23,928 bases of DNA, taken from the IMG/VR virus record IMGVR_UViG_2913123054_000001, positions 1 through 23,928 of that record. The stretch is one strand, 5' to 3'. Positions within the stretch are counted from its first letter, which is position 1; each line of letters starts with the position of its first letter. The position numbers were made by a program, and so were the translations under genes. Shown piece after piece: positions 1-23,928 of this stretch. The notes under the pieces are model-generated. The model was given only the letters and a program-made list of their open reading frames with translations. It was not told where the DNA came from and ran no database searches. The DNA comes from a virus (Duplodnaviria > Heunggongvirae > Uroviricota > Caudoviricetes).

Positions 1-84
1 AACCTGAGGAGTAAGAGACCCGGCGGGGGAGGAATCCCTCGCCACCTCTGATGTGTCAGGCATCCTCAACGCACCCGCACTTAA

Positions 85-104
85 CCCGCTTCGGCGGGTT
101 TTTT
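85..104 (+). terminator. Rho-independent terminator (CCCGC-UUCG-GCGGG stem-loop followed by TTTTTT)
   Basis: Perfect 5-bp GC stem 85-89/94-98 with a UUCG tetraloop and a T6 tract at 99-104; closes whatever transcript enters the window from upstream. Confidence 0.75.
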
Positions 105-266
105 ACTTTAACAGATCAAGTTTTAGCCGATTCGCCAATTAAACCGACCTTCGTTTGTTGATAAGCGGGTATGCCTGACTAGAATCGATTCACTTAAGTA
201 GCGCGCAGGGATAAGAGGGATGGACTCCTCTTTGGGGAGATGTTTAAAGTCCACAGGATTTTTACT

Positions 267-434
267 ATGAATGATAAGGAATTGATTATTGCGCTTTCTT
301 TACCAGGTCACTACGAAGTGATAACCCTCGAAAGCGGTGAGTTTATTGTAACGCCATTACCGCCAGATGCTATTCTAATTAGCAAAGAATCACATGCAGA
401 TTCTGCAAGTCACTTCTGTATCAAAGAAGACTAA
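267..434 (+). CDS. Small hypothetical protein (about 55 aa) in an AT-rich island
   Basis: ORF-track frame 240..434; ATG at 267 has AGGA about 9 nt upstream, while ATG at 240 has no usable spacing. The 121-490 segment is visibly AT-rich compared with the phage genes. No motif recognised. Confidence 0.35.
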   Translation: MNDKELIIALSLPGHYEVITLESGEFIVTPLPPDAILISKESHADSASHFCIKED

Positions 435-493
435 ATTATACTGGTAATGCCAGCCTGAACACCTGGCACCTGTCGCACCATTACGAGGTAGTA

Positions 494-1093
494 GTGGTGC
501 ATTTACAACTGGTCAAACAAACTTCTTCTGGTTTACTTCTCCCGGCGACGCCGGAGAGTTGCGATTTTCTGCATCAAATCAAAATAGGTGAGTGGATACA
601 CGCAGACTTTAAGCGTGTGCGTAACTACGCATTCCATAAGCGTTTTTTCAAACTTCTGCAACTCGGATTCGATTACTGGACTCCGGTCGGTGGGGCGATC
701 ACGCCTCGCGAACGAACACTGGTGTCAGGTTTCGTTGATTACCTGTGTGACTCGGTAGGCAGGGAACATACGCCAGCCCTGAGCGAAGCCGCAGAGCAAT
801 ATCTGAATACAGTTGCGACACGCAGAATCCGGGATACGGCATTGCTAAAGTCGTTTGAGGCTTTCCGCGAGTGGGTAACCATTCAGGCCGGATTTTACAC
901 CGAGCATTTTTATCCGGACGGTAGCCGAGGGCGTCGGGCGAAATCCATCGCGTTTGCGAATATGGACGAAACCGAGTTTCAGCAGGTTTATAAATCTGTA
1001 CTGAATGTGCTGTGGAACTGGATCCTGTTCCGTAAATTTTCCTCTCCGGAACAGGTCGAAAATGTGGCCGCGCAGCTGCTGGAGTTTGCGTAA
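494..1093 (+). CDS. DUF1367-like lambdoid nin-region protein
   Basis: 199-aa ORF with GTG start and GAGG 5 nt upstream; sequence character and position immediately upstream of a DUF1364/YbcO-like gene and Q match lambdoid nin-region organisation. Family assigned from memory. Confidence 0.7.
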   Translation: MVHLQLVKQTSSGLLLPATPESCDFLHQIKIGEWIHADFKRVRNYAFHKRFFKLLQLGFDYWTPVGGAITPRERTLVSGFVDYLCDSVGREHTPALSEAAEQYLNTVATRRIRDTALLKSFEAFREWVTIQAGFYTEHFYPDGSRGRRAKSIAFANMDETEFQQVYKSVLNVLWNWILFRKFSSPEQVENVAAQLLEFA

Positions 1094-1383
1094 TGGTGGA
1101 TTTACGTAAAGCGGCGCGGGGCCAGATGTGCCAGGTCAGAATCCCTGGCTACTGCAATCACAATCCCGAAACGTCTGTACTGGCGCATTACCGACTGGCG
1201 GGAACGTGCGGAACAGCGATAAAGCCACACGATATGCAGGCAGCGATTGCCTGTAGCTCGTGCCACGATTTAATCGACGGGCGGGTAAAAACCAGCGATT
1301 ACACCAAAGAAGAATTACGCCTGATGCATGCAGAAGGTGTTTTTCGCACACAAGAAATCTGGAGAAAGGAGGGATATTTATGA
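1093..1383 (+). CDS. DUF1364 / YbcO-like prophage protein (Cys-rich, putative nuclease-like nin-region protein)
   Basis: 96 aa beginning MVDLRKAARGQMCQVRIPGYCNHNPETSVLAH, with conserved Cys/His positions resembling DLP12 YbcO; start overlaps the upstream stop (TAATG coupling). Confidence 0.75.
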   Translation: MVDLRKAARGQMCQVRIPGYCNHNPETSVLAHYRLAGTCGTAIKPHDMQAAIACSSCHDLIDGRVKTSDYTKEELRLMHAEGVFRTQEIWRKEGYL

Positions 1384-1922
1384 TTTACCCAACGAATACA
1401 GGAAAAAGCGGAGAACACCTTCGTCTCACCACGCTGGAAAGTGTCTGGATTCAGGGGAAACTGCGCATGTGGGGGCGCTGGTCGTATATTGGCGGCGGTA
1501 AGACGGGAAATATGTTCAACCAGTTGCTGACCTCTAAAAAGCTGACAAAAACGGCAATTAACGAGGCGCTCCGGAGGATGAAAAAAGCAGGTCTGGACAA
1601 ACCTGAACTTGAGGCTTTTTTGCGGGATATGATCAACGGCAAGCAAAAAAGCTGGCTGGTGCATTGTACTGATGCAGAGGCGTTATGCATTGATCGGGTG
1701 ATTAGTGAAGTGCTGGCAGAGCATCCTGGATTGATTTTTATCCTCCGACAAAGATATGAAGGGCGGGGGATGAGTAAGCGTAAAATGGCTGAATTGCTGA
1801 ATGATGCACATCCTGAGTGGTGTTTTAGCACATGCGAAAAGCGAATTGCTAATTGGTTAGCCGTTGCTGAATATGCCCTGTATATTCCCATGCGGGAATC
1901 ATTTGCTCAAAAAATAGCTTGA
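1380..1922 (+). CDS. Putative late-gene antiterminator (Q-like)
   Basis: 180-aa ORF; ATG at 1380 overlaps the upstream stop (ATGA) with AAGGAGGG 5 nt upstream. Sits between nin-like genes and a terminator-rich leader preceding the lysis cassette, the canonical Q slot. Call rests on position more than on recognised sequence. Confidence 0.55.
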   Translation: MIYPTNTGKSGEHLRLTTLESVWIQGKLRMWGRWSYIGGGKTGNMFNQLLTSKKLTKTAINEALRRMKKAGLDKPELEAFLRDMINGKQKSWLVHCTDAEALCIDRVISEVLAEHPGLIFILRQRYEGRGMSKRKMAELLNDAHPEWCFSTCEKRIANWLAVAEYALYIPMRESFAQKIA

Positions 1923-2006
1923 TTTTTTACGCATAAACTGCTTCAATTCCGGCAAGCTTCGCAAAGCTGTATCGCGAGGCGAATCAAGCGCATGAACTTT
2001 ACCAGA

Positions 2007-2034
2007 ACCCGCCATTGAGCGGGTTTTGTTCTTT
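2007..2034 (+). terminator. Intrinsic terminator candidate 1 in late leader
   Basis: ACCCGC(2007-2012)/GCGGGT(2019-2024) stem, 6-nt loop, then a T-rich tract TTTGTTCTTT. Confidence 0.5.
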
Positions 2035-2038
2035 CTGA

Positions 2039-2061
2039 GGCTCGCTACGGCGGGCCTTTTT
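2039..2061 (+). terminator. Intrinsic terminator candidate 2 in late leader
   Basis: 7-bp stem 2039-2045/2050-2056 (one G-U pair), UACG loop, T5 tract at 2057-2061. Confidence 0.5.
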
Positions 2062-2150
2062 CATATCCGCGCCACGCCCGGCGCAAATCTGAATAACACC
2101 ACACAAAAGGCATCTGCGAATGCCGGTGCTTTTGACGGGGTGTTTTTTAC

Positions 2151-2172
2151 GGGCCGCTGGTGGCCCTTTTTT
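2151..2172 (+). terminator. Intrinsic terminator candidate 3 (tR'-like) immediately upstream of holin RBS
   Basis: GGGCC(2151-2155)/GGCCC(2162-2166) stem, 6-nt loop, T6 tract at 2167-2172; holin RBS CAGGAGA follows at 2178-2184. Confidence 0.6.
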
Positions 2173-2188
2173 ATTTACAGGAGATGTT

Positions 2189-2575
2189 ATGGCAGAACCA
2201 GTATCCGGCACGACACAGGCCGGGCTGGCTGTTGGCGGGGTAACCGTTGTCGGCCTGTTCGACTGGATTGAGCCAGGCGTATTAATCGGGGCTTTTGCAG
2301 GTTCCATTATTTTTGTTATGTCGGCGCGCGAATACCCGGTCTGGGGAAAATTGCTGCTTTTTATCGCGTCACTGATGGCGGGAATCGTCGCCGCGCCCTT
2401 CTCGTCTTCGGTTATCACTTTGCTTACACCGGAAAGCATTTCAGCCAGTCGTTCGGTTGGTGCGCTGGTGGCGTCTGCGGTATCGGTCCGCTTGTTAATG
2501 CTGTTGGGGAATGAGCCGTCATCATTATTTGGTCGGTTCTGGCCTAAAGGGAGAGGAGGCGATGGGGGTAAGTAA
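2189..2575 (+). CDS. Putative holin (multi-pass membrane protein)
   Basis: 128 aa from ATG 2189 with CAGGAGA RBS directly upstream; three to four hydrophobic helices and a charged C-terminal tail; first gene of the lysis cassette. Confidence 0.65.
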   Translation: MAEPVSGTTQAGLAVGGVTVVGLFDWIEPGVLIGAFAGSIIFVMSAREYPVWGKLLLFIASLMAGIVAAPFSSSVITLLTPESISASRSVGALVASAVSVRLLMLLGNEPSSLFGRFWPKGRGGDGGK

Positions 2576-2843
2576 TTTTATTCTTACGCTGAATGCGTTC
2601 ACCTGCGCCCTGATTGTTCTCGTCCTTCTTGCTTATCAACGAAGTGGCGCAAATTACTGCTGGAAGTCCTCTTTTTGCGCCTGGTTGCTGATGGTTGCCT
2701 GCGGCTCGGTAACCATCTTGATTCTGACCGGGGTCTATCGTCATCCAAGCATACCCGAAACCGTTATCAATATCGCACTGCTGGTGACTGTATGGGGTGC
2801 CAGGGGAAATATATCTCGACTGGTAAACAGCAGGAAGAATTAA
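2562..2843 (+). CDS. Second holin-like / antiholin-like small membrane protein
   Basis: 93 aa from ATG 2562 with GGGAGAGGAGG RBS; overlaps the holin 3' end by 14 nt; three predicted transmembrane segments. Confidence 0.55.
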   Translation: MGVSNFILTLNAFTCALIVLVLLAYQRSGANYCWKSSFCAWLLMVACGSVTILILTGVYRHPSIPETVINIALLVTVWGARGNISRLVNSRKN

Positions 2844-2855
2844 CAGGAAAATATC

Positions 2856-3398
2856 ATGACAAAAGACGAGATTTTTGATGCCGTTCTGGGTAAAGAGGGC
2901 GGCTACGTCAACCATCCGGATGATAAAGGTGGGCCGACCAAATGGGGCATTACGGAAAAAGTCGCCCGTGCGCACGGATATCAGGGTGATATGCGTGACC
3001 TGACGCGCGGGCAGGCGCTGGAAATACTCGAGGCGGATTACTGGTACGGCCCACGATTCGACCAGATTGCTAACCTGTCGCCGGATATTGCCGCAGAGCT
3101 GTGCGACACGGGCGTGAACATGGGACCAGCCGTGGCGTCCAGAATGTTTCAACGCTGGCTGAACGTTTTCAACCTGCGCGGGAAACTGTATCCGGATATG
3201 GATGCAGATGGACGTATCGGCCCACGAACTATTAATGCGTTACGGGCATATCTGAAAAATCGCGGCAGGGATGGCGAACGGGTAATGCTGACCGCACTGA
3301 ACTGTACGCAGGGTGAGCGCTATCTGGAGCTGGCAGAGAGACGGGAGGCCAACGAGTCGTTTGTCTACGGCTGGATGAAAGAGCGCGTGGCAGTTTAA
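2856..3398 (+). CDS. Endolysin, GH108-type N-terminal domain with C-terminal peptidoglycan-binding (PG_binding_3-like) domain
   Basis: 180 aa; N-terminal EGGYVNHPDDKGGPTKWGIT motif typical of GH108 lysozyme-like proteins; AGGAAAA RBS upstream; directly follows the holin genes. Confidence 0.8.
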   Translation: MTKDEIFDAVLGKEGGYVNHPDDKGGPTKWGITEKVARAHGYQGDMRDLTRGQALEILEADYWYGPRFDQIANLSPDIAAELCDTGVNMGPAVASRMFQRWLNVFNLRGKLYPDMDADGRIGPRTINALRAYLKNRGRDGERVMLTALNCTQGERYLELAERREANESFVYGWMKERVAV

Positions 3399-3502
3399 AA
3401 ACTGACGCTGAAGTGCTGAACACCCTCAACTTATTTCGGCTCTATTCTGAATTTACGATGGGCAAAAGTCAGGGTAATGGCGTCAGATGGCAAAAAGCAA
3501 AA

Positions 3503-3535
3503 ACCCCGGCTGCGGTAACAGTCCGGGGTTTTCTG
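3503..3535 (+). terminator. Rho-independent terminator downstream of endolysin (A-tract upstream, so possibly bidirectional)
   Basis: ACCCCGG(3503-3509)/CCGGGGT(3523-3529) stem with inner CUG/CAG pairing, then TTTTCTGTTTC; lies inside the N-terminal part of track ORF 3413..3748, arguing that ORF really starts at 3566. Confidence 0.6.
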
Positions 3536-3565
3536 TTTCTGGCCTTGGGTAAGACAAAGGAAAAC

Positions 3566-3748
3566 ATGACGAATTATAAACTAATTCTGTTGAGGTTGAC
3601 TATGAAAAACGGCCTTGAATTGAAAGCGCCTGTAACTGATGACATCAGCAGAGCGGTGGCTTTTGCCATTAAGTGGGTGGCGGTTGGTATCGCTGTGTCT
3701 CCGATGCTGTATGGGCTGGCAAAACTGGTCATTGCGGTGAAATCGTAA
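3566..3748 (+). CDS. Small membrane protein (60 aa, C-terminal transmembrane helix); lysis-associated or accessory, function unknown
   Basis: In-frame ATG at 3566 with AAGGAAAAC RBS immediately after the terminator; hydrophobic stretch AVAFAIKWVAVGIAVSPMLYGLAKLVIAV. Confidence 0.45.
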   Translation: MTNYKLILLRLTMKNGLELKAPVTDDISRAVAFAIKWVAVGIAVSPMLYGLAKLVIAVKS

Positions 3749-3765
3749 GTGGGGCGGGGGTAAAT

Positions 3766-3900
3766 ATGTCAGACAGCATCATAAAACTGGCGCGGATTCT
3801 TTGTGTGGTTGTTGGCCTTTCATTTTCAGCAATGTTGGTTGCTATTTTCATTTCCACTGCCTGGCGAGTATTGGGCTTATCCGGGTTGATTGGTGGATAG
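3766..3900 (+). CDS. Small hydrophobic peptide (44 aa, single transmembrane helix), function unknown
   Basis: ATG 3766 preceded by a G-rich RBS-like run (3751-3760); sequence MSDSIIKLARILCVVVGLSFSAMLVAIFISTAW is dominated by one transmembrane helix. Confidence 0.4.
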   Translation: MSDSIIKLARILCVVVGLSFSAMLVAIFISTAWRVLGLSGLIGG

Positions 3901-3904
3901 CGAG

Positions 3905-4087
3905 ATGAAGCGGAAGCACTGGACACACAGAATGCCACGAACGGCGGCGAAATGGGCACTGGTAGCGATATTAGCGCCTTTTTTATTGGTGGGATGCGTC
4001 AGCCTGGATAAGGCGCGCCAGCTTTTCGATACCGCTTCTCAGGTCTGTGAAATTGTCGACGGTGTCCGGCAGTGTATGCAGAACTGA
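3905..4087 (+). CDS. Small putative lipoprotein (60 aa; lipobox LLVGC; about 30-aa mature peptide with 3 Cys)
   Basis: ATG 3905 with GGTGGA 8 nt upstream; basic n-region, hydrophobic h-region, lipobox L-V-G-C. Mature part lacks the Pro-rich character of canonical Rz1 o-spanins. Confidence 0.45.
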   Translation: MKRKHWTHRMPRTAAKWALVAILAPFLLVGCVSLDKARQLFDTASQVCEIVDGVRQCMQN

Positions 4088-4116
4088 TCGCCTGATAATT
4101 GTTTTACTAAGGAGAA

Positions 4117-4308
4117 ATGATGGAATCGCCAATTATGAAATATTTCAATTATGAGCATCTTCCGACTTCGTTAAAGGAAGTGAGTAAGCCAATTGGTGAT
4201 CTGGCAAGAGTAATGGATGAATCTTTGCCAGACGGTCCGGAAAAGTCGGCTGGGTTACGTAAATTGCTTGAAGCAAAAGATGCTCTGGTGCGAGCGAAAC
4301 TGGGTTAA
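4117..4308 (+). CDS. Small soluble hypothetical protein (about 63 aa)
   Basis: Strong AAGGAG RBS at 4109-4114 upstream of tandem ATGs at 4117/4120; hydrophilic, helix-prone sequence; no motif recognised. Confidence 0.5.
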   Translation: MMESPIMKYFNYEHLPTSLKEVSKPIGDLARVMDESLPDGPEKSAGLRKLLEAKDALVRAKLG

Positions 4309-4366
4309 GGCATTACAGCAGCCCTTCAGTGAGGGGCTGCGATAATGTCACTAAGAGGAAAAATTC

Positions 4367-5116
4367 ATGGCAAAACCGGACTGGGAGGCCATCGAATCGG
4401 CATACCGGGCCGGAGTCCTTAGCCTCCGTGATATAGGTGAGAAATACGGCGTAACAGAAGGGGCTATCAGGAAGAGGGCTAAAAAGCTTGGTTGGGTACG
4501 CAGTGGCGGTACGCAGGTTTGCAAAAATGGTACGCAAAAAAGAAAAGTGCGTACCAGCAGAAAGCCTGCCATTACTGGCCTTACACAAAAAGGTACGCAA
4601 ACAAAAACAGAACCTACACCGGATACGAAACCGATACGCGGAATGCGTACCGATCCCCCGACTAACCCATTCCAACCCGGTAACCAGCAGGCATTAAAAC
4701 ACGGTGGTTATGCCCGTCGCCTTCTGCTCAAAGATGAGGTGATAGAGGACGCTAAAGCGTTGACGCTCGAGGACGAATTATTTCGCCTTCGTGCTAACAA
4801 CCTTGTCGCTGCAGAGAATATTGGTCGGTGGCTGGTGTCGCTGGAAGATGCTAATGGGGACCAGGAAAGGAAGATGCTGATGGAAAATATCAGCGCCGCC
4901 GAGAAAGCAATGATGCGCAATACAGTTCGTATTGAGTCCATCGTTGGCACGCTTGCGACGGTAGGAAAAATATTTGCTGATACAGCCTACCGCAAGGCCG
5001 CCACTGATAAGGTGTCTCTGGAGGCTGATCGTCTTCGCCGTGATGCAGGTATTGATGATGGCAATGGAGAGCGTGACCTCAATGACTTCTACTCTGACAT
5101 CCAAACCGACGCTTAA
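4367..5116 (+). CDS. Terminase small subunit (DNA-binding, N-terminal HTH-like)
   Basis: 249 aa beginning MAKPDWEAIESAYRAGVLSLRDIGEKYGVTEGAIRKRAKKLGW, a helix-turn-helix-like N-terminus typical of small terminase subunits; sits immediately upstream of the large terminase with overlap. Confidence 0.8.
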   Translation: MAKPDWEAIESAYRAGVLSLRDIGEKYGVTEGAIRKRAKKLGWVRSGGTQVCKNGTQKRKVRTSRKPAITGLTQKGTQTKTEPTPDTKPIRGMRTDPPTNPFQPGNQQALKHGGYARRLLLKDEVIEDAKALTLEDELFRLRANNLVAAENIGRWLVSLEDANGDQERKMLMENISAAEKAMMRNTVRIESIVGTLATVGKIFADTAYRKAATDKVSLEADRLRRDAGIDDGNGERDLNDFYSDIQTDA

Positions 5117-6485
5117 TCCGGCTTTACGTAGTTTCTGGACTACGCGGGCACGTAACAAAGTGCTTTATGGTGGCCGGTCATCGTCAAAATCATGGGATGC
5201 CGCTGGCATTGCCATATTTCTGTCGAATAAATACACCCTGCGTTTTTGTTGTGCCCGTCAGATCCAGAACAAAATCGAAGAGTCGGTGTATACCCTGCTC
5301 AAAATTCAGATAGACAGGTTTGGCCTGCGGCACCGTTTCCGTATTCTGAACAACAAAATCATTAACCGGGTTACTGGCTCGGAATTTGTTTTTTATGGAT
5401 TATGGCGCAACATCGAAGAAATTAAGTCACTGGAGGGGATCGATGTGTTGTGGCTGGAAGAAGCCCACGCACTGACGGAATACCAGTGGAAAATTCTGGA
5501 GCCAACGATCCGTAAAGAGGGTTCGGAATGCTGGTTCATATTCAACCCCGGACTTGTTACTGATTTTGTCTGGCGCAACTTTGTTGTTGATCCGCCTGAA
5601 GGCACTCTCATCCGCAAAATTAACTATGACGAAAATCCGTTTCTGTCTGACACCATGCTTAAGGTTATCGACGCGGCGCGACGTCGTGATCCGGATGGTT
5701 TTAAACATGTGTATGAGGGCGTTCCGGAGTCTGATGATGATGCGGCAATCATCAAACTGTCCTGGATAGAAGCCGCAGTGGATGCGCACAAAACGTTAAA
5801 TTTCGAACCCAGTGGAAGAAAGCGTATTGGCTTTGACGTGGCTGACAGTGGTACAGATAAGTGCGCTAACGTTTACCGTCACGGATCCGTTGTTTTCTGG
5901 GCCGACGAATGGAAGGCCAAAGAAGATGAATTACTGAAGAGCTGCCAGCGTACTTATCAGGCGGCGCTGGAGCGTGAAGCAGATATTGTTTACGACTCTA
6001 TCGGTGTTGGTGCGTCTGCCGGTGCTAAATTCTCTGAAATTAACGCTGACCGGAAGAGCGAGAATGCATACGCGAGACGTGTGAATTACCAGAGGTTTAA
6101 CGCCGGTGCTGGTGTGCATGAGCCAGATGACGAATACAACGGCATCCCCAACAAAGACTTTTTCGCAAATCTTAAGGCTCAGGCATGGTGGCTGGTGGCT
6201 GACCGTTTCAGAAATACGTTTAACGCCATTAACAACGGAGAACAGTATCCTGTGGATGAGCTGATCAGCATAGATTCTCGTTGTCCGTTGCTTGAAAAGC
6301 TGAAACTGGAACTGACAACACCTCATCGCGATTTTGACCGTAACGGACGTGTGATGGTCGAAAGTAAAAAAGACCTCGCAAAACGCGAGATACCGTCACC
6401 AAACGTTGCTGACGCATTCATTATGGCCTTCGCGCCAATTGATACATCGCTGGATATCTGGGAACAGCTGGGGAGACAGGCCTGA
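5082..6485 (+). CDS. Terminase large subunit (ATPase/nuclease)
   Basis: Long ORF with Walker A-like GGRSSSKSWD and Walker B-like VLWLEEAH motifs. Start uncertain: in-frame ATGs at 5055, 5058, 5064 and 5082; 5082 chosen for GGAGAG 10 nt upstream. Stop overlaps the portal start (TGATG). Confidence 0.85.
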   Translation: MTSTLTSKPTLNPALRSFWTTRARNKVLYGGRSSSKSWDAAGIAIFLSNKYTLRFCCARQIQNKIEESVYTLLKIQIDRFGLRHRFRILNNKIINRVTGSEFVFYGLWRNIEEIKSLEGIDVLWLEEAHALTEYQWKILEPTIRKEGSECWFIFNPGLVTDFVWRNFVVDPPEGTLIRKINYDENPFLSDTMLKVIDAARRRDPDGFKHVYEGVPESDDDAAIIKLSWIEAAVDAHKTLNFEPSGRKRIGFDVADSGTDKCANVYRHGSVVFWADEWKAKEDELLKSCQRTYQAALEREADIVYDSIGVGASAGAKFSEINADRKSENAYARRVNYQRFNAGAGVHEPDDEYNGIPNKDFFANLKAQAWWLVADRFRNTFNAINNGEQYPVDELISIDSRCPLLEKLKLELTTPHRDFDRNGRVMVESKKDLAKREIPSPNVADAFIMAFAPIDTSLDIWEQLGRQA

Positions 6486-7951
6486 TGGCACGAAACAAAC
6501 AAGCCCTGCGGCGAACTGCGCAGGCCACAGCTGATGGTTATGAGAATTTTATTGCCCGCGTAGGGATGCAGACACCTAACCAGCACTCAGCATCCACCTA
6601 CCGGGCTAATTTCACCAGTCGTAACCGCATGCTGGTGGAATGGTCCTATCGTTCGTCCTGGATCATCGGCGAAGCAGTCGATGCTATCCCGGATGATATG
6701 ACCCGCAAAGGCATTCGCATCACTTCGGAAATTGATGCAAAAGATCGTGGCATTCTCGAATCACAACTGGATGAGTTGCAAATCTGGGATGCGCTGAATG
6801 ACGTGCTGAAATGGTCGCGCCTCTACGGCGGCGCGGTGGGTTTCATCATGATTGAGGGGCAGGCACCAATGACCCCGCTGCGACCCGAAACCATCGGTAA
6901 GGGCAAGTTTAAGGGGATTCTCCCGCTCGACCGCTGGATGATCGACCCGGTACTGACCCGCCGCATTAAAGATATGGGGCCGGACCTGGGTAAACCTGAG
7001 TTTTACGATGTGGTGACCACAGCAACGGGAATTCCTGCCTGGCGCATTCATCACAGTCGACTGATTCGCTTTGATGGCGTCACGCTGCCATTTCAGCAGA
7101 AGATGACCGAGAACGAATGGGGAATGTCGGTTGTAGAGCGTATCTGGGATCGTCTTACCGCGTTCGACAGCGCTACTGTCGGCGCGGCGCAGCTGGTCTA
7201 CAAGGCTCATCTACGTACCTACAGCGTGGAGAAGCTACGTGAGCTTATCGCACTTGGTGGTCCTGCGTATGAAGCGTTGCTGAAGAATATCGACCTGATT
7301 CGACAGTTCCAGAGTAATGAAGGCATGACGCTCATGGACTCGCGGGATAAGTTTGAAACCCATCAGTACAGCTTCAGTGGTCTGGATGACATCCTTTCGC
7401 AGTTTGCAGAACAGATTAGTGGCGCTGTTGGTATCCCACTGGTGAGGTTGTTCGGACAGTCCCCGAAAGGATTTTCTACCGGTGATGCAGACCTTGCCAA
7501 CTATTACGACCGGGTAAGCTCATTGCAGGAGAGGCGTTTACGTCTTCCGGTGCGGCGGATACTGGACATCATGCATCGTTCGGAGCTTGGCAAGCCGCTG
7601 CCGGACGATTTCACGTTTGAGTTTAACCCGCTCTGGCAAATGTCTGATGTCGATCGTTCAACGGTGGCGTTAAATACCACCAACGCAATCAGTACAGCGC
7701 TGGGTGATGGTCTGATGACACTGAAAGCCGCTATGACTGATTTGCGCGAAAATTCTGACGTAACCGGCATCGGGGCATCCATTACCGACGAGGACATAGA
7801 GAATGCCGAAGACGAAGCGCCGCCCGGCATCGGCGAACCTGATGACGAACCGCAGGAACCGTCAGGCGGAAATCCGGTATCGAACCAGCCTACGCAGGAT
7901 AGCGCGGGCGGTCGGGGACATCGTAAATGGTCACTACGATGGTTCAAATGA
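6485..7951 (+). CDS. Portal protein (DUF1073-like)
   Basis: 488 aa immediately after the large terminase, translationally coupled; size and position typical of a portal; acidic C-terminus. Confidence 0.8.
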   Translation: MARNKQALRRTAQATADGYENFIARVGMQTPNQHSASTYRANFTSRNRMLVEWSYRSSWIIGEAVDAIPDDMTRKGIRITSEIDAKDRGILESQLDELQIWDALNDVLKWSRLYGGAVGFIMIEGQAPMTPLRPETIGKGKFKGILPLDRWMIDPVLTRRIKDMGPDLGKPEFYDVVTTATGIPAWRIHHSRLIRFDGVTLPFQQKMTENEWGMSVVERIWDRLTAFDSATVGAAQLVYKAHLRTYSVEKLRELIALGGPAYEALLKNIDLIRQFQSNEGMTLMDSRDKFETHQYSFSGLDDILSQFAEQISGAVGIPLVRLFGQSPKGFSTGDADLANYYDRVSSLQERRLRLPVRRILDIMHRSELGKPLPDDFTFEFNPLWQMSDVDRSTVALNTTNAISTALGDGLMTLKAAMTDLRENSDVTGIGASITDEDIENAEDEAPPGIGEPDDEPQEPSGGNPVSNQPTQDSAGGRGHRKWSLRWFK

Positions 7952-8576
7952 CAGTATCACGGAAATTATTGAGGCGCTGGAACGCTACAGTGAAATCATC
8001 ACCCCCTGGGCGATAAAGGTCGCGGAAAACTTTACCGCCGACATTGTGCGCAAGAATGATGAGCAGTGGCGTAAACACAGCAAAACCATCAGCCGTGAGC
8101 TACGCAATCTGGTAAACAGTGCCCCTCCAGGGCAGGTGATGAAATCCATCGTTGCCGAACAGGTTAAGTACATTAAATCGCTACCCCTCGAGGCGGCTGA
8201 CAGGGTGTACGACATCCAGAATCGGGCGATTGAAGCTGTTGTGACCGGTGGGAGAGCGGAACATTTTGCTAAAGAAATAGCTGCATCGGGTGATATAGCA
8301 AAGTCCAGAGCTGACCTGATTGCCCGTACTGAACTTGGACGTGCAACCGGCGCGCTGGATCAGGCGCGTGCGCTGTCAATTGGTTCGAATGGTTATATCT
8401 GGCGTACAGCCGAAGATGGTGACGTCAGGCATTCTCATCGGGAAATGGAAGGTAAATTTGTCGAATGGGGCAAACCTCCAACGCTTGATGGCATGACAGG
8501 TCACGCTGGCGAGTTCCCGAATTGTCGCTGTTATAAAGAAATCGTTTTTCCCACCTCCCATTCTTATCCCGCCTGA
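7803..8576 (+). CDS. Head morphogenesis protein, phage Mu F-like (minor capsid protein)
   Basis: 257 aa following the portal, with a C-terminal Cys-containing region (GEFPNCRCYKEI). Start at 7803 gives a 149-nt overlap with the portal; ATG at 7842 is an alternative. Confidence 0.7.
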   Translation: MPKTKRRPASANLMTNRRNRQAEIRYRTSLRRIARAVGDIVNGHYDGSNDSITEIIEALERYSEIITPWAIKVAENFTADIVRKNDEQWRKHSKTISRELRNLVNSAPPGQVMKSIVAEQVKYIKSLPLEAADRVYDIQNRAIEAVVTGGRAEHFAKEIAASGDIAKSRADLIARTELGRATGALDQARALSIGSNGYIWRTAEDGDVRHSHREMEGKFVEWGKPPTLDGMTGHAGEFPNCRCYKEIVFPTSHSYPA

Positions 8577-8590
8577 ATCGCAGGTAACAC

Positions 8591-9811
8591 ATGAAATATT
8601 TTTTCAATACCCGGCTGGGGGAAACCCGCTATCAGCTGGCTGACGGCTCGTTGCTGTGCAAAGACGTGCCGATAGGACGAACAGGTAAGCAGCTCTATGG
8701 TGCTGATGACCTGCCAAAACTGAAACCCGATAAGTTCGGTGAAATAGTCGTCACGCGTTCTCCTGAGCAGGTATTCCATCCCGCCACGCTTGCCTCATTC
8801 GAAGGAATGAGTATCACGGTGTTGCATCCCGAGGATGAAAACGGGGATGTGCGGCTGGTGAATCCAGAGAACTGGAAAGAGCTTGCTGTCGGGCACCTCC
8901 AGAATGTCCGGCGCGGGACGGGTGGGCAGTCTGATTTGATGCTGGCTGACCTTATCGTCAAAGACGAAAGCGCCATTCAGCTTATCGAAGATGGCCTGCG
9001 TGAAGTGTCGTGCGGCTATGACGCGGAGTATGAGCAGACCGAGCCAGGTAAAGCCGAGCAGGTCGATATTACCGGAAACCATGTGGCTCTTGTCCCTAAA
9101 GGCAGAGCCGGAAATCGTTGTGCAATTGGAGACAGAGACACAATGGCAAATCAAAAGAAAAGCTGGTGGACCCGCATGCGCACGGCCATCAAAACGGGTG
9201 ACGCTGACACCATGAACGAACTGGTGGAGTCGGCTCCCGCATCGGTTACAGGAGATGAGGGGGATTTGCCGCAGGGCGTTAATCTCAACATCAACCTGTC
9301 CCCGCAGCAACCGCTACCGGACAAAGCACCAGAGATGGGCGGAGGTCCAACCGGCGACAGTGATGATGACCTCAAAACATTACTGAAAGCCCTGCTGGCT
9401 AAGCTGGAAGGAAATGCCACGGGCGATAACGATAATAAGCCTGACGATAATCCGACCGGTGACGGCGAGGACGATGAAGAGGAAACCACGATTACTGGTG
9501 ACTCAGCCTGGCGTGCCGAAGTTATCGTTCCGGGTATCGATCTGAGCCGTAAGATGAAACCGACCGAGTTCAAACGCGAGGTTCTGGCTTCCGCAGATAA
9601 AACGCTGGTTCGCCAGATCGTCGGTGATGCAGATATCCGCAAATTGCCGAAACAATCGGTCGACATGGCGTTTAATGCCGTGTCTGAGATTGCCAAAGGG
9701 CGAAACACCCGCGCCACCACCGGCGATGCACAGCGCCTAAACATGGGCATGACCAGTATCGCTTCCCTGAACAAACAAAACGCTGAATTCTGGGCAAACC
9801 GTAAAGGGTAA
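8591..9811 (+). CDS. DUF2213-like head protein, putative scaffold (possibly scaffold/protease)
   Basis: 406 aa between the Mu F-like and capsid genes; contains a strongly acidic, repetitive low-complexity segment (TGDSDDD...TGDNDNKPDDNPTGDGEDDEEE) typical of scaffolding proteins. Confidence 0.65.
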   Translation: MKYFFNTRLGETRYQLADGSLLCKDVPIGRTGKQLYGADDLPKLKPDKFGEIVVTRSPEQVFHPATLASFEGMSITVLHPEDENGDVRLVNPENWKELAVGHLQNVRRGTGGQSDLMLADLIVKDESAIQLIEDGLREVSCGYDAEYEQTEPGKAEQVDITGNHVALVPKGRAGNRCAIGDRDTMANQKKSWWTRMRTAIKTGDADTMNELVESAPASVTGDEGDLPQGVNLNINLSPQQPLPDKAPEMGGGPTGDSDDDLKTLLKALLAKLEGNATGDNDNKPDDNPTGDGEDDEEETTITGDSAWRAEVIVPGIDLSRKMKPTEFKREVLASADKTLVRQIVGDADIRKLPKQSVDMAFNAVSEIAKGRNTRATTGDAQRLNMGMTSIASLNKQNAEFWANRKG

Positions 9812-9814
9812 AAA

Positions 9815-10321
9815 ATGAATAATGTATTTCTGTACCGGATGCCTGTTGGCATTGCCGGGGCTGTCTCTCGCCCGCAGGACTTAACCGTCGAACCGGTGGT
9901 CCTTAAATCCGATAACGCCTTCGCTGCCTATGGCCTGGCTGGTAAATACGATGATGACGGTTTTTTCGTGCCGCTGGCAGATGGTGATACCGCAGACAAG
10001 GTGAAGGGGATCTACGTGCGCCCTTATCCGACCACGTCGCAGCCGGACATGGTTCGCCAGGTGGGAACAGGCAAGAACTTCCCGGGCGACGCCATGAAGC
10101 GTGGCTACGTGACTGTTAATCTCGGTTCTGATTTTGATGCCAGCACCATCAAAAAAGGCGACCCGGTATACGTTGTCGTCTCCACTGATGAATCCATCAA
10201 AGTGCCGCTGGGTGGATTCATGTCCACGTCAGTCAGTGGCAAAAATGTGGTGCTGACCAACGCTGAATTCACAGGTGCCGGTGATGCTGACGGCAATGCA
10301 GAAATTTCCTGGAAGATTTAA
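9815..10321 (+). CDS. Head structural protein (DUF2190-like; possible decoration/cement protein)
   Basis: 168-aa ORF immediately upstream of the major capsid gene, translationally coupled; sequence suggests a beta-rich fold. Confidence 0.55.
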   Translation: MNNVFLYRMPVGIAGAVSRPQDLTVEPVVLKSDNAFAAYGLAGKYDDDGFFVPLADGDTADKVKGIYVRPYPTTSQPDMVRQVGTGKNFPGDAMKRGYVTVNLGSDFDASTIKKGDPVYVVVSTDESIKVPLGGFMSTSVSGKNVVLTNAEFTGAGDADGNAEISWKI

Positions 10322-10332
10322 GGAACAGACGA

Positions 10333-11274
10333 ATGATTACTTTTGATCAGGCAACCGTTGACAGCTCTGGTGCCTTTCTCATCGGGGAGCTGGAGCGACT
10401 CGACCAGACGCTGAACCTGCCACTGGTGGGGTACACCTGGACCCGCGATATTCAACTGCGTGAAGATGTCTCTATCGCAGATGACATTTCCAGCTGGACG
10501 AATACCAGCTTCGCCGCTGCGGGTACTGGTGCAAATCCGAATGGCAAAAACTGGGTAGGCAAAGACTCAACCGCTATTGCTGGCGTGAACGTGGATATCG
10601 GCAAATCCGGTAACCCGCTGAACCTGTGGGGGATGGAACTTGGCTGGACGGTCATAGAATTGCAGGCTGCTCAGCAGGTCGGCCGCCCGATTGATACGCA
10701 GAAGTATGACGGGATGCAACTGAAATGGCAGATGGATAACGATGAACAGGTATATGTTGGCGATTCCGCATTAAACCTGAAAGGTCTTGTTACCCTGGAC
10801 GGCGTGCCTGTCAACAACGCTGCCAAAACGTGGGCAACTTCAACACCGGACGAAATCCGCGCAAGCATTAACCAGGTGCTGTCTGATGCGTGGGCCGCTT
10901 CCGGTTACTCTGTGGTTCCGCGTGATTTGCTGATCCCGCCTGAGCAGTTTGCTCTGTTGTCCAGCATCATCGTTTCATCTGCGGGTAACCAGTCCCTGTT
11001 GACGTATCTTCAGACCAACACCATCAGCTATCACCAGAACGGTGTTCCGCTGAATATCCGCGCGGTTAAATGGCTGAAAGGCCGTGGTGTGGGGAAAAAG
11101 GATCGCATGGTTGCGTACACCAACGATAAAAAATACGTCCGCTACCCGCTGGTTCCGCTTCAGAGCGTGCCGGTGCAGTATCGCGGTCTGTATCAGATCG
11201 TCACTTACTACGGCAAGCTGGGTGCGGTTGAGCCAGTGTATAAAGAAACTCTGTCCTATGTGGACGGTATCTGA
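10333..11274 (+). CDS. Major capsid protein (DUF2184-like)
   Basis: 313-aa ORF in the canonical capsid position with GGAACAG RBS; followed by a stable hairpin, as often seen after highly expressed capsid genes. Confidence 0.75.
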   Translation: MITFDQATVDSSGAFLIGELERLDQTLNLPLVGYTWTRDIQLREDVSIADDISSWTNTSFAAAGTGANPNGKNWVGKDSTAIAGVNVDIGKSGNPLNLWGMELGWTVIELQAAQQVGRPIDTQKYDGMQLKWQMDNDEQVYVGDSALNLKGLVTLDGVPVNNAAKTWATSTPDEIRASINQVLSDAWAASGYSVVPRDLLIPPEQFALLSSIIVSSAGNQSLLTYLQTNTISYHQNGVPLNIRAVKWLKGRGVGKKDRMVAYTNDKKYVRYPLVPLQSVPVQYRGLYQIVTYYGKLGAVEPVYKETLSYVDGI

Positions 11275-11284
11275 TAACCAGAAT

Positions 11285-11300
11285 GGCCCCGAAAGGGGCC
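11285..11300 (+). other. Stable stem-loop GGCCCC-GAAA-GGGGCC (GNRA tetraloop) without T-tract, immediately 3' of the major capsid gene
   Basis: Perfect 6-bp GC stem with GAAA loop at 11285-11300; no U-tract, so more likely an RNA stability/processing element or partial attenuator than a full terminator. Confidence 0.6.
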
Positions 11301-11324
11301 TGAAGGAAACTGAAGGAAACTGAA
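11301..11324 (+). repeat. Tandem direct repeat (CTGAAGGAAA x2 plus partial CTGAA) containing the RBS of the downstream gene
   Basis: tgaaggaaac tgaaggaaac tgaa directly upstream of ATG 11325; duplicates the AGGAAA Shine-Dalgarno-like element. Confidence 0.7.
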
Positions 11325-11693
11325 ATGGCGAAAGAAAAGCTGGTTACCATCCATGTTCACACCCCGTTTACGCTGACGCTCGGCGATCAGTCAAAACAGG
11401 AGTTTGGCCGGGGACGACATAACGTACCGGAAGAAGTCGCGTCGCACTGGTTCACCCAGGCGCACTCTGAGCTTTCCGAAAGCGTGATTAGCGACACCGA
11501 TGATCTGCAACCCATTATCGACGGCCTGCAAGCGCAGATTGCCGACAAAGATAAGCTGATTGCCGATCTGAAAGATGCATTGCTCAAACTGCAGGAGCAG
11601 AACGACAGCCTGCAGGCGCAAATTACTGCCGCCCGGGCTGGCGGTAATGGGGCTAAAGATGTCAAAGAATCAAAGTCTGCCAGCGGTAAGTGA
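11325..11693 (+). CDS. Hypothetical head-associated protein with C-terminal coiled-coil (122 aa)
   Basis: ORF with duplicated RBS; C-terminal heptad-like segment [33 protein letters not shown]; lies between capsid and neck genes. Confidence 0.6.
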
Positions 11694-12066
11694 TTTTCGA
11701 CGCGACTTCCCGCAGTTTGCTGACCCGGCAAAATATCCCGACGCCCAAATCGGGTTCCGTCTGAATCTGGCCGATGAACTGCTGACCGAAAACGTCACCG
11801 GCAAAAAGTTGTTTCCGTACTTTGCCGGGTTGTTCGTTGCGCACTACATGACGCTCTGGGCGGCAGACAGCAGAGCGATGCTGGCTGGTGGTCCGGGCGG
11901 TTCAACCAATGGTGTTCAGTCCTCAAAGTCCGTTGACAAGGTAAGCGTCAGCTATGACACCAGCGCGACGCTGAATCCTGATGCAGGTTTCTGGAATAAC
12001 ACCCGATATGGCGCTGAATTTTATCAGTTGATCACGATGTTCGGTGCAGGTGGTCGCCAGCTATGA
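11659..12066 (+). CDS. Head-tail connector/adaptor-like protein (DUF4054-like)
   Basis: About 135 aa from ATG 11659 (in-frame ATG at 11647 also possible); overlaps the upstream gene end; position consistent with a neck protein. Confidence 0.6.
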
Positions 12067-12617
12067 GTTTCAAAAGCGGTGTAACAACGAGGGTGGATAA
12101 CGCTAAGGCCATTCTGGATGCGCTCAGGTCGTTAACCAAAAAAGATGTGCTGGTCGGCATCCCTTCGGAAGACAGCGGGCGGGATGATGTTCCGTTTGGT
12201 AATGCGGGCATCGGTTACCTCAACGAATACGGCTCACCAGAGCAGAACATCCCGCCACGACCTCACCTGGTCCCCGGCGTTAAATCGGCAGAAGAGCAGA
12301 CGGTGCCGCAGCTCAAAGCCGCGGCGCAGGCTGCTCTTGATGGTAATGCTGCGGGAGCAGAACGCGCACTCAACCGTGCCGGAACGCTGGCCGCTAATGG
12401 CGTCAGGCGTTACATGACCATTACCGGCTTTACGCCGCTTGCTGACAGCACTGTTGAAGCCCGGGCTCGTCGGGGGCGCAAGGGGGCAACACTGGAACTT
12501 GCCCGGCGTGTTGCTGGCGAATCTCCCGGAACCGATCTGGCGAAACCATTAATTGACACCGGGCAATATCGCAGAGCGATTACCCATGTTGTGAGGGATA
12601 AAGATGCCGACTCTTGA
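12063..12617 (+). CDS. Neck / head-completion protein (gp10-like virion morphogenesis protein)
   Basis: 184-aa ORF, ATGA-coupled to the upstream gene; located between capsid and sheath genes. Confidence 0.55.
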
Positions 12618-12993
12618 TGTAACAGATGTGCTTTTTGACCCCGATTTTTGCGACTTCAATTTGTGGGTAACACGCCGAGTGCAAACGGTGGATGAGGACG
12701 GGATCGGCAGCGACAGCGAAGTTAAAAAGCAGTTTGCCGGAGTCGTTACTGTTGATCGCTCTCTGGAAAACCGTCGTATGCAGGCCGGGCAGGTAATCAG
12801 TGGTGCAATTCTGATTATGACGACTGAGCGACTGACGCAGGGACAGACTGGCCGTGATGCCGATATCGTGACGTATCAGGGCCGTGATTATCGTGTGACC
12901 TTCGTCGACCCGTATACAGCTTATGGGGCCGGATTCGTTCAGGCGCATTGTGAGTTGATGCCGTTTGATGGGGGAACTCCGCTTGAGCAATAA
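12604..12993 (+). CDS. Neck / tail-completion protein (129 aa)
   Basis: ORF overlapping its upstream neighbour by 14 nt; position in the neck module. Confidence 0.55.
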   Translation: MPTLDVTDVLFDPDFCDFNLWVTRRVQTVDEDGIGSDSEVKKQFAGVVTVDRSLENRRMQAGQVISGAILIMTTERLTQGQTGRDADIVTYQGRDYRVTFVDPYTAYGAGFVQAHCELMPFDGGTPLEQ

Positions 12994-13531
12994 CACCAGT
13001 ACAGAGCGCGGATGGTTAATACCAACCAGTGGCGATCCGGATTATGACGAAGCGCTCGACAGGCTGTTAAGCCAGTGGATGCGTAACGTTTCCGGTCTGT
13101 CTGCCGGGATGGTTCGCCCGCGCTGGCAGAAAGAGCAGCCGCCACTGCTACCGGTTGAAACGAACTGGTGTGCGTTTGGGGTTATCGGATGGTCAGGTGA
13201 TGACAGTCCGGCATTCACCAGACAGACCGATGATGGCTCTCAGCTCTGGCGGCATGAAACGATTGAGTGTATGGCTTCGTTTTATGGACCGGCGGGGATA
13301 GTGTATGCGTCCCGGTTTCGTGACGGTATATCTGTGCCGCAGAATAATGCAGCACTGAATGCGCTGGGACTGTCTCTTGGCGATTACACAGGTCTGACTC
13401 CCTTCCCTGAACTTATTAATCAGCAATGGGTCCGCCGCTACGATATGACGGTGCGCCTGCGCCGGAAGGTTGTGCGCGAGTACGGTATTAAATCGCTGGT
13501 GGAAGCACCAGTCATCTTTTTCGGAGATTAA
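12965..13531 (+). CDS. Neck / tail terminator-like protein (188 aa)
   Basis: ORF overlapping the upstream gene; immediately precedes the sheath gene. Start not certain. Confidence 0.5.
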   Translation: MMGELRLSNNTSTERGWLIPTSGDPDYDEALDRLLSQWMRNVSGLSAGMVRPRWQKEQPPLLPVETNWCAFGVIGWSGDDSPAFTRQTDDGSQLWRHETIECMASFYGPAGIVYASRFRDGISVPQNNAALNALGLSLGDYTGLTPFPELINQQWVRRYDMTVRLRRKVVREYGIKSLVEAPVIFFGD

Positions 13532-13534
13532 GCT

Positions 13535-14680
13535 ATGGCACAGGGCTTGCCTGTATCAAACGTTGTTAATGTTGATGTGATCATGTCGCCGCGTGCAGCA
13601 TCAGGGCGAAATTTTGGTGCATTACTCATTCTCGGCCCGTCCACAATCATTCCGGTAAGTGAGCGCATTCGTCGTTATTCTGCCGCGGAAGATATTGGAA
13701 AAGATTTTGGCGTGGAATCACCAGAATATAAAGCTGCGCAGGTGTTTTTCTCACAATCACCGAAACCTCAGGAGGTTTTTGTTGGTCGTTGGGTGAAAAC
13801 GAAGGGAGACAGCGAACAGGCCACGCCTGAGACGCTGGAGCAGGCTGTGAATGCCATGCTTGATTATACTTCATGGTATGGGCTGGGGATTGCAGACGAT
13901 GAAGATATTCCGGATGCAGACTGGCTGAAAGTGGCTGCGGCGATCGAATCCTCTTCTGTAAGCCGTATTCTGGCGATTACGACAAGCGATGATAAATGCC
14001 TGCAGACTGCATCCAGCGATGATTTGGCATCAAAACTGAAAAATGCCGGATATTCACGCAGTTTTATTCAGTATTCATCGGGTAATAAATACGCTGCGTT
14101 ATCTGCATTTGGCCGGGCATTCACGGTTAATTTCAATGGCAGTAATACCGCGATTACGCTCAAGTTTAAGCAGGAGCCGGGTGTCGGGTATGAAACACTG
14201 ACAGTCAGCCAGGCATCGGCACTTGATGCAAAAAACTGCAATGTATTCGTGTACTACCAGAATGATACGGCTATCCTCCAGCAGGGAGTGATGGCTAACG
14301 GCGATTTCTTTGATGAACGCCACGGCCTGGACTGGTTACAGAATTATGTGCAGACCAACCTCTATAACCTGCTTTATACCAGCACCACGAAAGTTCCCCA
14401 GACTGAAGCCGGTATTACCCGACTGTTATCAAATGTTGAAAAATCACTGGATCAGGCCGTTCAGAATGGACTGATTGCTCCGGGCGTATGGAACGGGGGC
14501 GACCTTGGTCAGTTGTCATCAGGTGACACACTGCCCAAAGGTTATTACGTATACGCCCAGCCGCTGGATGAACAGGCACAATCAGAACGTGAAGCCCGTA
14601 AGGCTCCGGTGATTCAGGCTGCAATAAAACTTGCAGGCGCGGTTCATTACGCTGACGTACAGATTAACGTTGTTCGCTAA
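13535..14680 (+). CDS. Tail sheath protein (DUF3383-like)
   Basis: 381-aa ORF directly upstream of the tube and chaperone/tape measure genes; size and position typical of a contractile sheath. Confidence 0.75.
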
Positions 14681-14690
14681 GGGGAAGTGA

Positions 14691-15131
14691 ATGTCTACCT
14701 ATTCTTTTATGGATGTCACTGCGACGCTGACCGGGCCGACCGGTTCGATTGACCTCGGGTACGGTTCTGCAAGTTCTGAAGAGGGGATTGTGGTTGCGAT
14801 GGGCGGTCCTAAAAACACCATGACCATCGGTGCTGATGGTGAAGTAATGCACAGTCTCCATGCAGATAAAAGCGGGACGATTACCGTTAACCTTCTGAAG
14901 ACATCACCGACAAATAAAAAATTGTCGCTGGCGTATAACGCACAGAGCCAGTCTTCTGCCACATGGGGGAATAACGTTATCGTGATTCGCAACAAGGTCA
15001 GCGGCGACATCATCACGGCACGCAGTGTTGCGTTCCAGAAACAACCGGATAACGCCAACGCTAAAACCGGTAATACGATGCCGTGGGTGTTTGACTGCGG
15101 CAAGATTGACCAGGTTCTCGGGGAGTTTTAA
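14691..15131 (+). CDS. Tail tube protein (DUF3277-like)
   Basis: 146-aa ORF between sheath and tail chaperone; GGGGAAG RBS. Confidence 0.75.
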   Translation: MSTYSFMDVTATLTGPTGSIDLGYGSASSEEGIVVAMGGPKNTMTIGADGEVMHSLHADKSGTITVNLLKTSPTNKKLSLAYNAQSQSSATWGNNVIVIRNKVSGDIITARSVAFQKQPDNANAKTGNTMPWVFDCGKIDQVLGEF

Positions 15132-15134
15132 TAC

Positions 15135-15587
15135 ATGGAATTCGAAATTAAAGGCGTGAAATATCGCGCGGCAAAACTCAGCGTTTTTGACCAGCTGAAA
15201 GTGACCCGCAAACTTCTGCCGGTACTGGCGGGAATGATGTCAGATTTCGGGAGTATTCGCTCCCGTTTGCCTGCTGATGGCAAAATCGACACCGTGAAAT
15301 TCGAGCAGTTAAAACCGGTGTTTGAAACCATGCTCCCGCGTATCGCTGAGGAACTGTCTTCCCTGACCGAAGATGACACCGATGCGATTATTCATCCCTG
15401 TCTTGCGGTGGTGTCGCGGCGTCATATGGACGGATGGGTGCCGGTATTTAGCCAGGGCGAACTGATGTTTGATGATATTGACCTGCTGGTCATGCTGCAG
15501 ATGGTGGCGCGGGTGGTCGCCGATTCGCTGGGAAATTTTTTGCAAGGACTCCCTATCAAAGAGACGCCCATCCCGCCAGCGGAATAA
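15135..15587 (+). CDS. Tail assembly chaperone (short, in-frame product)
   Basis: 150-aa ORF immediately upstream of the tape measure; contains slippery heptamer T_TTT_TTG and an open -1 frame extending to 15784. Confidence 0.75.
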   Translation: MEFEIKGVKYRAAKLSVFDQLKVTRKLLPVLAGMMSDFGSIRSRLPADGKIDTVKFEQLKPVFETMLPRIAEELSSLTEDDTDAIIHPCLAVVSRRHMDGWVPVFSQGELMFDDIDLLVMLQMVARVVADSLGNFLQGLPIKETPIPPAE

Positions 15588-15784
15588 CCTTCAATAGCCT
15601 GCCGGGTGGTGAAGATTTTATTCTTCGTCCGGCGCTTGCCTTCCATATTGACCAGAAAGATCTTAACAGTGGTGCGGTAGATCTCTGTCGCATCGCGCTT
15701 CTTAATGACTACCTTGATATGTGCGAGGACAACGATGTCCGGGTAGAAAAATGGAGAGAGGATAATGAACGCCGAGACTATTAA
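15135..15784 (+). CDS. Tail assembly chaperone, predicted -1 frameshift-extended isoform (about 216 aa)
   Basis: Joining frame 0 (15135-15542) to the -1 frame (to stop at 15782-15784) gives an extension with no stop codons; mirrors the G/GT arrangement upstream of tape measure genes. Confidence 0.5.
15536..15542 (+). promoter_or_regulatory. Candidate -1 programmed ribosomal frameshift site (slippery heptamer T_TTT_TTG)
   Basis: Zero-frame codons AAT TTT TTG; the -1 frame is open from 15452 to a TAA at 15782-15784, overlapping the tape measure start. Confidence 0.55.
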
Positions 15785-17753
15785 AGATTTCCTCGTCTCG
15801 CTTGGCTTCAGTGTGGATGATGCAGGAGCGAAAAAATTCGGTTCTGTCCTCGCCGGTACAACTGCAAATGTCATCAAAATGGGGCTGGCCGTCGAAGGAA
15901 CTGCTCTGTCCGTGGTGGCCTTCACGGCTAAGATCGCCTCCGGTCTGGATAATCTTTACTGGGCGTCACAGCGCACCGGCGCGACAGTCCAGGGAATTCA
16001 GTCTATTGGCTATGCGGTTTCGCAGGTTGGCGGCAGCGTGGACGCTGCGCGATCTTCTCTGGAAAACCTCTCCCGGTTTATTCGTAATAATCCCGGGGCG
16101 GAGGGATTTCTGAATCGTCTGGGGGTACAGACACGGGATGCCAGCGGTAACATGCGTGACATGGCCGCTATTTTTACAGGGGTAGGCCAGAAGCTCAGCG
16201 ACATGCCGTATTACCGTGCTAACCAGTATGCGCAGATGCTGGGCATTGACGAAAATACCCTGATGGCTGTGCGTCGCGGTGTGGGTGGCTTCTCCGGGCA
16301 GTACAGCGCAATGGCGAAAGCTATCGGCTTCAATGCTGACGAGGCGGCCAGAAGCTCCAACAAATTTATGACCTCCCTGCGTGAGTTTGGCGCGATGGCA
16401 GGCATGGCCCGTGACAAAATCGGCTCTAATCTTGCGGGTGGGCTTGCGGGTTCGCTGGACACTCTGCGCCGCCATATCCTGGACAACTTCCCGCGTATCG
16501 AGCAGACCCTGACGAAAGCTATAAAAGGCATTCTGGCGCTCGGGGATATTATCGGGCGGTTGTTCTTCAGACTGATTGAGGGGACATCAGGCCTCATCAC
16601 CTGGTGGCAATCGCTGGATAAGCAAACGCGGGAGTTGATCTCGCTGTTTGGCGCACTGACGATTGCGCTGCGCATTCTGAACAGTACGTTCTGGATGTCG
16701 CCGATTGGCCTCATTACCGCGCTGGCGGCGGGGATTGCCCTCCTGTGGGAGGACTATCAGACCTGGAAGGAAGGCGGCGACAGCCTGATTGACTGGGGCA
16801 AGTGGAAACCGGAGGTTGATGCCGCGCTGAAGATGGTTCGTGACCTTAAAACGACCGTTAACGACCTGGTGAAAGCGCTGGCGAAACTGCTCAATATTGA
16901 CCCCAAATCATGGTCCCTGAAGTGGGATTTCAGCAACTTCATCGACCAGATGGGCGAATTCAGCAAAATGCTGAACATGATCGCCGACCTGCTCAACGCT
17001 ATCAAAGATGGCCGCTGGGCTGATGCCGTCAGCATCGGCAAACAGATACTTAATCAGGGCAGCGAAAATCCGTCAGCGATGCCGATGGTTACAGACAGCG
17101 CTAACAGTACTGCCGACTGGATTAAAGAGCACTGGGGATTTGATCCCCGCAGTGTGGGCCGGACGGTACGCGGCTGGTTTGGTGATGATGAGCCGGAACA
17201 ACATGCACAGGCTACGAAACGAGGAGAACGGAATAACAATCCGGGAAATCTTAATTTTGCTGGTCAGGCTGGGGCTTCTCTTGAACGCCCGGGCGGGCGA
17301 TTTGCCAGATTTGAAACTGCTTTTGATGGATTACGGGCTCTTGCTCGTCAGTTAATGCTGTACGCCGGACGGGGAATAAACAGTGTGGAGAAAATTATCT
17401 CTACCTGGGCACCTGCGTCTGATAATAACAACACAACCGCGTATATCAGGGCTGTATCGCAACGACTGGGAGTGGATCCCCGGGCTGCCCTGAATATGAG
17501 CGATCCGCAAACCATGTCAGCATTGATGAGCAGCATTATCCAGCATGAGAATGGAAGAAATATCTATTCTCGAGAGCTGATTAATAAGGCTGCCGTGGCG
17601 GGAATTAGTGGCAAAGTGACAGAGGTTAACCAGCAAAATACCTACCACATTTACGGTGGCGGAGATCCGCACGCTGTCGGTAATGAGGTTGCACGTCGGC
17701 AACAGTCTGCAAATGCTCAGGTCATGCGAAGTAATCAGGTGAGGGTGAGTTAG
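15765..17753 (+). CDS. Tail tape measure protein (662 aa) with a distinct C-terminal domain
   Basis: Long Ala/Gly/Leu-rich helical ORF after the chaperone pair, RBS GGAGAGAGG; C-terminal about 150 aa (NNNPGNLNF...FETAFDGLRALARQLMLYAGRG...) looks like a separate globular domain. Confidence 0.8.
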   Translation: MNAETIKDFLVSLGFSVDDAGAKKFGSVLAGTTANVIKMGLAVEGTALSVVAFTAKIASGLDNLYWASQRTGATVQGIQSIGYAVSQVGGSVDAARSSLENLSRFIRNNPGAEGFLNRLGVQTRDASGNMRDMAAIFTGVGQKLSDMPYYRANQYAQMLGIDENTLMAVRRGVGGFSGQYSAMAKAIGFNADEAARSSNKFMTSLREFGAMAGMARDKIGSNLAGGLAGSLDTLRRHILDNFPRIEQTLTKAIKGILALGDIIGRLFFRLIEGTSGLITWWQSLDKQTRELISLFGALTIALRILNSTFWMSPIGLITALAAGIALLWEDYQTWKEGGDSLIDWGKWKPEVDAALKMVRDLKTTVNDLVKALAKLLNIDPKSWSLKWDFSNFIDQMGEFSKMLNMIADLLNAIKDGRWADAVSIGKQILNQGSENPSAMPMVTDSANSTADWIKEHWGFDPRSVGRTVRGWFGDDEPEQHAQATKRGERNNNPGNLNFAGQAGASLERPGGRFARFETAFDGLRALARQLMLYAGRGINSVEKIISTWAPASDNNNTTAYIRAVSQRLGVDPRAALNMSDPQTMSALMSSIIQHENGRNIYSRELINKAAVAGISGKVTEVNQQNTYHIYGGGDPHAVGNEVARRQQSANAQVMRSNQVRVS

Positions 17754-18340
17754 TGGATATTCTCTCTACACTTTTTCATCAGCAGAGCAGAAAAATAGGA
17801 ATGATTGTTCCCAGTGTTGTTATTTCAGAGAAGCATACAGATATGCTTGAAATAACCGAGCATCCGGTAGAAGTCGGGGCCGCTGTCGCTGATCATGCCT
17901 ATAAAAAACCGTCAGAAGTGGTGATGGAGGTTGGTTTCGCCGGTGGCGGCGCATTGCTGGATTTTGCCAGTAATCTGACGGCTACCAGCCTGCTCGGCCT
18001 GAGTCCTCAGCAGACGTATCAGGAGCTACTGGATCTGCAGGAAAGCCGTATCCCCTTCGATGTGGTAACCGGTAAACGGCTGTACAGCAACATGTTGATC
18101 CGGGCGCTGGAAGTGACGACGGACAAGACAACCGAAAACGTCCTGTCCGCCGTCCTCACCCTGAGGGAGGTCATTATCTCCCGGACACAGCAGATTACCG
18201 TCGCGGATAAAACCAACATGAAGGAAGGGGCCAGCACGTCGGCGGTACAGAACAGCGGCAACAAAACCACAAAGCCTCCAGATACTTCACTGCTGAAAAG
18301 CATCACGGGTAACGTGGCGTCATTACTGGGGGGCGGCTAA
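17753..18340 (+). CDS. Baseplate/tail protein (195 aa; possibly DNA-circularisation-like or tail-tip protein)
   Basis: ORF translationally coupled to the tape measure (stop/start overlap); position only. Confidence 0.5.
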   Translation: MDILSTLFHQQSRKIGMIVPSVVISEKHTDMLEITEHPVEVGAAVADHAYKKPSEVVMEVGFAGGGALLDFASNLTATSLLGLSPQQTYQELLDLQESRIPFDVVTGKRLYSNMLIRALEVTTDKTTENVLSAVLTLREVIISRTQQITVADKTNMKEGASTSAVQNSGNKTTKPPDTSLLKSITGNVASLLGGG

Positions 18341-18642
18341 TGACAATTCAGGAAATTCCGCTGACAGCGGACAACCAGCAGTTCAGCATCGTCCTGGGTG
18401 GTGTCACCTGGCGGATTAGCATCATATGGCGCGATCTGTACTGGATTATGGACCTGCAGAACGACAGAGGGGAGCCGGTAATCTCCGGTATTCCTCTTGT
18501 CACTGGTGCTGACCTGCTGGCGCAGTACGCCTGTATGGGGCTTGGTTTTAAGCTGGTGGTGGTCTGTGATGACAACACACAGGATTACCCCACAAAAACT
18601 GACCTGGGCGGTCGCAGCCATTTACTGGTATCAACGGAGTAA
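18340..18642 (+). CDS. Small baseplate/tail protein (100 aa)
   Basis: ORF overlapping the upstream stop (TAATG); position between tape measure and hub. Confidence 0.5.
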   Translation: MTIQEIPLTADNQQFSIVLGGVTWRISIIWRDLYWIMDLQNDRGEPVISGIPLVTGADLLAQYACMGLGFKLVVVCDDNTQDYPTKTDLGGRSHLLVSTE

Positions 18643-18644
18643 GC

Positions 18645-19709
18645 ATGTCACAGAACTGGATGAGACATTTCGAGCTGCAGCTTGTGGACGGGAACGGTCA
18701 GGGAATTGAGCTAAGTGATTTCAAAGTCACCTTTACGATCGACTGGTTCAACATCAGCAGCGCGTCCCGGGTAGGGACTATCAAAATTTATAACCTCTCG
18801 GCAGATACTGTGAACCGAATCACCGGGCAGGAGTTTTCGAAAGTGCGTCTGATTGCGGGTTACGACGGTATCGCGCCGGAGGTGTCGGCAAGCGACGTCG
18901 GGACAGTGCGGGAAGTTGACGCGGCGGACGTGGGCCAGAGTGATGGCCGCAACTACGGACTGATTTTCAGCGGTGAAATTCGCTACTCGGTCACAGGAAA
19001 AGACAGTCCGGTTGATTCCTACGTCCTGATTCAGGCAGCAGATACTGATCTGGCTTTTGCCACCAGTATAACCTCACAGACGCTGGCTGCCGGTTACACG
19101 GTCGCTGATGTGAACCGTGCGCTGATGAAAGACTTCGAAGCCAAAGGTGCGACCGAAGGCCTGACGCCTGAAATGCCTGCTACTGTATTCCCCCGGGGGC
19201 GGGTGCTCTTTGGCATGACGCGGCATCTAATGGATAACGTAGCCGGGCAATGTGGCGCAACATGGCAATTCGTGGATGGTCAACGCCAGATGGTGGCGAA
19301 TAACGAATATGTTCACGAAGCGATTGTGCTCAACAGCGCTACCGGGCTTATTGGAATGCCGCAGCAGACTATCGGTAACGGCGTAAACGTCCGCGCGCTT
19401 ATTAATCCGAACATCCGGGTTAACGGACTCATTCAGCTGGATCAGGCTTCCGTGTATCGTACCGCCTTGTCGAACAACGATATTGCGATGGCTGGTGGTC
19501 AGATCACCGACCAGAACACGGATGGAAATATCACGCTAAGCGGCACCACATCGCAGCCTGCCAGCATCGCAACGGATGGCGTTTATATTGTGCGCGGGAT
19601 TATGTACACTGGCGACACAAGGGGCCAGGCGTGGTACATGGATATGATGTGCTTTGCTCGAGGTGCTAGTGATATTCCTAGCCAGTCAGCGATGAATCGA
19701 GGTGCATAA
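18645..19709 (+). CDS. Baseplate hub protein (P2 gpD / Mu gp44-like)
   Basis: 354-aa ORF in the hub position, upstream of the spike, wedge and J-like genes; size matches gpD-like hub proteins. Confidence 0.6.
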   Translation: MSQNWMRHFELQLVDGNGQGIELSDFKVTFTIDWFNISSASRVGTIKIYNLSADTVNRITGQEFSKVRLIAGYDGIAPEVSASDVGTVREVDAADVGQSDGRNYGLIFSGEIRYSVTGKDSPVDSYVLIQAADTDLAFATSITSQTLAAGYTVADVNRALMKDFEAKGATEGLTPEMPATVFPRGRVLFGMTRHLMDNVAGQCGATWQFVDGQRQMVANNEYVHEAIVLNSATGLIGMPQQTIGNGVNVRALINPNIRVNGLIQLDQASVYRTALSNNDIAMAGGQITDQNTDGNITLSGTTSQPASIATDGVYIVRGIMYTGDTRGQAWYMDMMCFARGASDIPSQSAMNRGA

Positions 19710-19711
19710 TA

Positions 19712-20437
19712 GTGAGCAGGCTTGCGATAACCACAATCGTATTTTCTCTTTTTTTAACTTCATGTAGTTGGGATCCTAATGGTGCTAAAGCGCAGGAAAA
19801 ATGGCTATCCCAAAAAAATGAAGAAAAACAAGCGTACGATAAGCAAGTTGAGGAGAGCCAGAAAAGCAGGCTTCAAATACAGCGCGAAGAAAAGTCTCAA
19901 TTTGAAGTTTCACATCCAGAGGTTATCGTTGCTGGTGTTGGGAACGAGCTTACAAGTAAGGGTGCAGAATCTTTGCGAGATGCGTACAACAGCATTCCAT
20001 TCGTAACTCGTTATCCGGGAACCACGGACCCTAACAAAGTTTATACCTATGTCGGTGACTACAAATTAAATTTGCAACTGGTTAACACATCTGTGCTTTC
20101 TCAGATCTCAGATTGCAAACGCATTTCAGCGTATGCCGATGTTGATATTAATCGTACTTGCTTCAATCAAATTGGAAATGATTTGAGTTTGTTTGCATCT
20201 GTAATTAAAGACAAAAATATTACCGGAATTGCAAAAAAAGCAGCTCTACGAGACTCAACTTACGGAACCAAAATTGATTTTGGTCATGCTGCGCGTTTAG
20301 CAAAAATGCATGCCACTTTATGCCAAAAGCAGGGCGGTAAAGGATTTGTCAAAATGTCGACTGTAGCTGTGCCTTGCGGCTCTTCAGGCGATGTAATTAA
20401 CTATCGAAGCGCCGGTAAGATGGGGCTTATAAACTGA
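19712..20437 (+). CDS. AT-rich moron: predicted lipoprotein (241 aa; lipobox LTSC; Lys/Glu/Gln-rich linker followed by a Cys-containing globular domain), function unknown
   Basis: GTG start with GAGGTG RBS at 19696-19701; N-terminus MSRLAITTIVFSLFLTSC is a type II signal peptide with Ser at +2. The first 60 nt are about 38% G+C and the whole gene looks markedly AT-rich against its neighbours; followed by its own strong terminator. Confidence 0.7.
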   Translation: MSRLAITTIVFSLFLTSCSWDPNGAKAQEKWLSQKNEEKQAYDKQVEESQKSRLQIQREEKSQFEVSHPEVIVAGVGNELTSKGAESLRDAYNSIPFVTRYPGTTDPNKVYTYVGDYKLNLQLVNTSVLSQISDCKRISAYADVDINRTCFNQIGNDLSLFASVIKDKNITGIAKKAALRDSTYGTKIDFGHAARLAKMHATLCQKQGGKGFVKMSTVAVPCGSSGDVINYRSAGKMGLIN

Positions 20438-20461
20438 AAAGATCAAATTAGTCACATAAAA

Positions 20462-20483
20462 CCCGCCGGATGGCGGGTTTTTT
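20462..20483 (+). terminator. Rho-independent terminator following the lipoprotein moron
   Basis: CCCGCC(20462-20467)/GGCGGG(20472-20477) stem with GGAU loop and T6 tract at 20478-20483; A-tract upstream suggests possible bidirectional function. Confidence 0.75.
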
Positions 20484-20502
20484 GCTTTCTGGAGCCTACT
20501 AA

Positions 20503-21255
20503 ATGGCAGTATCTGACCAGACTCGCAGCGGCGACCTTGCCGAAACATTCAAATCTGAACGGGAAACAACAAAGAACCAGATCCGTGTCGCCTTGCCTGG
20601 CATTATTCAGTCATTCGATCCTGATGCGGTGACGGCAGTTGTGCAGCCTGCTATCCGTTCGGTTGAAAAGGATAATGACGGCAACCGCATTACCAAAAAT
20701 TACCCATTGCTGGTGGATGTGCCAGTGGTATTCCCGCGTGGCGGAGGATGTACGCTAACGTTTCCGATTAAATCCGGTGATGAGTGTTTGGTGATTTTTG
20801 CCGATCGTTGTATTGATTTCTGGTGGCAGAGTGGCGGGATACAGGAGCCGGTTGATGACAGAATGCATGATTTATCGGATGCGTTTTGTATTGTAGGTCC
20901 CCAGTCGCAGGCGAGGAAGATTAGCGGTATTAATACCAGTGCCACACAGTTGCGTAGTGACGACGGCAGCACCTATTTTGAGCTTAATCCTGATACCAGG
21001 AAAATTAAAATTGTCGCTCCGGGTGGTCTTGATGTGGTTGCCCCTCTGGCTGATTTTTCTGAGAAAGTAACCATTCATGGCCTGTTAACCTGGATGGGTG
21101 GCATGGTGGGGTCTGTTGTTTCTGGTGTGGCTTCAAAAATCACTGGTGCTGTTGAGTTTTTGGGTAGCGTGAAGGCTAACGGCAAGCCAATCGATGATAC
21201 GCACACTCATGGCGGTGTTCAGCGCGGTGGAAGCAATACCGACGGAGTAAACTGA
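20503..21255 (+). CDS. Baseplate central spike protein (P2 gpV / Mu gp45-like)
   Basis: 250-aa ORF with Gly-rich C-terminal region (HTHGGVQRGGSNTDG) typical of gpV-like spike apex domains; precedes the wedge and J-like genes. Confidence 0.65.
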   Translation: MAVSDQTRSGDLAETFKSERETTKNQIRVALPGIIQSFDPDAVTAVVQPAIRSVEKDNDGNRITKNYPLLVDVPVVFPRGGGCTLTFPIKSGDECLVIFADRCIDFWWQSGGIQEPVDDRMHDLSDAFCIVGPQSQARKISGINTSATQLRSDDGSTYFELNPDTRKIKIVAPGGLDVVAPLADFSEKVTIHGLLTWMGGMVGSVVSGVASKITGAVEFLGSVKANGKPIDDTHTHGGVQRGGSNTDGVN

Positions 21256-21608
21256 TGCGATACAGACGTGAAGACGCCGATGGCGATTACACCTTTGGCA
21301 GCGGTGATGACACCTGGCTGATTAACTCACCGGAGGCCGTGGCGCAGGCGGTAAAAACGCGATTCGAATTGTGGTATGGGCAATGGTTTCTTGATACCAC
21401 AGAGGGAACACCGTGGATCCAGTCCGTGCTGGGCAGGCAAAAACCGGAAACTTACAACCTGGCGATCAGAAAACGCATCCTCGAAACGCGGGGCGTTAAA
21501 TCAATCCTCTCTTTCAATACGACGGTGGATACCACGACCCGACGTGTCATGTTTTCCGCTGAAATCGACACTCTTTATGGAATAACGACTGTTACATCGG
21601 AGGCGTAA
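21255..21608 (+). CDS. Baseplate wedge protein (gp25/W-like or Mu gp46-like)
   Basis: 117-aa ORF translationally coupled on both sides (TGATG upstream, TAATG downstream); position and size. Confidence 0.55.
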   Translation: MRYRREDADGDYTFGSGDDTWLINSPEAVAQAVKTRFELWYGQWFLDTTEGTPWIQSVLGRQKPETYNLAIRKRILETRGVKSILSFNTTVDTTTRRVMFSAEIDTLYGITTVTSEA

Positions 21609-22807
21609 TGGCTCTGAACCTTGATTCTCTCGGTTTATCTGCAAAGGTAACCGCGGAGGGGATCAGTGCGCCTGATTATCAGACGATACTCAGCACCCTG
21701 ATTAGCTATTTTCAGCAGATTTATGGTAGTGATGCCTACCTCGAACCGGACAGCAAAGACGGCCAGATGGTGGCTCTGATGGCGCTGGCGATTCATGATG
21801 CCAATAATACTGCGATAACTGTCTACAACTGTTTTTCACCGGCAACTGGCTATGGTGCTGCACTGACCAGTAACGTGAAAATAAATGGTATTTCACGTAA
21901 AGGCGCGACGAACTCTACGGTTGATTTGCTTCTTACAGGAACTGCCGGAACAACCATCATTAATGGCAGCGTGAAAGATGGTAATAATGTGATATGGCGT
22001 TTGCCTGCTTCAGTGGTGGTCGGCGTGGATGGTACAGTGATGGTGACCGCAACATGTTCCGTCAGTGGTGCAGTGGCGGCGCTGGCTGGAACTATCACTG
22101 AAATTAATACGCCAACCCGTGGCTGGGTTTCGGTAACCAATCCTGCTGCGGCTACTGTAGGCACTCCAGCAGAAACTGACGCTGAGTTACGTATTCGCCA
22201 GTCGCAAAGTGTTGCGTTGCCATCAATAACCCCATTTGAAGCACTGGATGGCGCTGTTTCTAATGTTGCCGGTGTAACCCGCCACAAACTCTATGAAAAC
22301 GATACTGGTTCGGAGGACGGTAACGGGTTACCGCCACACTCTGTTGCTGTAATTGTGGATGGCGGTAATGTGACGGATATTGCTCAGGCTATCAGAGGGA
22401 ATAAAGGCCAGGGGACAGCCACTCACGGTACAACATCCGTTACGGTTCCGGATAAATACGGCAATCCCCATGTAATCAAATTCTCGCGTTCCAGTGATGT
22501 GCCTGTTTATGCCCGGATTAAATTAAAAGTTTTTACAGGTTATACATCACAGATAGGGCAGCAGATCCAGCAGGCTATTTCCGACTATATCAATAGTCTG
22601 ACGATCGGTGATTCGGTCCTTTTAAGTCGCATTTACTCACCGGCGAATCTTGGCGTGGTGAGTGGCGGGAATGCACGCTATTACGATATTCAGGAACTGA
22701 CGATTGGGAAATCCCCGGGGGCTTTGTCGTCATCAAACATTGATATCAGATACAACGAATCTGCGTCCTGTACCCCGGAGAATATCGTTATAACGGTGGA
22801 GTCATGA
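21608..22807 (+). CDS. Baseplate J-like protein (P2 gpJ / Mu gp47-like)
   Basis: 399-aa ORF in the canonical baseplate J position; coupled to flanking genes. Confidence 0.7.
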   Translation: MALNLDSLGLSAKVTAEGISAPDYQTILSTLISYFQQIYGSDAYLEPDSKDGQMVALMALAIHDANNTAITVYNCFSPATGYGAALTSNVKINGISRKGATNSTVDLLLTGTAGTTIINGSVKDGNNVIWRLPASVVVGVDGTVMVTATCSVSGAVAALAGTITEINTPTRGWVSVTNPAAATVGTPAETDAELRIRQSQSVALPSITPFEALDGAVSNVAGVTRHKLYENDTGSEDGNGLPPHSVAVIVDGGNVTDIAQAIRGNKGQGTATHGTTSVTVPDKYGNPHVIKFSRSSDVPVYARIKLKVFTGYTSQIGQQIQQAISDYINSLTIGDSVLLSRIYSPANLGVVSGGNARYYDIQELTIGKSPGALSSSNIDIRYNESASCTPENIVITVES

Positions 22808-23484
22808 GCAAATACACCGAACTAATCACGAACTACCACGCCACCAAACCTAAATTTCTTGCGCATGTTGATCTGATGACCCGGCCGCTTATTGATGTTG
22901 CGGCTGCGACCAGAGGGCTGATTACTGCATTTGATATTGACTCTGCGGTTGGTGTGCAACTTGACATTCTGGGATTGTGGATCGGACGTAGCCGTGTTGT
23001 CAGCCAGCCTATCTCAGGTGTCTATTTCAGCTGGGATACCGACGGGCTTGGATATGATCAGGGGGTATGGCAGGGGCCATATGATCCTGATTCCGGATAC
23101 ATGTATCTCAGCGATGAAACTTATCGTGTCATTCTTAAAGCGAAGATTGCGATTAATAACTGGGACGGACGGAATGATTCGCTTCCGGCAATTCTTGACG
23201 CGGCAACAGCAGGATCCGGGCTGCGCATGCAGATAGTCGATAACCAGGACATGACGATATCGGTCTGGGTCTTTCCTGATACGGATATTTCAGATGTATC
23301 GCGTGAGTTAATTGCGGCAATTAAACAGGGGTATCTCACAGTAAAAGCCGCCGGGGTATGGGCGGGTGGCATTGAAACACCTTCGGTGGAAACCCCATCG
23401 GAAGGCTCAAATTTTTTTGGTTTTGATATGGATAACGAATTCATCAGTGGTTTTGATGTAGGAGCATGGGGAGTATTACTCTGA
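22804..23484 (+). CDS. Baseplate protein (DUF2612-like, Mu gp48 / P2 gpI-like)
   Basis: 226-aa ORF between the J-like and tail fibre genes; ATGA overlap with the upstream gene. Confidence 0.6.
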   Translation: MSKYTELITNYHATKPKFLAHVDLMTRPLIDVAAATRGLITAFDIDSAVGVQLDILGLWIGRSRVVSQPISGVYFSWDTDGLGYDQGVWQGPYDPDSGYMYLSDETYRVILKAKIAINNWDGRNDSLPAILDAATAGSGLRMQIVDNQDMTISVWVFPDTDISDVSRELIAAIKQGYLTVKAAGVWAGGIETPSVETPSEGSNFFGFDMDNEFISGFDVGAWGVLL

Positions 23485-23928
23485 TGGCGAAAAATGATTT
23501 TAAAGCGTTTGCAACGGATCGAAATGCCAATGTTATATCGCAGGAGGAATGGGAAGCGTTGCCCACGCTTTTATCCGGATTTACAGCAGGGAAAGCATCC
23601 AGTGCGCAAGTCAATAAGGTTATTCGGCAGGCCAGCTTTATAGCAGCAGCACTTGCACAGTACACAGCAAACAAAAGCGGACTGGATGTATTGGATGATG
23701 GCGACCTGAATGGGTTCATTACCAAAATGTCTTCTGCGTTCGGTAAGGATTATCAGGCGCTTGATGCCACGTTGACGGCTCTGGCAGGACTGGCGACTGG
23801 GGCAAATAAGCTACCGTATTTCACTGGCACAGATAAGGCCGCGCAGACCGACCTCACTAAGGTAGGCCGTGATATTATCGGCAAAAATACTATTGCTGAC
23901 ATTCTCGCATACCTTGGTTTGGGAGAAG
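23484..23928 (+). CDS. Tail fibre protein, N-terminal part (continues beyond the window)
   Basis: ATG 23484 overlapping the upstream stop; open to the window end (at least 148 codons); the N-terminus resembles the conserved baseplate-attachment region of P2 H-like / Mu S-like fibres. Confidence 0.65.
   Translation, partial: MAKNDFKAFATDRNANVISQEEWEALPTLLSGFTAGKASSAQVNKVIRQASFIAAALAQYTANKSGLDVLDDGDLNGFITKMSSAFGKDYQALDATLTALAGLATGANKLPYFTGTDKAAQTDLTKVGRDIIGKNTIADILAYLGLGE

Follow-up and report, generated by a model that had tools for sequence, protein, structure and literature searches.

A conserved gene for a 55-residue protein behind the rem leader of prophages encodes a predicted small antirepressor

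Organization of the locus

The DNA analyzed here, called the window below, is the 23,928-nucleotide stretch of a virus of the Caudoviricetes (IMG/VR record IMGVR_UViG_2913123054_000001), and the genes and signals described all lie on its plus strand. The window opens with the 3′ untranslated end of the mRNA of hokD, a Hok/Gef type I toxin gene, together with an intrinsic terminator (positions 1 to 104). This assignment comes from RefSeq relatives, in which hokD or a Hok/Gef protein is annotated directly upstream of the matching DNA, from an alignment of relatives that is almost invariant over positions 8 to 103, and from a terminator scan that placed a stem at 83 to 100 with a T-run to 104. 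The terminator (83 to 104) ends the hokD mRNA. It had originally been described as a strong terminator bracketing the segment that follows; the terminator is real, but it stands only on the upstream side, and the scan detected no intrinsic terminator between the small open reading frame discussed below, ORF55, and the next gene (434 to 494). A search with the Rfam isrK model (RF01394) gave 24.5 bits over positions 23 to 104 against a gathering score of 50, and this region is the hokD 3′ UTR.

The terminator is followed by a variable spacer at 105 to 157, which occurs in six unrelated sequence versions among relatives and serves there as an insertion point for cargo. Prophages of O157 carry a pair made up of a phd-like gene and Doc at this point, and in one E. 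coli type (L009) the insert is 235 nt long and includes a LexA box.

Promoter elements were sought between 121 and 266, and a candidate sigma-70-type promoter was found at 158 to 185, consisting of TTGATA (158 to 163), a 16-nt spacer, and TAGAAT (180 to 185). It agrees with the consensus at 10 of 12 positions, and the first 1200 nucleotides contain no other promoter-like site. Among 56 unique sequences, the six otherwise differing upstream versions inspected all keep TAGAAT with a TTGAnn element some 16 to 18 nt upstream. Downstream of the predicted promoter, about 75 nt of conserved leader (192 to 266) form a predicted 5′ UTR made up of a core motif, TAGCGCGCAGGGATAAGAGGGATGG, at 199 to 223, a G/C hairpin in which CUCCUC (225 to 230) pairs with GGGGAG (234 to 239), and a Shine-Dalgarno sequence. 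All 28 sequence variants are predicted to form a hairpin, which is best described as a conserved potential to pair rather than a proven structure. By eye, the changes within it are mostly one-sided or shift its register. A short upstream reading frame at 220 to 270, which here overlaps the start of ORF55 by ATGA, was considered as a leader peptide and rejected, as its frame and length vary in relatives. The leader matched no Rfam family, a scan of positions 1 to 500 for LexA boxes found none, and a search for further copies of the leader in the prophage as possible operators returned only a chance 13-mer in a coding region of L021.

ORF55 itself lies at 267 to 434 and encodes a protein of 55 amino acids, MNDKELIIALSLPGHYEVITLESGEFIVTPLPPDAILISKESHADSASHFCIKED; the frame exists as originally described, with the same translation. 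Its Shine-Dalgarno sequence is a weak AGGA at 255 to 258 with 8-nt spacing. A 64-residue in-frame form starting at ATG 240 was rejected, since neither one relative (L008) nor the Klebsiella homologue has an in-frame start further upstream. The surrounding segment had been called AT-rich, which is correct only to a modest degree: the GC content is 0.427 over 121 to 490 (0.387 within ORF55) against 0.512 for the window, placing it at the 2.6th percentile of 370-nt windows of the stretch, and DNA of still lower GC is present near 19850 to 20450.

The conserved cassette is bounded on its 3′ side by a hairpin of 10 bp at 475 to 500 (GCACCAUUAC / GUAGUGGUGC), whose loop holds the Shine-Dalgarno GAGG of the next gene (485 to 488) and whose 3′ arm holds the GTG start of that gene (494). 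The fold of 425 to 510 is predicted at -25.8 kcal/mol (z = -2.6), a value that none of 200 shuffled sequences equaled, and the hairpin has no T-run. When relatives in a DUF1367 context are compared with those in a DUF968 context, homology stops just past GTGGTGCAT, and a comparable hairpin sits after rem in E. coli K-12. The gene that begins in the hairpin (494 to 1093) belongs to Pfam DUF1367 (E = 2e-96) and is probably carried on one transcript with ORF55. YbcO and a DUF1133 Q-like protein are also encoded downstream. ORF55 lies in this nin-like region upstream of Q, and the original description, which placed the segment beside nin-like genes, was right in this respect. Among members of the ORF55 family, the gene that follows varies with context and may be the DUF1367 gene, a gene for a 92-residue protein, or NinG.

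ORF55 belongs to a conserved family of small proteins

ORF55 is a real gene under strong purifying selection. Across six distinct homologous DNA sequences, dN/dS is 0.07 to 0.25 (with dS from 0.56 to saturation), the variable alignment columns number 19 at first, 15 at second, and 36 at third codon positions, and the remaining two frames are crowded with stop codons. The length is constant at 55 residues across about 40 diverged relatives from several genera, and the protein is conserved across genera at roughly 33% identity. It also stands alone in these relatives rather than forming a piece of a larger gene, an arrangement that had been named as one that would count against a separate gene.

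The label of orphan does not hold: when homologues of ORF55 are clustered at 90% identity, E. coli and Shigella contribute 12 clusters, and Klebsiella and Raoultella another 9. A profile search of 1.84 billion representatives at 50% identity added about 30 more short proteins of 40 to 75 residues; the long repetitive proteins also returned match only the PGxYxV..G.F.V β-hairpin motif and were set aside as motif-level noise. The family matches phrog_34610 with an E value of 5e-33. Searches of Pfam, NCBIfam, and PADLOC assigned it to no family, with only a marginal CarboxypepD_reg-like match for one relative. Structurally, the AlphaFold2 model, of moderate confidence (pLDDT 72), is made up of a helix at residues 3 to 11, a β-hairpin at 16 to 30, and a disordered tail; a sequence-profile search of the PDB gave nothing below E = 0.4, and Foldseek with the model gave nothing below E = 2.

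The rem slot and its relatives

The most informative comparison is with Rem, which has been shown experimentally to be an antirepressor of DicA in the cryptic prophage Qin of E. coli K-12 and derepresses the DicA-controlled dicBp promoter 165-fold (Ragunathan et al. 2023, PMC10448788). In Qin, rem is the gene 3′ of the hokD terminator and stands behind the same TAGAAT promoter and leader, with the leader core (172 to 228 of the window) about 85% identical to the DNA upstream of K-12 rem. Rem and ORF55 thus occupy the same slot, between the hokD terminator and the genes that lead to Q, and have a homologous promoter and leader; both are small proteins encoded without a LexA box and alongside a short repressor with only a helix-turn-helix (HTH) domain. 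A query of positions 105 to 493 had matches in roughly 2,550 of the 5,426 E. coli genomes searched, and each of the 133 exact instances of the leader motif in viral contigs is followed by Rem, Rem-short, or ORF55. The slot behind the shared promoter and leader in related prophages is filled by Rem (83 to 87 residues), by a 57-residue Rem variant (Rem-short), or by ORF55, and is never empty. Rem-short is annotated as rem in phage Rac-SA53 and is also present in O157:H7 prophages, where the downstream DUF1367 gene is shared with ORF55 in addition to the leader and the slot.

A second point of comparison is provided by the antirepressors of the Gifsy prophages. GfoA, GfhA, and GftA inactivate short, non-cleavable repressors through binding, and the gene order in these prophages is terminator, LexA box, dinI, antirepressor, and irsA (Lemire et al. 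2011, PMC3121763). These antirepressors are likewise small and encoded outside the immunity region, 3′ of a terminator-like palindrome and 5′ of an irsA homologue. ORF55, at fewer than 100 residues, lies between the replication genes and Q, with the replication genes read upstream in contigs that encode the identical protein. The Gifsy loci differ from the window in having a LexA box and dinI, neither of which is present here, but both are reproduced in the Klebsiella relatives of ORF55, where the order is terminator, LexA box TACTGTTTATTTATACAGT[GA], dinI, and then the homologue. In the E. coli lineage made up of L009 to L012, L144, and L145, a 17/20 LexA box is located 235 nt upstream of ORF55. 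Three further phages (mEp237, SEN34, and ST846-OXA48phi9.2) have dinI, then a small ORF with a GTG start, and then the DUF1367 gene, and the annotation of mEp237 notes a similarity of its DUF1367 gene to Gifsy-2 STM1020. ORF55 in the window likewise stands immediately 5′ of a DUF1367 gene. By synteny, the DUF1367 gene of the window is the counterpart of the irsA homologue found 3′ of the Gifsy antirepressor gene. The mEp237 and SEN34 proteins at this Gifsy-type position have 77 to 82 residues and are tied to ORF55 only via Rem-short.

The IsrK-orf45-anrP region of Gifsy-1 also bears some likeness to the locus, as a small ORF there stands between a short structured RNA that ends in a terminator and the genes of the Q region. 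In Gifsy-1, orf45 starts about 17 nt past the terminator, overlaps anrP by AUGA, and encodes a peptide that is not conserved (Hershko-Shalev et al. 2016, PMC4825925), whereas ORF55 starts 163 nt past the terminator, has its own predicted promoter, and encodes a conserved protein sequence. With the isrK match below threshold and the architecture different, this analogy was rejected.

Sequence relationship to Rem, Rem-short, and GfoA-type proteins

At the sequence level, the relationship of ORF55 to Rem and GfoA appears remote and partly transitive through Rem-short. In these comparisons, "GfoA-type" proteins are products of GTG-start ORFs located between dinI and DUF1367 that belong, like Rem, to phrog_340; the definition rests on position and family, not on the sequences of GfoA or GftA. 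BLASTP of ORF55 against Rem directly returned nothing, and hhalign of the ORF55 family against the Rem/GfoA-type family gave a probability of 53% (E = 1.3e-4) covering only the N-terminal 26 residues. Rem-short can be aligned end to end with ORF55 in BLASTP (E = 0.005, 30% identity) and with the ORF55 family over 49 columns in hhalign (86%, E = 5e-6). It matches the Rem/GfoA-type family in hhalign at 98.8% (E = 1e-16) and mEp237 gp49 by BLASTP with an E value of 4e-7. Rem is covered by the Pfam family PF27490.

At the N terminus, Rem and ORF55 have a similar segment of a helix and a β-hairpin (MNxxEL...G.Y.V...G). The structure model of Rem is poor (pLDDT 57) and agrees with that of ORF55 only in the order of secondary structure, a helix and then strands. 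The two differ in length (83 to 87 versus 55 residues), in family (phrog_340 versus phrog_34610), and in the C-terminal half. Rem-short and ORF55 are of near length and both contain the segment L-[IP]-P-D-x-x-[VI]-L-S-x-E. Rem-short combines the N terminus of Rem with a GfoA-like C-terminal FxxxLxRLGFKV motif; the corresponding RLG[FY][KR]V motif is found in Rem-short and the GfoA-type proteins but is missing from ORF55.

Association with a repressor subtype

The immunity region of the window's own prophage lies outside the window, and the exact DNA of the window is missing from the set of complete E. coli genomes, in which the best match is 88%. For this reason, the immunity region was read from contigs encoding the identical 55-residue protein, and further repressors were seen in relatives. 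Prophages with an identical or related ORF55 encode HTH-only repressors of 127 to 162 residues adjoining YdaS/YdaT. In these repressors, only HTH_3 or Phage_CI_repr domains were found, and none contained the Peptidase_S24 domain of RecA-cleavable repressors.

The C terminus of these repressors sets them apart. Wherever a repressor is visible at an ORF55-family locus (15 of 15 loci), it bears the signature PP[VI]E.[KR]NML.AF.MRL, which is found in none of the 112 Rem-type loci, both sets being non-independent samples. The 15 loci come from two genera, and the HTH domains of their repressors are of at least three clearly distinct kinds (R127/129, R131/161/162, and the Klebsiella R133). At 34 Rem-type loci, the best-matching repressor is DicA-like, with that of one locus (L122) only 28% identical. 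Rem-short is accompanied by a third C-terminal type, a RacR-like C terminus, LPESEKAKLIERLK. The repressors that accompany Rem and ORF55 are thus of different C-terminal subtypes. The association of ORF55 with its repressors could in part reflect common descent, the genes being linked at a distance of about 8 kb, rather than selection.

A predicted antirepressor and its mode of action

On the basis of these comparisons, ORF55 is likely, although by no means certain, to be a small antirepressor of the kind represented by Rem and by GfoA and GftA of the Gifsy prophages. It is probably a version of a prophage induction switch that has so far gone undescribed, rather than stray cargo. The original prediction had offered a regulatory peptide as one reading, and a regulatory role is close to what is favored here, but as a regulatory protein (a predicted antirepressor) and not as a leader peptide.

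ORF55 would be transcribed from its own promoter (158 to 185), just past the hokD terminator, and through the conserved leader of about 75 nt. The 55-residue product would then bind the prophage's short, non-cleavable HTH repressor of the DicA/RacR/GfoR type, specifically the subtype with the C-terminal domain PP[VI]E-x-[KR]NML-x-AF-x-MRL. Binding would lift the repressor off its operators and allow the early lytic genes to be turned on. We infer the binding, the derepression, and the signal that would act on the promoter and leader in the LexA-less window. The promoter has a constitutive appearance, an awkward property in a gene meant to induce lysis unless some control is added by the leader.

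As a tentative proposal, one we consider possible but rather doubtful, the promoter-leader unit (158 to 266), which lacks a LexA box and is present in about half of complete E. coli genomes, might act in cis as a so far undescribed regulatory element, whether as an RNA switch or through a host factor that targets it, and set a LexA-independent trigger for prophages of the Rac/Qin type. The three ORF classes would then be specificity alleles matched to the three C-terminal domains of the repressors. The shared LexA-less leader raises a concrete and testable question, namely which signal switches on rem.

Many prophages of E. coli, Shigella, and Klebsiella, some of them in pathogenic lineages, rely on short repressors that are not cleavable by RecA, and their induction depends on small antirepressors, most of which are unannotated. 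If ORF55 represents a third class of antirepressor at the rem locus, paired with a repressor C-terminal subtype of its own, an annotation gap would be filled for phrog_34610, currently a "hypothetical protein." It would also predict cross-induction between co-resident prophages, and Rem, Rem-short, and ORF55 would provide an allelic series with which to map the determinants of repressor-antirepressor specificity.

Alternative explanations

Of the other explanations, the one that survives best is that ORF55 is an accessory protein similar to those of morons, expressed in the lysogen for host modulation, superinfection exclusion, or anti-defense and unrelated to repressor control. We regard this as unlikely, although it does account for several features, including a predicted promoter directly past a terminator, a GC content below that of the flanks, a neighborhood that gathers cargo (the Doc toxin pair and Kiwa), and a protein with no match in Pfam, NCBIfam, PADLOC, or fold searches. 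A small moron had in fact been proposed for the segment. ORF55 has its own predicted promoter, but the promoter-gene-terminator layout of a moron is incomplete because there is no downstream terminator, and no empty site is seen in relatives. Rather, the slot always holds one or another of three related small genes, which are alternative alleles behind a common promoter and leader and include one proven antirepressor. The Klebsiella homologues, moreover, are located in a LexA-dinI operon, and the strict tie to one repressor C-terminal subtype would be unexpected for generic cargo.

It is considerably less probable that ORF55 works chiefly in cis, with its translation as an upstream ORF governing expression of the DUF1367-YbcO-Q genes, perhaps via the hairpin at 475 to 500 or by blocking Rho termination. 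There is precedent in Gifsy-1, where orf45 acts in cis in this way on anrP (PMC4825925), and the hairpin holding the DUF1367 Shine-Dalgarno sequence and start belongs to the conserved cassette and has its analogue 3′ of K-12 rem. Against this, the conservation of ORF55 extends beyond the reading frame to the amino acid sequence itself, both in dN/dS and in the identity retained across genera. The stop codon lies 40 nt 5′ of the hairpin, out of reach of a terminating ribosome, and the downstream gene is not constant among relatives.

A functional link to the preceding hok toxin gene, with ORF55 serving perhaps to modulate the toxin or confer immunity to it, is very improbable. All E. coli instances examined do lie 220 to 430 nt downstream of a Hok/Gef gene, but Rem and Rem-short are equally linked to hok, which points to regional synteny, and it is dinI, not hok, that is found upstream of the Klebsiella homologues. 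The hok terminator also splits the two units, and hok loci are controlled by Sok antisense RNA. Finally, the possibility that ORF55 is a chance reading frame in an AT-rich intergenic spacer, which its shortness, its weak Shine-Dalgarno sequence, and its database annotation as merely "hypothetical" might suggest, is practically refuted by the codon-position pattern, the dN/dS values, and the constant length of its relatives.

Promoter and leader

The region originally taken for an orphan moron more probably holds an antirepressor allele at the rem locus, rem encoding the antirepressor of DicA in Qin, a cryptic prophage of E. coli K-12. A promoter element of the kind sought in 121-266 is predicted: a sequence scan places TTGATA-16 nt-TAGAAT at 158-185, after a variable spacer, and this is the sole sigma-70-like site within the first 1200 bases. 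It is followed by the leader core TAGCGCGCAGGGATAAGAGGGATGG (199-223), a small G/C hairpin (225-239), and the Shine-Dalgarno sequence AGGA (255-258) of the 55-residue ORF, here called ORF55. Taken over 172-228, the leader core is about 85% identical to the sequence upstream of rem in Qin, and a query with 105-493 matched about 2,550 of 5,426 complete E. coli genomes. Viral contigs scanned for the exact leader motif, together with the loci compared here, yielded 133 instances, and in every case the next ORF encodes Rem (83-87 residues, the majority), a 57-residue Rem variant termed Rem-short (MKIEELREIFSEDGLYAVRVENGGITYTALIPDDHVVLSVEAFIEYLERLGFKVVRE), or ORF55. Six unrelated sequence versions lie upstream of the leader, each with TTGAnn some 16-18 nt before an invariant TAGAAT, a comparative conservation that gives good support to the predicted promoter at 158-185 as a working one.

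Because the promoter looks strong and has no LexA box, some control must lie outside it, with the conserved leader as the obvious candidate site. The leader (199-239; 2540-2600 in the related locus L004) contains, in order, one G-tract, a C-tract, and another G-tract, which permits two alternative hairpins. A hairpin of 4-6 bp with loops of 3-7 nt is predicted in all 28 sequence variants; two-sided compensatory changes, judged by eye, are few, and the leader matches no Rfam family. In strain 21B8, the leader unit ATAAGAGGGATGGCCCCC is tandemly duplicated. A 16-codon upstream ORF (ATG at 220; 220-270) has its TGA stop overlapping the start of ORF55 in the form ATGA, and a TGATG overlap of similar kind occurs in several Rem-type leaders. 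Neither its frame nor its length is conserved, and the Shine-Dalgarno-like AAGAGGG directly abuts ATG 220.

Probable relationship of ORF55 to Rem

BLASTP finds no match between ORF55 and Rem. By hhalign, the ORF55 family aligns with Rem and the dinI-linked ORFs at 53% (E=1.3e-4), over the N-terminal 26 residues only (MNxxEL...G.Y.V...G). The link is closer through Rem-short, which is essentially Rem minus 24 internal residues. ORF55 matches Rem-short over its full length by BLASTP (E=0.005), and the two families align over 49 columns by hhalign (86%, E=5e-6). Rem-short in turn aligns with Rem/GfoA-type proteins at 98.8% (E=1e-16) and matches mEp237 gp49 by BLASTP (E=4e-7). Judged by these alignments, Rem-short bridges ORF55 and the Rem/GfoA type, and ORF55 and Rem probably share a remote common ancestor, although the C-terminal RLG[FY][KR]V motif has been lost in ORF55. 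An AlphaFold2 model of ORF55 (pLDDT 72) has an N-terminal helix (3-11) and a β-hairpin (16-20/26-30), and its tail is disordered; it gave no informative fold match, and the Rem model (pLDDT 57) agrees with it only in helix/strand order.

Gene order and LexA boxes

Rem is an established antirepressor whose expression lifts DicA-repressed dicBp transcription 165-fold; it was discovered by iterated searches begun from the Gifsy antirepressors, and according to its authors the signal that induces rem is unknown (PMC10448788). [quoted passage not shown] That order recurs in mEp237, SEN34, and Klebsiella phage ST846-OXA48phi9.2, all three of which have a 17/20 LexA box, dinI, an ORF of 77-82 residues, and a DUF1367 gene. 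The small ORF starts with GTG in mEp237 and ST846 and, as annotated, with TTG in SEN34; the dinI-linked small ORF and Rem both fall in phrog_340. Since these three phages share the order, ORF55-DUF1367 in the window can be read as antirepressor-irsA. The DUF1367 gene is equated with irsA through synteny, and in the mEp237 record it is described as "similar to Gifsy-2 STM1020".

Klebsiella phage Kp4882-1, and Klebsiella contigs with an ORF55 homologue for which the assembly collection lists 776 index blocks, carry, in order, a terminator, TTGACC, a LexA box, dinI, the homologue, and NinG. The terminator stem has the same sequence as the hok one; TTGACC is the -35 hexamer, and the LexA box, TACTGTTTATTTATACAGT[GA], overlaps the -10. 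By this arrangement, the Klebsiella homologues occupy the antirepressor position. In one E. coli lineage (L009-L012, L144, L145), TACTGTAATTGTATACAGTA lies on a 235-nt insert that separates the hok terminator from the leader, and the usual -10 has decayed to CGGAAT. In the Gifsy prophages a LexA box precedes the antirepressor; none is present in the window (positions 1-500) or in the relatives closest to it (L001, L004, L008, L018-L021), and K-12 rem likewise lacks one. This widespread LexA-independent leader somewhat raises the interest of a gene that otherwise belongs to an already known sort of system and introduces no new principle.

Pairing with short repressors

Contigs with the identical 55-residue protein encode, about 8 kb upstream, an HTH-only repressor of 162 or 129 residues that lacks a Peptidase_S24 domain and whose gene diverges from ydaS/ydaT-like genes. 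More distant family members accompany repressors of 127, 131, 133, and 161 residues of the same build. The HTH domains are of at least three clearly distinct types (R127/129; R131/161/162; Klebsiella R133, named by length), yet the C-terminal signature PP[VI]E-x-[KR]NML-x-AF-x-MRL is present in all 15 ORF55-family loci with the repressor in view, across two genera, and in none of 112 Rem-type loci. DicA is the best-matching type in 34 of 34 loci with the longer Rem and a repressor in view, and most of these repressors have a DicA-like C-terminus (LPxSEQ...E[LM]RARV). In the two Rem-short loci where a repressor is in view, the C-terminal type is a third, RacR-like one, LPESEKAKLIERLK. A Rem-type locus on viral contig L122 may be an exception to this pairing or a bridge within it, as its repressor is only 28% identical to DicA. 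The C-terminus of that repressor, LPGSEQQRMIELFEVRLKEIDEYVEKY, looks intermediate between the DicA and ORF55-associated types.

Recognition of the repressor C-terminal domain by the small protein would be expected to produce such a pattern. In the proposed mechanism, whose sequence-level steps are shown, the promoter at 158-185 would transcribe the leader, ORF55, and probably also the DUF1367, YbcO, and Q genes; we infer that the short repressor, bound at its C-terminal domain by the 55-residue protein, is removed from its operators, so that the lytic programme starts. A single antirepressor can act on heteroimmune repressors (Lemire et al., PMC3121763). The loci counted are not phylogenetically independent, and the antirepressor-slot ORF and repressor genes are linked. 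Selection is nonetheless favoured over mere linkage, because the ORF55 class is shared across differing HTH domains, replication genes, promoter-upstream versions, and downstream modules. The main alternative, that ORF55 encodes a generic accessory protein, is considerably less probable. No description of the 55-residue class was found in the literature searched; as a probable antirepressor, it should be useful for annotation and for studies of repressor-antirepressor specificity.

ORF55 as a conserved gene

The ORF at 267-434 translates to exactly the 55 residues first quoted for it, and its surroundings are indeed AT-rich, if modestly so (GC 0.427 for 121-490 and 0.387 for ORF55 versus 0.512 for the window; 2.6th percentile). 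The lowest GC in the window lies at about 19850-20450 (0.38-0.40), within an ORF of 241 residues (19712-20437) in the tail-gene area. ORF55 is no orphan: at 90% identity, homologues form 12 clusters in E. coli/Shigella and 9 in Klebsiella/Raoultella (28-38% identical to the window protein, mostly of equal length), and it matches phrog_34610, of unknown function (E=5e-33). Searching 1.84 billion proteins with a family profile added about 30 short relatives (40-75 residues) among 50%-identity representatives; Pfam, NCBIfam, PADLOC, and PDB gave no match. Family length is fixed at 55 residues, and an in-frame ATG at 240 is not kept as a start among relatives.

That the ORF acts purely in cis, as an upstream ORF, is quite unlikely given the conservation of its amino acid sequence, and a hok-linked function, contradicted by the Klebsiella context, is more improbable still. 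A chance ORF is excluded by pairwise dN/dS of 0.07-0.25 (dS 0.56 to saturation; six distinct homologous DNA sequences) and by the distribution of variable columns, 19, 15, and 36 at codon positions 1, 2, and 3; alternative frames hold 3-8 stops each. By these measures, ORF55 is a real gene. Its profile also matches 20-30-residue repeats in very long proteins (P0024, P0028, P0030, and others; up to 3,391 residues) through a PGxYxV..G.F.V β-hairpin motif, a similarity that is probably at motif level only. One family member scores weakly against CarboxypepD_reg.

Borders of the cassette

The terminator scan found no terminator downstream of ORF55. The 3' border is a 10-bp hairpin (475-500) whose loop contains the Shine-Dalgarno sequence of the next gene and whose 3' arm contains the GTG start of that gene. 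The DUF1367 gene (494-1093), the YbcO gene (1093-1383), and a DUF1133 Q-like antiterminator gene (1380-1922) follow, then lysis and morphogenesis genes. Between the DUF1367 context of the window and the DUF968 context of 21B8 and L008, homology ends just past GTGGTGCAT, the first codons of whatever gene comes next. The shared leader and promoter, the three ORF classes, and the defined 3' border thus mark out a single exchangeable cassette that occupies a fixed locus, not an insertion. The start-codon hairpin accompanies the ORF55 cassette before DUF1367 or a 92-residue phrog_1212 gene (also L004, about 2843-2868), and a different sequence of the same layout, GUGCCA...UGGCAC around AUG, follows rem in K-12 (L003, about 2880-2915). 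This layout suggests that the downstream gene is controlled at translation.

On the other side, RefSeq relatives, which have hokD or a Hok/Gef protein annotated directly upstream of the matching DNA, and an alignment nearly invariant as far as the hok terminator identify 1-104 as the 3' end of the mRNA of a hok/gef toxin gene. The terminator scan places a T-run after the G+C-rich 7-bp stem at 83-100. An Rfam isrK match at 23-104 (24.5 bits, E=0.017) was discarded, as it falls below the gathering score of 50 and generic hairpins underlie it; the score is probably a coincidence of two hairpins. In the Q-proximal region of Gifsy-1, too, IsrK precedes a small ORF and an antirepressor gene. In Kp4882-1, the terminator before the LexA-dinI operon (L006:2473-2497) has a stem-loop, CCCGCTTCGGCGGGTTTTTT, identical to that of the hokD terminator (83-104), yet no hok gene precedes it. 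The surroundings of hok gather cargo (L002:3222-3905; L007:546-2185; L009:2665-2900): O157:H7 prophages carry a phd-like and Doc toxin pair between hokD and the leader, another lineage has the 235-nt insert with a LexA box near hok, and one metagenomic contig has the Kiwa defence genes KwaA and KwaB immediately upstream of hok.

Follow-up and report, generated by a model that had tools for sequence, protein, structure and literature searches.

A DUF1133 antiterminator-like gene, a predicted late promoter of the phage 21 type and a series of terminators before the lysis genes of a lambdoid prophage

The late promoter pR' of lambda and of the Stx phages is constitutive, and its transcripts are terminated at tR' (PMC7547250). 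In phage 21, the Q protein (Q21) has been shown to narrow the RNA-exit channel of the polymerase, so that terminator hairpins cannot form (the nozzle mechanism; bioRxiv 10.1101/651190). The annotation of phage 21 (OL657228) places the -35 element, the Q-binding element (QBE), the -10 element, the transcription start and the sigma-dependent pause element (SDPE) directly after Q. The annotated QBE consists of ATTGAGCA and AATGAGCA, the SDPE is TAAGCTG at +2 to +8, and the -10 (L053 1851-1856) is AACACT, which is far from the TATAAT consensus. In Gifsy-1, isrK is preceded by the gene for AntQ, a protein that disturbs termination in vivo (PMC4825925).

We analyzed a stretch of viral DNA of 23,928 nucleotides (Caudoviricetes; IMG/VR record IMGVR_UViG_2913123054_000001), which is called the window throughout, and compared the region between its early-right genes and its lysis genes with these systems. 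We conclude that positions 1380-2188 of the window probably form a late-gene switch of the ordinary lambdoid prophage kind, patterned as in phage 21. The features of the region are listed in Table 1.

Table 1. Features found or predicted between the Q-like gene and the first lysis gene (window coordinates)
Feature	Position	Strand	Details or basis
Q-like late antiterminator gene, 180 aa, DUF1133	1380-1922	+	Pfam, PHROG, profile and hhalign matches to Q21
Predicted -35, TTGATT, pR'-like	1919-1924	+	Overlaps the Q stop codon TGA (1920-1922); leader layout comparison
Candidate Q-binding element in the spacer	1925-1940	+	Two 8-bp subsites, TTTTACGC and ATAAACTG; same position as the phage 21 QBE
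Candidate -10, TTCAAT	1942-1947	+	17 bp after the -35; alternative TCAATT at 1943-1948
Predicted short leader RNA, ~80 nt	1952-2036	+	Predicted start to the T1 U-tract; fold and positional comparison
SDPE-like hexamer CAAGCT	1953-1958	+	Aligns with the phage 21 SDPE TAAGCT
T1, tR'-like intrinsic terminator of the Q/pR' module	2003-2036	+	Hairpin 2003-2028, 10 bp stem, then TTCTTTCT
T2, second strong intrinsic terminator	2037-2064	+	Hairpin 2037-2058, 9 bp stem, then TTTCATAT
Conserved pre-lysis element	2068-2176	+	Small hairpin 2069-2084, T3, T4 and its U-tract
T3, weaker compound hairpin	2106-2133	+	Weak site 2109-2124 in the scan; outer stem ~2090-2146
T4 terminator	2151-2166	+	Stem GGGCC/GGCCC, then TTTTTTATTT at 2167-2176
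Shine-Dalgarno and start codon of the first lysis gene (Phage_holin_8)	2179-2191	+	AGGAG 2179-2183, ATG 2189-2191

Gene order and the Q-like protein

The genes of the region are all on the plus strand, in the order DUF1367, YbcO, DUF1133, a gap, two holins, a GH108 endolysin, and terminase with later genes. The DUF1133 gene is the last of the early-right (nin) region and lies directly 5' of the predicted late promoter and the lysis genes. Its start overlaps the stop codon of the upstream ybcO-like gene (ATGA). The gap that follows it was described in a preliminary description of this DNA as a 266-bp non-coding leader before the holin, and it runs from 1923 to 2188, exactly that length. A search of the window for tRNA genes found none. 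An assembly artefact was ruled out because two independent assemblies (L054, a 740-kb contig, and L056) carry near base-for-base copies of the arrangement. A reading of 2120-2188 as coding sequence for an N-terminal holin extension was also rejected: elsewhere the same DNA stands before an unrelated holin, in another frame, and here AGGAG sits before the ATG at 2189.

The preliminary description had called the product of 1380-1922 a Q-like antiterminator, and profile comparisons bear this identity out. The product matched Pfam DUF1133 at 356.6 bits, just passed the cut-off for PF06530, Phage_antitermQ (26.6 bits, cut-off 26), and matched PHROG 753, 'anti-termination protein Q-like', with an E-value of 3e-79. 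Comparison of the DUF1133 family profile with the PDB found the Q21 structures 6P18 and 6JNX (E 3.9e-8) in two collinear stretches, and hhalign aligned residues 14-178 of the product with residues 6-152 of Q21 over 134 columns (96.5%, E 9e-10). The PHROG and Pfam cross-matches between DUF1133 proteins and Q21 were reciprocal. These similarities place the product, as a divergent branch, in the Q lineage of phage 21 (PF06530) and not in an unrelated family. An AlphaFold model built from an 18-sequence, low-diversity alignment was all-helical but, with a mean pLDDT of 57 and a pTM of 0.43, too poor for judging the fold. A literature search for 'DUF1133' found no paper.

The same family is found next to isrK. 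The isrK-adjacent protein of an E. coli locus (L011) matched DUF1133 at 359 bits, and this protein and its Salmonella counterpart (L013) were 84-87% identical to the window protein. We infer that AntQ of Gifsy-1 is probably a DUF1133 protein as well.

The predicted late promoter and its short leader RNA

A late promoter had been proposed between 1900 and 2000, and the comparison of leaders predicts one there. In 38 distinct DUF1133 leaders, and likewise in phage 21, a hexamer beginning with TTG lies 28-30 nt 5' of TAnGCT, wherever the stop codon falls. The second hexamer is TATGCT in 12 of the 38 leaders, TAGGCT in 11, TAAGCT in nine (one of these being phage 21 itself) and TACGCT in six. The spacing in this layout of -35, spacer and TAnGCT is fixed even between loci with protein identities of only 31-60%. 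In the window, the hexamer is CAAGCT, which begins with C, not T, and retains the second-position A and the sixth-position T; at the sequence level it aligns with the pause element of phage 21. The -35 of the window overlaps the stop codon, as TTGACT does in the isrK loci. From this layout, transcription is predicted to start near 1952, about 1 nt upstream of CAAGCT as in phage 21.

The spacer at 1925-1940 is conserved within the family. Phage 21-like subsites, namely (A)TTGAGCA, ATTGAGCA or AATGAGCA, occupy the spacer position in four relatives (L040, L043, L030 and L027), and the spacer of a Klebsiella phage locus (L004) reads CAGAAACTGCTTGAAT versus CATAAACTGCTTCAAT in the window. The subsites of the window are only loosely repeat-like and loosely phage 21-like, and we regard them as a candidate QBE by position.

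The -10 candidate of the window is weak because it is without the -11 A. Relatives from Providencia, Xenorhabdus and Edwardsiella have canonical TATAGT, TAGTAT or TAATAT near the -10 place. A consensus sigma-70 promoter scan of 1850-2188 found no promoter; this negative result carries no weight because the same scan, run on phage 21 as a control, also missed the validated pR', together with its terminator. The start would move to near 1965 if TAnGCT served as the actual -10 instead of a pause element. The Klebsiella-type group has a TGn extended -10 motif before its TAnGCT hexamer.

The leader RNA predicted from this start would be the positional equivalent of lambda 6S RNA, StxS and IsrK. Rfam gave no match in the window at gathering scores. 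At a permissive threshold, the matches in 1800-2300 were weak and driven by the terminator: STnc370 at 20 bits and isrK (RF01394) at 11.6 bits, the latter end to end over 1956-2029 with an E-value of 6.2 (gathering score 50). At the equivalent position after DUF1133 genes, the isrK model does pass its gathering score, with 75.6 bits in the E. coli locus and 67.1 bits in the Salmonella locus mentioned above; there the match starts 33 nt after the stop codon, with a TATATT 7 nt before it and the corresponding -35 lying across the stop codon. The leader of the window is a positional analogue of IsrK and not a member of RF01394. The idea that STnc370 is the Salmonella version of this leader was dropped because a Salmonella locus with the same leader type (L057) gave no Rfam match except tRNAs. 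A literature search for a published late leader of the Rac or LT-II prophages returned nothing specific.

The main product of 1952-2036 could be an RNA that acts in trans, with T1 serving mainly to make it. IsrK, which acts in trans, holds the same position after AntQ-type DUF1133 genes (PMC4825925), StxS is made in the same way (PMC7547250), and a block, GCTTCGCrAAGCT, that follows the pause hexamer is conserved across distant leaders. This block, however, falls in the first 30 nt, a stretch in which signals for pausing and loading are expected, and against the likeness to IsrK stand the low isrK score and the failure of any other Rfam family to match. We consider a trans-acting RNA unlikely as the main product, and it would be compatible with the phage 21-type switch as an added function.

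Terminators T1 to T4 and the pre-lysis element

Four hairpins occupy the gap. Three of them, T1, T2 and T4, had been noted before at 2007-2034, 2039-2061 and 2151-2172, within a few bases of the positions found here, and a weaker one reported near 2109-2131 corresponds to T3. T1 and T2 fold far better than shuffled sequences, with -16.1 kcal/mol (z -5.3) and -16.7 kcal/mol (z -5.5), respectively, and for each of them none of 200 shuffles was as good. T3 folds with -12.3 kcal/mol (z -3.0) and has no T-run directly 3' of it; it is nested in a larger hairpin, ~2090-2146, that is followed by UUUUAC, and it is not a typical terminator. T4 is a short, unexceptional hairpin (about -10.8 kcal/mol, z -0.4), but its U-tract is the best among the four hairpins. 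Because that U-tract ends 3 nt before the Shine-Dalgarno sequence, no holin transcript can avoid T4.

The leader as a whole also folds better than its shuffles (z -3.2). Terminator-like sites number 17 in 5 kb, both strands counted, versus 5.1 ± 2.1 in shuffles, and for one strand of 266 nt chance would give about 0.14 terminators, where three to four were observed. T1 is located 81-106 nt beyond the Q stop codon. Of 43 distinct leaders, 34 have a terminator at +21 to +140 of the stop codon, where shuffles give 3.3 ± 1.8, and tandem T1-T2 pairs also occur in two other loci (L024 and L028). Two further terminators, at 3503-3538 and 20458-20481, lie inside the late operon.

Comparison with relatives indicates that the stack is a mosaic, not a unit made by design. 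T1 is part of the Q module, as its tR', and homology with Rac-type prophages ends at 2040. T2 is found in phage JLK-2012, which has a Q21-type Q, 12 nt after a tRNA-Gly gene, where it closes the tRNA cluster that follows tR'; in two other loci (L050 and L051) it comes after a two-gene moron and another terminator. T3 and T4 lie in the pre-lysis element. Copies of this element, at about 85-88% identity, precede two holin types that are unrelated to each other and follow Q genes that are likewise unrelated, with T4 almost invariant among the copies. tRNA genes or morons separate the T1, T2 and T3/T4 parts in relatives, usually leaving T1 and T2-T4 0.9-1.5 kb apart, and contiguous T1 and T2-T4 were found in none of 5,426 complete E. 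coli genomes. T2-T4 form a pre-lysis module of their own that is widely shared, with only T1 in the Q/pR' module. Since the tRNA or moron cargo found between them in most relatives is missing here, the four hairpins stand side by side, and the stack therefore looks like a by-product of that absence, though one that would still act additively. The preliminary description had treated the stack as a single leader for tight repression, and on this point it has to be revised.

Selection of the stack as a unit, for unusually tight silencing of the lysis genes, had been the emphasis of that description. Three or four terminators in series would indeed multiply termination efficiency, T4 lies directly before the holin ribosome-binding site, and related pre-lysis modules (in L050 and L003) also have a further terminator upstream. 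Nonetheless, the separate histories of T1 and T2-T4 speak against such selection, T2 has an obvious other job after the tRNA cluster, and there is no sign that this prophage is tighter than its relatives, so that we find the idea rather improbable.

We give a similarly low probability to a broader proposal, in which the pre-lysis element, taken as ~110-150 bp (~2037-2176), is a functional module, either an insulator through which lysis depends strictly on antiterminated polymerase or a holin-controlling sRNA or structured 5' UTR, and in which, in parallel, the ~80-nt leader is a new trans-acting RNA like IsrK or StxS. More doubtful is the reading in which the T2-T4 segment (~2037-2176) serves the lysis cassette as an independent regulatory element or functional RNA, such as an sRNA or a processed 5' UTR. 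It would fit with the spread of the element before unrelated holins and after unrelated Q genes, with a 211-nt query (window 1990-2200, T1 included) that matched 962 of the 5,426 complete E. coli genomes (~18%), the best matches covering 2024-2184, and with a long-range pairing, proposed by RNAalifold, that competes with T4. On the other hand, none of 29 pairs in the T2-T4 module showed a compensatory change, because the copies are too similar, the segment had no Rfam match and no promoter-like site in the consensus scan, and the high identity may reflect recent exchange among prophages. Least probable, and in our view very unlikely, is a gap with no late promoter at all, in which T1 and T2 end the early rightward (Q) transcript and the lysis and structural genes are served by read-through of an already antiterminated early transcript or by a promoter elsewhere; the weak -10, the negative consensus scan and a terminator shortly after the gene, which is also the look of an operon end, would agree with this, but the scan is blind to the validated phage 21 promoter too, the fixed-spacing layout matches the annotated phage 21 pR', QBE and SDPE, and the Rfam isrK match begins at the equivalent place in AntQ loci.

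Proposed mechanism and relation to known systems

The sequence comparisons show the homology, the conserved layout and the hairpins; promoter activity, pausing, Q binding and Q-dependent read-through at this locus are inferred, and the switch would then work as follows. In a lysogen, polymerase starting at the late promoter would make only the ~80-nt leader RNA ending at T1, and polymerases escaping T1 would be caught by T2 and by T4, right next to the holin ribosome-binding site. Upon induction, Q would be made from the early rightward transcript, bind the QBE, load onto the sigma-paused polymerase and narrow its RNA-exit channel in the manner of Q21. The Q-modified polymerase would then read through T1-T4 as well as the two terminators inside the late operon. 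The effect of AntQ, a probable family member, on termination in vivo gives indirect support to this last step (PMC4825925).

These results leave the established picture of lambdoid late control unchanged. What they offer for DUF1133, still the label in Pfam and NCBI, is a testable assignment to the late antiterminators of the Q21 type, in which the cognate promoter, the position of the binding element and the pause hexamer can be recognised. This assignment would place Gifsy-1 AntQ/IsrK in the ordinary pR' framework. The pattern TTG-N28-30-TAnGCT followed by a terminator may serve as a late-promoter marker in many enterobacterial prophages, including those with toxin or tRNA cargo downstream. 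Stacked terminators before lysis genes can, moreover, arise by the joining of modules, and design is not required.

The predicted switch follows the plan of lambda (Q, pR', 6S RNA, tR') and the Stx phages (pR', StxS, tR'): the late promoter is constitutive but terminated (PMC7547250) and contains the Q-binding element, the transcript opens with a -10-like pause element, and antitermination is processive along a long late operon. It differs from lambda in that lambda Q is a member of the unrelated family PF03589 and requires NusA-induced refolding, and the leaders there are 194-258 nt long. The likeness to Gifsy-1 AntQ/IsrK (RF01394; PMC4825925) lies in the probable DUF1133 membership of AntQ and in a promoter whose -35 lies over the stop codon, giving a 77-nt RNA that ends at an intrinsic terminator. 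In contrast, the isrK leader sequence is unrelated to that of the window (11.6 bits, cut-off 50), isrK leaders are without TAnGCT, and they are followed by a C4-RNA/antirepressor module and not by lysis genes.

Phage 21 (Q21, pR'21, QBE, SDPE, tR'; PDB 6P18/6JNX, OL657228) is the system whose pattern the locus follows. The window protein is only ~25% identical to Q21, has an insertion of ~30 residues (42-70) and falls in the Pfam class DUF1133; the leader is ~80 nt in the window and ~50 nt in phage 21; the QBE subsites of the window have diverged from ATTGAGCA/AATGAGCA; and the window is without tRNA genes, T1 being directly followed by T2-T4. Both have a homologous protein and, as predicted for the window, a promoter starting only a few bases from the Q stop codon, a binding-element position inside the -35/-10 spacer, a pause hexamer (TAAGCT in phage 21, CAAGCT in the window) right after the transcription start, and a short leader that ends at an intrinsic terminator, followed in close relatives by tRNA genes and then by the lysis genes.

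The DUF1133 gene and its surroundings

The window covers the right-hand part of a lambdoid prophage, and its sequence is that of contig VATU01000023.1 (assembly GCA_005781255.1). Two other assemblies (loci L054 and L056) carry the region almost base for base, indicating that the arrangement in the table is real. These near-identical copies differ only in that a T is added to each of two runs, the one past the -35 and the T4 tract. When L054 was compared with the window, the T-run at 1923-1928, in the spacer of the -35 and Q-binding element (QBE), was 6 versus 7 T, shifting the distance from the -35 to the pause hexamer from 28 to 29, and the T-run at 2167-2172 (T4 U-tract) changed by one base.

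The 180-aa product of the Q-like ORF is a full-length DUF1133 member (Pfam, 356.6 bits). It narrowly passed the cut-off of 26 bits for PF06530 Phage_antitermQ (26.6 bits), which is the Q21/Q933W family according to the Q21 structure paper (bioRxiv 10.1101/651190). PHROGs placed it in family 753, 'anti-termination protein Q-like' (E 3e-79), with weaker matches to family 943, that of phage 21 Q (Q21); reciprocally, Q21 matched family 753 and DUF1133. Q21 was also the best, non-significant match of the single sequence in the PDB (E 0.17), and a profile of 11 family members matched Q21 (6P18, 6JNX) in two collinear stretches at E 3.9e-8. With hhalign, residues 14-178 aligned with Q21 residues 6-152 at 96.5% probability, DUF1133 having an insertion of ~30 residues relative to Q21. 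A structure model was too poor to inform (pLDDT 57). These matches support the preliminary description of the gene as a Q-like antiterminator, and we conclude from the profile comparisons that DUF1133 is a divergent branch of PF06530.

At its 5' end (1-120 region) the window opens in the final bases of a hok-family gene: on L054, a longer contig, a HOK_GEF gene stops 13 nt into the frame of the window. A clean terminator at 83-100 (AACCCGCTTCGGCGGGTT then TTTTAC) presumably marks where the hok mRNA ends, and Rfam sok matches lie upstream of the Q region in the relatives L011 and L013. A small ORF with the lipobox LLVGC (3890-4087, 3' of the endolysin), previously called a lipoprotein moron, could, judged by its position, equally be a spanin component.

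Features of the window and of the phage 21 late promoter region (L053 coordinates)
Feature	Positions	Strand	Details
DUF1367 gene	494-1093	+
YbcO/DUF1364 gene	1093-1383	+
Q-like ORF	1380-1922	+
Gap, Q-like ORF to first holin	1923-2188		266 bp
-35 counterpart	1919-1924	+	TTGATT; overlaps TGA stop codon
QBE counterpart (candidate)	1925-1940	+	TTTTACGC ATAAACTG
-10 counterpart	1942-1947	+	TTCAAT
Pause-hexamer counterpart	1953-1958	+	CAAGCT
T1	2003-2028	+	-16.1 kcal/mol, z -5.3; tail TTCTTTCT
T2	2037-2058	+	-16.7 kcal/mol, z -5.5; tail TTTCATAT
T3	2106-2133	+	-12.3 kcal/mol, z -3.0; no adjacent T-run
T4	2151-2166	+	about -10.8 kcal/mol, z -0.4; tail TTTTTTATTT
Holin gene 1	2189-2575	+	Phage_holin_8
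Holin gene 2	2562-2843	+	Phage_holin_3_7
Endolysin	2856-3398	+	GH108/PG_binding_3
Terminase, head and tail genes	3' of endolysin	+
Phage 21 Q stop	L053 1821
Phage 21 -35	L053 1828-1833		TTGACA
Phage 21 QBE	L053 1836-1851		ATTGAGCA + AATGAGCA
Phage 21 -10	L053 1851-1856
Phage 21 TSS	L053 1863
Phage 21 sigma-dependent pause element	L053 1864-1870		TAAGCTG
Phage 21 terminator end	L053 1912		then tRNA genes and holin

Predicted counterparts of the phage 21 late promoter

DNA past the stop codon was aligned for 42 genome loci and several phage loci and compared with the annotated phage 21 genome (OL657228). Among distinct DUF1133 leaders, 38 have a TTG-initiated hexamer 28-30 nt 5' of a TAnGCT hexamer (30 nt in phage 21), and this spacing held whether the hexamer begins 8 or 43 nt past the stop codon. 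Promoters are near-consensus in the Providencia/Xenorhabdus/Edwardsiella group (TTGACT, 16 bp, TATAGT or TAGTAT, 7 nt, TAyGCT); in the Klebsiella-type group the promoter falls within the gene itself, in a C-terminal extension. Phage 21 subsite sequences were found in some spacers: TTGAGCA (L040, L043), ATTGAGCA (L030) and AATGAGCA (L027).

By analogy with phage 21, transcription in the window is predicted to start near 1952, with a predicted leader of ~80 nt to T1, with the caveat that the -10 candidate lacks the -11 A. Alternatively, the TAnGCT hexamer itself could be the -10, and the start would then be near 1965. A consensus promoter scan of the gap found no promoter, but neither did it recover the validated one of phage 21.

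An experimental point of reference comes from Gifsy-1, where the IsrK sRNA lies downstream of the gene for AntQ; expression of this Q-like protein interferes with termination, an effect that Rho rescues (PMC4825925). Rfam isrK was found at gathering score 33 nt past the DUF1133 stop in L011 (E. coli, 75.6 bits) and L013 (Salmonella, 67.1 bits). Because isrK adjoins DUF1133 genes in both loci and the L011 protein scores 359 bits against DUF1133, we infer that AntQ belongs to this family; the mapped isrK start would then be at the position equivalent to the predicted start in the window.

In these AntQ-type loci (L011 3575-3776; L013 290-476 and 3588-3768) isrK is followed by C4 antisense RNA (RF01695), in L011 overlapping a c4-a1b1 target match, and L013 has two isrK/C4 copies 3.3 kb apart. 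Since C4 RNA, with the target match in L011, accompanies isrK, the IsrK-orf45-AnrP region looks like a P1/P7 immI-type (c4-icd-ant) module behind a Q gene. Separately, the phage fragment L003 (SerU-LTIIb) has a remnant of a Q module beside a duplicated holin region: what is left at 2649-2778 is the segment from promoter through leader to T1, including TAAGCT, plus the final 86 codons' worth of a DUF1133 gene that lacks its start.

Hairpins of the gap and their mosaic origin

A terminator scan and folds confirmed the previously noticed tandem hairpins and their coordinates, with 3-4 sites observed against ~0.14 expected (shuffle expectation scaled to one strand and 266 nt). The whole leader is more structured than shuffles (z -3.2), T3 is nested in a larger hairpin (~2090-2146), and the holin Shine-Dalgarno begins three bases past the T-run of T4. 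No tRNA gene was found in the window, and no Rfam family reached its gathering score there.

A strict finder detected a terminator 21-140 nt past the stop in 34 of 43 distinct leaders, compared with 3.3 +/- 1.8 in shuffles and 1 in a stretch of equal size within the gene. A terminator is also present in most of the other nine leaders, but the finder overlooks it because its stem takes in the T-run. Stem sequence varies from group to group (AACCCGC, CCTCGC, GACGCG, GCCCGAGG and others), and therefore the feature is kept while its sequence changes. Across the aligned leaders, T1 is thus a feature of the DUF1133 family. Some enterobacterial-type DUF1133 records bear improbable host labels (L014, L021, PP818812.1): one is labelled as a 'Candidatus Nanosynbacter' MAG contig, with a protein identity of 93%, another as a 'Vagococcus sp.' contig, with a protein identity of 55%, and a third as an 'Actinobacillus phage', with a nucleotide identity of 97%; contamination or mis-binning is likely.

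Rac-type prophages align with 1851-2040 (Q end, promoter, T1), break, and match again at 2059-2179 just before the holin, the two pieces being separated by ~0.9 kb with tRNA-Thr, tRNA-Gly and a small ORF. Of 5,426 complete E. coli genomes, not one has the stretch 1990-2200 in one piece; parts of it match in 962, with best hits spanning 2024-2184. In those loci this segment, preceded by one more terminator, lies 3' of a different antiterminator gene and a two-gene moron, and 5' of a Phage_holin_8 holin or an unrelated EssD holin. Phage JLK-2012, with a Q21-type Q, carries T2 and its 3' flank 12 nt past the final tRNA gene of a cluster, and tandem T1-T2 pairs also occur in Kluyvera and Enterobacter loci (L024 and L028). 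These comparisons support the view that the tandem terminators are a tR' plus a separate pre-lysis module, adjoined because tRNA genes or morons, the usual cargo between them, are lacking.

The pre-lysis element (~2068-2176) showed no covariation, so that a conserved RNA structure is backed by thermodynamics alone. RNAalifold of eight copies preferred a long-range pairing of GCCAC..CGGC (2070-2082) with the T4 arms (2153-2165), which would compete with T4 formation; it has no compensatory changes and may be due to chance.

Proposed antitermination of the late operon

Textbook pR'/tR' antitermination is the best reading of the homology, layout and hairpins, which are shown; with it we infer promoter activity, pausing, Q binding and read-through. 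The late promoter would fire, and transcription would stop at T1, or failing that at T2 or T4, producing a short RNA. Q would bind the spacer element, load on sigma-paused polymerase and then keep hairpins from forming in the RNA-exit channel (10.1101/651190). The late-switch interpretation of the preliminary description is supported, with the correction that the stack was probably not made as one leader for a single purpose. Strong plus-strand terminators inside the late operon fit with a need for processive antitermination: one at 3503-3538 (-23.1 kcal/mol), 3' of the endolysin, and one at 20458-20481 (AAAACCCGCCGGATGGCGGGTTTT then TTGCTTTC), within the 65 nt that separate ORFs 19712-20437 and 20503-21255. 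Moron-like inserts may lie between such terminators.

The added value is modest: a portable multi-terminator pre-lysis element is recognised, and DUF1133 and its promoter are tied to the paradigm of phage 21, for which, as for lambda, 82, P22 and Stx phages, a short terminated late leader RNA is documented (PMC7547250).

Follow-up and report, generated by a model that had tools for sequence, protein, structure and literature searches.

The lysis cassette in the 23,928-nt stretch of phage DNA analysed here (the window) encodes two holins and an endolysin, followed by four tiny ORFs, and raises the question of how a phage without a recognisable Rz/Rz1 spanin pair breaches the outer membrane. The upstream genes proved to be those expected from a reading of the sequence alone: holin 1 (2189..2575, + strand, 128 aa) has three TMDs and matched PF16931 (Phage_holin_8, E 3e-20) and the holin family PHROG 198; holin 2 (2562..2843, + strand, approximately 93 aa) matched PF05449 (Phage_holin_3_7, E 8e-19) and PHROG 217, its ATG at 2562 being preceded by GGAGAGGAGG, with an in-frame ATG at 2511 also open; and the endolysin (2856..3398, + strand) carries GH108 and PG_binding_3 domains (PF05838 and PF09374, each with E 1e-26). 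The four small ORFs, here named ORF-A to ORF-D, were located where that sequence-only reading had placed them, and matched PHROGs 1115, 4906, 7528 and 1761, all of unknown function, with E-values between 1e-19 and 1e-40. Their dN/dS values (0.22–0.29 for ORF-A, 0.11–0.27 for ORF-B, 0.15–0.19 for ORF-C and 0.05 for ORF-D) indicate purifying selection, and all four are therefore translated genes.

The same reading had reported no recognisable Rz/Rz1, and this also held. The search covered the 23.9-kb window, beyond which the rest of the prophage lies, and one complete relative, phage phiP27. We found no Rz/Rz1-like pair in the window and, in the window and complete phiP27, no ORF with an N-terminal TMD followed by a periplasmic domain. 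Searches by tblastn with five diverse i-spanin queries gave no match, and ORF-C was the only ORF with a lipobox near the cassette. The literature searched contained no experiments on ORF-A, ORF-B, ORF-C or ORF-D.

With modest confidence in the explanation as a whole, we favour a reading in which the segment 3413–4308 holds three independent things: ORF-C, which completes a lysis cassette of holin(s), endolysin and lipoprotein as its fourth core gene; a hairpin with ORF-A and ORF-B, which form a separate mobile accessory module at the junction between the endolysin and the outer-membrane gene; and ORF-D.

The independence of the second of these is best seen in a sister locus (L007), whose holins are 100% and whose GH108 endolysin is 96% identical to those of the window, and in which the endolysin stop codon overlaps the start of ORF-C (GTATGAAG). 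Homology between the two loci stops at 3391 and restarts at 3905, which gives exact indel boundaries: a 513-nt accessory insertion (3392..3904), composed of a leader, the hairpin, ORF-A and ORF-B, lies between the endolysin and ORF-C. ORF-A (3566..3748, + strand, 60 aa; PHROG 1115, E 2e-40) has a soluble N-terminal part of approximately 30 aa and one borderline hydrophobic segment (KD 1.62) at its C-terminus, and is identical to WP_135410212.1 from Escherichia sp. E4385. ORF-B (3766..3900, + strand, 44 aa; PHROG 4906, E 2e-19) has a single TMD at residues 11–29 and, where present, is always found 3' of ORF-A. Neither protein matched Pfam or NCBIfam models. Of 5426 complete E. coli genomes, 1569 (29%) carry the A-B module, versus 301 that carry ORF-C. 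In approximately 78 loci it is situated between an endolysin and a complete canonical Rz/Rz1, and the order holS lysR A B Rz Rz1, with the module between a SAR endolysin and Rz/Rz1, was seen in 66 of 80 loci; since it occurs together with canonical Rz/Rz1, the A-B module is not a spanin.

These distributions bear directly on the main idea of the sequence-only reading, namely that the small genes form one multi-part spanin or lysis regulator set. An unconventional spanin made of ORF-A, ORF-B and ORF-C draws some support from the presence of three consecutive envelope proteins after the endolysin, and from the remark that an i-spanin role is in principle conceivable for an inner-membrane protein anchored at its C-terminus (Kongari et al. 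2018, PMC6139136). We consider it very improbable, however: ORF-C occurs without ORF-A and ORF-B in 103 of 162 loci, ORF-A and ORF-B accompany complete Rz/Rz1 without ever requiring ORF-C, the A-B module is a clean insertion, and the periplasmic tails are much too short. ORF-D does not belong to such a set either, as it follows lysis cassettes of every spanin type.

What, then, takes the place of the spanin pair? An endolysin directly precedes ORF-C (3905..4087, + strand) in 162 loci and, when nothing is inserted between them, the two genes are separated by 4–7 nt or 21 nt, or share an ATGA overlap. The endolysins are three unrelated enzymes (M15, GH108 and CHAP, PF05257), and at least two holin sets (PF16931 with PF05449, or PF05106) accompany ORF-C. 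Rz/Rz1 was present in 0 of the 162 ORF-C loci, versus 79 loci that do not carry ORF-C, a strict mutual exclusion over 241 loci. Indeed, sister cassettes with the same holins, GH108 endolysin and ORF-D carry a short overlapped two-component spanin exactly at the ORF-C slot. In the commonest ORF-C architecture the four genes are contiguous, and there is therefore no room for an i-spanin gene; nor does a conserved inner-membrane partner accompany ORF-C across its loci. In 8 loci, bor lies 3' of ORF-C on the opposite strand, as it does after Rz in lambda. By position, ORF-C takes the place of the two-component spanin, and it is the likely gene for the outer-membrane step. This argument is one of guilt by association, and it is limited because, as lambda bor illustrates, a non-lysis lipoprotein gene can adjoin lysis genes.

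The case of bor also introduces a different explanation, in which ORF-C would be a lipoprotein for lysogenic conversion or superinfection exclusion, with a function like that of Bor, Cor or Llp, and simply a neighbour of the lysis genes. Such roles are frequent among small prophage outer-membrane lipoproteins, and bor itself lies at this place in lambda and adjoins ORF-C in those 8 loci. We regard this explanation as rather improbable, since ORF-C overlaps (ATGA) or follows within 4–21 nt three unrelated endolysin genes, which leaves no room for a promoter of its own, since its exclusion of spanins is strict, and since its signal peptide is homologous to that of o-spanins. In addition, ORF-C gave no PADLOC match, as was the case for ORF-A, ORF-B, ORF-D and a tail-region lipoprotein.

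The sequence of ORF-C is that of a 60-aa prolipoprotein (PHROG 7528, E 2e-37) with a basic n-region, a lipobox, LLVG|C31, and a mature peptide of 30 aa that carries Cys48 and Cys57. Both of these cysteines are invariant in a 28-sequence family alignment; in a separate alignment of 24 sequences, Cys57 was kept in at least 90%. The mature peptide is amphipathic (muH 0.53) and not cationic, with a net charge of -1 within a family range of -4 to +3, and a TMD scan showed no hydrophobic segment downstream of Cys31. An AF2 model consisted of one long helix at low confidence (pLDDT 64) and was uninformative. ORF-C did not match Pfam (E<=10) or NCBIfam models, PF23793 included; an exhaustive profile search returned 23 representative clusters only and no remote family, an alignment-based scan of genome contigs found no relatives, and a viral scan with a distant member of the family (P0129) gave no match. 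Among 5426 complete E. coli genomes, 301 carry the gene, which also occurs in further genera, and the carriers of the ORF-C cassette include the Stx2e phage phiP27, the Stx2k phage phiSTEC1575-Stx2k and prophages of Salmonella, Citrobacter and Cronobacter.

The signal peptide of ORF-C is related to those of LysC-like o-spanins, as shown by hhalign (96% probability, E 2e-9, residues 2–34 only), BLASTP (3e-8) and a PHROG cross-match (1.8e-4). The two groups share an unusual basic n-region, RKHWTHRxPRxxxKW, and the lipobox, which implies, on the basis of sequence comparison, a common ancestry of the 5' part of the ORF-C gene and of LysC-type o-spanin genes. The likeness extends to gene context: LysC/Rz1-type o-spanins (the P2 LysB/LysC-like pair; PF23793, PHROG 456, NCBI 'Rz1-like lysis system protein LysC') are outer-membrane prolipoproteins encoded directly after the endolysin, with homologous n-region, h-region and lipobox and with periplasmic cysteines, and the same ORF-D gene follows both. 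The differences lie downstream of the lipobox and in the partner. The mature part of the LysC/Rz1 type is approximately 69 aa long and proline-rich, whereas that of ORF-C is 30 aa long, predicted to be helical, and could not be aligned by hhalign to LysC-type mature domains; LysC/Rz1-type o-spanins have a LysB/Rz i-spanin, whereas ORF-C has no overlapping or adjacent one. Two candidate relics were rejected. The idea that the mature ORF-C peptide corresponds to the LysC C-terminal tail left by an internal deletion had as its sole support a second BLASTP segment with E=2, and hhalign left the region unaligned; a remnant of an i-spanin C-terminus in the frame overlapping the ORF-C signal region gave nothing in BLASTP, and this frame has stop codons or no start in all loci.

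When set against known outer-membrane lysis systems, ORF-C shares with two-component spanins the lipobox lipoprotein at the lysis cassette and the conserved periplasmic cysteines, but has neither an i-spanin partner nor, with its 30-aa mature part, a periplasm-spanning length. The unimolecular spanin gp11 of T1 is similar to it in that a single gene with a lipoprotein signal serves the outer-membrane step; gp11, however, is anchored by a C-terminal transmembrane segment and has approximately 100 aa in its periplasmic domain, whereas ORF-C has neither feature and thus does not combine a lipoprotein signal with a C-terminal TMD. The phiKT disruptin gp28 (bioRxiv 10.1101/515445) is likewise a small single protein that replaces spanins in a spanin-less cassette, but it is a cationic peptide of the antimicrobial type, whereas ORF-C, though amphipathic, is lipid-anchored and not cationic. 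Colicin lysis proteins (BRPs), which permeabilise the envelope, and entericidins resemble ORF-C in size, with a lipobox and a mature lipopeptide of approximately 28–30 aa. Their gene context differs and we detected no sequence relation, so that the likeness is one of resemblance only; the suggestion of an entericidin-like lipoprotein found no sequence support, as ORF-C matched no entericidin or colicin lysis protein model of Pfam at E<=10. No link of spanins with colicin lysis proteins or entericidin was found in the searched literature.

One homologue of ORF-C has been classified previously. Kongari et al. 2018 (PMC6139136) listed phiP27 as having a 'separated two-component spanin', in which the o-spanin (20706–20861) is the ORF-C homologue, 92% identical, and this pair was the shortest of their 528 systems, with 62 aa in total. 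We note that the conserved ORF-C start lies 9 codons upstream of the one used for phiP27 in that survey. The listed i-spanin (20348–20542) is a TTG ORF with no PHROG match, runs antisense to a 90-aa gene that has one (PHROG 36812), and lies in a region missing from almost all other ORF-C loci; it is probably not a gene.

The survey also found that about 13% of phages of Gram-negative hosts have no spanin, and this is one reason to ask whether ORF-C is what decay has left of an o-spanin, without any part in lysis, in cassettes that are effectively spanin-less and in which the outer membrane fails by shear or another factor. The LysC-like signal peptide, the loss of the i-spanin and a mature domain cut to 30 aa all agree with decay, and no public annotation calls a gene for the exact ORF-C of this genome. 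We nevertheless think decay improbable, as the mature peptide alone is under purifying selection (dN/dS 0.15) with both extra cysteines invariant in the family alignment, the gene was retained while it recombined beside three endolysin types, its translational coupling to the endolysin is tight, and it is present in hundreds of E. coli genomes and in other genera.

Returning to ORF-C as the fourth core gene of the cassette, we propose the following course of events. ORF-C would be made late, translationally coupled to the endolysin, and would be lipidated and, as residue +2 of the lipoprotein is not Asp, sorted to the outer membrane, on its inner leaflet. After wall removal by the endolysin, turgor would push the inner membrane against the outer membrane, where the short lipid-anchored peptide, possibly disulfide-linked, might destabilise the outer membrane or fuse the two membranes, a step that would need no dedicated inner-membrane subunit. 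That ORF-C alone could break the outer membrane is what we infer. In the spanin model, a lone o-spanin is inactive, and an intact periplasm is not bridgeable by 30 residues.

The ORF-C cassette bears on the outer-membrane step of phages in which no spanin pair can be recognised, and is common in a host that is genetically easy. If ORF-C works alone, the bridging of two membranes would not be the only lipoprotein-based route, and a 30-residue lipopeptide would provide a minimal outer-membrane-active tool; if it is not active alone, spanin surveys need correcting, because the only published call for the ORF-C family gives it an i-spanin partner that is unlikely to be a gene. More tentatively, we put forward a joint proposal in which ORF-C would stand next to spanins and disruptin as a third kind of phage protein for outer-membrane lysis, a 30-residue lipid-anchored amphipathic peptide that descends from an o-spanin whose i-spanin was lost and that breaches the outer membrane unaided by any inner-membrane subunit, and in which a small-membrane-protein module regulated by a sar-type antisense RNA is present in the lysis cassettes of approximately 29% of complete E. 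coli genomes.

The regulatory part of this proposal concerns the hairpin of the A-B module (3492..3540), which has the form of a bidirectional intrinsic terminator, with an A-tract, a stem at approximately 3499–3532 and a T-tract. It had been described as a strong terminator after the endolysin. Folding supports a real hairpin on both strands (dG -29.2 and z -3.45 on the + strand; dG -31 and z -4.63 on the - strand), which a simple terminator scanner did not detect because of a one-base bulge, but the lysis operon does not end there: the hairpin moves together with ORF-A, being present upstream of every ORF-A-type gene, whichever gene precedes. The inner stem varies among lineages and yet still pairs when each lineage is folded separately; RNAalifold on the hairpin alignment found no compensatory pairs, the outer stem being invariant and the inner stem mis-registered by MAFFT.

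The hairpin has CTGCGGTAACAGT as its inner 13 nt, exactly as in the P22 sar terminator, and Rfam gave a match to sar (RF00262) at 3496–3569 on the - strand over the full model length, with 24.2 bits, which is below the gathering score of 43, and E-values of 0.08 in a 2.7-kb search and 0.009 in a 301-nt search. A putative sar-like cis-antisense RNA of approximately 75 nt (3490..3567, - strand) would cover the Shine-Dalgarno sequence and AUG of ORF-A. A promoter-like site for it (TAGTCA, 18-nt spacer, TATAAT; 10/12 matches) lies at 3573..3602 on the - strand, within codons 3–13 of ORF-A, and is the only such site in the region 1800–4600. The -10-like hexamer at +8..+13 is common to A-type, A'-type and SPN3UB-type genes, and P22 Psar has TATACT at +7..+12 of ant. 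The P22 sar/ant and ORF-A loci thus show the same order of hairpin, RBS, start codon and opposite-strand promoter in the first codons, with the -10 at +7/8..+12/13 and an RNA that would mask the RBS. They differ in that the 5' hairpin of P22 sar is not conserved in the ORF-A locus, and that the target of sar is an antirepressor, whereas here it would be a 60-aa membrane protein in a lysis cassette. The resemblance is one of sequence geometry only: a start inside the target, coverage of its RBS, an end at a rho-independent terminator and a promoter in the first codons.

From this layout, the A-B module probably carries its own antisense RNA switch. We infer its expression and action as follows. 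Q-modified late transcription would pass through the hairpin, and the promoter in the first ORF-A codons would fire in the opposite direction, generating an antisense RNA of approximately 75 nt that ends at the same hairpin. This RNA would mask the ribosome-binding site of ORF-A in the way that P22 sar masks that of ant, and the synthesis of ORF-A, and of ORF-B with it, could be held low or brief. We offer the sar assignment itself as a hypothesis, since sister loci give weaker sar scores (20–22 bits) and, at other loci, the hairpin matches unrelated terminator-containing leader families of Rfam equally well or better.

These generic matches, like the sub-threshold Rfam score, also speak for a rival reading, in which the hairpin is only an ordinary + strand terminator or RNA-stability element and no antisense RNA is made. 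The promoter hexamers lie within conserved codons, so that their conservation may reflect the protein. We take this to be a serious possibility, although not the probable one: the A-tract upstream of the stem, which only - strand termination would require, is kept in all lineages, the -10-like hexamer is kept despite differing amino acids, as in SPN3UB, and the layout equals that of the experimentally defined P22 sar/ant within 1–2 nt, in addition to the 13 identical hairpin nucleotides. If an antisense switch does operate here, the A-B module may extend sar-type antisense control, as in P22, to very widespread prophage genes.

Lysis timing and a toxin-like activity are candidate roles for ORF-A and ORF-B. 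The involvement of additional small membrane proteins in lysis has a precedent in Lcc6 of Shewanella phage LambdaSo (bioRxiv 10.1101/2024.01.23.576932), a 65-aa phage protein with a single TMD that acts with the holin; Lcc6 differs, however, in that its TMD is N-terminal and its gene lies at a distance from the lysis genes, and its sequence is unrelated to those of ORF-A and ORF-B. It is possible that ORF-A is a small membrane toxin. A specific form of this idea is that ORF-A is a type I toxin silenced by the cis-antisense RNA, making the module a prophage addiction or abortive-infection element and not a lysis accessory. ORF-A is indeed small and hydrophobic, its RBS would be masked by an antisense RNA with a strong terminator, the hairpin on the + strand would also stop read-through in the lysogen, and the module is mobile and very common. 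We judge this form unlikely, because the module is always found at one junction inside late lysis operons, in sense orientation, no sense-strand promoter of its own was found, 60 aa with a soluble N-terminal half is atypical for type I toxins, and no PADLOC or Rfam antitoxin match was obtained. The A-B module also identifies the junction between endolysin and spanin genes as a hot spot where accessory genes are inserted.

The last of the four genes, ORF-D (4120..4308, alternative start 4117, + strand; PHROG 1761/5120), encodes a soluble protein, as had been predicted; the predicted length of 63 aa required revision, since homologues are 62 aa long and the second Met is, from this comparison, most likely the start. 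No PDB sequence match and no fold match were found, and no match in Pfam or NCBIfam. AF2 predicted a short helix followed by a helical hairpin with high confidence (pLDDT 93). Relatives fall into more than 3400 clusters, at 81–98% identity, and span several orders; that the protein varies so little over such a range suggests a conserved partner, from the host or the phage. Small, soluble and ubiquitous, ORF-D is found where lysis cassettes end, and constitutes an unusually conserved gene tied to them.

The window comes from a lambdoid prophage with tail genes of the myovirus type and corresponds to its late region. Downstream of DUF1367/DUF1364/DUF1133-type genes lie two holin genes (PF16931, 2189-2575; PF05449, 2562-2843) and an endolysin gene carrying GH108 and PG_binding_3 domains (2856-3398), and these are followed by four small ORFs, the terminase subunits and the structural genes. 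In the second holin gene (2511-2843), in-frame ATG starts occur at both 2511 and 2562, with a strong Shine-Dalgarno sequence ahead of the second; this may represent a dual-start holin/antiholin arrangement. All four small ORFs are present where the sequence-only reading had placed them, on the plus strand: ORF-A (3566-3748, 60 aa), ORF-B (3766-3900, 44 aa), ORF-C (3905-4087, a 60-aa lipoprotein) and ORF-D (4120-4308, 62 aa). Each strongly matched a PHROG of unknown function, and none matched Pfam, NCBIfam or PADLOC entries. As shown by low dN/dS values calculated from unique homologous DNA sequences (ORF-A, 0.22-0.29; ORF-B, 0.11-0.27; ORF-C, 0.17-0.19, with 0.15 for its mature part; ORF-D, 0.05), all four are translated genes. 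Escherichia sp. E4385 carries identical copies of ORF-A, ORF-B and the endolysin, and the exact ORF-C product of the window is absent from public gene calls.

An Rz/Rz1-like pair was found neither in the cassette nor elsewhere in the window, confirming the earlier observation that a canonical spanin is missing. Five different i-spanin queries gave no match in the window, no ORF in it combines an N-terminal TMD with a periplasmic domain, and ORF-C is the sole lipobox ORF near the cassette. The proposed lysis-tail interpretation holds insofar as no canonical spanin is present and the lipoprotein is the candidate outer-membrane factor; it does not extend to a four-gene unit, or to a terminator closing the operon. 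Between the tail and baseplate genes, a GTG-start 241-aa ORF (19712-20437, plus strand) carries a good lipoprotein signal (LFLTS|C), with no Pfam or PADLOC match and a weak one to PHROG 3727, and may be a moron or exclusion lipoprotein.

Relatives of ORF-C were collected from 162 loci, in all of which an endolysin gene lies directly 5' of it. The arrangement seen most frequently is holin-holin-M15 peptidase-ORF-C, in which 21 nt separate the endolysin gene from ORF-C. Other layouts have GH108 or a CHAP peptidase as the endolysin, with either the PF16931/PF05449 holin pair or a holin of the lambda-S-type PF05106. In L007, a sister prophage locus whose holins are 100% identical to those of the window, the ORF-C start overlaps the endolysin stop (GTATGAAG). 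Rz/Rz1 is encoded in none of the 162 ORF-C loci, whereas 79 loci without ORF-C have it. Four loci with the same holins, GH108 and ORF-D (L254, L271, L298 and L301) have a short overlapped two-component spanin in the slot between endolysin and ORF-D. In eight loci the gene after ORF-C is bor, on the opposite strand; in lambda, bor comes after Rz in the same way. The mutual exclusion with Rz/Rz1, the position after the endolysin, the exchange in sister loci and the placement of bor therefore indicate that the slot of a spanin is filled by ORF-C, which moves as an independent module and is the core gene of the cassette. The family is narrow (143 clusters at 90% identity and 23 representatives at 50%, among 1.84 billion proteins), and its members are all enterobacterial. 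Many of its database entries are 84 aa long, their 5' end reaching into the M15 gene, and a prophage with the holin-holin-M15-ORF-C cassette is present in an assembly of a laboratory strain, E. coli 'DH5alpha' (NZ_CP026085; locus L245, 3486-3668). In two divergent ORF-C loci (L088 and L089, 4458-5222), the gene immediately before the holin encodes a 254-aa protein that has a single TMD at residues 40-58 and an extended helical region rich in Gln; it is not conserved in other loci.

Some loci carrying ORF-D (L258 and L260) combine a pinholin and a SAR endolysin with a LysB-like i-spanin (PHROG 214) whose gene overlaps that of a LysC-like o-spanin (PHROG 456, PF23793; 'Rz1-like lysis system protein LysC' at NCBI). 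The signal peptide of the latter (MQRTRSHWSHREPRQISKWLL...LLTGC) resembles that of ORF-C (MKRKHWTHRMPRTAAKWAL...LLVGC): BLASTP gave 3e-8, the LysC-like protein cross-hit the ORF-C PHROG at 1.8e-4, and profile-profile comparison placed lipobox on lipobox with 96% probability (E 2e-9). Past the lipobox, the mature parts (30 aa versus ~69 aa) do not align. ORF-C is a lipoprotein with an o-spanin signal peptide and without an i-spanin, and our reading of the alignments is that it has the 5' part of its gene in common with LysC-type o-spanins, with loss of the i-spanin and a different short mature domain, no order of events being implied. Family members carry a lipobox, a mature part of 28-32 aa forming an amphipathic helix (muH 0.53) and a pair of conserved cysteines at a distance of 9-10 residues, with net charges from -4 to +3.

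Phage phiP27 has been described as having a 'separated' two-component spanin, both subunits of which are singleton families and whose combined periplasmic length of 62 residues is the shortest of all systems (Kongari et al. 2018). The o-spanin of that study (20706-20861) is an ORF-C homologue read from an internal Met; because position 10 varies within the family (M, V, I, T or Q), Met1 is the conserved start. The i-spanin of the same study (20348-20542), a TTG ORF of 64 codons, matches no PHROG and runs antisense to a 90-aa gene that does match one; almost none of the other ORF-C loci contain this stretch. We consider this published partner doubtful, and found no further spanin candidate in the complete phiP27 genome. 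In the phiP27 record (L001/L326, 20673-20861) ORF-C is unannotated, L32 being annotated in an overlapping frame instead.

ORF-C would be made late, coupled to the endolysin, lipidated and then sorted to the outer membrane, a destination expected because no family member has Asp at +2. It cannot span an intact periplasm; upon degradation of the wall, the inner membrane would be pressed on the outer membrane, and the short lipid-anchored amphipathic peptide could then disturb or fuse the bilayers. Such solo action is plausible but unproven, no experiment having been found in the literature searched, and is directly testable by standard lambda complementation. ORF-C could alternatively follow a route like that of colicin lysis proteins, although its sequence lends this no support. 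That ORF-C is a dead remnant is disfavoured by purifying selection on its mature peptide, and that it is a lysogenic-conversion gene by the lack of room for a promoter downstream of three unrelated endolysin genes.

Compared to L007, the window holds 513 extra bases (3392-3904), comprising a leader, a hairpin, ORF-A and ORF-B. When an ORF-A variant was used as query, the order pinholin-SAR endolysin-A-B-Rz/Rz1 was seen in 66 of 80 viral loci, the rest being mostly cut by contig ends. Of the 162 ORF-C loci, 103 lack both genes, 29 carry the two together and 30 carry just an A-type gene; among 5426 complete E. coli genomes, 1569 carry the A-B module and 301 carry ORF-C. In phage vB_Apl-pPE4 (L006), a KilA-N domain gene (2895-3428) separates the M15 endolysin from ORF-C, occupying the junction where the window has A-B; this record is labelled Actinobacillus phage, and its cassette is of E. 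coli type. Taken together, the geometry of the insert, its occurrence beside Rz/Rz1, the ORF-C loci without A and B and the KilA-N gene indicate that ORF-A and ORF-B are not spanin parts and that the junction is an insertion hot spot. The role of ORF-A and ORF-B could be in lysis timing, for which Lcc6 of LambdaSo offers a precedent as an extra small membrane protein in lysis, or could be toxin-like.

The terminator proposed after the endolysin is a real hairpin (~3499-3532), far more stable than shuffled sequence on both strands, but it is not the operon end: it travels with ORF-A, lying upstream of every A-type gene whether the preceding gene encodes GH108, M15, SAR lysozyme or another protein. 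Conservation extends to both the A-tract upstream and the T-tract downstream of it, and the inner stem keeps its pairing despite sequence differences between lineages. A single promoter-like site occurs in 1800-4600; it lies on the opposite strand, within ORF-A codons 3-13 (TAGTCA, 18-nt spacer, TATAAT). The transcript predicted from it, of ~75 nt, would end in the hairpin and a U-run, and its unpaired 5' part would be complementary to the ORF-A Shine-Dalgarno sequence and AUG. For the same stretch and strand, the best Rfam match is the P22 antisense RNA sar; it covers the whole model but, at 24.2 bits, falls short of the gathering score of 43. The layout annotated in P22 is the same, with sar ending one base before the ATG of its target ant and its promoter covering +7 to +35 of ant; the -10 hexamer, TATACT, occurs at +8 to +13 in most ORF-A loci, and 13 bases of the hairpin are identical to P22. 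Salmonella phage SPN3UB (L243) encodes, between lysozyme and Rz, an unannotated 45-aa relative (PHROG 6632), a distant ORF-A-like protein in which the amino acids differ, the hairpin is kept and TAATAT stands at +8 to +13. The sar-like reading is weakened by sister loci, in which the sar score is lower and is equalled or exceeded by that of unrelated leaders containing terminators, and by the position of the promoter hexamers in coding sequence. Weighing these points, we lean somewhat towards the antisense RNA being made; by analogy with sar, which inhibits anti-repression (PMC5415839), it would likely keep ORF-A translation low or brief. In SPN3UB, two unannotated small membrane-protein ORFs of 38 and 45 aa (2305-2421 and 2577-2714), the second being the relative just described, and the same hairpin sit in a 400-nt 'empty' gap between lysozyme and Rz.

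ORF-D is not confined to this cassette. In loci representing all spanin types (80 loci, L246-L325) it comes after the final lysis gene; in two it lies between the endolysin and an Rz-like gene. Its downstream neighbours come from more than 45 unrelated groups. The family of this extremely conserved 62-aa soluble protein comprises more than 3400 clusters, with identities of 81-98% from Escherichia/Enterobacterales to Xenorhabdus, Providencia, Methylomonas and Xanthobacter, and 39 of 62 columns are invariant in a sample. Its confident AF2 model (pLDDT 93), a short helix and a helical hairpin, gave no fold match, and the protein belongs to no known family. The stretch at 4299-4400, which links the 3' end of ORF-D with the 5' end of the terminase small-subunit gene, contains a GC-rich hairpin (~4316-4341) with no T-run. 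Its first ~50 nt (4299-4347) recur in L007 after a different gene (P27 L33 type), and ~4308-4400 matches Klebsiella phages, and Fels-1 over 39 nt; it seems to belong to the packaging module.

Follow-up and report, generated by a model that had tools for sequence, protein, structure and literature searches.

According to our analysis, the tail assembly chaperone gene of this prophage very probably carries a -1 programmed frameshift site of the G/GT type, an interpretation put forward in the initial annotation and supported here by the gene order, a DUF6889 domain in the extension, the missing start of the second reading frame, the conserved slippery run, and annotated homologues. A small share of ribosomes would slip back by one nucleotide within G_GGA_AAT_TTT_TTG (15530-15542) and then read 80 codons in the -1 frame up to the TAA at 15782-84, giving a 216-aa fusion beside the 150-aa chaperone. 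The site is an un-annotated member of a textbook class and an ordinary phage feature, and the general picture of phage tail assembly is unchanged. The correct gene model would be that of one chaperone gene with a ribosomal-slippage isoform, which automatic annotation misses.

Tail module and reading frames of the slippery run

The window, by which we mean the whole stretch of 23,928 nucleotides that was analyzed, is a lambdoid-regulated, contractile-tailed (myovirus-type) E. coli prophage, which also encodes a Q-like antiterminator, endolysin, terminase, portal, capsid, sheath, tube, and baseplate. E. coli chromosomes match the window at up to 99% identity, and its tail module was found in 350 of 5426 complete E. 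coli genomes. The features on which the frameshift reading relies are listed below.

13535 to 14680: sheath gene, upstream of the tube gene (phrog_205)
14691 to 15131, + strand: tail tube gene, directly 5' of the chaperone gene (Pfam KPP10_Orf10/DUF3277, E = 9e-61)
15135 to 15587, + strand: tail assembly chaperone, frame-0 product of 150 aa (Phage_TAC_15, phrog_1688)
15503 to 15523, + strand: upstream block ggtggcgcgggtggtcgccga, nearly invariant at synonymous sites, with GGTGG at 15503-07 and 15512-16
15530 to 15542, + strand: slippery run GGGAAATTTTTTG, 13 nt, with G_GGA_AAT at 15530-36, A_AAT_TTT at 15533-39, and T_TTT_TTG at 15536-42, all in phase
15542 to 15784, + strand: -1 frame extension, 80 codons plus TAA, with a coding substitution pattern
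15653 to 15766, + strand: DUF6889 domain in the extension, fusion residues 174-211 (Pfam PF21829)
15765 to 17753, + strand: tape measure protein gene (phrog_2276 'tail length tape measure protein', E = 2e-281)

The ORF at 15135..15587, in which the initial annotation had placed the site, is a tail assembly chaperone according to Pfam (Phage_TAC_15, PF21822; E = 2e-30, 106.2 bits, gathering cutoff 22), to phrog_1688 'tail assembly chaperone' (E = 2e-63), and to its position, since, as in the G/GT-type arrangement, the gene pair is flanked by the genes for the tube (14691..15131) and the tape measure protein (15765..17753). Near the 3' end of this ORF, frame 0 reads ...CTG GGA AAT TTT TTG CAA..., and the TTTTTTG at 15536-15542 is therefore in phase, being, as proposed, an X_XXY_YYZ heptamer of the chaperone ORF. 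The same 13-nt run harbors two further in-phase heptamers, G_GGA_AAT and A_AAT_TTT, which had escaped notice.

The -1 frame terminates, as had been described, at the TAA at 15782-15784, 20 nt inside the tape measure ORF, which starts with the ATG at 15765. Its upstream limit and its length are instead to be corrected. The frame had been regarded as open from 15452, but TGA codons at 15470-72, 15473-75, and 15479-81 interrupt it, so that it opens only at 15482; this late opening is immaterial for a shift at 15536-42. Similarly, the extension had been said to reach about 80 codons beyond the frame-0 stop; 80 is the count from the slip site, and about 65 codons lie beyond the stop at 15585-87. 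A second frameshift site considered in the window, G_GGG_GGC at 18328, was rejected, as it is most simply explained as a ribosome-binding site for the gene that follows.

Coding status and conservation of the -1 extension

Joining 15135..15542 to the extension gives a conceptual 216-aa fusion, made of chaperone residues 1-136 followed by 80 residues, with a predicted mass of 24 kDa as compared to 16.6 kDa for the chaperone. The fusion matches the Pfam family DUF6889 (PF21829; E = 2e-11, 43.9 bits, gathering cutoff 23.9), and the extension alone matches phrog_4364 (E = 3e-17) over extension residues 24-77. Searches of the fusion protein against solved structures and NCBIfam returned no matches.

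We compared the locus with that of 12 relatives, whose chaperone regions show 65-98% DNA identity (68-99% over a wider query) and which comprise E. coli prophages and phages, Klebsiella phages, Salmonella SEN34, Yersinia YP3, Citrobacter Omnitron, Hafnia yong1, and 'Elizabethkingia' EKP1. Pairwise differences at codon positions 1, 2, and 3 amount to 0.26, 0.23, and 0.52 in the extension, a pattern resembling that of the chaperone (0.22, 0.15, and 0.47). In the 15-codon overlap that follows the slip site, amino acid identity is 64% for the -1 reading versus 37% for the frame-0 tail, and variation within this two-frame overlap peaks at the third position of the -1 codons. The -1 extension is thus clearly coding, and in the overlap it is the -1 reading that is constrained.

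The initial annotation had called for a comparison with the chaperone pairs of related phages, and this comparison bears it out: both the openness of the -1 frame and the slippery run are kept in all 12 relatives. GGGAAATTTTTTG is invariant and in phase in every one of them, and the -1 frame remains open from the slip run to a stop located 10-19 nt past the tape measure ATG, with a conserved peptide. In the chaperone alignment, TGGGAAATTTTTTG is the sole invariant stretch of at least 8 nt. The constraint acts on nucleotides, as all four codons of GGA AAT TTT TTG are invariant, compared to 9.5% of the other codons for invariant residues (naive P of about 8e-5). The run is also kept exactly in 78 of 80 IMG/VR loci, the remaining two having AGGAAATTTTTTG.

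Distant relatives, at 25-40% identity, carry in-phase slippery motifs at the same protein position, within NLG-x-F, as follows.

Bordetella IFTN9: G_GGA_AAT only
Acinetobacter AbTJ: G_GGA_AAT and A_AAT_TTT
Burkholderia Magia and BgManors32: C_CCT_TTT
Ralstonia phage PY059YO380: G_GGT_TTT and T_TTT_TTC
Providencia PSTCR3: T_TTT_TTT only, aligned with the third heptamer of the window
Burkholderia E192a and Edwardsiella ZHS: tetramer T_TTT only

In these phages the motif is followed by a homologous -1 extension featuring LPxGEDWLLRPV...DLADIALMND and ending at the start of the tape measure gene.

An open -1 frame could in principle be due to chance, and an 80-codon one would occur with a probability of about 2% at 51% G+C, as estimated from a stop frequency of 3/64; alternatively, a frameshift mutation could have split one ancestral ORF, so that a decaying gene is observed. 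We assign a negligible probability to either origin, which the comparative data refute. The two-frame layout, the frame-0 stop, and the slip run are kept across genera and in 350 of the 5426 complete E. coli genomes, and the extension holds a match to a Pfam family. Moreover, the window itself provides a control: the 31 in-phase heptamers of its 31 + strand ORFs are followed by a median of 10 open -1 codons, versus 80-82 at the chaperone site, and the sole longer open -1 frame among them merely runs into the next gene.

How the extension is currently annotated implies a different origin, namely, a separate small gene with an internal start. RefSeq reports a 30-aa 'DUF6889 family protein' stub, beginning at an ATC codon; its stubs of the extension span 30-54 aa and are start-less, while other phage records label the equivalent stubs 'hypothetical protein' or 'NTP pyrophosphohydrolase'. 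Stubs of 27-79 aa are produced by gene callers in many genomes, and in Edwardsiella phage ZHS, where there is no canonical heptamer, an ATG-started ORF spans most of the domain. We nevertheless consider an independent gene highly improbable. The extension had been described as lacking an ATG start, and its full length indeed has none: the only in-frame ATG, GTG, or TTG is the ATG at 15719, which corresponds to codon 60 of 80, is not preceded by a Shine-Dalgarno sequence, and comes after the greater part of the DUF6889/phrog_4364 match. The relatives share no start position, their earliest potential start falling anywhere between codons 20 and 60. Coding-type constraint instead extends over codons 1-59, including the stretch that overlaps the frame-0 tail, and no promoter-like site was found in 14600-16000. 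When the extension was searched by phmmer against 1.84 billion representative proteins for natural in-frame fusions, the search returned only stubs (27-79 aa), a single chimeric assembly, and artefacts caused by indels, and no family of full-length stand-alone extension genes.

Fusion could also be achieved at the RNA level, if RNA polymerase added an extra U in the T6 run at 15536-15541 and the edited mRNA were translated normally. The run is indeed a homopolymer and tends to gain or lose bases in DNA or in assemblies: the T7 version in a Logan contig encodes an in-frame 213-aa fusion, and indels occur in other database entries. Programmed transcriptional slippage, a topic reviewed in PMC5009743, does not depend on the reading phase. 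The known runs comprise about 8-9 nt or more. T6 is below these lengths, and the distant relatives with GGGAAATAC and CCCTTTTAT have no homopolymer longer than 4, yet X_XXY_YYZ motifs are kept there. Since these differing motifs are always in phase, tandem slippage of the ribosome is indicated, and we deem transcriptional slippage very unlikely.

Candidate shift sites and stimulatory elements

Assuming that the ribosome shifts within the run, T_TTT_TTG, which the initial annotation had singled out, is one of three overlapping candidate sites, and more than one of them may contribute. The choice alters residue 136 only: the junction would read ...GNFL|ART... after a shift at T_TTT_TTG and ...GNFF|ART... 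after a shift at A_AAT_TTT or G_GGA_AAT, with predicted tryptic junction peptides VVADSLGNFLAR and VVADSLGNFFAR, respectively. We give a little less than an even chance to the view that ribosomes slip by this same mechanism but do so productively at A_AAT_TTT (15533-39) or G_GGA_AAT (15530-36) and not at T_TTT_TTG.

Reporter data obtained in E. coli are relevant to this choice. The heptamers H_HH.U_UU.Y and R_RR.U_UU.Y are among the efficient ones, while U_UU.U_UU.G and G_GG.A_AA.U fall outside the efficient classes; for tetramers, the ranking is A_AAG >> U_UUC > U_UUU, with U_UUG near background (PMC4066793). T_TTT_TTG may therefore not be the main site, and since U_UUY is far above U_UUG as an A-site shifter, A_AAT_TTT is favored. 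Consistently with this, an in-phase U_UUY is present at the conserved Phe codon in every lineage examined, and in the window, AbTJ, Magia, BgManors32, and the Ralstonia phage this codon is also where a heptamer ends. For G_GGA_AAT, it can be noted that Bordetella IFTN9 has this heptamer alone, but two natural variants carry AGGAAAT, which breaks it, and their extension is still intact, which shows G_GGA_AAT to be dispensable. On the side of T_TTT_TTG are phage P2, which shifts at this very heptamer, after the G, in E. coli, and Providencia PSTCR3, whose sole motif, T_TTT_TTT, aligns with the third heptamer. The invariance of all 13 nt suggests that more than one site possibly contributes. The triple overlapping heptamer may thus serve as a natural test system for the choice of motif by E. 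coli ribosomes where no stimulatory structure is present.

As for stimulators, the hairpin or pseudoknot which the initial annotation suggested looking for downstream of the run was not supported by folding, consensus, z-scores, or Rfam, in searches that covered pseudoknot-free folds. The 90 nt downstream of the run in the window fold no better than shuffled sequences (MFE z = -0.71), and windows of 45 and 70 nt in the 12 relatives give z values from -1.5 to +1.4. The RNAalifold consensus of the 12 relatives reaches -2.1 kcal/mol with no covariation, and Rfam returned no match downstream of the slip run at E values up to 10. The slippery run would itself be the signal and would act with no downstream RNA structure, as reported for P2 E/E+E'.

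Upstream of the run, instead, the block ggtggcgcgggtggtcgccga is a candidate for a Shine-Dalgarno-like stimulator, which its GGTGG elements may provide, although its conservation could have other causes. The string 'cgggtgg' is invariant in 13 sequences, and the codons for R126 and V127 are among only 8 invariant codons in the chaperone gene. A GGNGG located 6-17 nt upstream of the motif was experimentally found to stimulate -1 shifting (PMC4066793). The GGTGG at 15512-16 is spaced by 14, 17, and 20 nt from the first, second, and third heptamers, so that the first two fall within this range and T_TTT_TTG, at 20 nt, does not; this spacing also speaks for one of the first two heptamers as the productive site.

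A more elaborate reading would regard GGGAAATTTTTTG and GGTGG together as one composite, structure-free, Shine-Dalgarno-assisted multi-site signal that yields Phe136 and Leu136 isoforms, the same sequence perhaps being the left joint of a recombination cassette that carries the extension. This 222-nt segment has been exchanged between phages that are 94-99% identical in the tube, chaperone, and tape measure sequences on either side of it. Two alleles of the extension are 57% identical to each other. We regard this composite reading as unlikely.

Comparison with known frameshifting systems

Our search of the literature retrieved no experimental study of this chaperone family and no paper mentioning DUF6889. 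The locus was compared with systems of known or annotated frameshifting. The sequence features described for G/GT-type sites (Xu et al. 2004) are found here: the chaperone ORF is overlapped at its 3' end by a -1 ORF that has no start of its own, the shared segment contains a conserved in-phase heptamer, and coding selection acts on the downstream frame. On the model of lambda gpG/gpGT, the tape measure protein would be coated by both forms, the less abundant long form would recruit tube subunits via its extra domain, and the virion would retain neither. DUF6889 would thereby gain a likely role, as the frameshift-encoded C-terminal domain of Phage_TAC_15 chaperones and the functional counterpart of lambda T and P2 E'.

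E. coli dnaX and the IS911/IS3 elements have in common with the site proposed here tandem slippage on X_XXY_YYZ and, possibly, an upstream Shine-Dalgarno-like element of the GGNGG class. They depend, however, on a downstream hairpin or pseudoknot, whereas in the window no stable conserved structure is supported 4-10 nt downstream of the run by folding, covariation, or Rfam. Their efficiency reaches up to tens of percent, whereas a low percentage would be expected for the site studied here. Programmed transcriptional slippage, for its part, is characterized by long homopolymers, and at this site the run is T6 in the window and homopolymers are missing in relatives.

In lambda, where the G:GT ratio is about 30:1 (PMC5009743), the chaperone gene likewise lies between the major tail and tape measure genes and, through a -1 shift of low frequency, gives rise to a C-terminally extended form. 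The lambda shift site, G_GGA_AAG, is one base apart from the first heptamer of the window, G_GGA_AAT, but in the A site of E. coli ribosomes AAT shifts less well than AAG. The two phages further differ in that the lambda tail is non-contractile, the lambda proteins belong to the Pfam families Phage_TAC_2 and Phage_tail_T, and the T region spans 144 codons versus 80 for the extension in the window. No profile similarity was detected between lambda T and this extension (hhalign probability of 0.1%), and BLASTP likewise found nothing.

P2 offers a further parallel in mode of working. It is a contractile-tailed E. coli phage with the same order of sheath, tube, chaperone, and tape measure genes, and it was reported to frameshift at TTTTTTG with no downstream structure (PMC3091744, citing Christie et al. 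2002; Xu, Hendrix & Duda 2004). T_TTT_TTG with no downstream structure is therefore common to P2 and the window, as a shared mode of working and not as family membership. In both phages the extension has no start and ends inside the tape measure gene, 8 nt into gene T in P2 and 20 nt in the window. On the other hand, the RefSeq sequence of P2 E/E+E' reads GGT TTT TTG, with a single canonical heptamer compared to the three overlapping ones found here, and its extension comprises 57 codons instead of 80. P2 belongs to Phage_TAC_7 and Phage_P2_GpE (PF10109, PF06528), while the window matches Phage_TAC_15 and DUF6889 and lacks the matches of P2. No relation was detectable between the proteins of the two phages, either for the chaperones (BLASTP, E = 0.47) or for the extensions (hhalign probability of 0.1%).

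True homologues, with a homologous extension and the same gene order as in the window, are instead found in Klebsiella phage Mulock (CPT_Mulock_014/015) and Burkholderia phage Magia (gp16/gp15), where GenBank records a 'tape measure chaperone frameshift product'. These frameshift annotations are predictions, and the paper describing the Mulock genome makes no reference to a frameshift. The window chaperone is 59% identical to that of Mulock and about 40% identical to that of Magia over the C-terminal half, while the window extension is a divergent allele, with 51% amino acid identity to that of Mulock. Mulock carries the identical run GGGAAATTTTTTG, whereas Magia uses C_CCT_TTT, and in both phages the annotated end of the fusion coincides with the -1 stop that we computed.

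The extension as a candidate exchanged cassette

The genes and sites concerned are the following:

14691-15131, tube gene
15135-15587 (+), tail assembly chaperone gene
15530-15542, slip run, with the in-phase heptamers G_GGA_AAT, A_AAT_TTT and T_TTT_TTG
15542-15784, -1 frame extension carrying a DUF6889 domain
15765-17753, tape measure gene

The part of the extension at 15543-15764 behaves like a cassette that has been exchanged. Over the tube gene and the chaperone gene as far as the slip site, the window is 97 to 99% identical to Escherichia phage vB_EcoM-606R2 and E. coli CM2010-0578/1, and at the 5' end of the tape measure gene it is 94 to 97% identical to them, with just 57% identity over the intervening 222 nt. 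With Citrobacter phage Omnitron, identity over that interval is 90%, and its flanks match the window at 69% (chaperone) and 64% (tape measure). In IMG/VR, most chaperone matches end exactly at residue 136, the last chaperone residue of the predicted fusion.

RefSeq annotates the end of the extension in a related locus (L002, 2502-2594, corresponding to window 15692-15784) as a 30-aa "DUF6889 family protein" with an ATC start codon, and the equivalent stub in the Klebsiella prophage records MK448230 and MK416019 is named "NTP pyrophosphohydrolase."

Conservation and variation around the slip run

Across 13 sequences, synonymous sites are almost invariant in the block ggtggcgcgggtggtcgccga (15503-15523), and six of the eight invariant codons of the chaperone gene fall within its last 11 codons. 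Two GGTGG motifs lie inside the block, the GGUGGUC of which is complementary to GAUCACC at the 3' end of 16S rRNA.

Two IMG/VR prophage relatives (L015 and L016) carry AGGAAATTTTTTG at the position equivalent to window 15530, which breaks G_GGA_AAT while the remaining two heptamers are kept and the extension is intact. A Logan contig (SRR23924998; L094, 1501-2142) has seven T rather than six in the slip run, and its protein P0001, in a cluster of 16 sequences, is an in-frame chaperone-DUF6889 product of 213 aa with the junction GNFFAYTP. The extra T could mark a genuine mutant that makes only the fusion, or it could be a sequencing error in the homopolymer.

Other genes of the window

The C-terminal third of the tape measure protein contains a region resembling a lytic transglycosylase, with matches to phrog_873 and phrog_7182 at residues 474 to 650, and RefSeq names the entire protein "lytic transglycosylase." The Mu F-like ORF, as listed (7803-8576), overlaps the portal ORF (6485-7951) by 149 nt, and its true start is probably a later codon. 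The Dit-like gene (17753-18340) has an in-phase G_GGG_GGC (18328-18334) one codon upstream of its stop, and the -1 frame there is that of the next gene (18340-18642, Pam3 gp18-like plug). Since this gene has its own ATG, within a TAATG overlap, the G-run is most simply read as its ribosome-binding site.

Comparison with Edwardsiella phage vB_EpM_ZHS

This distant relative (L096) lacks a canonical heptamer, GAT TTT ATG providing only the tetramer T_TTT, and an ORF with an ATG start (1365-1574) spans most of the DUF6889-like domain. In this lineage, therefore, the domain may be expressed separately or through a shift at the tetramer.
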